DNA of 63,692 nt, counting the filler, from Dehalococcoidia bacterium (GTDB lineage: Bacteria; Chloroflexota; Dehalococcoidia; DSTF01; RBG-16-68-14): assembly GCA_040882355.1 (NCBI GenBank). It is 4 parts of 4 records of this genome, joined end to end, with 100 filler letters (N's around TTAATTAATTAA, not from the genome) between each part and the next. Parts side by side here need not be neighbours in the genome. Positions count along the whole stretch, not along the records: positions 18,093 to 35,947 come from JBBEBM010000050.1; 3 more parts are not named here. One strand, given 5' to 3'. Each line of letters begins with the position of its first letter. The stretch's first letter is position 1. Positions 1-63,692 of this stretch are shown one piece after another. Position numbers and translations under genes: made by a program. The notes under the pieces were generated by a model. That model did no database searches. It was not told where the DNA came from and was given only the letters and a program-made list of their open reading frames with translations.

Positions 1-112
1 CAGACCCCCCGGCATGGGGCGCTGCCCCCTGCACCCCCGTTTTTCAGCACCCTGCCAGCCCCGGCAGGCGCCTCCGGCGCCCTGCACCCCCGGATCTCCA
101 GCACCCTGCTAA
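1..112. mobile_element. Right-hand ends of two nested MITE-family copies (partial at window edge)
   Basis: cagacccccc-ggcatggggcgctgccccctgcacccccgtttttcagcaccctg matches the 3' part of the complete element at 36335-36478; a second end cagcaccctgctaa lies at about 99-112. Confidence 0.75.
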
Positions 113-184
113 GGCCGACCCTTCGCTGTCTTCAAGGGCAGGCGTCAAACAGGCTGCGCGACCGGCGGCGGTTATGATGAATCC

Positions 185-1159
185 GTGCGCTTGACGAACC
201 TCGCCGTTCTAGTGACGCTGAGCCTGATCTGGGGCTCGGCGTTCGCGCTGGTGAAGGTGGTGCTGGAGGACGTGCCGCCGATGACGCTGGTGGCTGGCAG
301 GATGACGTTCGCGGCGTCGTTCCTGACGCTGGCGCTGATCGCGACGGGCCGCGCCACACTGCTAGGCGAGCGACGGTCGTGGTTCGCCTTCGTGGCGCTG
401 GGGCTGGGGAACAACGTCTGGCCGTTCGTGCTGCTCACCCTGGGGCAACAGCACGTCGAAAGCAGCCTGGCCGCGATCCTCGTCGCCGGGATGCCGCTGA
501 CCACGAGCCTGCTGGCGCACTTCTGGATCCGCGAGCGGCTCACGCCGGACCGAGCGCTCGGCGTGCTCGTGGGCTTCGCGGGCGTCTTCCTTCTGATCGG
601 CGGCGACCTGCGCGACGTGACGGAGTCGAGCGGGCTGGCCCAGCTCGCGATCGTGGCGGGCATGGTCGGCTACTCGTTCGGCACGGTCTTCGCTCGCCGC
701 TACCTGGGCGACAGTGACGCCGGCGTCTGGGCAGCGGGCCAAACGCTGGTCGGCGCGGCGGTGATGATCCCGGTGGCGTTGGCGGTCGACCAGCCGTTCG
801 ACCTCTCGATCTCGGCGAAGACGGCCATCGCCTGGGTGTCGCTCGGCGTCGTCGCGAGCGGCGTCGCGTACCTGCTCTTCTTCCCGCTCATCCGTCGCGT
901 GACAGCGACGCAGGCATCGATGGTGGGCTACTTGATCCCGGTCTGGGCGCTGCTGATCGGCGTACTGATCCTGGACGAACACCTGGAATCGACCGCGTTC
1001 GCCGGGCTGGGCCTGATCATCGCTGGCGTTTGGATCGTCAACGGCGGTGGTCACTGGCTGGCGGAGCGCGTGTTCGGCCACGGACGAGGGGCCGACGCGC
1101 CACGGGTCGCCAGTGGCTCGACCGATGACGACGTGTCGACTGGACCAGCTCCGTCGTAG
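185..1159 (+). CDS. DMT/EamA family transporter
   Basis: About 10 hydrophobic segments with a duplicated EamA pattern (LIWGSAF...R; L.E.L); TATGAT 6 nt upstream of the GTG start. Confidence 0.9.
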   Translation: MRLTNLAVLVTLSLIWGSAFALVKVVLEDVPPMTLVAGRMTFAASFLTLALIATGRATLLGERRSWFAFVALGLGNNVWPFVLLTLGQQHVESSLAAILVAGMPLTTSLLAHFWIRERLTPDRALGVLVGFAGVFLLIGGDLRDVTESSGLAQLAIVAGMVGYSFGTVFARRYLGDSDAGVWAAGQTLVGAAVMIPVALAVDQPFDLSISAKTAIAWVSLGVVASGVAYLLFFPLIRRVTATQASMVGYLIPVWALLIGVLILDEHLESTAFAGLGLIIAGVWIVNGGGHWLAERVFGHGRGADAPRVASGSTDDDVSTGPAPS

Positions 1160-1489
1160 CTACTTGGCCGGCAGCGTCGAGGCGAAGTCGACGCCGCGCT
1201 GGACCCACTTGCGGAGCGCCGGCGCTGTGCGCAGGCCGGCAGCGCTCACGTAGACCATGCCTTTCATGGGGCGGCCGGTGAAGTCCATCGGGCGGGCGTG
1301 AGGCTGGCGCAGGGCGTCGTCGAAGGCGTCCGGGCCGACGCGCACCATCAGCTCATCTTTGACGATGCCGCAGCACATGTTGCCGCGCAGCATGAACGCG
1401 ATGCCACCGAACATCTTTCTCTCGGTCAGGCCTCCGTCCGGGCCCAGCGCCTTGCGGACGCGGTCTGCGAGCTTCTCGTCATAAGCCAT
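1160..1489 (-). CDS. TfoX/Sxy N-terminal domain protein
   Basis: MAYDEKLADRVR...ERKMFGGIAFMLRGNMCCG...LMVRVG...MDFTGRPMKG motifs. Confidence 0.88.
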   Translation of the reverse strand: MAYDEKLADRVRKALGPDGGLTERKMFGGIAFMLRGNMCCGIVKDELMVRVGPDAFDDALRQPHARPMDFTGRPMKGMVYVSAAGLRTAPALRKWVQRGVDFASTLPAK

Positions 1490-1600
1490 GGCGTTGCGCA
1501 TTCTAACACGGCGCCAGTCCATCGCCGACAAGTCGAGAGGGTTGACCACCTCGGAAGCCGCTCGTACCCTGGCAGCGACACGCTTCGCAGGGAGGTAACG

Positions 1601-2227
1601 ATGAGCATGCGAACCATACTGTCACGTTTCGCGGTTCTTGGCGCGCTGGGCCTCGCGCTCACGCTGGTCGCCGTCGCCTGCGACGACGACGAGGGCGGTG
1701 ACGGGACGGCGACCGCGACGACCGAACCACAGGCGACCGACCAAGCGCCGGCGCCGACGGCGACCGACGCTGCGGCGAGCGGCGAGCTGTCGCTCACGAG
1801 CAGCGCGTTCGCGGACAACGAGGCGATTCCCGTGAAGTACACTTGCGACGGCGACAACGTTAGCCCGCCCCTCGCGATCGGCGGCGTGCCGGAGGGCGCC
1901 GCAACGCTGGCGCTGATCGTCGACGACCCGGACGCGCCGAGCGGCTCGTTCGTGCACTGGACGGTCTACAACATCGACCCGACGACCGAGAAGGTCGCGG
2001 AGGGCCTCGCGCCGGGCGACGGCACGGAGGGGCTGAACGGCACAGGCCAGCCGGGCTACACCGGGCCCTGCCCACCGTCCGGGACCCATCGCTACATCTT
2101 CACGCTCTACGCGCTCGACGTCGGGCTCAACCTGGACGCCGCGGCATCAGGCAAGGAGGAGCTCGAGGCAGCGATGGCCGGGCACATCGTGGCGCAGACG
2201 GAGCTTACAGGGACGTACGCACGATAG
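1601..2227 (+). CDS. YbhB/YbcL (PEBP/Raf kinase inhibitor-like) lipoprotein
   Basis: GGAGG RBS; lipobox-like AVAC; SPPL, DPDAP, F.HW and GYTGPCPPSGTHRY motifs. Confidence 0.9.
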   Translation: MSMRTILSRFAVLGALGLALTLVAVACDDDEGGDGTATATTEPQATDQAPAPTATDAAASGELSLTSSAFADNEAIPVKYTCDGDNVSPPLAIGGVPEGAATLALIVDDPDAPSGSFVHWTVYNIDPTTEKVAEGLAPGDGTEGLNGTGQPGYTGPCPPSGTHRYIFTLYALDVGLNLDAAASGKEELEAAMAGHIVAQTELTGTYAR

Positions 2228-2246
2228 GCCGCGGCGTCTCGCGCGC

Positions 2247-3083
2247 TTACGCGAACTTCGGCGGGCGCTTTTCCGCGAAGGCGGCGATGCCTTCGCGAGC
2301 GTCCGGATGGTGGTCGGAGATCGCGGTCTTCGCCGCGATGTCGTCCAGCGCGTGCGCGAAGGTCTGCTCCGCCGCGTTGTAGATCGAGCGCTTCAGCAGG
2401 CGCATCGCGACCTGGGGGCCTCCAGCCAGCTCGCGCGCCAGCTCCAGCGAACGCTCCATGAGCTGCTCAGGCTCGACGACCTCGTTCACGAGGCCCAGCT
2501 CGAGCGCCTCCTGCGCGGAGACGATGCGCTTGCGCATGAGGAAGTCGAGCGTCCTCGCCACGCCGATGAGCTGGACGAGCAGGAACTGGCCACCCTCGTC
2601 GGGCATCAGCCCGAAGCGAAGCGTGGCGCTGCCCAGCCGCGCATCGGTCGACGCGACGCGGAAGTCGCAGGCGAGCGCGAGCGAGAGGCCGGTCTGGATC
2701 GCGACGCCGTTGATCGCGGCGATGGTGAGCTTGTCGACGGCGCGCAGCACGGCGTTGAGCGGCTGCGAGAGCCAGCGCAGCCCTTCGTAGGTGCCGGCGG
2801 GGTCGCGATGGCCGGGCGGGATGCCGGGCAGGAGCGCCTGCGCGTCGCCGTAGTCGGTGCGGGCGCCGGTCATGTCATCGCCTGCGCAGAACGCGCGACC
2901 GCTGCCGGTGATCACGATCACGCGGACGGCATCGTCCATCTGCGCCTGCGTCAGCACCTCGACGAGGTCGCGCTTCATGGGCTGGGTCGTGCCGTTCAGC
3001 CGCTCGGGTCGGTTCAGGGTGACGACGGCGATGCCCGGATCGTGGATCTCGACTGCGAAGCCGCGGAAGTTGCCTGCGAGCAT
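2247..3083 (-). CDS. Enoyl-CoA hydratase/isomerase family protein
   Basis: TLNRPERLN, GRAFCAGDD, AAING, LACDFR, EGIAAFAEKRPPKF. Confidence 0.9.
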   Translation of the reverse strand: MLAGNFRGFAVEIHDPGIAVVTLNRPERLNGTTQPMKRDLVEVLTQAQMDDAVRVIVITGSGRAFCAGDDMTGARTDYGDAQALLPGIPPGHRDPAGTYEGLRWLSQPLNAVLRAVDKLTIAAINGVAIQTGLSLALACDFRVASTDARLGSATLRFGLMPDEGGQFLLVQLIGVARTLDFLMRKRIVSAQEALELGLVNEVVEPEQLMERSLELARELAGGPQVAMRLLKRSIYNAAEQTFAHALDDIAAKTAISDHHPDAREGIAAFAEKRPPKFA

Positions 3084-3174
3084 GGTGGTTTCTCCTGTCT
3101 CGTCTCTGTGTGGGGTTGTATCATACCGCCGACAAGATGTCGGTATTATCGGTTGCATGCGGCGGCGCTTGGTC

Positions 3175-3292
3175 CTAGCAACGTGCTGAAGAACAGACGT
3201 GTACCTTTCCCACCCACCCGCCCGCGAAGGAACTTGAATCTGGGGGACACCCCCAGGCCCCCGGCAGGGGCGCTGCGCCCCCTGCACCCCCA
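3175..3292. mobile_element. Degenerate MITE-family copy (left end and core)
   Basis: CTAG-caacgtgctgaagaa left end and core cccacccacccgccc...gaatctgggggacacccccag...ccctgcacccc shared with 5596-5710 and 36335-36478. Confidence 0.7.
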
Positions 3293-3346
3293 CCTCTTCG
3301 TCGTCGTGCCGGCGCTTATGCCAAGCCCAGGGGTGCGCGAGGTCGA

Positions 3347-3898
3347 TCAACTCCCTTCCTGCGAGGGGGCTATGCGGTAGCCGAGGAGGCGCCCGATCGG
3401 CGCCAGGACCACGAGGCCGAGCTTCTGGACGGCGATCGGTATGCCGGGCTGGTAGTGCTCCTCGCCCAGGTCGCTCAGGATGACAGCGAGACGGATGATG
3501 CTCGGCACGCCCATCTTGTCGACCTTGCCCTCGCGGGCCAGGGCGTAGGTGATCTCGAAGAAGGCCTTGGTGTTCTTCGCAGGAAGCAGCTCGCAGCGGA
3601 CGCGGGCCTCGGCGTCGGTGGTGTTGTAGAGGCCGTGCGCGGTGCCGCGCGGGATGACGATCGACTCGCCCGCGTTGAGATCGCGCAGCTCGTTGCCGAG
3701 GCGGACGCGCGCTGTGCCGGCGATTACCTGAAAGCGCTCCTCTTGCACAGCATGGATGTGGTCGCGCGGGACGTGGGCGCCCGGGCGCAGCGTGTGCTCC
3801 CACTCGAGCAGCTCGCCGTCCGTATCGGCGGCGGTCTTCAGCCAGAGGACGCGCTCGCCGCTGACCGGGTTCTCGGTTGTGTTGCTCGCGTCGGGCAC
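3347..3898 (-). CDS. Cupin domain protein
   Basis: ENPVSGER, HIHAVQEERF.V..G and G..H cupin motifs; GTG start coupled to the upstream stop. Confidence 0.85.
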   Translation of the reverse strand: MPDASNTTENPVSGERVLWLKTAADTDGELLEWEHTLRPGAHVPRDHIHAVQEERFQVIAGTARVRLGNELRDLNAGESIVIPRGTAHGLYNTTDAEARVRCELLPAKNTKAFFEITYALAREGKVDKMGVPSIIRLAVILSDLGEEHYQPGIPIAVQKLGLVVLAPIGRLLGYRIAPSQEGS

Positions 3899-3899
3899 G

Positions 3900-4718
3900 T
3901 CAGCGGCCCTTGAACTGAGGATCGCGCTTCTCCGCGAAGGCGCGCGGCCCTTCGCGGGCGTCTTCCGTCGCCTGGACGATCGCCATCGAGTGGCCCGCCG
4001 CCTCCAGCGCCTCATAGACATCCGAGGTCTGGCCGCGGTAGACGAGCCGTTTCGCAAGCTGGAGGGCGACGGCGGGCCCCTTCGCGATGCGTTCGGCGAG
4101 GTCGCGCGTGGCCGGGATCAGCTCGTCAGGCGGCACGACCTTCGAGACGTAGCCGATGCGCAGCGCCTCCTGCGCGTCGACGAAGTCGCCGGTCCAGATC
4201 AGTTCGAGCGCCTTCGCCAGTCCGACGATGCGCGGCAGGTAGTAGCAGCCGCCATCGCCGGGGACGAGGCCGACCTTCGCGTAGCTCATGGCAAAGCGCG
4301 CCGTGTCGGATGCGATGCGGATGTCGGCCATGCTGCACATGTCCATGCCGGCGCCGACGGCAGGGCCGTTCGCCGCGCAGATGTAGGGCTTGTCGAGCAG
4401 CGCCACCTGGCGAGGCACGGCGTGAACGCTATCGCGCAGCCAGTTGCGCCGGTCGGCCGCGGAGACGGGCGTCGCGCTGCGCGCCACCTCGGCGACGCCG
4501 GAGCCGGACCCGGCGCGCAAATCGGCGCCGGCGCAGAAGCCGCGCCCGGCGCCCGTGACGATGACGACGCGAACGTCGCCGTCGAGCCGGGCGTCTTCGA
4601 GCGCCTGCGCCCACTCGCGGATCATGGTGGGCGTAAACGCGTTCATGCGCTCGGGGCGGTTCAGGGTGATGGTCGCGACGCCGTTTGCCTTCTCGTAGAG
4701 GATCTCCTCGAAGTCCAT
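3900..4718 (-). CDS. Enoyl-CoA hydratase/isomerase family protein
   Basis: TLNRPERMNA, GRGFCAGADL, NGPAVGAG, EGPRAFAEKRDPQFKGR. Confidence 0.92.
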   Translation of the reverse strand: MDFEEILYEKANGVATITLNRPERMNAFTPTMIREWAQALEDARLDGDVRVVIVTGAGRGFCAGADLRAGSGSGVAEVARSATPVSAADRRNWLRDSVHAVPRQVALLDKPYICAANGPAVGAGMDMCSMADIRIASDTARFAMSYAKVGLVPGDGGCYYLPRIVGLAKALELIWTGDFVDAQEALRIGYVSKVVPPDELIPATRDLAERIAKGPAVALQLAKRLVYRGQTSDVYEALEAAGHSMAIVQATEDAREGPRAFAEKRDPQFKGR

Positions 4719-4771
4719 CCGTTGCCCTTTCCTATCCTGTCCCTTCGCCCGTTCGCCCATCCGCCGTGTCC

Positions 4772-4795
4772 GGCCAGGCTGAAGGCCTGGCCTAC
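4772..4795 (-). repeat. GTAG-tagged REP-like palindrome
   Basis: Minus strand reads GTAG-GCCAGG-CCTTCAG-CCTGGC. Confidence 0.7.
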
Positions 4796-4968
4796 AGAGA
4801 GAGTCCGACGAAAAGAGGACACGGCCGACTCTAGCCTGACCGAGAGCGATTGTATCAGAATCGCGGCACTCTGGACGCTAGAAGCGCCATTTCGTATATT
4901 GTGCGGGACTTCACCAATCGAGTCCGCCGATCGGCGGACGGGCGCTACGGGCGCCCCGGAGGTGCATC

Positions 4969-5502
4969 GTGACCATCGAGACGCGCTGGACGGACATCGA
5001 CAAGCTGCTGCAGCCGTCGCCGCAGAGCAGCGCGGAGCTGCACGAGCGCGCGGTGCAAGACATCGCCCAGGCGCGCTTCGAGTTCCCGACGCCGGAGCTG
5101 GCCTCGTATCGCACCTACGTGAACGTGCCTCAGGTCACCCTGCCGGTGACAGACGAGAAGGGCAACGAGCTGACGCCGGACATCGTCGTCGTCGATACGC
5201 CGGGCAACATCCTGAAGATCGCAGCCCACGTCGAGACCGCCGACACGATCAGCGAGGAGCGGGCGCAGGAGATCTGGGCGCCCTTCGCGAAGCTGAATGA
5301 CACCGCCTTCTACCTGTACGTGCCCGTCGGCCAGGGGGCGAAGGCGAAACAGATCTGCAAGAAAGCGGGCATCCGCGTTTACGGCTTCCGGACGTGGCGC
5401 TACACGCCCCAGGGCATCGAGATCAACGACATCTCGGAGCCGCCCGACATCATGATCGCGCTGATGCCGCCCTTCGTGCGGAAGATCCTGCGCGGGGTGT
5501 AG
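4969..5502 (+). CDS. Hypothetical protein, possible PD-(D/E)xK-like fold
   Basis: GGAGG RBS and strong codon bias; PDIVVVD...HVET...W...FYLYVP pattern. Confidence 0.75.
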   Translation: MTIETRWTDIDKLLQPSPQSSAELHERAVQDIAQARFEFPTPELASYRTYVNVPQVTLPVTDEKGNELTPDIVVVDTPGNILKIAAHVETADTISEERAQEIWAPFAKLNDTAFYLYVPVGQGAKAKQICKKAGIRVYGFRTWRYTPQGIEINDISEPPDIMIALMPPFVRKILRGV

Positions 5503-5595
5503 TCGAACAGTCTGTCAACGGACACGAAACGGATTGACGGATGGCGGAAGGTCGACACGACGCGCTGGGCGAGCGCTCAAGGGGATCACAGACGA

Positions 5596-5710
5596 ATGTC
5601 ATTCGTTCCCACCCACCCGCCCAGTGGTGGTTGGATGAATCTGGGGGACACCCCCAGACCCCGGCATGGGGCGCTGCCCCCTGCACCCTCGTTTTTCAGC
5701 AGCCCGCTAG
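5596..5710. mobile_element. MITE-family copy (core and right end)
   Basis: atgtcattcgttcccaccc...ggcatggggcgctgccccctgcaccc...tttttcagcagcccg-CTAG; the CTAG overlaps the stop codon of the DUF488 gene. Confidence 0.75.
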
Positions 5711-6063
5711 TCCTGGGTTCCTCCGTCCGGCGATTCCACGATCTCCCTCAGCAGCGTGCGGTGGCAGCGCGACTCATCGCGGCAGCCGCAGAGCAGGGTG
5801 ACGTCGCCCGTTCGACTACGTTGCGATAGGTCGTCGAGCAACGCCGACCTCTCGCCGACCTCCGCCCGGTAGCAACGGGCGAACTCGTCCCACTGGACAC
5901 GCCCCGCCTGGTAGCCGCGGAGCAGGTCGAGGCTCGGCGCGAGGTCCTTCTCCCAGCCGTCGACGGCGTCCTGGCGCACTCCGCGCGGCCACAGGCGCAT
6001 GACGAGGAGGCGGTAGCCGTCGTCAGGAGAGGGCGGGTCATAGACGCGCTTCGTCCGGATCAA
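5707..6063 (-). CDS. DUF488 (YeaO-like) family protein
   Basis: IRTKRVYDPPSPDDGYRLLVMRLWPRGV...W.KDLAPS...CHR; TTG start overlaps the upstream TGA. Confidence 0.88.
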   Translation of the reverse strand: MIRTKRVYDPPSPDDGYRLLVMRLWPRGVRQDAVDGWEKDLAPSLDLLRGYQAGRVQWDEFARCYRAEVGERSALLDDLSQRSRTGDVTLLCGCRDESRCHRTLLREIVESPDGGTQD

Positions 6064-7157
6064 TCCACAGCCAGCGCCCGCTCGATCTCGTCTCGGTGCT
6101 CCGGGTAGCGTTCGCCGAAGGCGCGGACGAGGCCGAAGCAGCCGCTGATCATCATGTCGCCGTGGGGCGTGGCGAAATAGGGATCGAGGCGGCTGCCGCG
6201 CAGGCGGCCGCGTTGCGGGCCGGTCACAGCGACCAACGGCCGCGCGCCGTCGCGTGACGCGCCGTCCGCGTAGAAGACGCCGTGGCCCTTGCTGCCGAAG
6301 ACCTCCTCGTGGGCGAGGGCGCCGGTGACGAGGCGCTCCGTGAAATCTTCGATCTGCTCGGTGGTCATCTCGCCGGTGTGGTGCTCGTAGAGGCTGCGGA
6401 TGCGGGGGCCGCGCAGGTGGAAGGCGAGCGCGTGCATGTTGCCGAGGTTGAGCACGAGCTGCTCCTGCTCGGCGGCGACGCGCGGGTCCTGCAGCGCGCC
6501 CAACGCCGCCGCCGGGCCGGTGTCGAGGAAGACGGCCGGCGCCTCCCCGTCCACGCCCGCGACGAGCGTGCGGGCGCGCGTGAGGTAGTCTGGCAGCTCC
6601 TGCGGCAGGTAGGCGAACGCGAGCAGGTCGTTGCGCCCCTCGACGACGCGGCGCAGGTGGTCGAAGCGGAAGAGGCGGTCGGAGTAGTCGGGCGGCGAGT
6701 CGCCGTGGTCGAGGCAACCGAGCGCGAGGCCATCGAAGTCGCCCGGCACGTCGAAGGCAGCGAGGGCGCTGCGGATCGCATCGAGGTCGAGGTCGCGCAG
6801 CTCGACGCGCTCGACGTCGCGCAGGACCGCGGCTTCGTCGTCGCTGACGATGCGCACGCCCATCGCCTCGACGCGCGTGAGGTCGTCGTCGAAGGTGCGG
6901 GCGGCGTCGGGGGTAGCGTAGGCGGTGAGGCCCGCGCGCAGGTGGTCTTCGAGCGCCCAGTGGCACGGCCCGCCGCCCTGGATCACGCCGGTGAGGAGCA
7001 CCGGGCGGCGCGCCTCGGTGGCGCGGCGGATGCGCCCGGCGGCGATGCTGGTCGCGCTGGGCATGACGAGCTTGATGCTGTTCTCGACCGGCCCGGTCGA
7101 ATCGAAGACAAGGATGTCTTGTGTGCCGGTGCCTACGTCGACGGCCAGGATGCGCAT
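6060..7157 (-). CDS. DUF1786 family protein (actin-like ATPase/sugar kinase fold)
   Basis: ILAVDVGTGTQDIL, DHG...SDR.FRF, DTGPAA..GAL.D, N.GN.H, EHHT, GDMM.SGCFGL. Confidence 0.85.
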   Translation of the reverse strand: MRILAVDVGTGTQDILVFDSTGPVENSIKLVMPSATSIAAGRIRRATEARRPVLLTGVIQGGGPCHWALEDHLRAGLTAYATPDAARTFDDDLTRVEAMGVRIVSDDEAAVLRDVERVELRDLDLDAIRSALAAFDVPGDFDGLALGCLDHGDSPPDYSDRLFRFDHLRRVVEGRNDLLAFAYLPQELPDYLTRARTLVAGVDGEAPAVFLDTGPAAALGALQDPRVAAEQEQLVLNLGNMHALAFHLRGPRIRSLYEHHTGEMTTEQIEDFTERLVTGALAHEEVFGSKGHGVFYADGASRDGARPLVAVTGPQRGRLRGSRLDPYFATPHGDMMISGCFGLVRAFGERYPEHRDEIERALAVD

Positions 7158-7226
7158 TGTGCTTCGCCTCGCGAGGGAGTGTTTGGCTCTATTGTAGCAA
7201 CGGCTGCATGGATCAGGGGCTGGCGC

Positions 7227-8189
7227 CTACCTTTGGCCCCACCACTTCAGCACGCGCAGCGCTCGCAGGGTGTTCCAGCGGCTCGGCTGGCCGCGGCGCT
7301 CGAGCTGGAAGTGGGTCTTGCCCTGCCAGACCTGCTGCAGCGACCACCGCCCATCGTCCCCGCGAGTGCTCCGCACGATGTCGATCTCTTCGGCGAGGCG
7401 CTCGTCGCGCGGGGCGTTGACGGCTCGGAAATAGTCGAGCGCGCGGAGGATGTCGTAGTGCCAGTGGGCCGGGAAGGCGAAGCGAGTGAAGACGGGCTTG
7501 ATGACGTCGCCGGTGCGGTGAGAGCGGAAGAGCCGGTGGTCCAGGAGGAACTCGCGGCCGCGGCGCTTCGCCAGCTGCACGTCCCGGGTCTGGCGGCCGC
7601 GATGCAGTTCGTAGTGGCGGAGGCCCTCCAGCGCGCTGATGGTGGTGTGCACCGACGCGTGGGTGGCGCCGCGCGGGCGCCGGCAGTTCCAGCCGCCGTC
7701 GGGCATCTGCTGCTCGATCAGGTGGCCGGCGATCGCATCGAGACGGTCGTCGCCGTACTGAAAGTATGAGAGGATCGAGAGGCCCATTCCGGTGACACAG
7801 GTCTCGCTCCGGCCTGAGCCGCCGTACCACAGGCCGCCGTCGCTCTGTGAGCCACCATCGAGCAGCTCCCGGCAGCCACGCTTTGCCTGCGGGTTCTGCC
7901 CTGGCAGACCGAAATCCCGGAGGAGCAGCATGGTGTAGAAGGTCGATGTCCACTTCGGCACATAGAGGGACAATTGCGATGACGGCCCGCGCCCCCATCT
8001 GCCATCCTTGTCTTGCTCGGCGAGCAATCGAGCGCCCCAACCTTCGCCGGCGACCTTGCGCCGCTCGCGATCGGTCGCGGGTTCGGGCGCACCGACGAGG
8101 TCGCGCAGGGTCTGCCAGCGGATGGCCGGGTCCCCGTCAAGGAGCCACTGAACCGTTCCGTCCTGGGTAGCCGGGGGTGTAGCTGGCAC
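7227..8189 (-). CDS. Terpenoid cyclase/prenyltransferase-like alpha-alpha toroid protein
   Basis: WLLDGDPAIRWQ..RDL, Q..DG.W repeats, QQMPDGGWNC, WHYDILRALDYF, PSRWNTLRALRVL. Confidence 0.8.
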   Translation of the reverse strand: MPATPPATQDGTVQWLLDGDPAIRWQTLRDLVGAPEPATDRERRKVAGEGWGARLLAEQDKDGRWGRGPSSQLSLYVPKWTSTFYTMLLLRDFGLPGQNPQAKRGCRELLDGGSQSDGGLWYGGSGRSETCVTGMGLSILSYFQYGDDRLDAIAGHLIEQQMPDGGWNCRRPRGATHASVHTTISALEGLRHYELHRGRQTRDVQLAKRRGREFLLDHRLFRSHRTGDVIKPVFTRFAFPAHWHYDILRALDYFRAVNAPRDERLAEEIDIVRSTRGDDGRWSLQQVWQGKTHFQLERRGQPSRWNTLRALRVLKWWGQR

Positions 8190-8192
8190 AAG

Positions 8193-8627
8193 CTAAGAGG
8201 AGATGTACCGCCGGTGGTTCGCGTAGTGCTCGGAGCCGTCGGCGCGCGCCATCGCCTCGAGCGGCGCGTCCCAGAGATCGAGCGGCACCCGCTCGATGGC
8301 GAGCAGGCGTTGATCGAACGCGCGGTGCGCCCGTGCGCGCGCTTCGTCGAGCGTCAGACTGCTGTCCTCCGCCTGCCAACGGGCGTTGATCTCGTCGTCC
8401 GTGCCCTCGGGATCGGCGGGCGGCGGCCGGCCGTGGAGGCGCGCCTCGAGCGCCGCGGTCGAGTGCTCGATCCAGCGGGCGAGGTGAGCGTAGACGTCGC
8501 GGCTCGTCCAGGGGACGGCGCCCTCGCGGTGGAGGGTGGCGTCGGGATGGGCGTCGAGCGCTTCGACGAGGGCCTTCCAGTCGGCGTGGTCCTCGCGGAT
8601 CATCGCCGCGAGTGGTTCGGCGTCCAC
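8193..8627 (-). CDS. DinB/ClbS-DfsB-like four-helix bundle protein
   Basis: WTSRDVYAHLARW...D..N...EHY..H. Confidence 0.75.
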   Translation of the reverse strand: MDAEPLAAMIREDHADWKALVEALDAHPDATLHREGAVPWTSRDVYAHLARWIEHSTAALEARLHGRPPPADPEGTDDEINARWQAEDSSLTLDEARARAHRAFDQRLLAIERVPLDLWDAPLEAMARADGSEHYANHRRYISS

Positions 8628-8629
8628 GA

Positions 8630-8998
8630 CTAGGCCTGGCGAGTCCAGGCGGCGAGGTCGAAGTAGTCGCGCCACGCGGCGATCTTGCCGTCCTTGATCT
8701 CGAACGTGCCCATCACGGGCAGCTCGATCTTCTTCGCGCCCAGGAACTTGTCGACGCGCTCGGTGAGGACGACATCGCCCGAGGCGGCGATGTGCAGGAC
8801 CTGCCAGTCGCAGCCTTCGAAGGGTGCCATGAACTGCTCGATCATGCCCTTGATCGCGTCCTTGCCCTGGATCGGCTGGATGGGCATGTTGTGGTAGACC
8901 GCGTCGTCGGCGAAGAAGTCGATGATCGCCGGGATGTCGGCCTTGTTCCAGGCGGCGCAGAAGCGCTCGACGAGGGCGATGTTGTCTTTCTCAGTCAT
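8630..8998 (-). CDS. Limonene-1,2-epoxide hydrolase family (NTF2 fold)
   Basis: DAVYHNMP, VLTERVD, LPVMGTFE..DGKI.AWRDYFD. Confidence 0.9.
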   Translation of the reverse strand: MTEKDNIALVERFCAAWNKADIPAIIDFFADDAVYHNMPIQPIQGKDAIKGMIEQFMAPFEGCDWQVLHIAASGDVVLTERVDKFLGAKKIELPVMGTFEIKDGKIAAWRDYFDLAAWTRQA

Positions 8999-9006
8999 GG
9001 CTTGGC

Positions 9007-9126
9007 CTCCTATCGGACGCTGGTGACGACCTCTAGGTCGCCGCTACGGTCTCGTGTTGTTGGCGACCTGGGGTTCGCCGGATGTCTCCTATCGCACGTT
9101 GGTGGCGACCTGAAGGTCGCCTCTAC
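9007..9126. repeat. REP cluster with a 41-bp imperfect direct duplication
   Basis: ctcctatcggacgctggtgacgacctctaggtcgccgctac (9007-9047) versus ctcctatcgcacgttggtggcgacctgaaggtcgcctctac (9086-9126); a third hairpin lies between them. Confidence 0.75.
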
Positions 9127-9138
9127 AGCCGAGCGACC

Positions 9139-9975
9139 TTACGCGATCGTAGCGCCGGCGTTGGCGATGACGACTTCGCCGCGCTCGGCGGTCTTCGCCT
9201 GCACGAGCACGCGGGTCGCCGACTCGCGCCAGATGTCGGTGACGATCGTCTCGCCGGGGTAGACGACGCCGGAGAAGCGCACCTCGAAGCTCTTGAAGCG
9301 GGCCGGGTCGCCGTCGCAGCAGGCGTGCAGGATGGCGCGGCCGACGTGGCCGAAGGTGCACAGCCCATGCAGGATCGGCCGCTCGAAGCCGGCGAGCTTC
9401 GCGAACTCCGGGTCGATGTGGAGCGGGTTGCGGTCGCCGGAAAGGCGGTAGAGCGTGGCCTGGTCGGGCGAGGTGGCGTAGGAGACCGTGTGGTCGGGCG
9501 CCTTCTCCGGCGGCACGTTGCGGCTGGTCGCGCTGGGGCCGCGCTCGCCGCCGAAGCCGCCCTCGCCGCGGACGAAGGTGCTGAACATGTTCGCGAAGAG
9601 CACCGCGCCGGCTTCGTCCTTCGTCTCCGCATCGACGACGACAACCGCGCCCGATCCCTTGTCGTAGATCGCGCTGATCTTGGCGTTCGTGGTGAGCTTA
9701 CCCTTCGTCGGGATCGGCGCGCGGAGCTCGATGCGCTGCTCGCCGTGGAGCACCATCATCGGGTTGAACTCGAGCACGCGGGCCAGGCCCGTGAGCGCGG
9801 GGAACGCAGGGATGACGGCGAAGGTCGGCAGCACTCGCAGGTTCTTTTCGTAGACGAACGGCAGGTCCTTCGTCGTCGCGCCGACGCCGAGCGCGTAGAG
9901 CATCACGTCGCGGTCGGTGTAATCGTAGGTGGTCGGCGGCAGCGCCTTGCCGACGGCGGAGAGATCGAGGGCCAT
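9139..9975 (-). CDS. MaoC-type (R)-specific enoyl-CoA hydratase 2, double hotdog fold
   Basis: LYALGVGA, LPTF, LHGEQ, YRLSGDRNPLHIDP, PILHGLCTFG. Confidence 0.92.
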   Translation of the reverse strand: MALDLSAVGKALPPTTYDYTDRDVMLYALGVGATTKDLPFVYEKNLRVLPTFAVIPAFPALTGLARVLEFNPMMVLHGEQRIELRAPIPTKGKLTTNAKISAIYDKGSGAVVVVDAETKDEAGAVLFANMFSTFVRGEGGFGGERGPSATSRNVPPEKAPDHTVSYATSPDQATLYRLSGDRNPLHIDPEFAKLAGFERPILHGLCTFGHVGRAILHACCDGDPARFKSFEVRFSGVVYPGETIVTDIWRESATRVLVQAKTAERGEVVIANAGATIA

Positions 9976-10113
9976 GAGACGTACCTCCTGCGAACGCTTC
10001 GGAATGCGAGAGGAGTGTAGCAGGTGCGCGAGGGCGGGATCGAGGGGCTTGACAAGCCGTGTACAATAGGCGTGAGGGAACCGGCGGTGGTGAGTCAAGC
10101 GCATGGAGGTGCT

Positions 10114-11679
10114 ATGCGACTCCAACGGGTTTTCGTCACACTCACGCTTCTGGTTATCGCAGCGGGGTTCGGCATGCTCGGACCATCTCCAAGGCCGGTG
10201 AGCGCTCACCACATCGTCGGGATATCGGCTGGCGGCCAGCACACGTGCGCCCTCACCGCGAGTGGCGGCGTCCAGTGCTGGGGACGAGACCACTTCGGGC
10301 AGTTGGGAGACGGGAACGGTCCGAACGACGCTGGTTCGAGTATCCCAGTCAACGTGGTAGGACTGGAGAACGGAGTGGTTGCCGTCGCTTCTGGCGGCGT
10401 GCACACATGCGCACTGACAGAGGCTGGCGAGGTGAAATGCTGGGGTGGCGGTGAACAAGGGCAGTTGGGCACCGCGCCGACCGAATACTGTCAGACCCCG
10501 CCCTACCATCCTTGTAATACCGTACCCGTGAGCGTCGAGGGACTGGAATCCGGCGTCACAGACATCACAGCGGGATTCTATCAGACCTGTGCACTTATGG
10601 ACGTCGGATCGGTCGAGTGCTGGGGGATCAACGCTTCTAGCACGCAAGCTTCGAACACACCATCCGAGGTCTTAGCTGAGAACGGCACGCCGTTCACACA
10701 CATCAGGCAAATCGCTGCAGGCTTCATGCACGCCTGCGCGGTTGACGCGGCAGGCGGAGTCTGGTGTTGGGGATCCAACAGCCTTGGCGAACTGGGCGAT
10801 GGATCGCATGGAAGTAGCCGCCCATACGCGGCGCCTGTGGTGGACACGCACGGCGAATCCCTCACGGATGTCCGTAGCGTAGCCGCGTCCTGGGACTTCA
10901 CGTGCGCGCTGACCGGCGCCGGCGCGGTGAAGTGCTGGGGATACAACTGGTTCGGCGCGCTCGGAGTTGGAGGTGTGACTGGCCCGGCATACCTTTCAGG
11001 CCAAGATGACTTTCGCGCGCATCCGCAGGACGTTGTGGGGTTGGGGCGTCCGGCAGTAGCTGTTGATACAAACGGTGGGGGTCTTCACCCGTGCGCTCTC
11101 CTGGACGACGGTACCGTCAAGTGCTGGGGCCTGAACGGGTTTGGGGAGGTCAACGGGCTCGCCGCTCCTGGACAACCTGACGGGTCCGGCTACTTTTCCA
11201 CGCCAACAGGCGCGCCGGTGAAAGGCAATGCTGTGGCCGTATCGGCTGGCGGTATGCATACTTGCGCGCTGCTGGACAACGGGGCGGTCACCTGCTGGGG
11301 GATGGACTGGTATGGCATCACCGGCGACAGCGACGGCGATGGCTGCACGGACTTCGCGGAGCACGGAGACAACCCCATGCTCGGGGGACTGCGCAATCAT
11401 GAGGACTACTGGGACTTCTTCGATACGCCGATCGCATCGGGACTTCGCGATGGCGCGATAACCGCCGGCGACATCGCTCGCGTCGCGTCACGCTTCGGGT
11501 CGTCCGGAGACTCGTCCGGGGATCCCCTAGCAACGCCGCCCGCGGGCGGTTATCACCCTGCCTTTGACCGTGGCGCTCAGGTCGGCGAGTATCCGTGGAG
11601 TCGAGCGCCTGCTGACGGGGCGATTACAGTGAGCGACATCGGCGCCGTCGTCACCCAGTTCGGGCATAGCTGCGCGTAG
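10114..11679 (+). CDS. Secreted RCC1-repeat protein with C-terminal flexitail-like domain
   Basis: Signal peptide; repeated S.G..HTCAL...G.V.CWG.N..GQLG; tail DSDGDGCTD..E...WDFFDTP...DGAIT..DI.AVV.QFGHSC. Confidence 0.85.
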   Translation: MRLQRVFVTLTLLVIAAGFGMLGPSPRPVSAHHIVGISAGGQHTCALTASGGVQCWGRDHFGQLGDGNGPNDAGSSIPVNVVGLENGVVAVASGGVHTCALTEAGEVKCWGGGEQGQLGTAPTEYCQTPPYHPCNTVPVSVEGLESGVTDITAGFYQTCALMDVGSVECWGINASSTQASNTPSEVLAENGTPFTHIRQIAAGFMHACAVDAAGGVWCWGSNSLGELGDGSHGSSRPYAAPVVDTHGESLTDVRSVAASWDFTCALTGAGAVKCWGYNWFGALGVGGVTGPAYLSGQDDFRAHPQDVVGLGRPAVAVDTNGGGLHPCALLDDGTVKCWGLNGFGEVNGLAAPGQPDGSGYFSTPTGAPVKGNAVAVSAGGMHTCALLDNGAVTCWGMDWYGITGDSDGDGCTDFAEHGDNPMLGGLRNHEDYWDFFDTPIASGLRDGAITAGDIARVASRFGSSGDSSGDPLATPPAGGYHPAFDRGAQVGEYPWSRAPADGAITVSDIGAVVTQFGHSCA

Positions 11680-11752
11680 TCAACCTTCGAAGCAGGAAGA
11701 CAGCGCCCGGGTCGCAATGCCCCGGCGCGCTCTACGTTGGGTTCTATTCGGC

Positions 11753-12502
11753 CTACTGCCAGCCCTTGCGGGCGCCGGCGGTCATCTGGAGGGGGCCGGT
11801 GGGCCAGTTGAAGCCGAAGCGCATCGCCTTGTCGATATCCTCGGCTGAGGCGACGCCTTCCTCCAGCACGCGACGCGCCTCGGCCACGGCCGCGAAGTAG
11901 ATCCGATTCGCGACGAAGCCGTACTTTCCGGGAGCGTCCTTCACCCGGATCGTCTCCTTGGCCGCGCGCGCGCCGACTTCCTCCAGCAGGACGATGGTCT
12001 CCTCGCTCGTCTCCGGCGCGTAGATGATCTCGATCAGGCGCATGACGAACGCGGGGCTGAACCAGTGCATGCCGATGAACTTGTCCTTGCGCGCCACGGC
12101 CTTGTTGAGGTCGCTGATGGCGAAGCCGGAGGTGTTCGTGGCGAAGACGGCGCTGGGCTTGATCTGCTTGTCGATCTCGGCGAAGACCTTCTTCTTCAGG
12201 TCGAGGTCCTCCGGGACCGCCTCGACGAGCAGGTCGACGTCGCGCAGGTCGTCGACGTCCGTCGTGAACGAGATGCGCGAGAGCGTCGCGTCCATTTGCT
12301 CCTGGGTGACCTTCCCGCGCTCGACGGCGCCCCGCAGACCGAAGCGGCCTTCTACGACCGTCTCGCGCGTCTTCTCGACCAGCTCGTCGTTGAGGTCGCG
12401 CACTCGCACGTTGAATCCCCCAGCGGCGAGCGACTGGGCGATGCCGCCGCCCATCACCCCGCCTCCGAGCACGCCGATGAGCTTGATGTCGTCCACGTTC
12501 AT
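11753..12502 (-). CDS. 3-hydroxyacyl-CoA dehydrogenase
   Basis: GVLGGGVMGGGIA, EAVPEDL.LK, TNTS, GMHWFSP, GFVANR. Confidence 0.92.
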   Translation of the reverse strand: MNVDDIKLIGVLGGGVMGGGIAQSLAAGGFNVRVRDLNDELVEKTRETVVEGRFGLRGAVERGKVTQEQMDATLSRISFTTDVDDLRDVDLLVEAVPEDLDLKKKVFAEIDKQIKPSAVFATNTSGFAISDLNKAVARKDKFIGMHWFSPAFVMRLIEIIYAPETSEETIVLLEEVGARAAKETIRVKDAPGKYGFVANRIYFAAVAEARRVLEEGVASAEDIDKAMRFGFNWPTGPLQMTAGARKGWQ

Positions 12503-12525
12503 GAGAAGCCTCCTCGCAGCCCTCC

Positions 12526-12547
12526 GAAGGCCAGGCTTCAGCCTGGC
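12526..12547 (+). repeat. GAAG-tagged REP-like palindrome
   Basis: GAAG-GCCAGG-CTTCAG-CCTGGC. Confidence 0.6.
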
Positions 12548-12655
12548 GTACAGTCCTGGTGGCGAAGCGGATCGTAGCAGGAACGCAGAGGACGGTACAA
12601 GGAACAAGCGAGGGTCGAGGGTCAGGGGTCACGAGACGCGCCGGCCGGGGCAGCG

Positions 12656-13978
12656 CTACGCGCAGATGCGGCGCACGACCTCGAAGAGGAGCTGGCAGCC
12701 GAGGCGCATGTTCTCGACCGAGATGCGCTCGTTGTGACCGTGGATGGTCGCCGCCTCGCGCGGTTCGAGGAGGATGGGGATGAAGCCGTACGCGGTGACG
12801 CCGCGGCGACGGAAGACGCGCGAGTCCGTAAAGCCGGCCGAGACGCTCGGCAACATCACCGCCTCCTCGACGTGCTCGCGGACGACGCCTTCGATCACGT
12901 CCATCAGCTCGGTGTCGATGGGCGACGGCGGGGTGTTCGAGTCGAGCACGCTCTCGATCTGGATCTCGGGGTCGTCGATGACGGCGCGCAGCTCCGCCAG
13001 GAAGGCCTGCGAGTCGACGCCTGGCAGCAGACGGCAGTCGAGGGCCGCCTCGGCGGTCGCCGGGATGACGTTGTGCTTGATGCCGGCCCGGGCCATGGTG
13101 AGGCTGACGGTGTTGCTGGTGATGGCGCGCACCAAGGGATTGCGATCGCCCAGGCGGGCGATCGCTTCGTCGGTCGGCTCCTCGTCCATGAAGCCGTGAC
13201 GATGCACGCGAGCGAAGTACTCGCTCAACTCCGGCACGACGGCGCGCGGCCGCTGCCACTGCTGAACACGGTGCAGCGCGCGCACCAGCCGGTCGAGGGC
13301 GTTCGCGTCGTGCGGGACGGAGCCGTGGCCGGGCGGGCCTTGCGCGATGAGCCGCAGCCAGAACGGGCCCTTCTCGCTAACGGCGCAGTTGAAGACGGGG
13401 CGCCGCTGGCCCATCAGCTCCAGCGTGCCCCAGCCGCCCTCGTTGATCACGTACTCGGCCTCGAGCGTCTCCGGGTGGTGCTTGTCGAGGAACTCAACGC
13501 CGTACTCGCTGCCGGCCTCCTCGTCGGCGACGGCAAAGAAGACGATGTCGCGCTTGCTGGCGATGCCGAGGCGGCGCATGAGAAAGACGGCGATCAGCTC
13601 CATCACGCCCATGCCCTTCATGTCGAGCGCGCCGCGACCCCAGATCACGCCGTCCTTCACCAGCCCGGCGAACGGCTCCTCCTGCCAGCCCTCGCGCTCA
13701 ACGGGCACAACGTCGGTGTGGTTGAGCAGCACGAGTGGCCTCGCCGAGCCATCGCCCGGCAGGACCGCGCGCATGTTGAGGCGGTCGGGCGACTGCGCGT
13801 CCGAGGCATCGTAGACGGTGATGTCATCGATGCCCTCGGCGCGGAGCAGGCCGGCGAGGAAGTGGGCGGCGGGCGCTTCGTTGCCGGGCGGGTTGCTCGT
13901 ATCGATGCGGAGGTAGCGGCAGAGGATGTCGGTGGCCTCTTCGGTCACCTTGTCCCAATCGATCTGAGGGGCGGTCAC
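12656..13978 (-). CDS. M20/M25/M40 family metallopeptidase (ArgE/DapE-like)
   Basis: NPPGNE, HTDVVP, GRGALDMKG, DEEAG, NEGG, HGS.P, GFTD, HG.NERI. Confidence 0.92.
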   Translation of the reverse strand: MTAPQIDWDKVTEEATDILCRYLRIDTSNPPGNEAPAAHFLAGLLRAEGIDDITVYDASDAQSPDRLNMRAVLPGDGSARPLVLLNHTDVVPVEREGWQEEPFAGLVKDGVIWGRGALDMKGMGVMELIAVFLMRRLGIASKRDIVFFAVADEEAGSEYGVEFLDKHHPETLEAEYVINEGGWGTLELMGQRRPVFNCAVSEKGPFWLRLIAQGPPGHGSVPHDANALDRLVRALHRVQQWQRPRAVVPELSEYFARVHRHGFMDEEPTDEAIARLGDRNPLVRAITSNTVSLTMARAGIKHNVIPATAEAALDCRLLPGVDSQAFLAELRAVIDDPEIQIESVLDSNTPPSPIDTELMDVIEGVVREHVEEAVMLPSVSAGFTDSRVFRRRGVTAYGFIPILLEPREAATIHGHNERISVENMRLGCQLLFEVVRRICA

Positions 13979-14059
13979 AGCGCCGCCATTCTAGCCAACG
14001 AGTCGTGCTGTCGCCAGACGGCTCACGCGCGGGACGGTTGTAAGCACTCGCCTCCACTC

Positions 14060-14121
14060 CGTAGCTGCAGACCTTAGGTCCGCTCTAACGACTTCTGGCA
14101 GGGCTGAAGCCCTGCCGCTAC
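14060..14121. repeat. Inverted pair of GTAG REP-like palindromes
   Basis: GTAG-ctgcagaccttaggtccgc (degenerate) and, on the minus strand, GTAG-cggcagggcttcagccctgcc. Confidence 0.6.
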
Positions 14122-14190
14122 GGACGAACCGATGCCGCGTGGCAGGGCCAACGTCTCAGCGCGGCGCGATCGACGACAGCGGGACGACCA

Positions 14191-14272
14191 CCCTCACCCC
14201 GCGCCTCTCTCACATCGCTCTCCAATCAACAGATCGCCCCTCTCCCAAAGGGAGAGGGGACGGGGGTGATGG
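14191..14272. repeat. CCCTCACCCC/CCCTCTCCC...GGGAGAGGG palindromic repeat
   Basis: ccctcacccc...cccctctcccaaagggagaggggacgggggtga hairpin, a widespread bacterial small palindromic repeat type. Confidence 0.6.
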
Positions 14273-14342
14273 GGAGCAGCAAGAAACAAGCAAGAGCTGC
14301 TCGCGATCCTCTTGAGCTCGCTGTTAGGCCAGGCCTCCACCA

Positions 14343-15182
14343 TCATCCCGGCGCGATTGAGGAGAGCGGGACGAACGAGTAGCCGGCCGCGCGCAGGCCA
14401 TCGATGACGCGCTGGAGGGCGGGGCCGTCCCCCGAGGCGCTGCCGACGTGGAAGATGTAGATCGCGCCGGGCGCTGCGAGTTGCAGGCAGCGCGCGACGA
14501 TCTCGTCAGTCGAGACGCCGCGCCAGCCGTACGAGTCGACCGTCCACATCACGTTGTAGCGATAGCCGCGGGCGAGGACGTCCCGGTTCACCGAGGCGTC
14601 CTGATCGCCGTAGGGCGGCCGGAAGTAGGGCAGCGTGCTCGCGCCCGTGAGGCTCTGCACGATGCCCTCCGTGCGGTCGAGCTGATCCCAGCGCTGCGCC
14701 TGTGAGAGCGGCGGCTCGCCGGTCGAGAGGCCGGTGAACGAGCCGTGGTTGTAGGTGTGGTTGATCAGCTCGTGGCCTTCGCGGACGATGCGGCGTAGCA
14801 ATTCCGGGTTCTGCTCAGCCCAGCGCCCGGTGATGCCGAAGCCAGCTACGATGCCGTTCGCGCTGAGGGTGTCGAGGATCTGCGACGTGTAGCCCGCGTC
14901 GCTGCCCGCGTCGAAGGTGAGCGTAACGGCCCGGCGGGTCGTGTCGCCGCGCGAGATGACGCTGGCCGAGCCGCCGAGTGGTGGTTGGATCGCGGGCGGT
15001 GGCCGGGTGGGCGGCGGCGGCGCGAGCGTGGCGGTGGGGAGCGCCGTCGCGGTCGGGCCGGGCGTAGGCGTGGCGGTGCGAGCCGGCGTGCTCGTCGGCT
15101 CAGGCGCAGGCTCGCCGTCGCCTCCGCAGGCGGCGAGCAGGGCGAGGACGAGCAGCGACGGGATCAGTACACGGGTTCGCAC
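14343..15182 (-). CDS. Polysaccharide deacetylase (CE4) lipoprotein
   Basis: Lipobox LAAC; Pro/Thr linker; LTFD, NHTYNH, FRPPYG, W.VDS..W, I..FH. Confidence 0.88.
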   Translation of the reverse strand: MRTRVLIPSLLVLALLAACGGDGEPAPEPTSTPARTATPTPGPTATALPTATLAPPPPTRPPPAIQPPLGGSASVISRGDTTRRAVTLTFDAGSDAGYTSQILDTLSANGIVAGFGITGRWAEQNPELLRRIVREGHELINHTYNHGSFTGLSTGEPPLSQAQRWDQLDRTEGIVQSLTGASTLPYFRPPYGDQDASVNRDVLARGYRYNVMWTVDSYGWRGVSTDEIVARCLQLAAPGAIYIFHVGSASGDGPALQRVIDGLRAAGYSFVPLSSIAPG

Positions 15183-15238
15183 GAAAGGCTCCACCTTCAG
15201 GATACGGCAAGGAGAGGACAGGTAAGGAAAGAGGAGGG

Positions 15239-16774
15239 CTAGTGCGCGTGGACGACGGTCTGGCAGAGCTGGGCGCCGTTCTCGTCCTTGAGGGTGATCG
15301 TCGTCGTGCCGGCAGCCGGGTCGACTTCGACGAGGCCGTACGCGTAGGCGTCGAGCTCGACGCAATCGGCGCGGGCGACCTGCGTGAGCACGCCGGCGAA
15401 GAGCGCGTCGGCGCCCTCGCCCTGCGCCTCGACAGCCGCGTCGCCGAACGTCCCGTGCGCGATCGGGCCCGCGATCGCCTCCCTGGCGATGACGGGGCCG
15501 GTGGGCTTGCCCTGCGCGTCGCTGGGGTAGAGGACGTTGACGTAGGCGTTGACCAGGATGTTGGCGTGGAAGTCCGTCGTCAGGAACACGACGTTTTTGA
15601 TCTGGCTGAAGGCGATGAAGCCCAGCAGCTCCTCGCGCTCGGCCCGGTAGCCCTCCCAGCGGTCGTAGGGCTGGGCGAAGAGCTCCGAGATGGGCACCTC
15701 GTTCACGATGATCTTGAAGGTCGCTTCGGAGTTGCTCAGCGCGTCGAAGAGAAACTGCTTCTGCTCCTCGCCGAGCATCGTGCGCTCGGGGTCGTTCAGG
15801 GCGGCGACGCAAGCGGGATCGGTGACCAGCGGCAGGTCGACGGCCGTGCGGATGTTGCGAATGGGTTGCGGCACGTTCGGGAAGCCAAAGCCGGGCAGCA
15901 CGTCCGGCTCCTCGGCGCCCTCCGGCGTGCATTCCGCAGCGACGTCATCGCTGCGGAAGGAGCGCTCGTCCAGGACGATCAGCTCGACGGCGTTGCCCCA
16001 GCGGAAGGTGCGGTAGAGCACCTCCGGCTGGTCGTCGCCGCTGATCGGCATGTACTCGCGGAAGGCCTGTCGCCCGTTGGCGAGCAGGTCGGGATCGACG
16101 CTCGTGCCGGCGAAGTCGTTCTCGACCTCGTGGTCGTCCCAGATCGTGTAGACCGGCGTGCCGGCGAGCACCTGGCGCATCCGCTCGACCTCGCGGCTCT
16201 CCTTGTACTTCGCCCGGTAGTCGTCGAGCGTCGTCGCCTTGGCGGCGGAGTCGGCGTAGATCGTGTCGCCGAAGAAGAGGAAGAAGTCGGGGTCCTCCGC
16301 GCGGATGGCGTCCAGCACCTTGAAATCGAAGGCGCGGGTGCCGTCCTCGCGGACCGTGCTGTCAGTGTCGCCGGAGAAGGCGAAGCGCACGGGGGCGGCC
16401 TCACCTTCGAGAGGCGCCGTGCGGAACGTGCCGACTTCGCTCATGCTCTCGCCGCGTCGAAAGCGGTAGTAGTAGGTCTGCGCCGCTTCCAGGCTAGTGA
16501 CCTCGGCTTTCGCGGTGAAGTCCGCATCCTCCTCCGCCTTGACCTTCTCTTCGACGAGGACGTGCTCGAACGCCTCGTCGGTCGCGACGTCGAGCGTGAG
16601 GGTCGCTTCGTGGTCGGCGCGAGTCCAGAGGACGGCGCCGTCCGGGCGGACGTCGCCGGACGCGACGCCATACGAGAAGACGACCGGTCCACCGTCGTCG
16701 CTGCAGGCGAGCACAAGGCTGACGACGAAAGAGGCGGCCGCGACGACCAACAAGCGTGGGAGCTGAATGCCCAT
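15239..16774 (-). CDS. phoD: Alkaline phosphatase D family lipoprotein
   Basis: F.YGVASGD...VLWTR, GDTIYAD, WDDHEVEND, LDERSFR, D.WEGY..ER, D.H. Confidence 0.88.
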   Translation of the reverse strand: MGIQLPRLLVVAAASFVVSLVLACSDDGGPVVFSYGVASGDVRPDGAVLWTRADHEATLTLDVATDEAFEHVLVEEKVKAEEDADFTAKAEVTSLEAAQTYYYRFRRGESMSEVGTFRTAPLEGEAAPVRFAFSGDTDSTVREDGTRAFDFKVLDAIRAEDPDFFLFFGDTIYADSAAKATTLDDYRAKYKESREVERMRQVLAGTPVYTIWDDHEVENDFAGTSVDPDLLANGRQAFREYMPISGDDQPEVLYRTFRWGNAVELIVLDERSFRSDDVAAECTPEGAEEPDVLPGFGFPNVPQPIRNIRTAVDLPLVTDPACVAALNDPERTMLGEEQKQFLFDALSNSEATFKIIVNEVPISELFAQPYDRWEGYRAEREELLGFIAFSQIKNVVFLTTDFHANILVNAYVNVLYPSDAQGKPTGPVIAREAIAGPIAHGTFGDAAVEAQGEGADALFAGVLTQVARADCVELDAYAYGLVEVDPAAGTTTITLKDENGAQLCQTVVHAH

Positions 16775-16844
16775 AGTGCTGACTGATTATCGGCTCTAGA
16801 TACGACGGCCAAGAGCGGGCCGGGCCGTCTGTTAGCATGGCGGC

Positions 16845-17774
16845 ATGAGCGGCATACAGGACCGTCGAATCCTGGCGTATGGCGTGCTGGGCGCCGGAGT
16901 GCTGGCCGTCTCCTGGGCCGCGATTCTGGTCCGGGCGGCCGATGCGCCCGCCCTGGTGATCGCTTCGTATCGACTGGGGCTGGCGGCGCTGCCGGTGGGA
17001 ACGCTCGCGCTCTGGCAGCAACGCCGCGCTCCTGAGGCGATCACGCGAGCGACGATGTGGCCGCTGGCGCTCTCGGCGGCCTTTCTCGCGGCGCACTTCG
17101 CGTTCTGGATCACCTCGCTCCAACACACGTCGGTGGTCACCGCCGTCGTGCTGATGGCGGTGCAGCCGCTCTTCGTCGCTATCGCCTCGCCGCTGCTGCT
17201 CCACGAAGCGGTCGACCGCCGCGTCTGGCTCGCTCTCGCCATCGCATCGAGCGGGACAGCGGTGATGGCGGCGGAGGACTTCGGCGAAGGGATCGGCACG
17301 CTGGCCGGCGATTTGTACGCGCTGCTCGGCGGCGTCTTCGCCGCTGGCTACCTGATCGTCGGGCGCTGGGCGCGACCGAGCACCTCCTGGGTGCGCTACG
17401 TCGGCGTCGTCTATCCGGTGACGGCGCTACTGCTCCTCGCGACGACGCTGATCGCGCAGGAGCCGCTCACCGGGTACTCGACGAAGACGTACGTGATGAT
17501 CGCGCTGATGGCGCTGGGGCCGCAGCTCATCGGGCACTCGTCGATCAACTGGGCGCTCGGCTACCTGCCGGCGGTGATCGTAGCGCTCGCGATCCTGGTC
17601 GAGCCGGTCGCCGCGACGGCGCTGGCCGCGATCGTGCTGGACGAGTACCCGAGCGCACCGGAGCTCGCGGGCGCGCTACTGGTGCTGCTCGGCGTGTATG
17701 TCGGCCTGCGGCCGCAGCGCGGGGAGACGGTCGCCCTCGAAGCGCGCGCGACGGCGGACGTGGGGGTGGACTGA
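16845..17774 (+). CDS. DMT/EamA family transporter
   Basis: 10 TM segments; LAAHFAFWITSL..TSV, PQLIGHSSINWAL, EPV.A. Confidence 0.9.
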   Translation: MSGIQDRRILAYGVLGAGVLAVSWAAILVRAADAPALVIASYRLGLAALPVGTLALWQQRRAPEAITRATMWPLALSAAFLAAHFAFWITSLQHTSVVTAVVLMAVQPLFVAIASPLLLHEAVDRRVWLALAIASSGTAVMAAEDFGEGIGTLAGDLYALLGGVFAAGYLIVGRWARPSTSWVRYVGVVYPVTALLLLATTLIAQEPLTGYSTKTYVMIALMALGPQLIGHSSINWALGYLPAVIVALAILVEPVAATALAAIVLDEYPSAPELAGALLVLLGVYVGLRPQRGETVALEARATADVGVD

Positions 17775-17856
17775 GGCCCTCGACACCGCCGACTGAGATC
17801 GGCGGCGGCCATTCCGTGAGCGGACGGCAGACGCGATCGAGCATTAGGCGAGCTGC

Positions 17857-17880
17857 GGGAGGCCTAAAGGCCTCCCCTAC
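17857..17880 (-). repeat. GTAG REP-like palindrome
   Basis: Minus strand reads GTAG-GGGAGGCC-TTTA-GGCCTCCC. Confidence 0.7.
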
Positions 17881-17906
17881 ACGCCGCACCATAAGGAGGC
17901 ACAACC

Positions 17907-17992
17907 ATGTCCGGACCGCTGGAAGGCATCACGATCCTCGACCTGACGTGGGTGCTCTCGGGGCCGTACGCCTCGATGGTGCTCTGCGACCT
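17907..17992 (+). CDS. CaiB/BaiF CoA-transferase family III, 5' fragment cut by contig end
   Basis: AAGGAGG RBS, then MSGPLEGITILDLTWVLSGPYASMVLCD. Confidence 0.85.
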
Positions 17993-18092
17993 NNNNNNNN
18001 NNNNNNNNNNNNNNNNNNNNNNNNNNNNNNNNNNNNTTAATTAATTAANNNNNNNNNNNNNNNNNNNNNNNNNNNNNNNNNNNNNNNNNNNN
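17993..18092. other. Artificial contig linker
   Basis: N run with TTAATTAATTAA (stops in all six frames). Confidence 0.97.
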
Positions 18093-18110
18093 TTGTGACG
18101 GGTAGGCGCG

Positions 18111-19427
18111 ATGGCTATGATGTTACCAATGGCGACCTCAGAGGACAGGATCACCGGCTCCATCTATCCGCGGCAGATCATCGGAGACGTGAGCGGGCAG
18201 CGCGAGCCCGGGCTTCTCTTTGTTCTCCAGCCGATCAATCCTGATTTCACGAAGGTTCTCGGTGCGATCAAGGCGGTAGGCAAGACCAAAGGGCTGACGG
18301 TCCGCCGGGCCGACGACATCAAGAAGCCTGGGGCGATCATGTCACATGTAGTGGAAAGCATGTGCCGCGCCGATGTCGTCGTGGCGGACCTCACCAACCT
18401 AAACCCCAATGTGTTCTACGAGACTGGGATCGGCCATGCGATCCGTGAGGACATGATACTTCTGACGCAAGACATCGAATCGGTGCCCTTCGATCTCCGG
18501 CATCTGCGGCTGATCGAGTACAAAGGGGACCGCCTGGCCAAGCTCAGGGCGAATCTCGGGAACATGGTCGACCAAGTTCTCGCCCTTCCTCCAGACCTTC
18601 GCTGGCCGACACCGCGACAATCCTCTCCCTCTCGATCGACCGATGCCGACGAGCTGCTGACGAGTCGCAACCTGGCAGACATCACCAAGGAGAACTTCGG
18701 CAGCAACCCCGATAGTCAACGCCTGGCAGTGCGCGAGAGGGAATGCACGGTAGACTGCCGAGCCTTCGTGGTGATGTCCCTGGTCCCGTCGTTTTCGATC
18801 ACAATCGATCATGACGGGCTTTGGCACTGGATTGAATCGCGCCGGGCGCGCGTCGACGAAGGAAGTCCTCTCGCGGGTCAAGATGTGCGGCCGCGCGGAA
18901 GTGATGTTGTGATCCGAAGGAAGGCAACCAGCGAATCGGCAGCTAATCAGCTAGCAGGCTACACGCTTGTCCAGCAGTCCGGGTACATCGAGTGGGGGCG
19001 CGCTCTTGGGGGCTGCTACGAGGACATCTGTGTCATTCGACTCACGCCGCTAATGGTTGCCGTGAGGAGCCTGACTAATTTTGGGCTGAGCGTGGCATCG
19101 CAGTTTGGGTGTAGGTATTCCGATCTGGTGGTATCCATCCCGAATGCCGGCGGCACGGTGCTGAGTCACCTTGGGAAGGGATGGCGGGAGCCCTGGCGGA
19201 AGGAGTTTGGAGAACGGTATGCGCCCACCTGCGAGGACCCGCACATCCAAATCCGCTATGCGATGCCGGAGGACGAGGGCAAGATAGACGAACTGCAGCG
19301 CCAGCTGGACGTGCGGCTGAATCGTCTATACGGCTCAGACGTGGGCAGAGCCTTCAACAATGAGCGTCACGGCAATCCTAACGAATTGAATCCGGAGCTC
19401 GTCGGGTATGACGCGTGGGAGCCCTAG
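18111..19427 (+). CDS. Nucleoside 2-deoxyribosyltransferase/TIR-like N-terminal domain fused to an unknown C-terminal domain
   Basis: FVLQP...RRADD...ADVVVADLTNLNPNVFYETGIGHA...PFDLRHLR.IEY; codon usage looks atypical; start uncertain near contig edge. Confidence 0.75.
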   Translation: MAMMLPMATSEDRITGSIYPRQIIGDVSGQREPGLLFVLQPINPDFTKVLGAIKAVGKTKGLTVRRADDIKKPGAIMSHVVESMCRADVVVADLTNLNPNVFYETGIGHAIREDMILLTQDIESVPFDLRHLRLIEYKGDRLAKLRANLGNMVDQVLALPPDLRWPTPRQSSPSRSTDADELLTSRNLADITKENFGSNPDSQRLAVRERECTVDCRAFVVMSLVPSFSITIDHDGLWHWIESRRARVDEGSPLAGQDVRPRGSDVVIRRKATSESAANQLAGYTLVQQSGYIEWGRALGGCYEDICVIRLTPLMVAVRSLTNFGLSVASQFGCRYSDLVVSIPNAGGTVLSHLGKGWREPWRKEFGERYAPTCEDPHIQIRYAMPEDEGKIDELQRQLDVRLNRLYGSDVGRAFNNERHGNPNELNPELVGYDAWEP

Positions 19428-19463
19428 AAATGGCGGTTCCTTGAGGCGGCACGTTCCTCACTC

Positions 19464-19655
19464 GAAGCTGAGGGTTTTCAACCCACACACACACACAAAG
19501 CAACCTCACACGCCACACACAAAGGGTCCCGTCTGCGGGATGAATCCCGCAGCTTCCAGGGGATGGACCGTCCGCGACTGCGGAAGAGAGCCGGCGTCGC
19601 CCTCTCGAAGCTGAGGGTTTCCAACCCTCAGACGCACAACCACCCTCGAACGTCC
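19464..19655. repeat. Left array of alternating GAAG-tagged palindromes
   Basis: GAAG-ctgagggttttcaaccc (19464, +), ctgcgggatgaatcccgcag-CTTC (19533-19556, -), GAAG-ctgagggtttccaaccctcag (19607-19631, +). Confidence 0.85.
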
Positions 19656-19663
19656 ATGACCTC

Positions 19664-20050
19664 TCACACATCGTGCCGATGCGGCCTTTCGCGCTGCGTG
19701 CGGATGTAGTTGCGCACAGTATTCACCTCGGACTGTTCAATCCGCCGCCATCCGTATCCCTTCTGCCAGAATGAGTCGTGGCCGAGATCCAACTTCAGAT
19801 CCGGGCACCTGACGAAGATCGCGCGTGCGCTGGCTCCCTTGAGCTGGTGCATCGCCGAGGGCAGCGTTCGTTCGCCTGTCAGGCGAAGCAGCAAGTGAAC
19901 ATGATCGATAGACGCTTCCACCGCCATCATCTGGATGCCGGTTCGTTGGGCGATATCGCGCAGGATCTCCTTGATGTCGTCACCGACCTCGCCCTCAAGC
20001 GCGTTCGAGCGGCCCTTCGTGCTGAACCAGACGTGATATATGCGTTCCAT
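19664..20050 (-). CDS. tnpA: IS200/IS605-family Y1 (HUH) transposase, probably REP-associated (RAYT/TnpA-REP-like)
   Basis: YHVWFSTK.R, DHVHLL (HUH), LKGASAR, FWQKGY, YIRTQ catalytic Tyr; no tnpB; flanked by several palindromes. Confidence 0.88.
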   Translation of the reverse strand: MERIYHVWFSTKGRSNALEGEVGDDIKEILRDIAQRTGIQMMAVEASIDHVHLLLRLTGERTLPSAMHQLKGASARAIFVRCPDLKLDLGHDSFWQKGYGWRRIEQSEVNTVRNYIRTQRERPHRHDV

Positions 20051-20066
20051 GGGCTGGAGTTCCATT

Positions 20067-20190
20067 CTGCGGGATAAATCCCGCAGCTTCCAGGAGATCC
20101 AGCCTCGGCTACTGCGGATGAGCGCACACGCTACCCCCTTGAAGCTGAGGGTTTTCAACCCTCAGACGCACAGGCAACCCTCCAGCGTCC
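20067..20190. repeat. Right array of alternating GAAG-tagged palindromes
   Basis: ctgcgggataaatcccgcag-CTTC (20067-20090) and GAAG-ctgagggttttcaaccctcag (20141-20165); imperfect direct repeat of 19533-19655. Confidence 0.85.
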
Positions 20191-20389
20191 TGCTATGCCA
20201 CCCACCCCTTCGCGCTCTCGCCACCACGCCCTATCCTCATCCTCGACAACCCGGTTCGGGCACGGGGCGCCATCGCTGGCAGCGTCAGATTCGCCGCTCA
20301 AGCGCCGCAAGCCCCGGTCCGCCCGAAAAAGGCGATTTTGCAAAACGTACTGACACGAAACGCGCGGTAGAGGTTCGAGCACAGAAGGC

Positions 20390-20543
20390 TTGACCGTCAG
20401 GCTAAAGCCTGACCCGCGGAGGAAGGAGTACCGGCGACAAGCGACCAGCAACAGCGACCGGCGCCCTCCGTGCGCTATGCTCTGGGCGCGATTGACCGTC
20501 AGGCTAAGCCTGAGCCGCGGAGAAAGAGGGGTGGAGCGACATG
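20390..20543. repeat. Duplicated REP-like hairpin plus RBS region
   Basis: ttgaccgtcaggctaaagcctgacccgcggaggaaggag...gcgacaag versus ttgaccgtcaggctaagcctgagccgcggagaaagagg...gcgacATG. Confidence 0.7.
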
Positions 20544-21980
20544 AAGAGCGAGCTGCGACTGGAAGGGGCGATGACGCCCGAGCATGTGGCGGAGAAGTAC
20601 GTCTACCTTCCGTTCGACATGCCGGCGGGCGCGCGTCGGCTCGATGTGGCGCTGGAGCGCTCGCAGCAGGTCGCGGGCGCGGAGACGGTCGATAGGTCGC
20701 TCACGCTCGCCGTCTTCGACGCGCGCGGCAACGAGTTCCTCACCGGCGGCTTCCGCGGCCGCGCCGACGGCAAGCGCGAGTTCTTCATCGCGCCGGACGC
20801 GGCAACGCCCAGCTTCCTGCGGGGCCCCCTGCAGCCGGGGCCGTGGTCGCTGATGGTGCAGTGCCCGCCCGATCTGAAGGAGGGCGCGCTGCACTACGAC
20901 TTCAAGCTCACGCTCGACGTCGATGCCGAGGGCGCCCCCGAGACGGCGGACGAGATGCCGAACCCGGGCCGGGATCTCGGGCTGGCTGTCGCGGGTGGCG
21001 CGAACGGCGGCGAAGGGCGCTGGTACAAGGGCGACCTCCACGCCCACAGCGAGCACTCCGACGGCAAGAACCCCGTCGATCAGGTCGTCGACTACGCCCG
21101 GCGCGCGGGGCTCGATTACTTCGCCCTCACCGACCACAACACCATCAGCCACTGGGAGGACCTGGTGCGGCTGAGCAATGGCACCATGCTGCTCATCGGC
21201 GGCGAGGAGGTGACGATGCCGGGCGGGCACGCCAACGTCTGGGGCCTGGAGGACTGGGTCGAGTTCAGGACCAACAGTAGCGAAGACGTCCAGCGCGTGA
21301 TCGACAACGCCCGCGCGCGGGGCTCGATGTTCTCGATCAACCATGCGGACTCGCCGATCCCCTGGCGGCACAACGACGTGGTCGGCTGGCAGGCGATCGA
21401 GGTCTGGAACTCGCCGTGGCGCTGGTACAACGAGCCGACGCTGGTGCGCTGGCAGTACCATCTCAACCTGGGCCGGCGTATCGTCGTCGTCGGCGGCAGC
21501 GACTCGCACTGGGTGCCACCGGCGGACGCGACCCAGCCGAACCTGCCCGGCGAGCCGTGCACGTGGGTCTACGTCGAAGGGCCGCTCACACAGCGCAGCG
21601 TCCTCGATGCCGTCGAACGCGGGCGCGTCTTCGTCTCGGAGGCGCCGACGGGGCCCTTCATCGAGCTGCGCGCGGACGGGGACGGCGACGGCGTCTTCGA
21701 GACGCTGCCCGGCGACGTGATCTCGCCTCGCCCTAGTGAGCCGGTGCGCTTCCACGTGCGCTATCGCGGGCCGGAGGGCGTGCACCTGCGGCTCTTCAAC
21801 CGGAAGGGCATCGTCAAGGACATCACGGCGCCCTCGGAGGAGCACGACGAAGAGCTGGAGCTGCCGTGCCAGGGCCGCGACTACCTGCGCGTGGAGGTGC
21901 GCGGCTATCGCGGCCGGCCCGACCGGGGCGAGGTCGTCCACGCGCTCACGAATCCGATCTACTGGGGCCGCTGGAGGTAG
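20541..21980 (+). CDS. CehA/McbA family PHP-domain metallohydrolase
   Basis: WYKGDLHAHSEHSDG, TDHN, GEEVT..GHAN, INH, IEVWN, GGSDSH. Confidence 0.9.
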   Translation: MKSELRLEGAMTPEHVAEKYVYLPFDMPAGARRLDVALERSQQVAGAETVDRSLTLAVFDARGNEFLTGGFRGRADGKREFFIAPDAATPSFLRGPLQPGPWSLMVQCPPDLKEGALHYDFKLTLDVDAEGAPETADEMPNPGRDLGLAVAGGANGGEGRWYKGDLHAHSEHSDGKNPVDQVVDYARRAGLDYFALTDHNTISHWEDLVRLSNGTMLLIGGEEVTMPGGHANVWGLEDWVEFRTNSSEDVQRVIDNARARGSMFSINHADSPIPWRHNDVVGWQAIEVWNSPWRWYNEPTLVRWQYHLNLGRRIVVVGGSDSHWVPPADATQPNLPGEPCTWVYVEGPLTQRSVLDAVERGRVFVSEAPTGPFIELRADGDGDGVFETLPGDVISPRPSEPVRFHVRYRGPEGVHLRLFNRKGIVKDITAPSEEHDEELELPCQGRDYLRVEVRGYRGRPDRGEVVHALTNPIYWGRWR

Positions 21981-21995
21981 CGGTCGATAGGCACC

Positions 21996-22042
21996 GTAGC
22001 CGAGCCTTGCCAGGCATCGTAGCCGAGCCTTTCCAGGCTCGG
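21996..22042 (+). repeat. Tandem GTAG REP-like palindromes
   Basis: GTAG-ccgagccttgccaggc followed by GTAG-ccgagcctttccaggctcgg. Confidence 0.65.
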
Positions 22043-22043
22043 T

Positions 22044-22436
22044 GACAGAAGCCAGGATGCGCACGCGGCGGCGGGGGAGTGGGCCAATGACTCAGAATTC
22101 GGGATGCGATGCTGGGGAGTGTGCCCGCAACGACAGAAGCCAGGATGCGCACCCGGTGGCGGGGAGTGGGCCAGTGACTCAGANNNNNNNNNNNNNNNNN
22201 NNNNNNNNNNNNNNNNNNNNNNNNNNNNNNNNNNNNNNNNNNNNNNNNNNNNNNNNNNNNNNNNNNNNNNNNNNNNNNNNNNNCGAGAGTGGTAGTAACG
22301 ACAGAAGCCAGGATGCGCACCCGGTGGCGGGGAGTGGGCCAGTGACTCAGAATCCGGGATGCGATGGGGTGGCGAGAGTGGTAGTAACGACAGAAGCCAG
22401 GATGCGCACCCGGTGGCGGGGAGTGGGGATGCATCC
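22044..22436. repeat. Tandem array of 88-89 bp units spanning a scaffold gap
   Basis: gacagaagccaggatgcgcac starts at 22044, 22132, 22300 and 22389; Ns at 22184-22283. Confidence 0.9.
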
Positions 22437-22595
22437 TGACTCCTGCGGTGGGTCCTCTACGAGAGGGGGAGCTATTCCCGTAGCAAACCCTTCACGCCTA
22501 TCATAGGCAGCAGGTGTTAAAAGAAGATAAACCGCCCGCTAAAAGGGTGCGAAGGCTTGCGATGATCGTGGACTTCAGTGCGACACAGGAAGAAG

Positions 22596-22696
22596 CGTGA
22601 TTCCTTCCCACCCACACGCCCTAGAATTGTTGGAGTCCGGGGCACACTCCCAGACCCCCGGCAGAGGGGCCCAGCCCCTCTGCACTCCCCGATCTC
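22596..22696. mobile_element. Divergent MITE-family core
   Basis: ttcccacccacacgccc...cccagacccccggcagaggggcccagcccctctgcactcccc resembles the core of 36335-36478. Confidence 0.55.
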
Positions 22697-22754
22697 ACGG
22701 TAGGTTGTGCGGGTTTGGGGCGGCTTTCTGGCCTTCGGGGAGGCATCTGATCTT

Positions 22755-23084
22755 GTGACCGAAGCTGACGACGCCCGCGCCCGCCTCGAAGGGCTTTCCG
22801 GCGGCACCCGGCGCATGCTGGACTATGTCGCCGTGCTGGAGGGCGGCGCTCGTTACGCCGTGCTCCGCCATCTGGCGCGCGTCACGGAGGAGGACATGGT
22901 CGTCGACCTGCGCGAAGCGGTCGATGCGGGCATCCTCGCCGTCCTGCCGGGCCAGCCGAACGCTTACGACTTCACGAACGAGGCTCTCCGGGCACTCGTT
23001 CTGGCGGAAGCGGGCGAATCGCGGCTCCCGAAGCTGCGCGCTCGCGCCAACGCCGCCCGCCAGCGTGTCGAGGGCGGCGGCTGA
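22755..23084 (+). CDS. Small protein resembling the winged-helix segment of STAND/AAA ATPase regulators
   Basis: LSGGTRRMLDYVAVL...LREAVDAGIL...YDFTNEALRALVL. Confidence 0.65.
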   Translation: MTEADDARARLEGLSGGTRRMLDYVAVLEGGARYAVLRHLARVTEEDMVVDLREAVDAGILAVLPGQPNAYDFTNEALRALVLAEAGESRLPKLRARANAARQRVEGGG

Positions 23085-23191
23085 GCGGGGAGTCGCCCGC
23101 TGGTGGACGACCCCGGCGATGGGTATCGGCGGACCTGAGAATGGACGATATTTCTCCATAAGACTCTGGAGAAAGGTTCGCTTGGCGGAAG

Positions 23192-24616
23192 GTGCAGATC
23201 ATGCTCGTCCGGCGAACGTGGGCGCTCTCAATCTTCCTGCTGGCGCTGCCGGTAGGCGCGCTCTTCGTGCTGAACCGCGCCCCGAGTCTCGATCTCCACT
23301 GGCATCAAGACAAGTTCCACTTCTACGCTGTCTCGGTCACCACCCTGCTGGCCGCGATCACGTGCGCCGTGCTTGTCGCGTCGTCCCGCTCGCTGTGGGA
23401 GACGCGCCTGCTGTTCCTGGCGTTGGCCTTCATGAGCATCGCCGCGATCTTTGCGGTGCACGGCCTGACCACGCCCGGCTTCATCCACGACGAGTTCTAC
23501 CCGTCGCTCGTAGTCTCCGCATGGCTCAGCGTGTTCGCGGGCGCGCTGTTCATCACGGCCAGCGCGGTGGAGTTGCCACATACCGTAGAGCATTTCGTGG
23601 AGCGCCACGGACGGCCGCTCTTCGCCGTCACCGGCGCTGCGCTGGTGGCCTACGTCTACGCCGGCCTGTTCATCGAGGAGTGGCTGAACTGGGTGCCGGT
23701 CGACAACCGCCGCTTCGAGCTCGGCCTCGCCTTCTTGACTATCGGCCTGCTCGCCTTCGCCGCGTGGCGCTACCTGCAGGCGTACTTCTTCGCCCGACTG
23801 CCTTCGCAACTGGCGATGGTGATCGCGCTCGGCCTCCTGATCGACGTCCAGGTGAGCATGGCGTGGGGCCGTACCTACCAGCTCTCGTTCTGGATGTACC
23901 ACGGCCTTTACGTTCTCGCGTTCGTTACCCTGTTCGCCGGGTGGGGGCTGGAGGCGGCACGCGCCGGCAGCCTCAAGGTGATAGTTGAAGGGCTCTCGAT
24001 GCGCGACGCGCTCGCTCAGCTCAACCGCGGCCGTCCGTCGGCGCTCGTGGCGCTGGCCGACGAGATCGAAGTGAAGGACGAGGCGACGCTCGGCCACGTG
24101 AGCCGGGTCGCCTCATACGCGCTCGGCATCGGGCGAGAGCTGGGGCTCCCCTCCTGGGAGCTGCGTTCGCTGGTGCTGGCCGCGCAGATGCACGACGTCG
24201 GCAAGATCGGCACGCCCGACGCAATCCTCTGCAAGCCCGGCCCGCTCACCGACCAAGAGTTCACCGTGATCAAGCAGCACACCGTGCGCGGGCACGAGAT
24301 CGCCGGCCAGGTCGAACCGCTGCGCTCGATCTGCGCGGTCGTGCGTCACCACCACGAGCGCGTCGACGGCGCGGGCTACCCGGACGGCCTGCGCGGCGAG
24401 GGTATCCCGCTCCACTCGCGCATCATCTCAGTCGCGGACACATACGACGCGCTCACGTCGGACCGGCCGTATCGTTTGGCGAAGGCGTCCGACGAGGCCG
24501 TGACCGAAGTGCGACGGGTCAGTGGCAGCCAGCTCGACTCGCGTGTAGTTGAAGCGTTCGTTGCCAGCCTGTCGCGCCCCAAGACCGAACACGAGGCGGA
24601 CGAGCTGGCTGCGTAG
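23192..24616 (+). CDS. Membrane-bound HD-GYP phosphodiesterase
   Basis: About 8 TM segments, then KDE.TLGH..RV, HDVGKIG, HHHER.DG.GYPDGL.GE.IP, ADTYDALTSDRPYR. Confidence 0.92.
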   Translation: MQIMLVRRTWALSIFLLALPVGALFVLNRAPSLDLHWHQDKFHFYAVSVTTLLAAITCAVLVASSRSLWETRLLFLALAFMSIAAIFAVHGLTTPGFIHDEFYPSLVVSAWLSVFAGALFITASAVELPHTVEHFVERHGRPLFAVTGAALVAYVYAGLFIEEWLNWVPVDNRRFELGLAFLTIGLLAFAAWRYLQAYFFARLPSQLAMVIALGLLIDVQVSMAWGRTYQLSFWMYHGLYVLAFVTLFAGWGLEAARAGSLKVIVEGLSMRDALAQLNRGRPSALVALADEIEVKDEATLGHVSRVASYALGIGRELGLPSWELRSLVLAAQMHDVGKIGTPDAILCKPGPLTDQEFTVIKQHTVRGHEIAGQVEPLRSICAVVRHHHERVDGAGYPDGLRGEGIPLHSRIISVADTYDALTSDRPYRLAKASDEAVTEVRRVSGSQLDSRVVEAFVASLSRPKTEHEADELAA

Positions 24617-24720
24617 CATTCGGGCCGTACCGTAAGACACCAGGGCCGGGCTAGCCTGGCTTTCGCATTCGCGACGCTTGCGTGCCCGGGGTGTCCTCAT
24701 GATAATGTCGGCACGTCCCC

Positions 24721-25962
24721 ATGGCCGACACGACCGTCTTCTGGAACGCGACGCTCGTCGACTGCACGGGCCGCGGCCCACGGCCGGGCATGGCTGTCGT
24801 CGTCGAAGGCGAGCGAATCAGCCGCGTCATCTCCACGGACGCTCTCACGCCGCCCCGCGACGCTGACACGATCGACTGCGAGGGGCTCTGCCTGCTGCCC
24901 GGCCTGACCGACGCCCACGTCCACCTGGGCATCGTTGGCGCGGACATGACCGGCACGGGCCGCGAGCCCGGCGCCGTGCTCGCGCTGCGCATCGCCAGGG
25001 TCATCGAAGAGACGCTGGACGCCGGCTTTACCACAGTGCGGGACGCCGGCGGCATCGACGGCGGCTGGGCGCACGCGGTCAGCTCCGGCCTGCTGCGGGG
25101 GCCGCGTATCCTGCCTTCCGGCTCCATGCTGTCGCAGACGGGCGGCCACGGCGACTGGCGCCCGCGCTTTGCCGACGAGCCGATGGCGCCGAGCGTCCCC
25201 GGCCTCATCGCCAATCCGGTCATCTGTGACGGGCCGGACGCCATGCGCCGCGCCGCCCGCGAGCAGCTCCGGCGCGGCGCGACACAGCTCAAGGTGATGG
25301 CCTCCGGCGGCGCGATGTCGCCCACGGACGAGCTGGACCACGCGCAGTTCACCGTCGAGGAGATGGCCGCGGCGGTGCACGAGGCGCGCGCCGTCGGCAC
25401 CTACGTGCTCGCTCACGCCTACGGCCCGCGCGCGATCGGGAACGCGCTCGAGGCGGGCGTCGAGTCGATTGAGCACGGCAACTTCATGGACGAGGCGACG
25501 GCGGCGTCGATCAAGGCGCATGATGCCTGGTACGTGCCGACGCTCGTCACCTACGAGATGATCGACCGCCACGGCGAGGCGCAGGGCATCCCGCAGAACA
25601 ACCTGCGCAAGATCCGCCAGGCGAAGGAGCAGGGCGAAGTGGCGGTACGGATCGCGCAGGAAGCGGGCGTGCCCATCGGCTCCGGCTCCGACCTGCTCGC
25701 CCTGATGCAGCCCTTCAAGACGACGGAGCTGACGCTGAAGGCGCGCGTGCTCGGCAACATGGGCGCGCTGATCAGCGCGACGCGCACCAACGCGCAGCTC
25801 TTCCGCATGGAGGACCGGATCGGCACGGTCGAAGAGGGCAAGCGGGCCGACCTGATCGGCGTCCAGGGCAACCCGGTCGATGACATCGCGGTGCTGGAGT
25901 CGCCGGAGAACGTGAAGCTCGTGATGAAGCGGGGCGCGGTGATGAAGCGGCTGCGGGAATGA
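24721..25962 (+). CDS. Amidohydrolase (Xaa-Pro dipeptidase-like)
   Basis: PGLTDAHVH, GFTTVRDAGG, SQTGGHGD, KVMASGG, AHAYG, IEHG, GSD. Confidence 0.9.
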   Translation: MADTTVFWNATLVDCTGRGPRPGMAVVVEGERISRVISTDALTPPRDADTIDCEGLCLLPGLTDAHVHLGIVGADMTGTGREPGAVLALRIARVIEETLDAGFTTVRDAGGIDGGWAHAVSSGLLRGPRILPSGSMLSQTGGHGDWRPRFADEPMAPSVPGLIANPVICDGPDAMRRAAREQLRRGATQLKVMASGGAMSPTDELDHAQFTVEEMAAAVHEARAVGTYVLAHAYGPRAIGNALEAGVESIEHGNFMDEATAASIKAHDAWYVPTLVTYEMIDRHGEAQGIPQNNLRKIRQAKEQGEVAVRIAQEAGVPIGSGSDLLALMQPFKTTELTLKARVLGNMGALISATRTNAQLFRMEDRIGTVEEGKRADLIGVQGNPVDDIAVLESPENVKLVMKRGAVMKRLRE

Positions 25963-25983
25963 AGATTGCGCTGTAAGACAACC

Positions 25984-26075
25984 GTAGCCGAGCCTGGAGA
26001 GGCTTGGCGGCGAGGCTGGAAAGCCTCGCCTACGGGTGACAGAACCTACGAGTGACACAGCCTACGGGTGACAGA
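25984..26075. repeat. Inverted GTAG REP doublet followed by three 14-15 bp direct repeats
   Basis: GTAG-ccgagcctggagaggcttggc / ggcgaggctggaaagcctcgc-CTAC; cctacgggtgacaga-like units at 26029, 26045 and 26061. Confidence 0.7.
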
Positions 26076-26086
26076 TTGGAGGAAAC

Positions 26087-26962
26087 ATGGCCCTTACGAT
26101 GAGCACGGTGCTGCCCGAGCAGTCGGCGGAAGTCGGCGACATCGTCTACGAGGCGTTCAAGGAGATCGGCGAGCGCCACGGCTTCGAGCCGGCGTTCCAG
26201 ACGCCGGAGCTCGCGCAGCTCATCGTCCGCCTGCTCGCCCAGACGGAGGGCTACGAGTCCTACCTGCTGTTGGAAGACGGCCGTCCCGTCGCCTGCAACT
26301 TCGGCGACGAGCGCGACCGGGTGATCGGCGTCGGCCCGGTGAGCGTCGCGGTCGCGCACCAGGGCCGCGGCTACGGGCGCCGGGTGATGGAGGCGCTGCT
26401 TGATCGCGCAAAGGAGGGCGGCTTCATGTCGGTGCGTCTGGTGCAGGCGGCCTACAACATGGAGTCGTTCTCGCTCTACCACCGGCTCGGTTTCGACGTG
26501 AAGGATGCGCTCGCGAGCATCCGCGGCCGCCCGCCGGCGGACGAGCCGGTCGACGGCACGCTCCGCCTCTACACGCCCGCAGACGCCGAGGCCTGCGACG
26601 CGCTCCACGCCGACGTCTGGGGCTTCAGCCGCCGCCACGATATCGAGTTCATGGCGAACCTCTCGCCGACGACCATCGTCGAGCGCCACGGGCAGATCGC
26701 CGGCTACCTGACGCACTTCCCGGGCGAGGAGCTCTTCATCACGCACGGCGTCGCTCGCGACGAGCGAGCGCTGCGCGACCTGATCGTTGGCGCGTCACGG
26801 GCAACGCCCGGCAACCTGCGCATCAGCTTGCCGGTCAGCCAGGCGGAGACGCTCCGCTGGACGATGGAGCGCGGCTTCCGGCTCGTCGAGATCGATACCT
26901 ATATGGTCTACGGCGACTACGATGCGCCCCAGGGCGCCTGGGTGCCCTCGCCGTTCTACTAG
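26087..26962 (+). CDS. GNAT family N-acetyltransferase
   Basis: GGAGG RBS; GPVSV...HQGRGYGRRVM motif A; SLYHRLGF. Confidence 0.88.
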   Translation: MALTMSTVLPEQSAEVGDIVYEAFKEIGERHGFEPAFQTPELAQLIVRLLAQTEGYESYLLLEDGRPVACNFGDERDRVIGVGPVSVAVAHQGRGYGRRVMEALLDRAKEGGFMSVRLVQAAYNMESFSLYHRLGFDVKDALASIRGRPPADEPVDGTLRLYTPADAEACDALHADVWGFSRRHDIEFMANLSPTTIVERHGQIAGYLTHFPGEELFITHGVARDERALRDLIVGASRATPGNLRISLPVSQAETLRWTMERGFRLVEIDTYMVYGDYDAPQGAWVPSPFY

Positions 26963-26979
26963 ACGGGCAGAGAAGGCGT

Positions 26980-27003
26980 CTGCGGGTCTGAAACCCGCAG
27001 CTT
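26980..27003 (-). repeat. Orphan copy of the tnpA-flanking palindrome
   Basis: ctgcgggtctgaaacccgcagctt resembles ctgcgggatgaatcccgcagcttc at 19533 and 20067. Confidence 0.6.
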
Positions 27004-27087
27004 TTACAGACCGAGCTGTCTTGTGGATCCCTGGCAGCTCTGCCAGGACTGGCGATTTGGGAGCGGCGAGCGGTGTCAGGGCAGCGA

Positions 27088-27192
27088 GAGATGCTTCGCT
27101 TCGCTCAGCATGACAACGGCGCGCGCGGAGGCCGAGGCCTAGCGTGCGGTGTGGGGGCGCCGAAAGATGCTTCGGCTTCGCTCAGCATGACA
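27088..27192. repeat. Two copies of AGATGCTTCGCTTCGCTCAGCATGACA repeat
   Basis: Copies at 27088-27115 and 27165-27192; reverse-complement copy at 48575-48601. Confidence 0.75.
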
Positions 27193-27200
27193 GTGACGTG

Positions 27201-27596
27201 TCACCGGATGCCGCTGTCGTACGGGATGCTGACTTCCGTGTACGCGCCCTCTGCCACCTCGACCTGCTGCTCGCTGGCGAAGGGCAGCGCACCTGCGTCC
27301 GGCGACTGCGGCGCCAGCGTGTACGTGCCTGGCGCGAGAGACACGCGAAAGCGTCCATCTTGGCCTGACTCCGCTGTCGTGACTTCGTCGCCCGACTCGT
27401 CCTCGATCACGATCGTCGCCTCGTAGGGCTCGTCCGGGCAGGGCCTGTCCTGGCTCACCACGGGGCACATCGGTCCGATGGTGACGGTGCCTTCGATACC
27501 GGAGTCATCGTTGCTGCCGGAGTACGAGCCGCCGTTGCAGGCGATGGCGAGCGCCGCGAGGAGTGCGAAGGCGAATGAGAGCCTAGATGTCGGCAA
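27201..27596 (-). CDS. Lipoprotein with carboxypeptidase-regulatory-like domain
   Basis: Lipobox AIAC; SGIEGTVTIGPMCPV...CPD.P; DGRFRV.L.PG.Y; YDSGIR. Confidence 0.8.
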   Translation of the reverse strand: MPTSRLSFAFALLAALAIACNGGSYSGSNDDSGIEGTVTIGPMCPVVSQDRPCPDEPYEATIVIEDESGDEVTTAESGQDGRFRVSLAPGTYTLAPQSPDAGALPFASEQQVEVAEGAYTEVSIPYDSGIR

Positions 27597-28377
27597 AGCC
27601 CGCCTCGTGGACGGGGAAGCGGAGCAGCTTGCTGGCGACGCTGGCAAAGAGCTCCGTGTCGCCGGTGGTGTAGAACTCGTACGCCGGGCTCTCGTTCTGC
27701 GCCAAGGCGTCTCGTTCGACGAGGAGCTGGCGCACGCGCCGCGCCACCGGCCGCGACGGGTCGTAGACGCGCACGCCCGGACCGAGCAGGCGCTTGATGC
27801 GGTTTCGCAGGAACGGGTAGTGCGTGCAGCCCAGCCCGACGACGTCGGCGGCGCTGCCGCGCACCGGCTCCAGGTGCCGCTCGAGCAACGCTGTCGTCTG
27901 GCGTGTACGCACCTTGCCCGATTCGACCAGGTCCTCCAGGCCATCGCAGCCGACGTTGATCACGCGCTTGTCGGGCGCGAACTCCTCGATCAGGCCCGCG
28001 AGGTACGGACTGCCCGCCGTCGCCGGCGTCGACATGACCGCGATGGTGCCGGTGCGCGTCAGCCGCGCCAGCGTCTTCACGACCGGCACGACGCCGACGA
28101 ACGGCGTCTCCGGGAACGTCTCGCGCAGGTGGCCGATGCTGTGCACCGTCGCCGTGTTGCAGGCGACGACGATCATCTTCACATCGCGGTCGAGCAGGAA
28201 GCGCGCGATGCGCTCGGTCAGATCATGTAGCTCCACCGTCGACTTCTCGCCGTAGGGCACGTGGCCGCTGTCGGCGAGGAAGATCAGGCTCTCTTGGGGG
28301 AGCAGCTTGCGCATGGCACGCCAGATCGTCAGTCCGCCCACGCCGGAGTCGAAGACGCCGATCGGCCGGTTGTCCAC
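27583..28377 (-). CDS. murI: Glutamate racemase
   Basis: PIGVFDSGVGGL, PYG.K, VACNTA, LGCTHYP. Confidence 0.93.
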   Translation of the reverse strand: MDNRPIGVFDSGVGGLTIWRAMRKLLPQESLIFLADSGHVPYGEKSTVELHDLTERIARFLLDRDVKMIVVACNTATVHSIGHLRETFPETPFVGVVPVVKTLARLTRTGTIAVMSTPATAGSPYLAGLIEEFAPDKRVINVGCDGLEDLVESGKVRTRQTTALLERHLEPVRGSAADVVGLGCTHYPFLRNRIKRLLGPGVRVYDPSRPVARRVRQLLVERDALAQNESPAYEFYTTGDTELFASVASKLLRFPVHEAGFADI

Positions 28378-28659
28378 GTCTCGATTGTCGCACAGGATGC
28401 GCCTCGGCCGCCAGGTAGCGCTCGCGCTGGTGACGAACGGGAAGTCGTCGTCGGAGAGGCGGAGCAGCGCCGTCTCGCGGCGGCTGGCGGCGCCCAGCTT
28501 GCTCAGGATCTCGCCGACGTGGTACTTGGCGCCGCCGGGGCTGATGCCCAGCCGCGCGGCGATCTCGCGATTGCTGCACCCGCGCCGGAGGAGTCGCAGC
28601 ACCTGCCACTCGCGAGGCGTGAGGATGTCGGGGTGTCGGGGGCGTCCGCGTTTCTCCAT
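28378..28659 (-). CDS. LuxR-type HTH segment in frame with murI (fusion or truncated remnant)
   Basis: GRPRHPDILTPREWQVLRLL..G.SNREIA.RLGIS...AKYHV..IL.KLG; no stop before murI. Confidence 0.6.
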
Positions 28660-28723
28660 GATGGGCACCAGCTTACGACAGGACGCGGGCGAATTACACT
28701 AGCCGGACGTTGCGCGAAGTACG

Positions 28724-28954
28724 CTAAGCATTCTCCCAGGCTGACCGAGTGATGCCAGCCTGTCGGAGAATCTCTTTCTGTAGTGAAACCGAGATATCGC
28801 TACCGTGGGGGTTGGGAATGCGCACCTTCAAGGTGCCGCGCTTCATGAAGTCGTGCCTGCCACTGGGAGTGGGGCCGTCGAATCCCAGCTTGCGGAAGCG
28901 GCGAATGAGCTCGCGGCGGGAGATAGGACCCAGGACTCTTTGGCGACGGCGCAT
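28724..28954 (-). CDS. hicA: HicA family toxin
   Basis: PISRRELIRRFRKLGFDGP..SGRH.FM.RG.LKVRIPNPH..DI....IL.QAGI. Confidence 0.85.
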   Translation of the reverse strand: MRRRQRVLGPISRRELIRRFRKLGFDGPTPSGRHDFMKRGTLKVRIPNPHGSDISVSLQKEILRQAGITRSAWENA

Positions 28955-29079
28955 GATATTACCCCATGCTGTTCGCTATCCTTCCGCAGGCAAAAGAATA
29001 GCGACAACTCCAAGTCGGGAAACGTCGCCGATCTCAACATAGACCTAGGCTAGTCTTGCGTCAAGCCTGGTGCGAGCCT

Positions 29080-29328
29080 CTAACTGACTCGCGCTGGGGT
29101 CTTCCGGCCGATGCGGATCCTATCGATCACGGGAACCTCGTCGCCGTCACGCAACTTGAGGACGAGCCAGTCTTCGAGTACTTCCTGTAGCTCTTGGCGG
29201 CAGGCTTCGAGGGTCTCGGCGTTCGCCCAGACGCCAGGCAGCCGCGGAATTTCGCCAAAATACGTTCCATCCTCCATGATCTTGTAGCGGGCGCGGGCCA
29301 TTGCGGCGTCGATGTAGGCGGTAAGCAT
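29080..29328 (-). CDS. hicB: HicB family antitoxin (short form)
   Basis: MLTAYIDAAM..A.Y...EDG.YFGEIP.LPGVWAN..TLE.C..EL.EVLEDW. Confidence 0.85.
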   Translation of the reverse strand: MLTAYIDAAMARARYKIMEDGTYFGEIPRLPGVWANAETLEACRQELQEVLEDWLVLKLRDGDEVPVIDRIRIGRKTPARVS

Positions 29329-29362
29329 GGCACACGTATTCTAGCGTGTCAGCGGAAGGAGT

Positions 29363-29393
29363 GTAGGGGGCGGGTCTCAGACCCGCCCCCTAC
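29363..29393. repeat. Perfect GTAG...CTAC palindrome (REP or terminator-like)
   Basis: gtagggggcgggtc-tca-gacccgccccctac. Confidence 0.7.
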
Positions 29394-29422
29394 CGGCGTT
29401 GTTCTTGGTGTCCAGCCGCTCT

Positions 29423-30550
29423 CTAGCTGCGGCGCACCCGGGTGACTGCGAAGCCACCAGCGGCGAGGGCGCCTGCTCCCACCAGCGCGGCGACGAGCCA
29501 GACTGGCGCGCTGGTGTTGTTCGGACCGTCTGTTCCGGCGCCGGTCTCCGGCAGCTCGACCGCGGTGGTCGAGGTGGGCGTCGCGCCGGCGATGACCTCA
29601 GTCGTGGCGGTCGGCGTCGGCACGGCCGCGATCGGGATCGGCTGCCAGTCGGGCGAGTCGTTGCCGTTGGGGTTGTTGGTGACGGCCACTTGGTTCGACC
29701 CATCCGCGTTCATGGTGAAGATCTGGCGGTTGTTGCCGCGCGTGCTGGCGAAGGCGATCATCGTGCCGTCGGGCGAGAAGACCGCACGATCATCCTCCCC
29801 GGGATCGTTTGTGAGCCGGGTCTGACCGCTGCCGTCCGCGTTCATCACGTAGACCTCGTCGTTTCCATCGCGGTCGGAAGCGAAGAGGATCTGCGATCCG
29901 TCCGGTGATACCGTTGGGTGGAAGTCACCAGCCGCGTTGTTCGTGAGATTAACCGGGTTCGACCCGTCGGGATCCATCGCGAAGGTCTCGAAGTTCCCTG
30001 CTATCTCCTTCTCGAAGATGATCCGCGAGCCGTCCGGCAGGAAGTGCGCATTGTCATCCTCGGCAGCGTCGTTCGTGAGGTTCGTCTGACCGCTACCGTC
30101 GGCGTTCATGATGAAGATGTCCAGATCGCCGGTGCGGTCGCTCTGGAAGACGATCTGCGACCCGTCCGGCGACCAGGTCGCGTCCTCGTCGCCTCCACCT
30201 GGGGCATTCGTGACGTTCGTCGCGCCGCTGCCGTCGGCGTTCATGACGTAGATCTCTCGGTCGCCGTCGCGATCCGTTGCGAAGACGATCATGCTGCCCT
30301 CCGCAGACCAGTGCGGATCGAAGTCATCGGAACTGCTGTTCGTGAGGTTGGTCTGGTTGCTGCCGTCGGGGTTCATGACGTAGACGTCGTCCTGGGAGTC
30401 GTCATTGTCAACGAAGGCGATCAGCCCGTTGCCGCCCGGCCAGGTAGCGGAGGCCGGCTTCGCCGTACCGTCCACAAAGACGCCCAGTGCGATGACGGTC
30501 GAGGCGATGCCGATGAGTGCGAAGGCTGTGGGTAGGCGCGTGCGGGTCAT
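29423..30550 (-). CDS. Secreted TolB/PD40 beta-propeller protein with LPxTG-like anchor
   Basis: Signal peptide; six I(Y/F).MNADGS.Q.NLT...W/FSPDG repeats; C-terminal LPETG, hydrophobic stretch and RVRRS. Confidence 0.88.
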   Translation of the reverse strand: MTRTRLPTAFALIGIASTVIALGVFVDGTAKPASATWPGGNGLIAFVDNDDSQDDVYVMNPDGSNQTNLTNSSSDDFDPHWSAEGSMIVFATDRDGDREIYVMNADGSGATNVTNAPGGGDEDATWSPDGSQIVFQSDRTGDLDIFIMNADGSGQTNLTNDAAEDDNAHFLPDGSRIIFEKEIAGNFETFAMDPDGSNPVNLTNNAAGDFHPTVSPDGSQILFASDRDGNDEVYVMNADGSGQTRLTNDPGEDDRAVFSPDGTMIAFASTRGNNRQIFTMNADGSNQVAVTNNPNGNDSPDWQPIPIAAVPTPTATTEVIAGATPTSTTAVELPETGAGTDGPNNTSAPVWLVAALVGAGALAAGGFAVTRVRRS

Positions 30551-30639
30551 GTCAGGTCCCTCCTTGGACTTGTCCACCATGCAGGACGCCCGAACGATAC
30601 CAGCGGGGCGGACTACGATCAATCGCGTAGGTGCTTGTC

Positions 30640-32451
<1,812 letters not shown>

Positions 32452-32455
<4 letters not shown>

Positions 32456-32943
32456 ACGCGCGCTCCTGCCGCCGCCGCGATCGCCCGCTCGACGGCGTCG
32501 ACGGGGTCGGTCGCGCGCACGATCCGCTGGTCCTCGAGCCCGGCGTTGTCGCTCAGGCGCCACGTGTCGAGGCCGACGACCGGCCGGCCGTGAACGAAGG
32601 CCATCGCGATCTCAGAGAGCGTGCCGTACCCACCGTGACCGACGGCGATGACGGCGTCCGCGCTCTGCACGATGATCAGGTTGCGCGCCGATCCGAGATT
32701 GGTCACGATTGGGAACTCGACGTGCGGGTTCGCGTCTTGCTTGTCGGGCCCTGGCAGGACACCGATGGTGTGGCCGCCGGCTTCTCGCGCGCCGCGGCAT
32801 GCCGCCTCCATCACGCCGCCGCGGCCGCCGCAGATCAGCGTATGGCCTCGGCGACCGATCTCGCGTCCAACGGCCTCGGCGTCAGCGACGACCTCCGGCA
32901 GGGCGAGCAAGCCGGCGCCGGAGCCGATGACAGCGATGATCAT
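32452..32943 (-). CDS. TIGR00725/LOG (SLOG-fold) family protein
   Basis: IAVIG, CGG.GGVMEAACRGA, ARN.IIV.S.D, GYGTLSEIA. Confidence 0.88.
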
Positions 32944-33066
32944 GGCGAAGGCATGATACGGAGCGCTGCATGGGCGGACAAGGAGACTTGCCCTGCCTCT
33001 ATCAGCCCATTGGCAGATACTGGCCGACCAGGCGCCCCGTCGAACATATCGGAGGAACCCACTTTC

Positions 33067-35346
33067 GTGCAGATCTCGCCCGCGCCGGACTCTCGGCTGC
33101 GCCGCGTTGTGGAGTTGGCAGCGGTGGCGTTCTTTGTCGCGTATGCGGCGGGTCTCGTCTGGCGGCCGGGCGAACGGTTCCTGCTCTTCCAGAGCAATGT
33201 AGTGTTCCTAGTGCCGCCGCTCGCGGCGCTGGCGCTCTCGAGCGTGGCGGTCCGGCGTAGCCGCGGCCGGGAGCGTCTCGGTTGGGCTTGCATGGCCTTG
33301 CTCCTGGTCACGTGGCAGGTCGGTGACTGGGTATATTCGTATTACGCGCTGGCGCGAGACCGCGATCCGCCGTTTCCCGGCCTTGCCGATGTCTTCTACT
33401 TCGCCGGCTATATCGCCTTCATCGCAGCCATCCCGCTGCTGACCTTCCCTGAATGGAAGTTGCGAGATCGGCGTTGGATGCTGGACGCGGCGACGCTCGC
33501 GGTTGTCGCTGGCGCGATCGGCTGGCACTATCTCATGCAACCCATCGTCGCGACGAGCGACCAGGGCTGGGCCGCCGCTGGTGTCGCGCTGGGCTACCCC
33601 GTGCTGGACTTGGCGCTGTTCGGCGCGCTCATCCTGGCCCTTTATGCCGCCAACGGCCGCTTCTCGCGACGCGCGGTGCTCTTGGCGACGGCGGCGGCCA
33701 TGCAGGTGATCACCGACGGTGTCTACTCGTACAACCTGACCACGGCAGGCTATGACAACGTAGGGAACCCGCTGGAGTTGGGCTGGATCGCCGTCTACCT
33801 CCTCATCGCTGCCAGTTTTGTCGCGCCCGACGAGCCCGTATCGGCGGAGGACGACGAGCAACTGTCGCCCTTTGGACTGGTGTTGCCCTACGTGGCTATC
33901 GCTCCGCTGGCGGCCCTTGTCAGCACCGGCGCGATCACCGGGCGCGCCTCACTCGTCCTGATCGCAGCGGCTGTTGGCGTGACGATGTTGGTGGTAGCGC
34001 GACAGTTTGTCACGCTGCGCCTGAACCTGACGAAGCTGGCTTATGCGGCGAACCATGATCGGCTTACACGCCTCCCCAACCGGCGCTGGTTCGAGGAAGA
34101 GGCGGAGCGTTACCTGACCCGGGCGCGCCGCCAGGGTGGCACGGGCGCGGTCCTGTTCATCGATCTCGATGACTTCAAGGCGGTCAACGAGACCTTCGGT
34201 CATCGGCTGGGCGATGGCGTCATCGTCGCCCTGGCGGAGGCCATTCGCGGCAGGCTGCGCGAGCCGGATCTGCTGGCCAGGCTGGAAGGCGACGAGTTCG
34301 TCGCCCTGCTGCCCGACACAGGCCAGGCTGAGGCGCTGAACGTGGCTACCCGGCTGACGCAGGCGATCGGTGGCCGCACCGTTGTCGTGGAGGGGCGACC
34401 TGTGCGGACGACGGCGAGCATCGGCATCGCGCTGGTCCCTGGGGACGGCTCGACTGCCGATGATCTTCTGACCCACGCCGGCCAGGCCCTCGACGACGCG
34501 AAACGCCAGGGCGTCGGCGGCATCGCCCTCTTCGATTCGCGCCAAGAGGCCCAGGCGCCAAGCGAAACGCGGTTGGTCTGGAAGCGACGCATTCATGAGG
34601 CGTTGGAGGAGAGCCGCTTCGTGCTCTATGCGCAGCCTGTCGTCGAGCTCGATTCCGGGCGGCTGGAAGAGCATGAGCTGTTGATCCGGATGCAGGATAC
34701 GGAAGGGCGCTTGGTGCCGCCCGATACCTTCCTGCCCGTCGCCGAACGATTCGGCCTTATCCAGCTTGTCGACCGCTGGGTCGTCCGCCGCGCGATTCAG
34801 CTCATCGCTGAGCAGCAGCGTCAGGGTAGGCGCGTGCGCTTGGCCGCCAACGTGTCGGGCAGGTCCGTCGGCGATGAGGAGCTGATGCACGCCATCCGGC
34901 GTGATCTGCGCGAAAGCGGCATCGAGCCCGCTGCCCTGGTGATCGAAATCACCGAGACTGCAACGATCACCGATATGGGCCAGGCGCTGGCCTTCGTCGA
35001 TAACCTGAAGTCACTCGGCTGCCGGTTTGCCCTGGACGATTTCGGGGCCGGCTTCTCTTCGTTTCACCAGATCAAGGACCTCCCGGTGGACTATCTGAAG
35101 ATCGACGGTAGCTTCATCCGCAACCTCCCGGATGCCCCAGTGAATCAAAGCCTGGTGCGGGCCATCGCGGAGCTGGCGCGCGGGCTGGGAAAGCAGACCA
35201 TCGCCGAGTACGTCCAGGACCAGGCGACTGTCGACCTGCTGCGCGAGCTGGGAGTCGACTTTGGTCAGGGCAACCACCTCGGCCGGCCGATCCCTGTAGA
35301 GGAGGCGCTGGCGGCGCCGGCGGGGCACGCGGCGCGAGCGGCCTAG
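33067..35346 (+). CDS. Membrane sensor GGDEF-EAL protein
   Basis: Multi-TM N-terminus; HD.LT.LPNR, DLDDFK.VN..FGH..GD, RLEGDEF; QPVV...ELLIR, EITE, DDFGAG, LKIDGSF. Confidence 0.92.
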   Translation: MQISPAPDSRLRRVVELAAVAFFVAYAAGLVWRPGERFLLFQSNVVFLVPPLAALALSSVAVRRSRGRERLGWACMALLLVTWQVGDWVYSYYALARDRDPPFPGLADVFYFAGYIAFIAAIPLLTFPEWKLRDRRWMLDAATLAVVAGAIGWHYLMQPIVATSDQGWAAAGVALGYPVLDLALFGALILALYAANGRFSRRAVLLATAAAMQVITDGVYSYNLTTAGYDNVGNPLELGWIAVYLLIAASFVAPDEPVSAEDDEQLSPFGLVLPYVAIAPLAALVSTGAITGRASLVLIAAAVGVTMLVVARQFVTLRLNLTKLAYAANHDRLTRLPNRRWFEEEAERYLTRARRQGGTGAVLFIDLDDFKAVNETFGHRLGDGVIVALAEAIRGRLREPDLLARLEGDEFVALLPDTGQAEALNVATRLTQAIGGRTVVVEGRPVRTTASIGIALVPGDGSTADDLLTHAGQALDDAKRQGVGGIALFDSRQEAQAPSETRLVWKRRIHEALEESRFVLYAQPVVELDSGRLEEHELLIRMQDTEGRLVPPDTFLPVAERFGLIQLVDRWVVRRAIQLIAEQQRQGRRVRLAANVSGRSVGDEELMHAIRRDLRESGIEPAALVIEITETATITDMGQALAFVDNLKSLGCRFALDDFGAGFSSFHQIKDLPVDYLKIDGSFIRNLPDAPVNQSLVRAIAELARGLGKQTIAEYVQDQATVDLLRELGVDFGQGNHLGRPIPVEEALAAPAGHAARAA

Positions 35347-35362
35347 TCTTGTGGCGCAGCTC

Positions 35363-35391
35363 TTGACACGGGCCCGAGGACGCGATACGGT
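35363..35391 (+). promoter_or_regulatory. rRNA promoter P1 (sigma70-type)
   Basis: TTGACA-17 nt-TACGGT upstream of 16S. Confidence 0.65.
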
Positions 35392-35457
35392 GTACAAGAA
35401 GCCAAGGAGCTTTACAACAGCAGGGGTCTTCACACGGGCCCGCGCTGCGAGCGAAGC

Positions 35458-35487
35458 TTGACAGCGCGGCGTTTTGTTGTGTAGACT
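35458..35487 (+). promoter_or_regulatory. rRNA promoter P2 (sigma70-type)
   Basis: TTGACA-18 nt-TAGACT with extended TG; boxA-like GCACCTTACCAGCTGAA at about 35514-35530. Confidence 0.65.
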
Positions 35488-35592
35488 CCTACTCGCCTCC
35501 AAAGGTGGAGGCCGCACCTTACCAGCTGAAGAACGACAGGAAGTGTACGGGGAACTCGTACAAACCTGATACCCGGACAACGGGTTTGGTTC

Positions 35593-35947
<355 letters not shown>

Positions 35948-36047
35948 NNNNNNNNNNNNNNNNNNNNNNNNNNNNNNNNNNNNNNNNNNNNTTAATTAAT
36001 TAANNNNNNNNNNNNNNNNNNNNNNNNNNNNNNNNNNNNNNNNNNNN
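35948..36047. other. Artificial contig linker
   Basis: N run with TTAATTAATTAA. Confidence 0.97.
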
Positions 36048-36049
36048 TC

Positions 36050-36334
36050 GGCTGCGACGACAGCGAGCTGACGATCCGCTGGCTGGAAGGCGACGTGAAC
36101 GGCGACTGCGCCGTGGACGTGCGCGACGAGCAACTGCTCGCCTTCCGCTGGGGCGCCAAGCTCGGCGGACTTCTCTACAACGACCGCTTCGACCTGGAGC
36201 CGTCCGGCCAGATCAACAATGACGGCGACCTCGACATCAAGGACGTCCAGTTCGTGTACGGCCGCCACGGCAGCACGTGCGCGCTGCCACACCCGCCTCA
36301 AGGGCCGCGCAACGGGAAGCTGGCAGAGCCCTAG
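36050..36334 (+). CDS. 3' fragment of a secreted protein with dockerin/EF-hand-like tail
   Basis: LEGDVNGDCAVDVRD...FDLE...DGDLDIKDVQFV.GR.G.TC. Confidence 0.75.
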   Translation, partial: GCDDSELTIRWLEGDVNGDCAVDVRDEQLLAFRWGAKLGGLLYNDRFDLEPSGQINNDGDLDIKDVQFVYGRHGSTCALPHPPQGPRNGKLAEP

Positions 36335-36478
36335 CAGGGTGCTGAAAGAGCCCAAGAACCAATGTCATTCGTTCCCACCCGCCCGCCCAGGGGAGTATTG
36401 GTGAATCTGGAGGGACAGCCCCCAGACCCCCCCCGGCATGGGGCGCTGCCTCCTGCACCCCCGTTTTTCAGCACCCTG
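36335..36478. mobile_element. Complete 144-bp MITE with 13-bp TIRs flanked by CTAG
   Basis: CTAG|CAGGGTGCTGAAA ... TTTCAGCACCCTG|CTAG with internal hairpins; no ORF. Confidence 0.85.
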
Positions 36479-36505
36479 CTAGCGTTCGCGTCCCGCGAGC
36501 AACAG

Positions 36506-36536
36506 CAGGACGGCTTCCTGGTAGGGAGCCGTCCTG
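36506..36536. terminator. Strong hairpin between convergent genes
   Basis: caggacggcttcc-tggta-gggagccgtcctg; no U-tract. Confidence 0.5.
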
Positions 36537-36557
36537 GCGATCCGCGCCGCCCGAGCG

Positions 36558-37003
36558 TTAGCCGAGCGCGGCGATCGCTTCGTTGTGGTCCCGTGCCTCG
36601 ATGGCCGAGTTGTGCTGCACATAGCGGGCGATGCCATCAGCGTCGATCACCACCGTGAGCCGTTCGGCGATAGCGAACTGCTCGTTCCAGCAGCCGTAGA
36701 GGGTGGCCACTTCACCCTTCGGATCGGAGAGCAGGGAGTGCTTCAGGCCATCGCGCTCGATGAACGCCTTGTGCGCCCAGGTGCTGTCGCGGCTGATGCC
36801 GAAGACCTTCGCGCCCCGCACCTCGAAGCCCGAGAAGTTGTCGCGGATGCCGCAGAGCTCGTTCGTGCACATCGGTGAGAAGTCGGCGGGGTAGAAGACG
36901 AGCACACCGGCGAGCCTCGCAGCGACGAGAGAGCGACCTGCTGGTTGTTCTCGTCGCGGAGGGTGAAGTCCGGCGCCTCCTGTCCGACCTGTACCTTCGC
37001 CAT
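36558..37003 (-). pseudogene. Peroxiredoxin (AhpC/TSA, AhpE/BCP-like) with a single-base frameshift near 36905
   Basis: Frame 1 VGQEAPDFTLRD...LRGSPV continues in another frame as VLVFYPADFSPMCTNELC; one G is missing in CCG GTG (G)TG CTC. Confidence 0.8.
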
Positions 37004-37070
37004 GGTTCGATGACCTCCTGTCTATCGTACGCGCGTAGAGATACGAGCGGATTGTAGCAGGTAGGTCGCG

Positions 37071-38504
37071 TCAGGCGGCGGCTTCGGCTTGTTGGGTGAC
37101 GTACGAGTGGATCGCCTTCGCCGCCCGGCGCGCATCGGCGAGCGCGGTGACGACGAGGTCCGCCCCGTTCACGCAGTCGCCGCCGGCGAAGACGCCCGGC
37201 CGGCTCGTCTCACCAGTGTCGTGGTTCACGGCGACCAAGTCGCGGTCGTGACGGACGTCCGCCCGCTCGACCAGCGCCTCGTCAGCCTTGTAGCCGATTG
37301 CGATCACCACCATGTTCGCTTCCACGACGAACTCCTCGCCCGTCGGCACCGGCCGGCGCCGCCCGCTCTCGTCCGGCTCGCCCAGCGTCATCCGCCCGAA
37401 GTGCACGCGAGCGACGCGGCCGTCGTCGCCCGCCTCGAACCGAAGCGGCGTTGCCAGGTACTCGAAGCGGACGCCCTCCTCGCGGGCGTGGACACGCTCT
37501 TCGGCACGGCCCTGCTGCTCCGCTTCGGTGCGCCGGTAACAGCACGTCACTTCGCTTGCGCCCAGGCGCACCGCCGTTCGCACGCAGTCCATCGACGTGT
37601 CACCACCGCCGATGACGAGCACTCGCTGGCCCGCATCGAGCGGCTCGCGCATCGATTGCGGGAGCTGCTCCGGCTGTAGATTGCCGCGCACGAGGAACTC
37701 CGTGGCGACGATCACCCCGGGCAGGCCGGCGCCCGGCGTGTCGATCTCGTTGCCCAGGCTTGCGCCGTGGCCCAGGAAGACCGCGTGGTAGCCCTGCGAG
37801 AACAGCTCATCGATGGTGATGTCGCGCCCGACGTCCGTGTCGCAGACGAACTCGATGCCGAGCTTTCGCAGGTAGGCGATCTTCTCGTCGAGGATGCGCT
37901 TCTCCATCTTGAAGCTCGGGATGCCGTAGAGCAAAACGCCGCCAGGCTCGGGCCAGTTGTCGAAGACCGTGATCGCGTGGCCACGCTTCGCCAGCTCTTC
38001 GGCGACGGCGAGGCCGGCCGGCCCCGCGCCAACCACAGCGACGCGCCGGCCGGTGCGCGGCGGTAGATCGCAGACCTCGTAGCCGCCGTGCGCTCGATAC
38101 TCGTCGGCGACGAACGCCTCCAGCCGGCCAATGGCGACCGGCGCCGCGTTCTTGCCCACGACGCAGTGCCCTTCGCAGAGGCGCTCCTGCGGACAGAGCC
38201 GGCCGCACATCTCGGGCAGGTTGCTCGTCTCGTAGAAGACCTCAGCCGCGCCGATCACGTCGCCCTGCTCCAGCTTCCAGAACGCGCCCGGGATGTCGTT
38301 CTCCACGGGGCAAGCCCTCACACAAGGCGCCGCCGGGCACTGGATGCAGCGCATCGCCTCCACCTTCGCCACTTCGACGTTGATCGGGAGGTAGACCTCG
38401 TTCCAGTTGTGGATGCGGACCTTCGGGTCCTGCTTCGGCAGCGGCTGGCGCGGGATCTGGAGGCGCGCCTTCCGGTCGATGTCAAGCGATGCGCGGTCAG
38501 CCAA
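37071..38504 (-). CDS. GltD/NfnB-like NAD(P)H-dependent Fe-S flavoprotein
   Basis: RCIQC..APC..ACP, CGRLCPQE.LCE..C, VGAGPAGL, GGGDT.MDC, GGD; TTG start after AGGAAGGA; no gltB adjacent. Confidence 0.88.
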   Translation of the reverse strand: MADRASLDIDRKARLQIPRQPLPKQDPKVRIHNWNEVYLPINVEVAKVEAMRCIQCPAAPCVRACPVENDIPGAFWKLEQGDVIGAAEVFYETSNLPEMCGRLCPQERLCEGHCVVGKNAAPVAIGRLEAFVADEYRAHGGYEVCDLPPRTGRRVAVVGAGPAGLAVAEELAKRGHAITVFDNWPEPGGVLLYGIPSFKMEKRILDEKIAYLRKLGIEFVCDTDVGRDITIDELFSQGYHAVFLGHGASLGNEIDTPGAGLPGVIVATEFLVRGNLQPEQLPQSMREPLDAGQRVLVIGGGDTSMDCVRTAVRLGASEVTCCYRRTEAEQQGRAEERVHAREEGVRFEYLATPLRFEAGDDGRVARVHFGRMTLGEPDESGRRRPVPTGEEFVVEANMVVIAIGYKADEALVERADVRHDRDLVAVNHDTGETSRPGVFAGGDCVNGADLVVTALADARRAAKAIHSYVTQQAEAAA

Positions 38505-38614
38505 CGGTCGTCCTTCCTGCGATATGCGAGCCATCTAGTGAGTTATCGACCGCTCACGCCCTCAGGTTACCGGCAGCAGCGCCGGGTGGACAAGGAAGCT
38601 GGCGGGGGATGGGC

Positions 38615-39178
38615 TCAGCGACGCAGGGATTCGACGCCGGTCCGATATTCGGACACGGCTCGCGCCTCGATGCCACGCAGCATCGCGCTTCGCAGCAGGC
38701 CGCTGAAGGGCCGGATGAGCAGCCAGTAGATGCGGAACCAGCGCCTCGCAGACGGCCCGAGCGGGTGCACGCGCGTCTCGGTGGTGAGCCGCGTCCGGTC
38801 GGGCGCGAGCGCCTCGACCCGGATGTTGAAGGCCGCCACGGCATAGCGAGGGTCGTTGAGCGTCCGAAACTGCTCGACCGTCTGCGGCGATACGAGAGCG
38901 CTGCGCTCGCGGAGCGACCAGAATTGGCCGGCCTGCCCGTAGACAAGTTCGCCTTCGTCCTCCGCCAGCCGCAGGAACCCCATCGACTCGGCCCAGCCGG
39001 CCAGCGTGCCGCCGCCAGGGGAGCCGAGGCCGCGCAAGCGCAGGAGCGCGCGCCACAGCAGGGACTCTTCCGGCCGCCAATCGAGCGCGGCCTGGCGCAC
39101 GACCTCCTTCGGCGCGGCCACGATGCGCTCGTGGCGCTCTGAGAACTCGTACTCGGGCATGAAGTCATCGAGCAGCAT
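38615..39178 (-). CDS. Conserved hypothetical protein (DUF2867-like)
   Basis: LDDFMPEYEFSERH, TETRV, F..YWLLIRPFSGL.R. Confidence 0.75.
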   Translation of the reverse strand: MLLDDFMPEYEFSERHERIVAAPKEVVRQAALDWRPEESLLWRALLRLRGLGSPGGGTLAGWAESMGFLRLAEDEGELVYGQAGQFWSLRERSALVSPQTVEQFRTLNDPRYAVAAFNIRVEALAPDRTRLTTETRVHPLGPSARRWFRIYWLLIRPFSGLLRSAMLRGIEARAVSEYRTGVESLRR

Positions 39179-39232
39179 CGCAGCCCAAGTGTAGCGCTAC
39201 CTCCTACCTCCCGGCTTGGCTAGAATACGCCC

Positions 39233-40357
39233 ATGAAGATCACCGACGTCCGCACTCGCACGTTCGACCTTCCGCACGCCGAGCAGCCGTTCCACCCCAC
39301 CTGGCAGCCCGCCGCCAGCCGCAGCAACCGCCTGACGGTAGTCGAAGTGCACACGGACGAAGGAATCACCGGCATCGGCTCAGGCGGCGTGCTGACGCGC
39401 CTGAACACAACCGCAGGCCTCTTCGTCGGGCGCGACCCGCTCGCCATCGAGCAGCACGTCGAGATGCTGAGCACGATCGCCTACTTCATGGGCCGCCCCT
39501 GGCCGATCGAGATCGCCCTCTGGGACATCGCGGGCAAGGCCGCCGGCCTTCCGCTCTACAAGCTGCTCGGCGGCAAGCGCGACCGTCTCACGGCTTACGC
39601 CTCGACCGGCGAGCTGCGCCCCAAAGACCAGCGCGTCGAGGATGTGCTCCGCCTGCGCGACGAAGGCTTCCGCGCCGTCAAGCTGCGCTTCCACAGCCCG
39701 AAGCCGGCGGACGACCTGCCGACGCTTGAGGCCGTGCGCAAGGCGGTCGGCGACTCGATGACGATCATGGTCGACGCCAACCAGGGCTGGCGTTACCCGG
39801 CCGACGTGTCGAAGCACCGCTGGGACGTGAACACGGCGATCCGTATGGCTCGCGCGATGGAGGATTTCAACGTCTTCTGGCTGGAGGAGCCGGTCTGGGC
39901 CTACGACTACGACGGCCTGGCCGAGATCCGGCGCCAAACGACGACGCCCATCGCCGGCGGCGAGCTGAACCGCGACCTGCACGAGTTCCGCGAGTACCTG
40001 CGTCATGGTTGCCTGGACGTCTACCAGCCGGACGCCACGTTCGCCGGCGGCATCACGACGGCGCGCAAGGTGGCTGGCATGGCCGAGGCCTCGGGCCTGC
40101 TGTTCGCGCCGCACACCTGGTCGAACGGCATCGGCGTGATGGCGAACCTGCACCTGGCCGCGGCAGTGCCGAACTGCCCGTTCATCGAGTTCCCCTACGA
40201 CCCGCCCGCGTGGCCCGTCGAGACACGCGACTTCTTCCTCACCGAGCCGGTACGCATCGACGCCGAGGGTACCGTTGTGCTGCCCGACAAGCCCGGCCTG
40301 GGCATCGAGCTGGACGAAGAGAAGTGCGCGAAGTACGAGGTGGGCAGTCGTGGCTGA
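39233..40357 (+). CDS. Mandelate racemase/muconate lactonizing enzyme family
   Basis: ALWDIAGK..GLPLYKLLGG, KLR, DANQG, WLEEP, GE, QPD, PHTW, PGLGIE. Confidence 0.92.
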   Translation: MKITDVRTRTFDLPHAEQPFHPTWQPAASRSNRLTVVEVHTDEGITGIGSGGVLTRLNTTAGLFVGRDPLAIEQHVEMLSTIAYFMGRPWPIEIALWDIAGKAAGLPLYKLLGGKRDRLTAYASTGELRPKDQRVEDVLRLRDEGFRAVKLRFHSPKPADDLPTLEAVRKAVGDSMTIMVDANQGWRYPADVSKHRWDVNTAIRMARAMEDFNVFWLEEPVWAYDYDGLAEIRRQTTTPIAGGELNRDLHEFREYLRHGCLDVYQPDATFAGGITTARKVAGMAEASGLLFAPHTWSNGIGVMANLHLAAAVPNCPFIEFPYDPPAWPVETRDFFLTEPVRIDAEGTVVLPDKPGLGIELDEEKCAKYEVGSRG

Positions 40358-41360
40358 CGACTTCCCGAAGTTCATCGCCGCCGCGGTCCAGGCCGCGCCC
40401 GAGTTCCTCGACCGCGAGGCTACGGTCGACAAGGCCTGTCACTTCATCGACCAGGCGAGTCGCGAGGGAGCCCGGCTGATCGTATTCCCGGAGACGTGGG
40501 TGCCGGCCTATCCGTTCTGGGAGATGGGCCGCTCCGACGCCTGGCTCGCGCTGTACCGCGGCTCCGTGGAAGTCCCTTCGCCGTCCATCGAGCGCCTCAG
40601 CGCGGCCGCCCGCAAGGCGAACGCCTACGTCGCCATCGGCGTGAACGAGCGCGACGCTCGGACTAAGGGCACGCTCTACAACTCCATCCTCTACTTCGGC
40701 CCGGACGGGGCGCTGCTAGGCGTTCATCGCAAGCTCATGCCGTCCGTGACCGAACGGCTGATCTGGGGCATGGGCGACGGCTCCGGCCTGCACATCTTCG
40801 ACACACCGCTGGGCCGGCTGGGCGGGCTGATCTGCTGGGAGCACGAGATGACGCTCGTGAAGTACGCGATGTACGCTCGGGGCGAGCAGGTGCATGCGAG
40901 CGTCTGGCCCGCGTGGCGCTTCCAGCGCGACCACATCCAGTTCGGCACGCGCCAGTACGCCTACGAGGGCAAGTGCTTCGCTGTCGTCTCGTGCGGGCTA
41001 CTCCAGGCAAGCGCCGTTCCCAAGGAGTGGCGCGGCGCCTGGGGCAACGCTGAGCTCATCGCCGACGGTGGCAGCGCCATCATCGCGCCGAACGGCAGCT
41101 ACGTCGCGGGGCCGGTCTACGATGACGAGACGATCCTCTACGGCGAGATCGACCTCTCACAAGTCGCGCTCGCCAAGCGCGAGATCGACGTCGCCGGCCA
41201 CTACGGGCGGCCGGACGTCGCCCGCCTCTTGTTCGACGCGTCGCCGCACGACCCGTTCACCGCTGCGCCCCTCGCGAACGGCGCGGCGGCACCGTCCGAA
41301 CCTGCCGGGCCCAGGCAGCCACCCACGAAATCGAAGGCAAAGGTGATTCGCAAGCGATGA
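40350..41360 (+). CDS. Nitrilase (carbon-nitrogen hydrolase)
   Basis: Catalytic triad contexts FPET, HRKLMP and LICWEH; GHY.RPD. Confidence 0.92.
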   Translation: MADDFPKFIAAAVQAAPEFLDREATVDKACHFIDQASREGARLIVFPETWVPAYPFWEMGRSDAWLALYRGSVEVPSPSIERLSAAARKANAYVAIGVNERDARTKGTLYNSILYFGPDGALLGVHRKLMPSVTERLIWGMGDGSGLHIFDTPLGRLGGLICWEHEMTLVKYAMYARGEQVHASVWPAWRFQRDHIQFGTRQYAYEGKCFAVVSCGLLQASAVPKEWRGAWGNAELIADGGSAIIAPNGSYVAGPVYDDETILYGEIDLSQVALAKREIDVAGHYGRPDVARLLFDASPHDPFTAAPLANGAAAPSEPAGPRQPPTKSKAKVIRKR

Positions 41361-42136
41361 AGAACTACTACCGCATCCTGGAAGTCGAACCCGACGCTGA
41401 CGAAGAGACGATCGAGAAGGCCTACCAAAAGCTGGCGCGCCGCTACAACCCCCAGTCGAACCCCTCGAAGGAGGCCGCCGCGCGCCTCACTAAGATCAAC
41501 GAGGCCTACGGGGTGCTCGGCCAGGCCCGCAGCCGGCGCGAGTACGACGCCGCGCGGGACCGCATGAGCGGCGGCGCCGGATCGAACGCAGCCGACGACG
41601 AGGGCTGGAGCTCCGGGCGCCGGCTGCTCATCGTGATCGGCGGCGTCGTCGCCATCGGGGCGATCGCGGGCGGCATCATCGCCGCGGTGGTGCTGATGGA
41701 CGACGACGGCGGAGATGAGAGCGTCGCAGCAGCGCCGACGGCTACGATCCAACCCGGCACGACGCCCGGCGCCACGCAGGAGGGCCCGCCAGCGGTGAGC
41801 GTGACGCCCACGGTCACCTCAACCGGCCTGCAGATCTTTGAGGTCCAGGCCGGCACGGGCGAGGAGGTCGAGGAAGGCTCGACGGTGACCGTGCACTACA
41901 CGCTCTGGCTCGCGGATGGCACGAAGGCCTCCAGCTCACTGGACTTGGGCCAGCCGTTCACCCAAGCGCTGGCAGGGCTGATACCCGGCTGGCAGGAAGG
42001 CATGCTGGGTATGCAGGTCGGCGGCAAGAGACGACTGATCGTCCCGCCGGAACTCGGCTACGGCGAGGAGGGCCAACCTCCTGACATCCCCGGTAATGCC
42101 ACCCTCATCTTTGACATCGAGCTGCTCGGGCTGTAG
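41357..42136 (+). CDS. J-domain-like, TM and FKBP-type PPIase fusion
   Basis: NYYRILEV...AYQKLARRY...INEAY.VL...R..YD; one TM; VHY, LIPGWQEG..GM.VGGKRRLIVPPELGYG, IPGNATL.FDIELL. Confidence 0.85.
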   Translation: MKNYYRILEVEPDADEETIEKAYQKLARRYNPQSNPSKEAAARLTKINEAYGVLGQARSRREYDAARDRMSGGAGSNAADDEGWSSGRRLLIVIGGVVAIGAIAGGIIAAVVLMDDDGGDESVAAAPTATIQPGTTPGATQEGPPAVSVTPTVTSTGLQIFEVQAGTGEEVEEGSTVTVHYTLWLADGTKASSSLDLGQPFTQALAGLIPGWQEGMLGMQVGGKRRLIVPPELGYGEEGQPPDIPGNATLIFDIELLGL

Positions 42137-42167
42137 CGCGCGGCAGGCCGCGCCGTACGGTCGCTCG

Positions 42168-42821
42168 CTACTCGATACCGGCTTCGGCCAGCTTCTCGCG
42201 CATCTCGTCTTCCTTGAGGAAGCCGATCTGCAGGGCGCGCAGCACGCCTTCTCGATCGATGAAGAAGCTGTCGGGAAGGCCCTGGAGCTTGTACTGATCG
42301 TACACGCCGCCCGTCCGGTCGAGGAGGATCGGCAGGTCGAGGTCGAGTTCGTCCCAGAAGTTCAGCGCGCGTTCGGGTGACTGCTGGTAGTTCACCGTCA
42401 GCACCACGAGGCCACCGGCCGCGAACTGATCGGCGAGCTGCTGGATGTCCGGCAGCTCTTTCTTGCACGGCTCACACCACGTCGCCCAGAAGTTGAGCCA
42501 GACCACCTGGCCCCGATAGTCGGCTAGGCTGCGCGCGTTGCCTTCGGCGTCGCGCAGGACGAACTCCGGCGCCGGCTCATCGATTCGCGGCGCGCGGCCG
42601 TCCTGCGGGCCAAGCCCGGCCTCGGGCGTGACGTCCGGCTCCAGCAGGTCGGCCGGGCTCACCAGCCGGTCCTCGCTCTCGCCCAGCCGGTCGAAGGCCA
42701 CCAGGCCGCCCACGATGGCCGCGAGCACAGCCAGCCCGAATGCGGTGCGCAGCCAGGTGTTGCGTGGCCAGCGACGCGACGGCGACGGGACGTCTGCGGG
42801 GACCCGCGGATCTCGGTCCAT
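42168..42821 (-). CDS. TlpA/ResA thiol-disulfide oxidoreductase
   Basis: N-terminal TM; LNFWATWCEPCKKELP; GLP.SFFIDREG. Confidence 0.9.
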   Translation of the reverse strand: MDRDPRVPADVPSPSRRWPRNTWLRTAFGLAVLAAIVGGLVAFDRLGESEDRLVSPADLLEPDVTPEAGLGPQDGRAPRIDEPAPEFVLRDAEGNARSLADYRGQVVWLNFWATWCEPCKKELPDIQQLADQFAAGGLVVLTVNYQQSPERALNFWDELDLDLPILLDRTGGVYDQYKLQGLPDSFFIDREGVLRALQIGFLKEDEMREKLAEAGIE

Positions 42822-42958
42822 TCGACTTCATCGTAGCAGCGCGGATCCTCCTGAGCACCCAACCAGGCGCCGATCCCCACGAAGTACTACTACGACACGA
42901 GAACCGGCTCCGAAAAGGCCTCGATACGCCGACCACCGGAATTGAGCCCGCGTGCGGC

Positions 42959-44173
42959 ACCGCCGGCGTCACCTGCTACATCTACGACGGCCAGGGCGCG
43001 CTCGCGAAGAAGATCAAGGGTACCGAGACGACGATCTACGCCGGCGGGCTGTTCGAGGTGAAGAAGGTCAACGGGCAGGCCACCGAAATCACCAAGCACT
43101 ACCTGTTCAACGGCGGCCGCATAGCGGTCCGCACCGGCGCGCCCGGCACGGAGGGCGCCCGCACCTTCCTGTTGGGCGACCAGCTCGGCTCCACGAGCGT
43201 CGCCCTTGGCGAGGCCGGCCAGATCCTCGGCGAGCAGAAATACTACGCCTACGGCCGGCTGCGCGGAGCCACACCCGACCCGACCGTGCCGACCGACAAG
43301 CTGTATACTGGCCACCAGCAGGAGGGAGGCGACCTCTACTTCATGCAGGCGCGCTTCTACGACCCGACGATCGGGCGGTTCCTCTCGGCGGACACGATCG
43401 TGCCGAGCGCGAGTGACCCGGCCGCGTTCAACCGGTACGCCTATGTCAACGGGAACCCTCTGCGGTACACGGACCCGACGGGGCACAGTCATTGCGCCAT
43501 TACCCACGGGGCCTGTCAGTGGAACGAAGAGGCCGAAGACTGGGCGGCCTACGGATGCGTGCTGAGCTGGCAAGGCGCGTTCTGCCTGCCACCGCCAACC
43601 GCGGCCTCCGGCGGTGGTTCGAGCGGTGGCTCAACGTACAACCTTGCGGCCGAGTACCTGCTCTGGGCGCAGCGCTACAATCGCGCATTGAACAGCGTTG
43701 GTTGCTGGCTTTCGCACGGCTTCGGCAGGGCGTGCATCACTCAGGAGGTCATCGCAGCGGCCCAGTTCGCTGCGGGCATTCCAGCGTCCCCACTGCCGGG
43801 CGACTGCCCATACGTCGTCAGTGTGGGCCACGGTGCGACGCAGTGCCGCTACACCCGGCCGAGCGATGACCCTGGGTGCCTAATCTGCGACGCGGCCGGA
43901 GCGGCTGCGGGAACCCTGAATGAGCACTACTTCTCGCACTGTGCGGCGTGGGAGTTCGCTATCCAATCCTCCTGCTTCGTAGACGAAGTCGCTGATGGCC
44001 TAGGCGTCGATTACTTGGTACCTTGGGCCACTTCCCGCAGCGGCTACTGTTACGGTTGGCTTACTATTACAGGTGTCGTAATCACTGCAGCCGTATTGTC
44101 TCCTGGTTTTCAGGCTACTGCTGCCGGCATGGCACCGACACTTGCGGAGTCCATCGCTACATCATGCTTCTAG
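42959..44173 (+). CDS. Orphan Rhs repeat-associated core plus variable C-terminal toxin tip (5' truncated, start uncertain)
   Basis: YDGQG, DQLGST, Y.AYG, YTGH, L.FM.AR.YDP..GRFLS.D, NRYAY..GNP.RYTDPTG, followed by a divergent tail. Confidence 0.8.
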   Translation, partial: TAGVTCYIYDGQGALAKKIKGTETTIYAGGLFEVKKVNGQATEITKHYLFNGGRIAVRTGAPGTEGARTFLLGDQLGSTSVALGEAGQILGEQKYYAYGRLRGATPDPTVPTDKLYTGHQQEGGDLYFMQARFYDPTIGRFLSADTIVPSASDPAAFNRYAYVNGNPLRYTDPTGHSHCAITHGACQWNEEAEDWAAYGCVLSWQGAFCLPPPTAASGGGSSGGSTYNLAAEYLLWAQRYNRALNSVGCWLSHGFGRACITQEVIAAAQFAAGIPASPLPGDCPYVVSVGHGATQCRYTRPSDDPGCLICDAAGAAAGTLNEHYFSHCAAWEFAIQSSCFVDEVADGLGVDYLVPWATSRSGYCYGWLTITGVVITAAVLSPGFQATAAGMAPTLAESIATSCF

Positions 44174-44200
44174 CACGGGGGACACTCAGTTAGATTGCTC

Positions 44201-44563
44201 ATGAGGATTACCAAGCGCGGATTGGTCTGCGCAGTGGCATTGCTCCTCTCTGTTGCTGCTGTCGCGTTCGTCGCGGTACTCGGCATGTGGCTGGCCGCCC
44301 TGTTTGGCGCGCTTGCCGGACTGGCGATTCTCTCGGAACTCATCAAGGAAGCATCGGGCCAGGATCGGATCCTGCCATTCGACTTCAGGCCGACGCGGGC
44401 TCAGCAGGTAACCGTCGGAATCATCTTCTCCCTTGGCTATACCGTGTGGCGCGTCACTCAGGATGGCTGGTGGATAGCCGCAGTCGGTGGTCCGATTATC
44501 CTGGCTCTCTCGACCTGGGTCGCTTGGCTGGTCCGAACCGAAGGCTGGTCTGCGAGAGAATAA
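44201..44563 (+). CDS. Small 4-TM membrane protein, putative Rhs immunity protein
   Basis: Immediately downstream of the Rhs tip, similar atypical codon usage, four hydrophobic segments. Confidence 0.6.
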   Translation: MRITKRGLVCAVALLLSVAAVAFVAVLGMWLAALFGALAGLAILSELIKEASGQDRILPFDFRPTRAQQVTVGIIFSLGYTVWRVTQDGWWIAAVGGPIILALSTWVAWLVRTEGWSARE

Positions 44564-44707
44564 CCGGGGCTCGATTCGAAACTCAGGCGATAGCGTCCGG
44601 ATATTTGGCTGCTGTGGACGAGCGCGACTGCCATGATCGTAGCGGGCCCGACCTGATCCCTCGCTATGCCGACATAGTGTAGGCTCCGCCCCTGCTACCC
44701 TGCCCGC

Positions 44708-45046
44708 GTGATCCAGCTCCTGCGCGCCCGCTGCCGGGCCTGCGACTACGAGGCGACGGTTGGTGTCGGCGAGGACGACGGCGCCACGGCGTTCGTCGTC
44801 TGGGCGCCGGCGCTCTGCCCGGCCTGCGGGATCGTGTCGGTGAACGTAGCGGGCGAGGCCGAGCGGCGGTGTCACGAGTGCGGCCGGAGGCGTTATGCTC
44901 CCAGCCTCGGTCACTCACCCCTTGCGATGACAGCTCGGCGGTGCTATCCTCTGCACCAGACTAGATCACCTGTTCTGTATGTGGTCGTAAATACGTATCG
45001 GCATAGACAACAAAAGGCGTTTTTGCAAAACAAATCCCCCGCCTGA
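44708..45046 (+). CDS. Small Zn-ribbon protein, possibly 3' disrupted
   Basis: CRAC, CPAC and CHEC motifs; TACCCT 6 nt before GTG; the 3' part runs into a promoter and AT-rich DNA. Confidence 0.5.
   Translation: MIQLLRARCRACDYEATVGVGEDDGATAFVVWAPALCPACGIVSVNVAGEAERRCHECGRRRYAPSLGHSPLAMTARRCYPLHQTRSPVLYVVVNTYRHRQQKAFLQNKSPA
44922..44950 (+). promoter_or_regulatory. Putative sigma70 promoter upstream of the ncRNA candidate
   Basis: TTGCGA-17 nt-TATCCT with extended TG. Confidence 0.5.
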
Positions 45047-45197
45047 AGCTAGGGAAGCCCTGTTCTGGGCCCGCCCTGAACGCAGCGAAGGAGTTCGCCC
45101 TCGAGCGAAGCGCAGGGCCCGCCTGGACAGCAGCTCATGGCCGCCGGTGTAAGGCCGGCCGAAGTCAAGAGCGGGCAATGCTGGAGGCACCCAACGC
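45041..45197 (+). ncRNA. Structured ncRNA candidate (recalls the Acido-Lenti-1 motif)
   Basis: Pairings GGGAAGCC/GGCACCC, CTGTTCTGGGC/GCCTGGACAG, TCATGGC/GTCAAGA and hairpin CCGG-TGTAAGG-CCGG; the motif resemblance is from memory only. Confidence 0.5.
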
Positions 45198-45247
45198 GGC
45201 CATTGACGGAGCCAGCGCGCTGCGTCAAAATGGTGAACTACAACTGG

Positions 45248-45862
45248 ATGGGGAGCGGAACCATCACCACGCCAGGTCCCTCGTCAGGATTCGCCAAGAA
45301 GCGCCAGGTCGCCACGACCGCGATCCTCGACGCCACGGGTCAGCTCATCGCCGAAAAGGGCATCGACGGCTTCACGATTAGCGAGGTGGCGCAGCGGGCG
45401 CAGATCAACCGCGCGCTCATCTACCACTACTTCCGTAACCGCGACAACCTCGTCGCCCAGGCGATCGGCTATATTCTAGACCGCTACGAGTCGCTGCAGG
45501 GACCGGCGGTCGGCGTCGATGCCGTCGAACGCTCGACGCGCGTCCACATCGAGCATCCGGAGATCGCGCGCTTCTTCTTCCAGATGCTCCTCACCGGCCG
45601 GCCCCTGCCGGGCATCGGCGAACGCATGAGAGAGGCGATCGAGTGGGTGCAGAGTCTCCAGGGCGAAGGGAGCCCGGATGCGGGATTCGATGCAGGCATC
45701 GCGATGGCGATGCTCATGGTGATGCAGCTCTCCTGGGCATTCTCCCGTGAGGAGATGGCCCGGCTCGTCGGCGTGAGCGTCGAGGAGGCGGACGAACGGT
45801 TCATCAAGCAGCTCCGCCAGATGGTCGGCCTCGGCGTGCGGGCCCTCGGCACGCCCGAATAG
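45248..45862 (+). CDS. TetR/AcrR family regulator
   Basis: ILDAT..LIAEKG..GFTISEVA.RA.INRALIYHYF.NRD.L. Confidence 0.9.
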   Translation: MGSGTITTPGPSSGFAKKRQVATTAILDATGQLIAEKGIDGFTISEVAQRAQINRALIYHYFRNRDNLVAQAIGYILDRYESLQGPAVGVDAVERSTRVHIEHPEIARFFFQMLLTGRPLPGIGERMREAIEWVQSLQGEGSPDAGFDAGIAMAMLMVMQLSWAFSREEMARLVGVSVEEADERFIKQLRQMVGLGVRALGTPE

Positions 45863-45869
45863 CAGCGCG

Positions 45870-46937
45870 ATGCCCTCCGCTTCAGCAGACATCGCGGTCC
45901 CGAGCGCGCGCCTCCTCGCCTTCGCAGAGACGCTCCTGCGCAAGCTCGACGTGCCCGACAACGACGCCCGCGCGACGGCCCGAATCCTCCTCGACGCCGA
46001 CCTTCGGGGCATCGAATCGCACGGCATGGCCCACCTGGTCGACTTCTACGTGCGCGGCATCCAGCGCGGGCTGATCGCGGCGCGGTCCGACATCCGTGTC
46101 ACCTCGGACGCGCCGTCAGCCGCTGCCATCGACGGCGGGCGACGGCTGGGCTTCGTCGTCGGCCACCGGGCGATGGAGCTGGCGATCGACAAGGCGCGCG
46201 CGACCGGCGTCGGCATGGTGAGCGTGGGCAACAGCACCCATTACGGCGCCGGCGCGCACTACGCGATGATGGCGCTTGAACGAGAGATGATCGGCATCTC
46301 CCTCACCACGGGCGGCCGCGTGATGGCGGCGCCCGGCGGCCGCGGCAAGGCGATAGGGCTCAACGTCATCGCCATCGCCGCGCCCACGTCCCGCGAGTAC
46401 CCGTACGTGCTGGACATGGCGACGAGCGTCGTTGCGAACGGCAAGCTGGAGATCGCCGCCCGCCGCGGCCAAGCGATCCCGGAAGGCTGGGCGATCGACG
46501 GTGAGGGCCGCCCCGTGACCGACCCGACGAAGGTCGGGCCGAACGGCGCGCTGCTGCCGCTGGGAGGCTCGCCCGTCACCGGCGCGTTCAAGGGCTTCGG
46601 GCTGGCGATCATGGTCGACATCCTGAGCAGCGCCCTCGCCGGCGTCGCCAGCAGCGCGGAGGAACGCCCGCCCTTCGCCGCCGCCCATTTCTTCGGCGCG
46701 CTCCGCATCGACGCCTTCGAGCCTGTCGCGCAGTACAAGGAGCGCATGGAGGCGATGATCGGCGCCCTCAAGTCCGCGACGGGGCCGGACGGCGATGAGG
46801 TGCGTATCCCCGGCGAGCTGGAACATGCGCTGTCTGCGCGCCGCCGCGCCGAGGGCACGATCCCCATGCACGCTCGCATCGTCGACGGGTACCGCGCGGC
46901 CGCCGAGGAGTTCGGCGTTCCGTTCGACCTCGCGTAG
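45870..46937 (+). CDS. Ldh_2 family (malate/L-lactate/sulfolactate-type) oxidoreductase
   Basis: ADLRGIESHG, NSTHYGA, LDMATS.VA.GK, LLPLGG, KGFGL, IPGE. Confidence 0.9.
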   Translation: MPSASADIAVPSARLLAFAETLLRKLDVPDNDARATARILLDADLRGIESHGMAHLVDFYVRGIQRGLIAARSDIRVTSDAPSAAAIDGGRRLGFVVGHRAMELAIDKARATGVGMVSVGNSTHYGAGAHYAMMALEREMIGISLTTGGRVMAAPGGRGKAIGLNVIAIAAPTSREYPYVLDMATSVVANGKLEIAARRGQAIPEGWAIDGEGRPVTDPTKVGPNGALLPLGGSPVTGAFKGFGLAIMVDILSSALAGVASSAEERPPFAAAHFFGALRIDAFEPVAQYKERMEAMIGALKSATGPDGDEVRIPGELEHALSARRRAEGTIPMHARIVDGYRAAAEEFGVPFDLA

Positions 46938-46996
46938 ATCTGTCTCTATCCTCCCGCTTGGTCTATCATGACCCGTCACGTTCTTCTCGAAGGAGC

Positions 46997-47686
46997 ATGC
47001 TTGTGGCCGACCCGCTGACGCCGGACGAACTCGAAGCGCTGCGGAGCATCACGTCGCCCACCATGGCGAACGCGATCGAGACGTTCGACGCGCGCCCGCG
47101 CAACGAGGGGTTCATGGACAGCACGGTACGCTCCATGTTCCCCGAGCTGGGCACGATGGTCGGCTACGCCGCGACGGCGAAGATCGCCGCCCGCGAAAAG
47201 CCGCAGGTCGGGCCGCGGCCCTGGGAGATGTGGGACGCGATGGCGAGCGTGCCCAAGCCCTGGGTCGTCGTGATCGAGGACCTGGACTATCCGCAGCCGA
47301 TCGGCTCCTATTGGGGCGAAGTAAACGGCAGCATCTACAAGGGCCTCGGCGCCCTCGGCACGGTGACCAACGGCGGCGTGCGGGACCTGGACGAAGTTCG
47401 CGCGACCGGCTTCCACTTCTTCGCCTCGTGCGTGCTCGTCTCCCATGCCTACGTCCACCTGGTCGAGGTGGCGACGCCGGTCACCGTCGGCACGCTCACG
47501 GTGCGCCCTGGCGACCTGCTGCACGGCGATCAGCACGGCGTCACCTCGATCCCGATCGAGATCGCGCGCGAGGTGCCTCAGGCCGCCGAACGCATCGAAC
47601 AGATGGAGCGCCGCATCATCGACTACGCGCGCTCGCCGGAGTGCAGCGCCGAAGGTCTGCGCCGCATCTTCGAAGGTCGCTCTTGA
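46997..47686 (+). CDS. RraA/HMG aldolase family protein
   Basis: T.ANAIE, GYA.T, WGEVN, TNGGVRD..E, PGDLLHGD.HGV. Confidence 0.88.
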   Translation: MLVADPLTPDELEALRSITSPTMANAIETFDARPRNEGFMDSTVRSMFPELGTMVGYAATAKIAAREKPQVGPRPWEMWDAMASVPKPWVVVIEDLDYPQPIGSYWGEVNGSIYKGLGALGTVTNGGVRDLDEVRATGFHFFASCVLVSHAYVHLVEVATPVTVGTLTVRPGDLLHGDQHGVTSIPIEIAREVPQAAERIEQMERRIIDYARSPECSAEGLRRIFEGRS

Positions 47687-47691
47687 TGCGG

Positions 47692-47741
47692 GTCAGGGTT
47701 CAGCCTGACGCTACCTGGGAGGCCGGGCCTTCAGCCCGGCC
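47692..47741. repeat. Pair of REP-like palindromes
   Basis: gtcagggttcagcctgacgCTAC and GGAG-gccgggccttcagcccggcc. Confidence 0.6.
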
Positions 47742-47760
47742 GGGTACAAAGGAAACGACC

Positions 47761-48546
47761 ATGCGTGAGAACAGCGTGAAACAGACCTGGCGCGAAGGGA
47801 AGCCGACGTTCGGCGCCTGGCTCTCGATCCCGAGCGCCTTCTCGGCCGAGGTGATGGCGCACCAGGGCTTCGACTGGCTCTGCATCGACATGCAGCACGG
47901 CGTGATCGACTACCAGGTCGCCGTCACGATGCTCCAGGCGATCTCCACGACGGAGACGATCCCGTTCGCGCGCGTCCCCTGGAACGAGCCGGGCATCATC
48001 GGCAAGGTGCTGGACGCCGGCGCCTACGGGGTGATCATCCCGCTGGTGAACACCGTTGAACAGGCGCGGGCTGCGGTGAGCGCCTGCCGCTACGCGCCCG
48101 AGGGCGCCCGCAGCTTCGGGCCGACGCGCGCCGCCTACTACGCCGGTGCCGACTACGCCGCCAACGCCAACCGCGAGATCGCCTGCATCCCGATGATCGA
48201 GACGAAGACCGCCGTCGACCACCTCGATGAGATCCTCTCCGTGCCTGGCATCGACGCGGTCTACGTCGGACCGGCGGACCTGAGCCTGACCCTCGGCCTG
48301 CCGCCCGCGCCCTACCACGATGAACCCTCGTTCGAGCAGGCGCGGCTCGCCATCGCGGAGGGATGCCGGAAGCACGGCATCGTCGCCGGCATGCACGCCA
48401 ACGCGACGCTTGCGCCCAAGCACCTCGAAGCGGGCTACCGCATGATCACCGTCTCGTCCGACATCGCGGCGATGGCCGGCGGCGCGGGCCGCGATCTGCG
48501 CTTGGTGCGCGAGCACGGCGCGTCGGGCCAGCCCGTGTACGGTTGA
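47761..48546 (+). CDS. HpcH/HpaI aldolase (GarL-like)
   Basis: GFDWLCIDMQHG, RVP.N, LDAGA.G, Y.PEG.RS, MIET, GPADL. Confidence 0.92.
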   Translation: MRENSVKQTWREGKPTFGAWLSIPSAFSAEVMAHQGFDWLCIDMQHGVIDYQVAVTMLQAISTTETIPFARVPWNEPGIIGKVLDAGAYGVIIPLVNTVEQARAAVSACRYAPEGARSFGPTRAAYYAGADYAANANREIACIPMIETKTAVDHLDEILSVPGIDAVYVGPADLSLTLGLPPAPYHDEPSFEQARLAIAEGCRKHGIVAGMHANATLAPKHLEAGYRMITVSSDIAAMAGGAGRDLRLVREHGASGQPVYG

Positions 48547-48574
48547 CCTTGAGCGAGAGTGAGCGCATCTGATC

Positions 48575-48601
48575 TGTCATGCTGAGCAAAGCGAAGCATC
48601 T
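48575..48601. repeat. TGTCATGCTGAGC...GAAGCATCT repeat copy
   Basis: Reverse complement of the 27088 and 27165 copies. Confidence 0.7.
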
Positions 48602-48664
48602 TTCGTCTCCCCAACTCACAACAAGGCCCTGGGTGACGGCCACGGATCCGAGCGAAAGGAACGT

Positions 48665-49516
48665 ATGGTGACATCATTCCGAGGCGTTGCCGCAGGACTA
48701 GGCTTCACCGAGGGCCCTGTCTGGACCCAGGACGGCCGCCTGCTTCTCGTCTCTACCAGCCACGGCGTCATCTACGAAGTGAGCGACAGCGGCACCGCGA
48801 GCGTCTTCGCTCGCACGGGAGGCGGGCCGAACGGGATGGCGGAAGCGGCCGATGGCTCGCTCTATGTCGCGCAGAACGGCGGCGTCTACGGCGTCGGCGA
48901 GCGCACGCCCGACCAAGCCGCCCCGGGCATCCAGCGCGTCGCCGGCAACGGCGTCGCCTATCTGGCGGAGGGCCTCGACGCGCCGAACGACTGCTGCTGC
49001 GGGCCGGAGGGGCGGCTCTACTTCCCCGACCCGCGCGGCCCGGCGAACGGCGAGAACCAGGAGCCGGGCCGCGTCTTCACCATGGCCCCCGACGGCGCGC
49101 TTGGGATGCTGGCTGAAGGGCCGCGGTTCACCAACGGGATCGCGTTTGGCCCGGACCCGGCGCAGCTCTACGTCTCCGAGACGTTCGGCCAGCGCGTCCT
49201 GGTCTATTCCGTGGCGGGCGCCGCGCTGGGCGAGCCGGCCGAGTTCTGCCGCATCGATCCCGGCTTCCCGGACGGGATGTGCTTCGACCGGCAGGGGCGT
49301 CTCTACGTGGCCAGCACGCTCGCGGGGCAGGTCCAGGTCTTCGACGCCGCTGGCAAGCTCACGGAGCGTCTGGCCTGCGGCGATGAATCGATGCCGACGA
49401 ACGTTTGTTTCGGCGGCACAGACGGCCGCACCCTTTTCGTCACGGATGCCAGAGCCGAGCGGCTCCTCGCGTTCGAGCGAGAAGCGGCCGGGCTCCCACT
49501 CTTTCCGTTCCGCTAG
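48665..49516 (+). CDS. SMP-30/gluconolactonase family protein
   Basis: FTEGPVW, PNG, PND, NGIAF, PDGM.FD..G.LYVA, PTNVCFGG.D..TLFVT. Confidence 0.9.
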   Translation: MVTSFRGVAAGLGFTEGPVWTQDGRLLLVSTSHGVIYEVSDSGTASVFARTGGGPNGMAEAADGSLYVAQNGGVYGVGERTPDQAAPGIQRVAGNGVAYLAEGLDAPNDCCCGPEGRLYFPDPRGPANGENQEPGRVFTMAPDGALGMLAEGPRFTNGIAFGPDPAQLYVSETFGQRVLVYSVAGAALGEPAEFCRIDPGFPDGMCFDRQGRLYVASTLAGQVQVFDAAGKLTERLACGDESMPTNVCFGGTDGRTLFVTDARAERLLAFEREAAGLPLFPFR

Positions 49517-49590
49517 GCTCCTACGTCGAACGTTCGCCGCTTCCCTCCTAAAGCCAGCACCATCCGCCACCGACTACACATACGTAGGCT

Positions 49591-50229
49591 ATGAACGCCC
49601 GTATGCTACGCACTGCCCTCCTGCTCATCGCCGTCTTCGCCGCCGCCGCGGGCCTCGTTCACGGCGCGGCTTCGGGCGCCCCGCTTGGCGCCGCCCTGGG
49701 CGCAGCCACCATGGCCGCGATCGTCCTGGCGCTTGGACTGGAGCGACTACACCCGTCGCCGAAGACCAACCTGGTCGGCAAGATGGCCCAGCAGGCCGAC
49801 CTCGGGCGAAAGTTGGCCATCTACGAGCGACAGACCGGCCTCTTCGCTCACTGGTACCTCGCCCTTCGCTGCGAGGAAGAGTGCCGGCGGGCCAAGCGCT
49901 ACGAGCATCCGCTCACGGTGCTCCTCATCGAGCCCGCGCGTACCTCGAAGGCGTGGGACGTGAACGAGCAGCTCGTCGGCTGGCTGCGCGGCCAGCTCCG
50001 CGGGACTGACCTGGCCGGCTACCTGGGGAACGGGCGCTACGTTGTCCTCATGCCGGAGACGACCGTGGCGCGCGCCAGGCGCGTCTCCAAGCGCGTACTG
50101 CGCGAGGTAGATGGCAGCGAGGCGGGCCTGAGCTGCCATCCGGATGACGGCGCCACCTTCGACGAGCTCTGCGAGGCGGCCAAGGAGCGGTTGGCCGGAC
50201 TCAAGTCGGGCCCTCGTCGCGCTGCGTAG
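49591..50229 (+). CDS. Membrane protein with degenerate GGDEF-like domain
   Basis: Two TMs; TGL...EEECRRAKRY.HPL; LR.TDL.GYLGNGRY..LMPET with no GGDEF motif. Confidence 0.75.
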   Translation: MNARMLRTALLLIAVFAAAAGLVHGAASGAPLGAALGAATMAAIVLALGLERLHPSPKTNLVGKMAQQADLGRKLAIYERQTGLFAHWYLALRCEEECRRAKRYEHPLTVLLIEPARTSKAWDVNEQLVGWLRGQLRGTDLAGYLGNGRYVVLMPETTVARARRVSKRVLREVDGSEAGLSCHPDDGATFDELCEAAKERLAGLKSGPRRAA

Positions 50230-51222
50230 CTAGGGCCGCACTCGCGGCAACACCTGCCGTCCATAGAACTCGATCACACGACCCTGGTCGCGCTGGGGCG
50301 AGTGGATGAAGATGTGCGTCGCGCCCAGCTCCGCAAGCTCTCCGATCGCCGCGACGTGCTCACCCGGATCGGCGCTCACCAGCCAGCCGGCCACCGTCTT
50401 CTCCGGCGACGAGCGTTCCTCAGCCACGCGCTGCACCTGGCGCGGGTCAGCAACGTCGACTACCTCATTGAAGACGGGCAGGAACTGCCAGAGCCTCGCC
50501 GCCTCCAACGCCTCATCGCGCTCGCCCGCCACGAGCCAGAGCTCGACGATACGCGCGAGCGTGCTCGCGTCACGGCCCGCCTCGCGCGCGCCCTCAAAGA
50601 AGGAGTCGCGCACGTCGGGCCGGCCGCGTGCCGTCGCGGGATCGGTGATCCAGCCGTCGGCCTCGCGTCCGGCGATGCGGGCGCTGCGCGGGCCCGACGC
50701 CGCGACGTAGATCGGCACGGGCGCCGCGGGCTTGTCGTAGATGCGCACCGCTTCCGCCCGGTAGTACTTGCCGTCGAAGTCGACGAACTCCTCGCTCCAG
50801 AGGCGGCGGATGAGGTGGATCGCCTCCGTCAGCCGCTCGGCGCGCTCGCTATAGGGGCCCCATTCGCCGGTCGTCGGTTGCTCGTTCAGCGCCTCACCCG
50901 TGCCCAGTCCGAGGAACACGCGCCCCGGATAGAGCGCGCCCAGCGTCGCGAAGGCGTGCGCGACCAGCGCCGGGTGGTAACGATACGTCGGGCAGTTGAC
51001 GGCAGTGCCCAGCAGGAGGCGTCGAGTTCGCGCGCCAATAGCGGCGAGAGTCATCCACGCGTGAGCGGCGTGACCCTGGTTGTCCTGCCAGGGGTGGAGA
51101 TGGTCGCTGATCGAGAAGCCCTCGAAGCCCGCCTCCTCAGCAGCGACGCCCAACTCGACGATCTCGGCCGGCGCGAACTGTTCCGCCGCCGCGTGAAAGC
51201 CGATGAAGGGCGCCCCTGTCAC
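50230..51222 (-). CDS. F420-dependent LLM-class oxidoreductase (G6PDH-like)
   Basis: EQF.P, SDH.HPW, RYHPA.VA.AFATL, GLGTGEALNE, AASGP. Confidence 0.88.
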   Translation of the reverse strand: MTGAPFIGFHAAAEQFAPAEIVELGVAAEEAGFEGFSISDHLHPWQDNQGHAAHAWMTLAAIGARTRRLLLGTAVNCPTYRYHPALVAHAFATLGALYPGRVFLGLGTGEALNEQPTTGEWGPYSERAERLTEAIHLIRRLWSEEFVDFDGKYYRAEAVRIYDKPAAPVPIYVAASGPRSARIAGREADGWITDPATARGRPDVRDSFFEGAREAGRDASTLARIVELWLVAGERDEALEAARLWQFLPVFNEVVDVADPRQVQRVAEERSSPEKTVAGWLVSADPGEHVAAIGELAELGATHIFIHSPQRDQGRVIEFYGRQVLPRVRP

Positions 51223-51227
51223 GTCGA

Positions 51228-52208
51228 TTACTTGCGCGCCGCCAGCACTTCCGGGTTGACGACCGCCTTCGGCGTCTCGCCGCGCAGCGCTGTCAGCAGG
51301 TTATCGATGGCGAGATCGAGCATCGCCTGGCGCGTCTCACGCGTCGCCGACCCGATGTGCGGCAGGATGACGGCGTTCGGGAGCGATAGGATCGGGTCGT
51401 CGTCCGCGGGCGGCTCGCGCTCCAGCACGTCCAGCGCCACCCCGGCGATGCGGCCTTCGCGCAGCGCCTCCGTCAGCGCCGTCTGGTCGACCACAGGCCC
51501 CCGCGCCGTGTTAATCAGGTAGGCCGCCGGCTTCATGAGCGCCAGCTCGCGCGCGCCGATCAGCTTCTCAGTCTCATCCGTCAGGTTGACGTGCAACGTG
51601 ACGAAGTCGGCCTCACGCAAAAGATCGTCCAGCGAACGGTACGCGCAGTCCGCGAAGTCAGCGCCCGGGTCATCGAACACATCGTGGAAGCGCATCTGCA
51701 TGCCGAACGCCCGCGCCCGCTGCGCCACCGCCCGCCCAATCCGTCCGAAGCCGACGATGCCCAGCGTCTTTCCGCGCAGGTCGTTGCCCATGATGCCGCG
51801 CCCGGCCGCCCAATTCCCCTCCCGCACGATGCGCTCAGCTTCGACAACCTTCCGCGCCAGGTCGATGACGAGGCCCAGCGTCAGATCGGCGACGGCGTCG
51901 GTGAGCACGCCGGGCGTGTTGCAGACCAGGATGCCCTGGTCGGTCGCCGCGGCCACGTCGATGTTGTCGAAGCCGACGCCGAAGTTGGAGACGACGCGCA
52001 GCCTGGGCGCCGCCGCCAGCACCTCCGCGTCGACGGGCAACTGAGCGCTGCCCATCAGCCCCTCGACGTCGCCCAGCGCCGCGATCAGCGCCTCCTTCGG
52101 CGCCTGCCCGCCCGGGCCCTCGTAGCGCTGCATCTCGCACTCGGCGTCGATGCGCGCCAGGGCCTCCACCGGCCAGCGTAGCGCAACGAACACGCGCGGC
52201 TTCGCCAT
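51228..52208 (-). CDS. D-2-hydroxyacid dehydrogenase (glyoxylate/hydroxypyruvate reductase-like)
   Basis: GVGFDNID, NTPGV, G.VGFGRIG, INTARG.VVD, LDV...EP, PHIGSAT. Confidence 0.92.
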   Translation of the reverse strand: MAKPRVFVALRWPVEALARIDAECEMQRYEGPGGQAPKEALIAALGDVEGLMGSAQLPVDAEVLAAAPRLRVVSNFGVGFDNIDVAAATDQGILVCNTPGVLTDAVADLTLGLVIDLARKVVEAERIVREGNWAAGRGIMGNDLRGKTLGIVGFGRIGRAVAQRARAFGMQMRFHDVFDDPGADFADCAYRSLDDLLREADFVTLHVNLTDETEKLIGARELALMKPAAYLINTARGPVVDQTALTEALREGRIAGVALDVLEREPPADDDPILSLPNAVILPHIGSATRETRQAMLDLAIDNLLTALRGETPKAVVNPEVLAARK

Positions 52209-52229
52209 CAGTCGCGCCACCTCAAGCGT

Positions 52230-53078
52230 TTAGTCAATGTCCACAATTCTGATGAAGTCAGCCTCGCCGAGAATCCGGAGTGGCTGCCCGGATAGAATTA
52301 GCGATTCCGCTTTGCGGTGTTTGGAGCTTAGCTGGTGCCCAGCTAAACAGCGGAGGTCTTGGTCTCCGACCACTAGCAAGGTCGTCTTCTTCGTCACGGA
52401 TGTCTCTACATCGCACCCTACTGATGCTGCAAGGTCAGCCGCCTCACGACGGGCGATCGCGAGCGCACCTGTGAAAACAATGACTTCACCAGCAAGTGGG
52501 CCTTCTGGATTCCCGGTCAGCTTGATCTGAGAAGACGAGCTACCCTCCGACGAGATTCGGACGAACCAGTCTTCGACGGATAGCCCAGTTTCCGCCATCG
52601 CGTGTGCGAGGATCATGCCGGCCGCGCGGGCATCTTCATCTGCTTTGTGATGGACAAAGGTGATCCCGCACCACCGGGCCATATCGGCAAGACCATAACC
52701 GGACTTCGCAAACTGAGTCCAAGTGCGCCGAACGACGCGGGCAGTATCAAGCCAGCGACACTCGATTGCTGGGAGGCGGTACCTTTCAGTGGCGCGAGCC
52801 ATAGCGAGCCGGTCGAACGCGGTATGGGACACGACGATCCTTCCATCGAGGAGGGGCCTGAGCAATTCCATCGCTACGGGAAAGGTGCCACAACCGCTTA
52901 CGCTCGACTCGTCGATTCCGTGTATCGAAACGTTGACGGGGTTGAACTCGTCCTCAGGGTCGACGAGTATCTGGAAGGTGTTCGATGGCTTCAAGTCCTT
53001 GAAGGTAACGACTCCGACTTGGCAGATGCTGGCCAAGTCGGCATTGGCAGTCTCAACGTCTATCGCGGTGAAGTCCAT
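52230..53078 (-). CDS. DnaQ-like 3'-5' exonuclease fused to BRCT domain
   Basis: AIDVETAN, H..FD, HH.A..DA; IVFTGAL...R...SVTKKT..LVVG...K..KA. Confidence 0.88.
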   Translation of the reverse strand: MDFTAIDVETANADLASICQVGVVTFKDLKPSNTFQILVDPEDEFNPVNVSIHGIDESSVSGCGTFPVAMELLRPLLDGRIVVSHTAFDRLAMARATERYRLPAIECRWLDTARVVRRTWTQFAKSGYGLADMARWCGITFVHHKADEDARAAGMILAHAMAETGLSVEDWFVRISSEGSSSSQIKLTGNPEGPLAGEVIVFTGALAIARREAADLAASVGCDVETSVTKKTTLLVVGDQDLRCLAGHQLSSKHRKAESLILSGQPLRILGEADFIRIVDID

Positions 53079-53123
53079 TACCGCCCACCCTCCTGCAAGG
53101 CACGAAGCAGCGAGTGCACCGCC

Positions 53124-53873
53124 TTACTCGAACTCCCAAGCGCCGCCGTCCTTGAACGAGCGCAGGATGCGGCGCGCGACGACCATGCGGTGCACTTCGT
53201 CGGGGCCGTCGTAGATGCGGGCGGCGCGCGCGTCGCGGTACATGCGCGCCAGCGGCGTGTCCTCGGAGACGCCCAGCGCGCCGTGCACCTGGATCGCCCG
53301 GTCGATGACGTTGTGGAGCGCCGTCGCCCCCCAGAACTTGATCAGCGAGATCTCCACGCGCGCCTCGTCGCCCTGGTCGATCTTGTGGGCCGCGTGCAGC
53401 GTGAGCAGTCGCGACGCCTGGATCTCCGCCGCCGAATCGGCGATCCAGTTCTGCACCGTCTGCTTGTCCGCGAGCGGGCCTCCGAACGCCTCGCGCGAGA
53501 GCGCCCGGCGGCAGAGGAGCTCGAAGGCGCGCTGCATCTGCCCCAGCCAGCGCATGGAGTGATGGATCCGGCCCGGCCCGAGGCGCTTCTGCGCGATGCG
53601 GAAGCCGTCGCCCGGCTCGCCGAGCGTGTTCGTGACGGGCACGCGACAGTCCTCGTATCGGATCTCGCAGTGGGCGCCCGCGGTCTCGCCCATCACGGCG
53701 ACCGGCCGAATGAGATTGAAGCCGGGCGTGTCGGTCGGGACGATGATCTGGCTCATGCGCCGGTGCTGCTCGGCGTCCGGATCGCTCACGCACATCACGA
53801 TAGCGAACGTCGCGCCGATCGCGCCGCTGGTGAACCACTTGTGGCCGTTGATCACCCACTCGTCGCCGTCGCG
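53124..53873 (-). CDS. Acyl-CoA dehydrogenase, 3' fragment (5' end lost at contig edge)
   Basis: INGHKWFTSGA, AQ.RLGPGRIHH.MR, DRAIQVHG..G, ARIYDGPDEVH. Confidence 0.92.
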   Translation of the reverse strand, partial: RDGDEWVINGHKWFTSGAIGATFAIVMCVSDPDAEQHRRMSQIIVPTDTPGFNLIRPVAVMGETAGAHCEIRYEDCRVPVTNTLGEPGDGFRIAQKRLGPGRIHHSMRWLGQMQRAFELLCRRALSREAFGGPLADKQTVQNWIADSAAEIQASRLLTLHAAHKIDQGDEARVEISLIKFWGATALHNVIDRAIQVHGALGVSEDTPLARMYRDARAARIYDGPDEVHRMVVARRILRSFKDGGAWEFE

Positions 53874-53973
53874 NNNNNNNNNNNNNNNNNNNNNNNNNNN
53901 NNNNNNNNNNNNNNNNNTTAATTAATTAANNNNNNNNNNNNNNNNNNNNNNNNNNNNNNNNNNNNNNNNNNNN
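53874..53973. other. Artificial contig linker
   Basis: N run with TTAATTAATTAA. Confidence 0.97.
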
Positions 53974-53975
53974 TC

Positions 53976-54986
53976 GGGCAGGTGATGGAGGACGCGTACA
54001 TCGCGCGCCACGCCGCCGTCAAGGCCGGCCTGCCCATCGAAGTGCCCGCGTACACCGTGAACCGCATCTGTGGCAGCGGCCTCGAGGCGATCAACACGGC
54101 GGCCCGCTGGATCGAGACGGGCGACGCTTCGGTCATCGTCGCCGGCGGCGCCGAAAACATGACGATGATGCCGTACTACCTGCGCAACGGGCGCTACGGT
54201 TACCGGTTGGGCCACGGTGAGGTGGAGGATGGCATCACGCATCTTCTAAGCGACCCCTTCAGTAAGTCGTCCATGGGGATCACGGCCGAGAACCTGGCCG
54301 AGAAGTACGAGGTCTCGCGCGAGCAGCAGGACGAGGTCGCCCTGCGCAGCCAGCAACGCGCCGCCGCCGCGATGGAGGCGGGCAGGTTCAAGGACGAGAT
54401 CGTCCCGGTCGAGGTGAAGGCCGGTCGCGAGACCAAAGTCATCGACACCGACGAGCACCCCCGCGCCGACACGACCGCTGAGTCGCTCGCGAAGCTGCGC
54501 CCAGCCTTCAAGGAGGGCGGCATGGTGACGGCTGGTAACGCCAGCGGCATCAACGATGGCGCTGCTGCCGTCGTGGTGATGAGCCGTTCGAAGGCCGACG
54601 AGCTTGGCCTCAAGCCGCGTCTGCGCATGGTCGCGCGCGCCGAGGCGGGCGTGGAGCCGTCGATCATGGGCAGCGGGCCCATCCCGGCCGTGAAGCGTGT
54701 GCTGCAGAAGGCGGGCATGGACGCAGACCAGATCGACGTGATCGAGCTGAACGAGGCGTTCGCGTCAGTCGCCGCAGCCTGCGCAACCGCGCTCGGTCTC
54801 GATGACGAGAAGACGAACCCGAACGGCGGCGCCATCGCGCTCGGCCACCCGATCGGCGCGTCGGGCGCTATCCTCACCGTCAAGCTGATGTATGAGCTGG
54901 AGCGACGCCAGGCGAAGTACGGCCTCGTCAGCCTCTGCATCGGCGGCGGGCAGGGCATCGCCACCATCTTCGAGCGCGTCAGCTAG
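53976..54986 (+). CDS. Acetyl-CoA C-acyltransferase (thiolase), 5' truncated
   Basis: NRICGSG, TAGNASGINDGAAA, ELNEAFA, GGAIALGHPIGASG, LCIGGGQG. Confidence 0.95.
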   Translation, partial: GQVMEDAYIARHAAVKAGLPIEVPAYTVNRICGSGLEAINTAARWIETGDASVIVAGGAENMTMMPYYLRNGRYGYRLGHGEVEDGITHLLSDPFSKSSMGITAENLAEKYEVSREQQDEVALRSQQRAAAAMEAGRFKDEIVPVEVKAGRETKVIDTDEHPRADTTAESLAKLRPAFKEGGMVTAGNASGINDGAAAVVVMSRSKADELGLKPRLRMVARAEAGVEPSIMGSGPIPAVKRVLQKAGMDADQIDVIELNEAFASVAAACATALGLDDEKTNPNGGAIALGHPIGASGAILTVKLMYELERRQAKYGLVSLCIGGGQGIATIFERVS

Positions 54987-55006
54987 GCGCTCTCGTCACG
55001 CACGCC

Positions 55007-55110
55007 GTAGCCGAGGCTCTCCAGCCTCGGCTGCTCGTTACGGCGGGATCGCCGCACGGCGACGAAGATGCCGTGCCAGCTCAACTCCGAAGGCCACGCT
55101 TTAGCGTGGC
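55007..55110. repeat. Two REP-like palindromes around a duplicated gene tail
   Basis: GTAG-ccgaggctctccagcctcgg (55007-55030) and GAAG-gccacgctttagcgtggc (55089-55110). Confidence 0.65.
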
Positions 55111-55122
55111 TTTCGCTCCATC

Positions 55123-55812
55123 TCACCTCACCGCGACGAAGATGCCGTAGTTGATGTGGCGCCATGCGCAGTCCACCGCGCGAAACCCGGCGCCTGCAAG
55201 CAGATCGAGCTGGCGCGGCAACGTCTCGTAGTGGTCGAACCTGCCCATGTGCGCGAGGATCGAGTCGATCTCGCTGACCGTGAGATGATCGGGTAGCCGC
55301 GCGAAGCGCTCCCAGCGGTCCCAGTGCAAGGCCTGAACGTACGGCACCGCTCCCGTCAGCTCGTCCGCGACCACGAGCGAGCCGCCGTCACGAAGCGCGC
55401 CGTGCAGCCTCTCGTAGAAGGGCGCTTTGTCGATGACGTGGTGGAGGCTCATGCTGGCCGTGATGCAATCGTATGCCTCCTCTTCGATCTCGAGGCTCTC
55501 GAACGTCGACGTCAGGAAAGTCGCTCGCTCGGCGACGCGAGGATGCGCCTCGCTCAGTCGGGCCTGCGTCAGATCCACCATCTCAGGCGCTGCGTCAACG
55601 ACCGTGATGCGCGCGTCCGGGCACCTGTCGGCGATCCGCAGCGTGAGCGCGCCCGTCCCGCAGCCCAACTCCAGGATGTCGTCCGCGCCCTCAGGCAAGC
55701 TCTCGACCAGCTCGTCGAGCATCTCCTGATAGCGCGGCAGCCCGCGTCGTATCAGCGAGTCGTACTTCTCAACCAGCGAACCGAAGTACTCGCCTACGGT
55801 GCTCTCAACCAC
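55123..55812 (-). CDS. Class I SAM-dependent methyltransferase
   Basis: ILELGCGTG, VD...M, SLHH, L..GG. Confidence 0.9.
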   Translation of the reverse strand: MVESTVGEYFGSLVEKYDSLIRRGLPRYQEMLDELVESLPEGADDILELGCGTGALTLRIADRCPDARITVVDAAPEMVDLTQARLSEAHPRVAERATFLTSTFESLEIEEEAYDCITASMSLHHVIDKAPFYERLHGALRDGGSLVVADELTGAVPYVQALHWDRWERFARLPDHLTVSEIDSILAHMGRFDHYETLPRQLDLLAGAGFRAVDCAWRHINYGIFVAVR

Positions 55813-55905
55813 TGCCTCTCCCTCAGGTGCCCGCATCGGTCGCGACCCATGCGCTCATTGTACGAGCGTAGCTGGCTGCTTTCGAGCGGAGAGATTACGA
55901 GTGAG

Positions 55906-56574
55906 TTACGAGTGTCGCGCTGCCTTCGCGAGCAGAGGTTCGACGCGCGCCCAGATCGCGTCGGTAACGGCGTCCGGCGGCTGGAGGGCATCGATGACGA
56001 GCCAGCGGTCCGGCTCCCGGTTCGCGAGTGTCTGGTAGCCCTGGCGCACGCGCTCGTGAAAGGCGCGCTCCTCCCGCCCGAAGCGGTCGGCGCGGCCTTC
56101 GGCCCCCGTTCGCGCGAGGCCGTCCTCCACCGGCAGGTCGAGGAGCACCGTGAGCTGCGGGCGCAGCCCTCGCGTGGCGGCGACGTTCAGCCGCTCGATC
56201 AGGTCGATGTCGACGCCCCGCCCGTAGGCCTGGTAGGCGAGCGTCGAGTCGCCGAAGCGGTCGCAGACGACGGCGTCGCCGCCCTCGAGCGCCGGGGCGA
56301 TCACCCGCGCCACCAGCTCCGCGCGCGCGGCGATGAAGAGCAGCGCCTCGGTCAGGGGTGTGAGGTCCGTGTTGGTGCGCGCCAGGTCGAGCAGGACCTC
56401 GCGCAGCCGCTCGCCGAGCGGCGTGCCGCCTGGCTCGCGTGTGCGCGCGACCGTCACGCCGGCGCCTTCGAGTCGGCGCGTGAGCGCCCCCGCCTGCAAC
56501 GACTTGCCGGCGCCCTCGCCGCCCTCCAGCGTGACGAAGGGGCCGCGCGTGCTGGGCTCGATCGAGTCGGACAT
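55906..56574 (-). CDS. tmk: Thymidylate kinase
   Basis: FVTLEGGEGAGKS, TREPGGT, CDRF.DST.AYQ.YGRG. Confidence 0.95.
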   Translation of the reverse strand: MSDSIEPSTRGPFVTLEGGEGAGKSLQAGALTRRLEGAGVTVARTREPGGTPLGERLREVLLDLARTNTDLTPLTEALLFIAARAELVARVIAPALEGGDAVVCDRFGDSTLAYQAYGRGVDIDLIERLNVAATRGLRPQLTVLLDLPVEDGLARTGAEGRADRFGREERAFHERVRQGYQTLANREPDRWLVIDALQPPDAVTDAIWARVEPLLAKAARHS

Positions 56575-56586
56575 CGCGTGTTGCGC

Positions 56587-58128
56587 CTACCCTGCGAACG
56601 GCACGTCGCCGTTTTCGCGGTAGATGCGCACCCGCCGGTACGGCTCGCGGCCCAGGCTGCGCGAGGCCAGGTTGTAGCGCTGAGCCAGCTCGTGCTGAAG
56701 GCGGCGGATGTAGGCGTTCTGCGGCGAGAGGTCGACGGCCTTGTCGCTCTGCGCCACATCGAGTGCGGCCTCTTCGGCCTCCTCGAGCGCGCGGGCGATC
56801 GGGTCGACGCCGCGGACGGAGTCCTGCATGGAGAGCAAGCACTGCTCCATCTGGGGCACGGTGTTCGCCTTGAGCACGTAGATCGGCACCCCTCGCGCCT
56901 CGGCCTCACGCAGGGCGGGCAGCTTGCGGCGGTAGTAGTTGCGCAGCGTCACCACGACGTCCGCGTCGGCGAGGTGCTCCGCGAGCGTTGCGGCGGCGCC
57001 CGTTGATCGGACCGCCTGCTCGAGCCGGCGTCGCGAGATGCCGAAGGGGTAGATGCGCCGCGGCGGCACGGTAAGCTCCGGCCCGCGCCGCTCCAGCGAG
57101 CGCTTCTCCTGGGCCAGGTCGCTGCTGGTGACGATCCGCAGGTTGCCCTGCTCGTCCAGCTCGCGCACCTCGGGCGGTTCCTCGTAGCCTCGCAGCAAAG
57201 CGTCGACCGTGCTTGCGACGTCTTTGTGGATCGCGACGCGCTCCCAGCTCTGGATCTCGACCAGCACGTCGAATGTGGGCGGCGAGCGCCGTTCGAGCAC
57301 GGTCTTCTGCGTGCCGCGGCGCCGCGCCTCTTCGTCCGAGAGCGTCACGGACTGGATGCCGCCGATCAGGTCGGAGAGCGTCGGGTTCACCATCAGGTTC
57401 GCCAGCTCGTTGCCGTGCGCGGTGGCGACTAGCTGCACGCCGCGCTCGGCGATCGTGCGCGCCGCCGCCGCTTCCAGCTCCGTCCCGATCTCGTCGATGA
57501 CGATCACCTCAGGCATATGGTTTTCGACGGCTTCGATCATCACCGCGTGCTGGAGGGCGGGCGTTGGCACCTGCATGCGCCGCGCCTTGCCGATCGCCGG
57601 GTGCGGGATGTCGCCGTCGCCTGCGATCTCGTTCGAGGTGTCGACGATGATCACGCGTTTCTGCATCTCGTCGGCGAGCACCCGCGCGACCTCGCGCAGC
57701 ATCGTCGTCTTGCCGACGCCGGGCCGGCCGAGGAGGAGGATGCTCTTCCCCGTCTTCACCAGGTCTTCGATCACTTGGATCGTGCCGTAGACCGCCCGCC
57801 CGACCCGGCTTGTGAGCCCGACGATGCGCCCGCGCCGGTTGCGAATGCAGGAGATCCGGTGCAGCGTCCGCTCAATGCCCGCCCGGTTGTCGTCGCCGAA
57901 CTCGCCGATGCGGCTCACCACGTACTGGATGTCGGGCTCCGTCACCTCGACCTCGCTGAGCACGACCTCGTGCGTTGCGAAGCGCGCGTCCGGCGGCCGG
58001 CCCAGGTCCATCACCACCTCGAGCAGCCCGTGCTTGTCGTCGCGGGCGCGCAGCGGCCCCACGATGTGCGGCGGTAGTGCGTCGAGGATCGCGTCCAGGT
58101 CGTCGGTGATCGTCTTTTCGTAGATCAT
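56587..58128 (-). CDS. Ycf45/SpoIIIAA-like AAA ATPase with R3H domain
   Basis: [51 protein letters not shown]. Confidence 0.9.
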
Positions 58129-58135
58129 ACGCTGC

Positions 58136-59092
58136 CTACGCGAGCATCGTCTGCGCCTGCGCCGTCGCGAGCTGCGGCATGCGCACAGGTCGAGCGACGC
58201 GCCGCGCCAGCACGACGAACGATTCGCGCTCCTGGAACCCGCGCTGCTCCAGCCGCTCGCGCAACCCGACCGCGGCCTCCGGCACCAGCGTCAGGAGCCG
58301 TTCCTGGCGGGCGAGGCGCGCGCAGGCGACATCGATCAGGAAGTCCTGCAGCTCGGGCGCGGAGGCGTCGGCCATCAGGTCGAAGCGGCCCAGCTCGCCG
58401 TCGACGCCGGTGCGGAGCCAGCCGGCCATCTGACCTCCGCATTCGACGACCCACTGGCGAGTCTGGCGCGGCGGTGAGACTCGCTCGCGGGCCGCGTTCC
58501 ACTCACGGAAGGTCGCCGCCTCGACGCGGCGGACCGACTCGGGCACCGAGCGATTGTAGAGCCGGAACGTCGCGTAGGCATCAGCGCGCCCCCAGCGCCG
58601 GAGGGTCGCCCTCTCGGGTGCGCTGAGCGCGTGCGGCTCGACCTTACCCTCTCGCACCATCAGCCGCTCGCCCTGCCAGGCGACGAAGCCCGTCCGCGCG
58701 ACGGTCGCCATAGTCCCGCTGCCCGCGGGCATGCGCAGGAAGACCTTCTCAGCGCCGGCCCGCCCGGCGTCGGCCGCGAGCCGGTCGAGCAGGCTGAGCA
58801 GCACGCCCTCGTCGTCCTCGGCAGCGTCGATCAGGCAGTCGATCTCCCACGCCGCTTTCGAGCCGCGTCGCCGCGCCGAGACGAGGCCGCGCAGGGTGGC
58901 CCCCTTGACGCTGATCCAGGTGTGGCGGCCCGTGGCGAAGGAGAGCCACTGGTCCAGCGCGGTCTCCAGCGGGTGTGACGAGGCCTCACTGCCGAGGCGG
59001 TCGCGCGTCATCGCCTCGTTCGGGTACACGCGCCCGTCGAACGCGACGAGCGCGACGAGGTCGGTCGGGCGAACCGGGTGGACGCTGGTCAT
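58136..59092 (-). CDS. Hypothetical protein, probable tandem GNAT-like fold
   Basis: Long ORF with host codon bias inside the pdxT-tmk operon; two repeats ending ...GF. Confidence 0.7.
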
Positions 59093-59757
59093 GATGCGAT
59101 GGGCGCTGTTCGCTCCTTCGAGTCGCCTCGGCGGCTATGCTTTGTCAGTTCAAGGAAGTATCGGTGGAAGCGGTCGTCGTCCGTCAGCTCTGGGTGGAAC
59201 GCCGTCGCCAGGAGCGCCCCTTGCTGGGCGGCGACAATCGTGCCGTCCGTGAGCCGCGCGAGCACCTCGATGTTCGGCCCGGCCTCCACGATCAGGGGCG
59301 CGCGGATGAAGACGGCTCGGAAGGGCCGTTCGCCCAGCGCGGGCACGTCGAGGTCGGCTTCGAAGCTGTCGACCTGCCGCCCGAAAGCGTTCCGTTCGAC
59401 GCCGATGTCCATCAGCCGCAGCCCTTCGCGATCAAGGCCGGGCGCGCGCTCAGCGAGCAGAATCGCGCCGGCGCAGGTGCCCCAGATCGCCATGCCCTCG
59501 TGGAAGCGACGCCGGACCGGCTCGAGCAGCGCCCACTGGTGCAGCAAGCGCGCGATGGTCGTGCTTTCGCCGCCGGGAATGATCAGCCCGTCAAGGCCCT
59601 CGAGCTGTTCGGGCAGGCGCACCTCCATCGCTTCCGCGCCGAGCCGTCGCAGCACGTCGATGTGCTCTGCGAAGTCCCCCTGCAGGGCGAGCACGCCGAT
59701 CCTCGTGTTGGCGCCGGGTTCTCTGTCAAGGACGCGACGGGAAGGGAGGCTAGCCAT
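59089..59757 (-). CDS. pdxT: PLP synthase glutaminase subunit
   Basis: [45 protein letters not shown]; start uncertain. Confidence 0.95.
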
Positions 59758-59995
59758 CGATGTTCTCTCCGTCCACGAGCGTTTCCAACTCGGTGCGGCT
59801 GATGCCAGCCTGGCGGAGGATCGACGAGAGCGTTCTTGGATCCTGAGTCCCTCGCACGATCGGTACGGTGACGTTCCTGGTCTCACCTCGGAAGTGACCC
59901 TGCAACCTGACGTGGCTCCCCCGCTGCCTGACTGGCTCGATTCCAATTCGTGCGAGCGCCCGGATCACCTCATCGCTTGAGAATCGCCGGGGCAC
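59750..59995 (-). CDS. hicA: HicA family toxin
   Basis: S.EVIRAL...G...VRQRGSHV.L...VTVP.....[11 protein letters not shown]. Confidence 0.85.
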
Positions 59996-60224
59996 GAATA
60001 TTCAGCTCCCGCACGACCGGTGTCGAGTCAACAGGCATGAACGCGGTCTCAAGCTCTTCTGCACTCATATCTTCAATGTGCAGTTCGACGGCCTCGCGGA
60101 TCATCTTCAGGGCATCGTCCTCGCTGTCGCCTTGCGTGGTCACGTCGTATTCGAGGCAGACAGCCACCCACTGATCGCTTTCAGCGTCCTTGTAGATGAC
60201 GGCGTGGACGGTCTGTTCGGCCAT
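59970..60224 (-). CDS. hicB: HicB family antitoxin (short form)
   Basis: AVIYK...WVA.C.E.DV.TQG.S...AL..IREAVEL. Confidence 0.85.
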   Translation of the reverse strand: MAEQTVHAVIYKDAESDQWVAVCLEYDVTTQGDSEDDALKMIREAVELHIEDMSAEELETAFMPVDSTPVVRELNIRAPAILKR

Positions 60225-60227
60225 GAT

Positions 60228-61142
60228 CTACCACCCTCTCGAAGCCAGCAGCTCTTCCTTCGGGATCTGCGAGAGGTCCAGCCCGCGCATCGGCTCGCCC
60301 AGCCCGCGCGAGACCTCCGCGATGATCTTCGGGTCGTTGTAGTGCGTGACGGCCTGCACGACCGCGTGCGCGCGCGGCGCCGGGTCCTCCGACTTGAAGA
60401 TGCCCGATCCGACGAACACGCCGTCCGCGCCAAGCTGCATCATCAGCGCCGCGTCGGCGGGCGTCGCGACGCCGCCGGCCGCGAAGTTCACGACAGGCAG
60501 GCGGCCCTGCTTCTTCGTTTCGAGCACGAGGTCGTAGGGGGCGGCCATCTCCTTCGCCGCGGCCATCAGCTCTTCGTCCGGCATGTTCTGGAGCAGGCGG
60601 ATGCCGTCCCAGACCGTGCGGACGTGGCGCACCGCTTCGACGATGTTGCCGCTTCCCGCCTCGCCCTTGGTGCGGATCATCGCCGCGCCCTCGCCGATTC
60701 GCCGGAGCGCCTCGCCCAGGTCGCGCGCGCCGCACACAAAGGGCACGGTGAAGGCGAGCTTGTTCACGTGGTGGCGCTCGTCGGCCGGCGTGAGCACTTC
60801 GGATTCGTCAACGTAGTCGACGCCCAGCGCTTCGAGCACCTGCGCCTCGACGAAGTGGCCAATGCGGCACTTCGCCATCACCGGGATGCTGACCGACTCG
60901 ATGATGCGCGCGATGATCTCCGGGTCGGACATGCGCGCGACTCCTCCCATAGCGCGGATGTCTGCCGGGACGCGCTCCAGCGCCATGACGGCGCACGCGC
61001 CCGCCTCCTCGGCGATCTTCGCGTGCTCGGGCGTGACCACGTCCATGATCACGCCACCCTTGAGCATCTGGGCGAAGCCGCTCTTGAGGCGCCAGGTGCC
61101 GGTTTCGCCGGTGGTGTGGGTACCGTCTCCGTTCACTGCCAT
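60228..61142 (-). CDS. pdxS: PLP synthase lyase subunit
   Basis: [60 protein letters not shown]. Confidence 0.97.
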
Positions 61143-61317
61143 GGCTGACTCCTATCGATGCGGGGCCCGTTCATTCGCCGAAGTAGGGCGTTTGTCTCAT
61201 TCTAGCCGCTGCCCAGCAAGGCCGACAAGGACGCCGCCCTTGACACGATATGCCGCTTCGTCGTAAGTATGGCGTGCGAAACGAGTCCTGCTGGCCGTAA
61301 GGCGGCGAAGGAGTGTC

Positions 61318-61893
61318 GTGGCGTCCTGGTTCGACCGCAATCTCCGGCTCATGCTAGTCGCGCTGGCAGCGCTGCTGGCGGCCGTGATCGTGTATCTCGC
61401 TGTCCAGCAGCGGAACGAGCCGCCCGCGCTCGAGATCGACTTCGGCGAGGCGACGGCCGGCGCCCCGATCCAGGTGTACATCACGGGCGCTGTCGCCGAG
61501 CCCGGGGTTTACGAGATCGATGACGGCGCTCGCGTCGTCGACCTCCTGAACGAGGCGGGCGGCCAGGCGCCCGACGCCGATCTCGAGGCGATCAACCTGG
61601 CGACGCGTCTCCATGACGAGGACCAGGTAGTCGTACCGAGGCAGGGTCAGGCGGCCTCACCACCGGGCGCCACCTCGCAAGTGGCGGGCACAACGGCTCC
61701 CGTCAACATCAACGCCGCCACGCAAGGCGAACTGATGGCGCTCGACGGCATTGGCGAGGCGTACAGCCAGCGGATCATCGATAGCCGCGCGGCGGACGGC
61801 GCCTTCGCCTCCACCGAAGAGCTGGTCTCGCGGCGCATCTTGCCTCGCGCCACGTACGAGCGCATCCGCGAACAGCTCACGGTCGGGCCATGA
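61318..61893 (+). CDS. comEA: Competence protein ComEA
   Basis: TM; V.I.GAV..PGVY (SLBB); INLA; VNIN.A...EL..L.GIG (HhH). Confidence 0.9.
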   Translation: MASWFDRNLRLMLVALAALLAAVIVYLAVQQRNEPPALEIDFGEATAGAPIQVYITGAVAEPGVYEIDDGARVVDLLNEAGGQAPDADLEAINLATRLHDEDQVVVPRQGQAASPPGATSQVAGTTAPVNINAATQGELMALDGIGEAYSQRIIDSRAADGAFASTEELVSRRILPRATYERIREQLTVGP

Positions 61894-63692
61894 CGCTCGC
61901 GTACCTGGCCGCCGCGTGGCTACTCGGGCTGCTGGCGGCCGCGGTCGCGGGCGAGGTGTGGTGGCCGGGCGTCGCTGCGATGGGCGCCGCCGGGCTCGCG
62001 GGCGCCGTTCTCTACCGCCGCCCGCAAGTCGCCCTACTCGGGCTGGCGTGCGCCGGGATCTTCGTCGCCGGTGGCGCGCGCTACCTCGACCAGCGGCCGC
62101 CCGACGAGCCGGCGGGCATCGCGCTATACAACGCACCGGCTGACTCGACCCTCGATGCCGCGCCCGTCCGCTTCCGCGCGCTCGTCGCCGACGAGCCGGA
62201 GGAGCGCGGGCGCTCGCAGCGAGTGCGCCTCGATGTGCGCGAAGTCTTCGATCTGACAACCGACCAGTGGGCGCCGTCGTCCGGCGGGGTGCTGATGCGG
62301 CGCGGGCTGTTCCCGACGCACGAGTACGGCGACGTGATCGAGGTCGAGGGCGAGCTGGAGACGCCGCCCTCGTTTCCCGACTTCGACTATCGCGACTACC
62401 TGGCCCGCCAGGGCGTCGTCTCGACCGTCGACTACCCGCAGGTGCGCACGGTCGCCACGGGCGAGGGCAACCCGGCGCGCGAGGCGCTGTACGACCTGCG
62501 CGCGCATCTCGGCGAAGCGTTGGAGCGGGCGCTGCCGGAGCCGCATGCAGCGCTCGCGCAGGGGATGCTGCTCGGCGAGCGGGCGGCGATCCCCCAGGAC
62601 GTGACCGATGACATGAACGCGACGGGCACGTCGCACCTGATCGCCATCTCCGGGTACAACGTGAACCTGGTTGCCGCGCTGGTGATTGGCGCGTTCGCGT
62701 GGTTGATCGGGCGGCGGCAGGCCGCGCTCGTCGCGCTGCTTGTGATCGCTTGGTACACGGCGCTGAGCGGCGCATCGCCCAGCGTGGTGCGCGCCGCGAT
62801 CATGGGCAGCCTCTTCGTGCTGGCGACGCTCGCCGGCCGGCCGAACAGCGCCCTCACCTCGATCGCGCTGGCGGCGGCGCTGATGGCGGGCTGGGCGCCG
62901 GGCGTCGTGCGGGACGTCTCGTTCCAGCTCAGCTTCGTGTCGGTGATCGGCATCGTCTACCTGACGCCGGCGCTACAGGCGTGGGTCGCTGACGCCCTCC
63001 GACGCGTCGGCGTGGAGCCGGGCGAGGGCGGCGTCGCGGGCGGCGCGATCGAGGTGACGGCGACGACGCTCGCAGCGATTGCGGCGACGCTGCCGTTGAT
63101 CGCGCTCAACTTCGGCCGTGTGTCGGCTGTCGCGCCGCTCGCGAACCTGGTGATGGTGCCGGCGTTCCCGGTGATCCTCGGCGCGTCCGCGGTGACGGCC
63201 GTGGCCGGTGTCGTGTGGGCGCCGCTGGGGCAGGTCGCGGGCTGGCTCGCCTGGGCGCCGTTGACCTTCTTCATCGAGTCGGCCCGGTTCTTCGCCGGGG
63301 TGCCGCTGGCGTCGTTCCACATCGACGGCTTCGGCGCGGGCTGGGCGGCCGCGGCGTACCTTTTCCTTGCGATCGGCGGCTGGGCGCTCGTGCGCCGGCA
63401 TCGCCGCGCTGTCCTTCGACAGGCTCAGGGTGACCAAGGGAGCCTCCGGGTCAGTGCTTCGCTTCGCCTTCGCCCGGCGTACGTGGTGGCGGGCGGGCTC
63501 GCCGTCGTCGCGGCGATGGTCTGGTGGGCCGCGCTGCCCTCGAGCGCGCTGTTCGCCGGTTCGAACGAGCGGCTCACCCTCACCGTGCTCGACGTCGGGC
63601 AGGGCGACGCGCTGCTGCTCGAGACGCCCGCTGGCCAGCGCGTGCTCATCGACGGCGGGCCGAGCCCGGAGGCGCTCGCCGCGGCGCTGGGG
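61890..63692 (+). CDS. comEC: Competence protein ComEC/Rec2 (runs off window end)
   Basis: ATGA overlap with comEA; FDYR.YL, G.SHLIAISGYN, PSVVRAAIM, SFQLSF, LDVGQGDA. Confidence 0.92.
   Translation, partial: MTLAYLAAAWLLGLLAAAVAGEVWWPGVAAMGAAGLAGAVLYRRPQVALLGLACAGIFVAGGARYLDQRPPDEPAGIALYNAPADSTLDAAPVRFRALVADEPEERGRSQRVRLDVREVFDLTTDQWAPSSGGVLMRRGLFPTHEYGDVIEVEGELETPPSFPDFDYRDYLARQGVVSTVDYPQVRTVATGEGNPAREALYDLRAHLGEALERALPEPHAALAQGMLLGERAAIPQDVTDDMNATGTSHLIAISGYNVNLVAALVIGAFAWLIGRRQAALVALLVIAWYTALSGASPSVVRAAIMGSLFVLATLAGRPNSALTSIALAAALMAGWAPGVVRDVSFQLSFVSVIGIVYLTPALQAWVADALRRVGVEPGEGGVAGGAIEVTATTLAAIAATLPLIALNFGRVSAVAPLANLVMVPAFPVILGASAVTAVAGVVWAPLGQVAGWLAWAPLTFFIESARFFAGVPLASFHIDGFGAGWAAAAYLFLAIGGWALVRRHRRAVLRQAQGDQGSLRVSASLRLRPAYVVAGGLAVVAAMVWWAALPSSALFAGSNERLTLTVLDVGQGDALLLETPAGQRVLIDGGPSPEALAAALG

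Follow-up and report, generated by a model that had tools for sequence, protein, structure and literature searches.

The tnpA locus of this uncultured Dehalococcoidia genome is probably a REPtron-like system whose enzyme is of the IS200 class. A single transposase gene lies between paired GAAG-tagged hairpins, about forty of which are dispersed through the genome, so that the locus looks like a REP/RAYT partnership rebuilt from an IS200-type enzyme. Positions below refer to the window, the whole stretch of DNA that was analysed (63,692 nucleotides, filler included), and related loci were compared across 40 further genomes of the same order.

Anatomy of the locus and class of the transposase

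The window's tnpA, on the minus strand, is bracketed by one doublet of inverted REPs per side, and the elements run in the order A-B-A-[tnpA]-B-A (Table 1). The original prediction had described this order, the flanking doublets of inverted tagged hairpins and diverged direct repeats of about 120 bp; all three are borne out, and the coordinates given for palindromes and gene hold on re-inspection. A repeat search aligned 19527-19645 with 20061-20179 over 119 nt at 80% identity. Type A hairpins carry GAAG at 19464, 19607 and 20141, followed by CTGAGGGTT-TYC-AACCCTCAG, with a CA-rich run in the place of the 3′ arm at 19464; both type B hairpins (19533-19552 and 20067-20086) are followed directly on the plus strand by CTTC. 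Folded as single-stranded DNA, the left doublet forms two terminal hairpins (z -3.9), and the intact hairpins individually reach z -3.5 to -4.0 relative to shuffled sequences.

Table 1. Features of the tnpA locus and one dispersed hairpin, in window coordinates.
Feature	Position	Strand	Description	Support
Left-most REP, type A	19464..19488	+	GAAG-CTGAGGGTT-TTC-AACCCAC..., 3′ arm degenerate, CA-rich run after	nhmmer E 2.7e-4; weak fold, z -1.95
Left REP doublet (REPIN-like)	19527..19645	.	hairpin B, CTTC, ~50-nt spacer, GAAG, hairpin A
REP type B, left doublet	19533..19556	-	own strand GAAG-CTGCGGGA-TTCA-TCCCGCAG	profile search E 5.5e-10
REP type A, left doublet	19607..19631	+	GAAG-CTGAGGGTT-TCC-AACCCTCAG; 32 nt beyond tnpA stop codon	E 2.3e-9
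tnpA	19664..20050	-	intact 128-aa Y1/HUH transposase, assigned to the IS200 class; H50-V-H52, Y115, Q119
Right REP doublet (REPIN-like)	20061..20179	.	direct-repeat partner of left doublet	ssDNA fold z -4.3
REP type B, right doublet	20067..20090	-	own strand GAAG-CTGCGGGA-TTTA-TCCCGCAG; 16 nt ahead of tnpA start codon	E 9e-9
REP type A, right doublet	20141..20165	+	GAAG-CTGAGGGTT-TTC-AACCCTCAG	E 2.6e-8
Solitary dispersed REP, same family	26980..27004	-	own strand AAAG-CTGCGGGT-TTCAG-ACCCGCAG	E 1.1e-7

Judged by its sequence, the tnpA product belongs to the IS200 class and not to the RAYT class. It scores 94.3 bits against Pfam Y1_Tnp and passes the NCBIfam IS200 model NF033573 (85.9 bits, cut-off 55), but fails the RAYT model REP_Tyr_transpos (NF047646; 35.8 bits, cut-off 80). 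Its motifs, DHVH (HVH at residues 50-52) and Y115-IRT-Q119 (YIRTQ), agree with the IS200-like YIxxQ active site proposed for it. The closest solved structures are PDB 2XM3, a transposase that we take to be ISDra2 TnpA (E 3.6e-22) and to which the HUH and Y---Q motifs align, and the putative transposase PDB 2FYX; no RAYT structure is among the PDB matches at E<=0.01. In a tree of IS200 and RAYT proteins, the placement suggested earlier as a check, the product falls on the IS200 side together with seven named IS200 transposases, and a long branch (support 97/97) parts it from E. coli RayT and from the genome's own RAYTs. Identity to the named plasmid-borne IS200 members is 29-35%. The W motif is WQ, not the W[TS] of IS200 subclass 1.1 (Table 1 of PMC6006769), and the catalytic Q is followed by a C-terminal R-[PL]-x-[RK]-[HY] specific to this tnpA family. 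The tail here is YIRTQRERPHRH, that is Y-IRT-Q-RERP-H-R-H; most tails in the relatives hold a single H or Y and mostly read R-P-L-R-H or L-E-K-Y.

The gene is single-copy, with one full tblastn match in 82 contigs, and the multiple near-identical copies that an ordinary IS200 would predict are not seen. A Pfam scan found five Y1 genes in the genome, the other four scoring far lower than tnpA; of these, the three on contigs C32, C24 and C48 were translated and are RAYT-like, and the fourth lies on C60. The description of the locus as tnpB-less extends to the entire genome, which has zero matches to PF07282.

The GAAG-hairpin family and other hairpins of the genome

The genome is a draft of 3.33 Mb in 82 contigs, 94% complete, and assembled contigs from public runs (four runs of one study) end at hairpins of the locus (19531-19559 and 19605-19634), so all gene and hairpin counts are lower bounds. 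Six public runs from three studies contain the sequence, none recorded as RNA, and the organism is present in sediment metagenomes. No contig of the four runs bridges a site from which tnpA or a doublet has been lost, and the joints listed in these contigs lie at another repeat (20197-20368); depth is given per contig and is not usable as a copy number.

A profile search found 38 family members at E<0.01, spread over 23 contigs, and the exact pattern GAAGCTGNGGGN{6,7}CCCNCAG occurs 22 times (14 forward, 8 reverse) compared with a single occurrence of the pattern read backwards, which places the family beyond chance. The palindromes thus recur elsewhere in the genome, and the copy at 26980, taken from the start as a dispersed member, is one of the family. 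Crude coding calls cover 78% of the genome, and 30 of the 38 copies lie outside them and eight inside (binomial p 2e-13). The non-canonical tag is conserved as predicted: among 35 aligned copies, the four bases of GAAG are kept in 32, 34, 31 and 35, respectively. A REP unit spans about 45 nt and consists of a pyrimidine-rich lead, GAAG, a G+C-rich stem of 8-9 bp (CTGAGGGT or CTGCGGGA/T, changes in one arm being compensated in the other), an asymmetric TT(Y)CA loop and usually ACG after the stem; no T-run follows the hairpins.

Two inverted REPs with tags facing inward and a spacer of about 50 nt make up the doublet of about 119 nt. A 134-nt doublet query matches sites on C50 (81%), C78 (78.5%) and C63 (75.9%), spacer included, and the homology of spacers between sites indicates that a unit was copied. 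At 76-81% likeness, the doublets are old copies, with no sign of recent movement. The family is small, about 40 copies, with a hairpin-to-gene ratio of about 38 to 1. Counted after Bertels et al., the top flanking 16-mer occurs 9 times, whereas in non-coding control windows the 95th percentile is 8 and the 99th is 17; this abundance is only borderline because the family is divided into stem variants. The corresponding values for REPIN-bearing RAYT groups are 57 and 140 (Bertels et al., PMC5581495).

The hairpins at 12526 and 55089, which the original prediction had also offered as evidence of dispersal, are genuine and GAAG-tagged, but have another stem (GCCAGGC / GCCACGC) and belong to a separate family, GAAG-GCCAGGC, or type C. 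Hairpins of this family are often double-footed. We rejected type C as a member of the system because its distribution in relatives does not track tnpA: it is present in three genomes in which no tnpA was detected (G001, G008 and G014) and absent from five that hold a GAAG-clade gene.

The lineage had been thought to be without a described REPtron, which the same genome contradicts. Contig C32 encodes a RAYT of the canonical kind, which scores 105 bits against NCBIfam REP_Tyr_transpos (cut-off 80). Its flanks hold five REPs with a GTAG tag (GTAG-CCGAGGC hairpins) and no GAAG ones. Among hairpins with a TTYA/TTYCA loop, 29 carry GTAG and 32 carry GAAG. GTAG repeats are also listed in Chloroflexi by Di Nocera et al. 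(2013; PMC3733652).

Enzyme-hairpin pairing and chromosomal sites in relatives

The 41 genomes, including the window's own, contain six TnpA clades in the tree, and stem and tag vary by clade: GAAG/CTGMGGG, xGAG/CCGCGGG, CAAG/CTGCAGG, CATG/CCGCGSAC, xATG/CCCCGGG and xATG/CCCCAGCC. All 24 TnpA loci examined have a hairpin close to the ORF, no farther away than about 45 nt except in L007, where it stands 61 nt upstream, and 18 have hairpins on both sides. The minimal unit is a hairpin with CTTC, about 16 nt, tnpA, about 17 nt, and a GAAG hairpin. In 15 of the 18 two-sided loci, a TGAA-type loop and the complement of the tag lie upstream and the tag and a TTCA-type loop downstream, making the ends inverted by tag and loop.

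The GAAG-clade tnpA of seven other genomes is again bracketed by GAAG/CTGMGGG hairpins, at other sites. For the CCCCAGCC clade, its hairpin occurs in 2-18 copies in all eight genomes with the gene, in four of the 32 other relatives and in zero copies in the window's genome. The GAAG pattern is found in all eight relatives with a GAAG-clade gene (seven full-length, and G015, in which the gene is fragmented), and also in 15 of the 32 without one, in up to 9 copies; this looser link could reflect relics, hairpins served by sister clades whose stems are nearly identical, or gaps in the assemblies. Most relatives hold only 1-9 exact copies. Bona fide GAAG-REPs are present in 23 of the 40 relatives of the order, compared with two of 191 sampled genomes from the other orders of the class, and genomes that share only 47-61% identity in TnpA have the same core hairpin. 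A search of species genomes with the tnpA protein returned three loci, all in Chloroflexota, two of which look identical to known ones.

Where a clade occurs, it is represented by one gene per genome; none is duplicated in any of the 41 genomes searched, and all eight pairs of within-genome paralogs are 36-51% identical. A conserved site of its own was seen for four of the six clades: the GAAG clade shares one in four genomes of three families, the CCCCAGCC clade in seven genomes of two families, and the xGAG and CTGCAGG pairs in two genomes each. In the CCGCGSAC and CCCCGGG pairs, a shared site was not observed. The eight GAAG-clade genes include four at four different sites, indicating that the gene has moved at times, and the clade occupies at least five different sites in all. 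Neither flank of the window's tnpA is shared with the loci of seven relatives (L002-L008) or with those of nine relatives holding a homologue of the neighbouring PHP gene, the nearest homologues of which (60-61%) belong to another family and have no neighbours in common. The flanking 438-aa gene has a single weak paralog in its own genome.

One GAAG-clade site, between a kinase gene and pyrK, is found in several states. The full unit is present in G011, a gene-less doublet in the window's genome, a single REP in G003 and G007, and a degenerate hairpin in G006, which belongs to the same genus as G011; in five genomes the site is empty, with 12-16 nt between the genes, and the range from full to empty occurs within one family. 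Such a series would result from an old insertion that decays, but equally from gains and losses that recur, and the doublet in the window's genome is probably a relic. Comparison of the locus among related genomes, proposed together with the suggestion that it is domesticated, therefore gave a divided answer. Sister genes are syntenic at conserved sites across two to three families, as domestication would have it, whereas the window's own copy stands at a site without a shared flank among the relatives' loci compared, and presence and absence at kinase-pyrK alternate between two genomes of one genus (G011 and G006).

Candidate explanations and related systems

If it works as IS608/ISDra2 TnpA and E. 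coli TnpA-REP do, the enzyme may bind the folded hairpin on single-stranded DNA, with GAAG, the four nucleotides at the 5′ foot, serving as guide, and would cut and rejoin beside the hairpin through Y115 and a metal site of H50, H52 and Q119. Gene-less single hairpins and doublets could in this way spread through the genome while the gene stays at one copy; the doublets seem to derive from the minimal hairpin-tnpA-hairpin unit of the relatives, minus the gene. Y1 enzymes act on the template of the lagging strand. Binding, the guide role and the cleavage site are what we infer from this analogy, and current activity and a possible advantage to the host are inferred as well.

The main alternative is that the locus is an ordinary, still mobile, low-copy IS200, with hairpins as its ends, solitary hairpins and doublets as MITE/PATE-like derivatives or excision scars, and nothing domesticated, an explanation that we regard as rather unlikely. 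Its attraction lies in the protein, which passes the IS200 model and groups with the named IS200 transposases, in the compact unit bounded by a hairpin at each end, in the spread of GAAG-clade genes over at least five sites, and in the kinase-pyrK series, which runs from full unit to empty and differs within one genus as an insertion sequence would. Peel-and-paste excision, as known from IS608, is seamless. IS608 and ISDra2, however, use both ends on one strand, unlike the inverted ends of 15 of 18 loci here, a contrast that rests on the IS608/ISDra2 literature because end orientation is unreadable in the seven named IS200 references (3-nt loops or no hairpins). The hairpins stand 15-18 nt from the ORF, whereas those of the named references lie about 65-146 nt upstream and mostly 80-112 nt downstream, with one hairpin of the Pseudanabaena reference at 7 nt downstream. 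An ordinary IS200 also sits poorly with gene-less hairpins that far outnumber the gene, with the same site held in three families by the GAAG clade and in two (seven genomes) by the CCCCAGCC clade, and with the absence of any genome among 41 with two copies of one clade; IS200 proper averages 4.8 copies at 99.4% identity (Quentin et al., PMC6006769, Table 1), and the paralogs here are far more divergent. What the locus does share with the IS200 group (subclass 1.1 of Quentin et al., 2018; IS200F, IS200S and ISDha13) is a core-only protein of about 130 aa with DH[VI]H and Y---Q, hairpins by both ends, and no need for TnpB.

Two further explanations would separate the enzyme from the hairpins. 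That one of the RAYT-class enzymes (C32, C24 or C48) moves or maintains the GAAG hairpins, the IS200-class gene having merely landed among them, is very improbable. The three RAYT-like genes and the similar numbers of GTAG- and GAAG-tagged hairpins with TTYA/TTYCA loops would allow it, and insertion of ISs into REPs is known, for example ISPpu9 (PMC8450116); the C32 RAYT, however, has its own GTAG-CCGAGGC hairpins, GAAG-clade tnpA is accompanied by GAAG/CTGMGGG hairpins again in seven other genomes, and the sister clades have stems and tags of their own. We give equally little credence to the hairpins being host elements under selection (RNA stabilisers, protein-binding sites or terminator-like structures) beside which the transposase lies by coincidence. 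Such a coincidence would have to recur in six clades, each with its own hairpin, and both the missing T-run and the homology of doublet spacers between sites speak against it, even if the extragenic position of the copies, their presence in 15 of the 32 relatives that lack a GAAG-clade gene and a core hairpin more conserved than TnpA (47-61% identity) would suit a host function.

A REPtron-like locus with an IS200-class enzyme thus remains our preferred reading, and it resembles the known REPIN-RAYT systems (E. coli TnpA-REP, or RayT, with its Y and Z REPs and BIMEs; the REPINs of Pseudomonas fluorescens) in several respects. A single-copy Y1/HUH gene is flanked by doublets of inverted, tetranucleotide-tagged palindromes that are also dispersed in extragenic DNA, each enzyme clade is paired with a REP family of its own, sister genes are kept at conserved sites, and one locus can carry more than one REP subtype, A and B here and Y and Z2 in E. 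coli (PMC6006769). It differs in its enzyme, which is of the IS200 class (Y---Q) and not of the Y-x-x-N-P type of RAYTs, in the tag at the hairpin foot (GAAG instead of GT[AG]G), in the number of copies (tens instead of hundreds) and in the unshared site of the window's copy.

Other members of the wider family are less close. Subclass 1.2 of Quentin et al. (Cyanobacteria and Bacteroidetes) likewise resembles IS200 in sequence and shares the DH[IV]H and WQ motifs, a low copy number and divergent paralogs, but its signature Y---Q--HH is not that of YIRTQRERPHRH, in which the H positions differ. Where it describes this subclass, the paper reports members generally without terminal hairpins and no REP (PMC6006769); in the window's family, from another phylum, hairpins are the rule. 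The doublet at kinase-pyrK, standing where a tnpA unit stands elsewhere, recalls miniature elements. PATEs and MITE-like elements such as Nezha are gene-less units of IS200/IS605 in which the hairpin ends of the element with tnpA are retained, and miniatures of this type derive from multi-copy, active ISs; here, in contrast, the parent gene has one copy and, in sister clades, a fixed site. A full-text literature search, with the GAAG and Chloroflexi mentions of four papers, returned neither GAAG-tagged REPs nor an IS200-class enzyme with a REPtron layout; the atypical REPs that Quentin et al. (2018) tabulate for some subclasses in their supplement, and which may bear on this, lie outside that search.

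Under automatic annotation, such genes would be called IS200/IS605 family transposases and the hairpin family would go unnoticed. REP elements and RAYTs are held to descend from an IS200-like insertion sequence, but the described RAYTs are already far from IS200 in sequence. Tentatively, and with less confidence than for the locus itself, we suggest that six IS200-class clades of one order, each single-copy and with its own tag-plus-stem family (TTCA-type loop), may have been tamed repeatedly into REPtron-like systems, four of them at a site of their own over family-level spans and beside canonical GTAG RAYTs. They might then represent an independent second route and a living intermediate between insertion sequence and REP/RAYT, with doublets arising by loss of tnpA. 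An enzyme still of the IS200 class with REPtron-like genomic behaviour would offer a testable intermediate stage, and the six enzyme-hairpin pairs, with their differing tags and stems, could be used to probe how Y1 enzymes read a guide tetranucleotide and hairpin. With the canonical GTAG system in the same cell, one could also ask directly whether two systems of this kind are kept apart.

Anatomy of the locus and its hairpin family

The draft genome (G000; 3.33 Mb in 82 contigs, 67% G+C, 93.9% complete), assigned by the names of its database relatives to uncultured Dehalococcoidia (Chloroflexota), contributes four contigs, with runs of N between them, to the 63.7-kb window, and the locus lies on contig C50 (C50 position + 18092 = window position). 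All coordinates of the original prediction proved correct when the sequence was rechecked. The tnpA gene is located between two copies of a 119-nt direct repeat (80% identity), each bearing an inverted pair, or doublet, of GAAG-tagged hairpins (REPs; type A on the + strand, type B on the - strand). Folded as single-stranded DNA, the intact hairpins have z-scores of -3.5 to -4.0, and both terminal hairpins are retained in each 114-nt unit.

Features of the window discussed in the text (window positions)
Feature	Position	Strand	Basis
GCCAGGC-stem hairpin	12526-12547		
438-aa gene	18111-19427		
REP type A copy, CA-rich run in place of the 3' arm	19464	+	sequence check
119-nt direct repeat, first copy	19527-19645		
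REP type B, CTGCGGGAT-(G/A)A-ATCCCGCAG then CTTC as read on +	19533 and 20067	- (element's own strand)	sequence check
REP type A, GAAG then CTGAGGGTT-TYC-AACCCTCAG	19607 and 20141	+	sequence check
tnpA, open frame between the repeats, ATG at 20050, 128-aa product	19664-20050	-	translation
119-nt direct repeat, second copy	20061-20179		
Short dispersed repeat	20316-20368		
Masked stretch	22184-22283		
CTGGGGGGTGTCCCCCCAG/CAGGGGGCAGCGCCCCCTG palindromic pair	22662-22682		
GTAG-CCGAGGCTTTCCAGCCTCGG hairpin	55007-55030		
GCCAGGC-stem hairpin	55089-55110		

Upstream of the locus, the 438-aa gene is without a Pfam match and has a single weak paralog in G000 (44% over 75 aa, contig C30), and no counterpart of its region was identified among the relatives' loci compared. 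The short dispersed repeat lies directly upstream of a PHP-domain gene; its 16-mer AAGGCGATTTTGCAAA occurs 10 times in G000, and summed contig depth in sediment runs rises about tenfold there, with many contigs continuing into other contexts.

A profile made from 31 hairpin copies identified 38 matches at E<0.01 across 23 contigs of G000. The hairpin unit is real and longer than originally described, comprising a ~12-nt pyrimidine-rich lead, (G/C)GAAG, an 8-9-bp stem, a loop (TTCA, TTYCA or TTTA), the second arm and, mostly, ACG. GAAG is almost invariant (its successive bases are conserved in 32, 34, 31 and 35 of the 35 aligned copies), and several stem variants are altered on both arms (CTGAGGGT/ACCCTCAG, CTGCGGGA/TCCCGCAG, CTGCGGGT/ACCCGCAG and CTGCGCGT/ACGCGCAG). 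Because the loop is asymmetric, tag and loop define the direction of each copy. The exact pattern is found 22 times in G000 versus once for a backward-read control, and just eight of the 38 copies fall within coding calls, although these crude calls span 78% of the genome (p 2e-13).

The commonest compound reads, on one strand, hairpin-CTTC, ~50 nt, GAAG-hairpin, with the tags inward. The window has two such doublets, and others are present on contigs C78, C63, C15, C29 (two) and C70; their layout of inverted tagged hairpins is that of a REPIN. A homologous spacer is common to four doublets (76-81% identity), which indicates that the ~119-nt unit has been copied whole. The GAAG hairpin family is small; its commonest flank 16-mer has 9 counts, just over the 95th percentile for non-coding control windows and far under the figures for REPIN-bearing RAYT groups in the available part of Bertels et al. 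(PMC5581495). Outside the window, locus L015 on contig C61 carries a 193-nt sequence repeated three times in tandem (314-892; units 93-96% alike), every unit combining the upstream gene's tail with a GTAG-CGGCGACC-TTCA-GGTCGCC hairpin and a type-B REP tagged GAAG.

Class of the TnpA protein and other tagged families in the genome

TnpA matches Pfam Y1_Tnp over almost the full length of its 128 aa (94.3 bits) and scores 85.9 bits on the NCBIfam IS200/IS605 transposase model (cut-off 55) and 35.8 bits, below the cut-off of 80, on that for REP-associated tyrosine transposases (RAYTs). Its best PDB matches (2XM3, 2XMA, 2XO6 and 2FYX; E 4e-22 to 4e-19), labeled there just 'transposase' or 'transposase, putative', are presumably Deinococcus ISDra2-type TnpA; ISHp608 TnpA comes next (E 1e-6), and no RAYT structure was found among PDB matches at E<=0.01. 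Alignment places the catalytic positions at H50-V-H52, Y115 and Q119. In a tree that included seven named plasmid IS200-family transposases, E. coli RayT and the RAYT-like proteins of G000 itself as references, a long branch with 97/97 support puts all 24 Dehalococcoidia TnpA on the IS200 side. The seven IS200 references form their own group (95/81), whose placement relative to the Dehalococcoidia clades is not settled by the tree; window TnpA shares 28-35% identity with the named references listed.

A tblastn search of the whole genome returned one full match to tnpA. Scanning G000, translated in six frames, with Pfam yielded five Y1 matches, four of them weaker than window tnpA, and no match to TnpB-type PF07282 was detected genome-wide. 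Three of the weaker genes (contigs C32, C24 and C48) were translated and are RAYT-like; the fourth is on contig C60. Outside the window, the C32 gene (locus L010, 1368-2160) reaches 105.1 bits on the NCBIfam RAYT model, above its cut-off, and encodes a canonical 154-aa RAYT (HVHALIV...YVHNNPV) flanked by five GTAG-CCGAGGCTTTCCAGCCTCGG hairpins, a type of which at least 14 are scattered in G000, one of them in the window. The original prediction noted no described REPtron in the lineage; it needs correcting for this canonical GTAG RAYT system in G000 itself. The C24 (L012, 1198-1734) and C48 (L011, 1150-1791) genes score 78.7 and 56.6 bits, just under and well under the RAYT cut-off, and encode long-type proteins of 178 and 213 aa with the motifs NH[VF]H ... 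WQRNYYE ... YI(E/R)(N/D)NP.

A third tagged family, GAAG-GCCAGGC-TTCA-GCCTGGC, has ~14 sites in G000. Its two window members had been taken to suggest dispersal in trans; their GCCAGGC stem assigns them to this separate family, which occurs in 10 of 40 relatives, often in 'double-footed' form (GAAG...CTTC, 11-bp stem), and has a distribution that does not track the tnpA gene. At least 15 contigs carry palindromic repeats of the paired CTGGGGGGTGTCCCCCCAG and CAGGGGGCAGCGCCCCCTG types, commonly at their ends, and the window copy adjoins the masked stretch and repeated ORF segments. The palindrome GGGCGGGTCTCAGACCCGCC is the source of the commonest non-homopolymer 16-mers in G000, with 23-24 counts on the two strands together; 16-mers of G or C alone reach 130 counts, which is probably an assembly artefact.

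Clade-specific hairpins and conserved sites in relatives

Protein matches were identified in 19 of 40 sampled relatives from the window's own order, with one to three per genome. A G+C-rich hairpin accompanies the ORF at each of the 24 tnpA loci examined, no farther off than ~45 nt at 23 of them and 61 nt upstream at L007, and 18 have hairpins on both sides when perfect stems of at least 7 bp are counted. In 15 of these 18 loci, a TGAA-type-loop hairpin and then the tag complement lie ~16 nt before the start, and the tag with a TTCA-type-loop hairpin lies ~17 nt after the stop, which indicates that the two ends are inverted copies of one element. The window locus, L007 and L019 depart from this arrangement; the nearest hairpins at the window locus are oppositely oriented because a whole doublet is present on each side.

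Hairpin stem and tag vary with TnpA protein clade in the tree: CTG[A/C]GGG with GAAG, CCGCGGGTT with xGAG, CTGCAGG with CAAG/GCAG, CCGCG[C/G]AC with CAAG/CATG, and both CCCCGGG and CCCCAGCC with xATG. The CCCCAGCC hairpin is present in 2-18 copies in eight of eight genomes with the matching clade and in four of 32 other relatives, and is absent from G000, itself without that clade. Of the 19 relatives that match tnpA, whatever the clade, 17 have the GAAG pattern, versus six of the 21 without a match; all eight GAAG-clade carriers have it (seven with a full-length gene, and G015 with fragments). It is also found, in up to 9 copies, in 15 of 32 relatives without the GAAG clade; some of these have sister clades whose stems differ by one base, others have a completeness of 71-83%, and relics may persist in some. 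Bona fide GAAG copies outside the window's order were identified in two of 191 genomes of the class.

Within-genome paralogs are 36-51% identical in eight of eight pairs, and thus no clade has been duplicated within a genome. Flank comparison revealed a conserved site for each of four of the six clades: the GAAG clade between pyrK and a small kinase-like gene (4 genomes, 3 families), the CCCCAGCC clade in 7 genomes of 2 families, and the xGAG and CTGCAGG clades in 2 genomes each; it revealed no shared site for the CCGCGSAC or CCCCGGG pair. Window tnpA and the GAAG-clade genes of G009, G007 and G024 occupy four further sites with unshared flanks. The term 'domesticated' in the original prediction suits the sister clades and is not demonstrated for the window copy.

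Within the window's family, the kinase-pyrK junction reads hairpin-tnpA-hairpin-hairpin in G011, a doublet without the gene in G000 (one hairpin loop having a ~30-nt insert), a single hairpin in G003 and G007, and a degenerate hairpin in G006, from the genus of G011; in G001, G008, G009, G012 and G014 the genes are 0-16 nt apart. The G000 doublet therefore occupies the position of a relative's tnpA unit, in agreement with the earlier proposal of tnpA standing in for one linker. The series is compatible with an old insertion having been lost, for instance through recombination between directly repeated hairpins, and also with repeated gains and losses at a favoured site. The loop insert, in a type-B hairpin on C78 (L014, 2567-2616), is itself partly palindromic.

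Probable mechanism and relation to known systems

The most likely mode of action is modelled on that of IS608/ISDra2 TnpA and E. coli TnpA-REP, as described in part in PMC6006769 and PMC3733652: a dimeric enzyme would bind the folded hairpin in single-stranded DNA, the four bases of the 5' foot would act as a guide pairing with the cleavage site, and Y115 would make the covalent link. Because GAAG is identical when reversed, its complement and reverse complement are both CTTC, so that the inverted partner hairpin offers CTTC on the same strand ~50 nt away. This CTTC is one candidate cleavage site, and the conserved ACG after the stem may be another.

The window locus resembles a REPtron in layout and copy-number behaviour, and the observation itself is real; the core of the original prediction holds, with the corrections given above. 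By membership the locus is not of the RAYT kind, since TnpA lies outside that sequence class and the hairpins lack a GT[AG]G tag. According to the available sections of Quentin et al. (2018, PMC6006769), IS200 proper (subclass 1.1) is multi-copy with near-identical copies, whereas the IS200-related subclass 1.2 of Cyanobacteria and Bacteroidetes is low-copy, 'generally without' terminal hairpins and has no REP. The Dehalococcoidia proteins share the DHVH and WQ motifs of subclass 1.2 but lack its Y---Q--HH signature and have hairpins. Di Nocera et al. (2013, PMC3733652), in the part of the text available, recognize two super-families of tagged palindromes, GTAG and CGTC, and note that Chloroflexi have GTAG repeats; GAAG is absent from that text. 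No prior account of such an arrangement was found in the accessible main texts of the literature searched. The interest of the locus lies mainly in its being a possible intermediate from IS200 to REP/RAYT systems.
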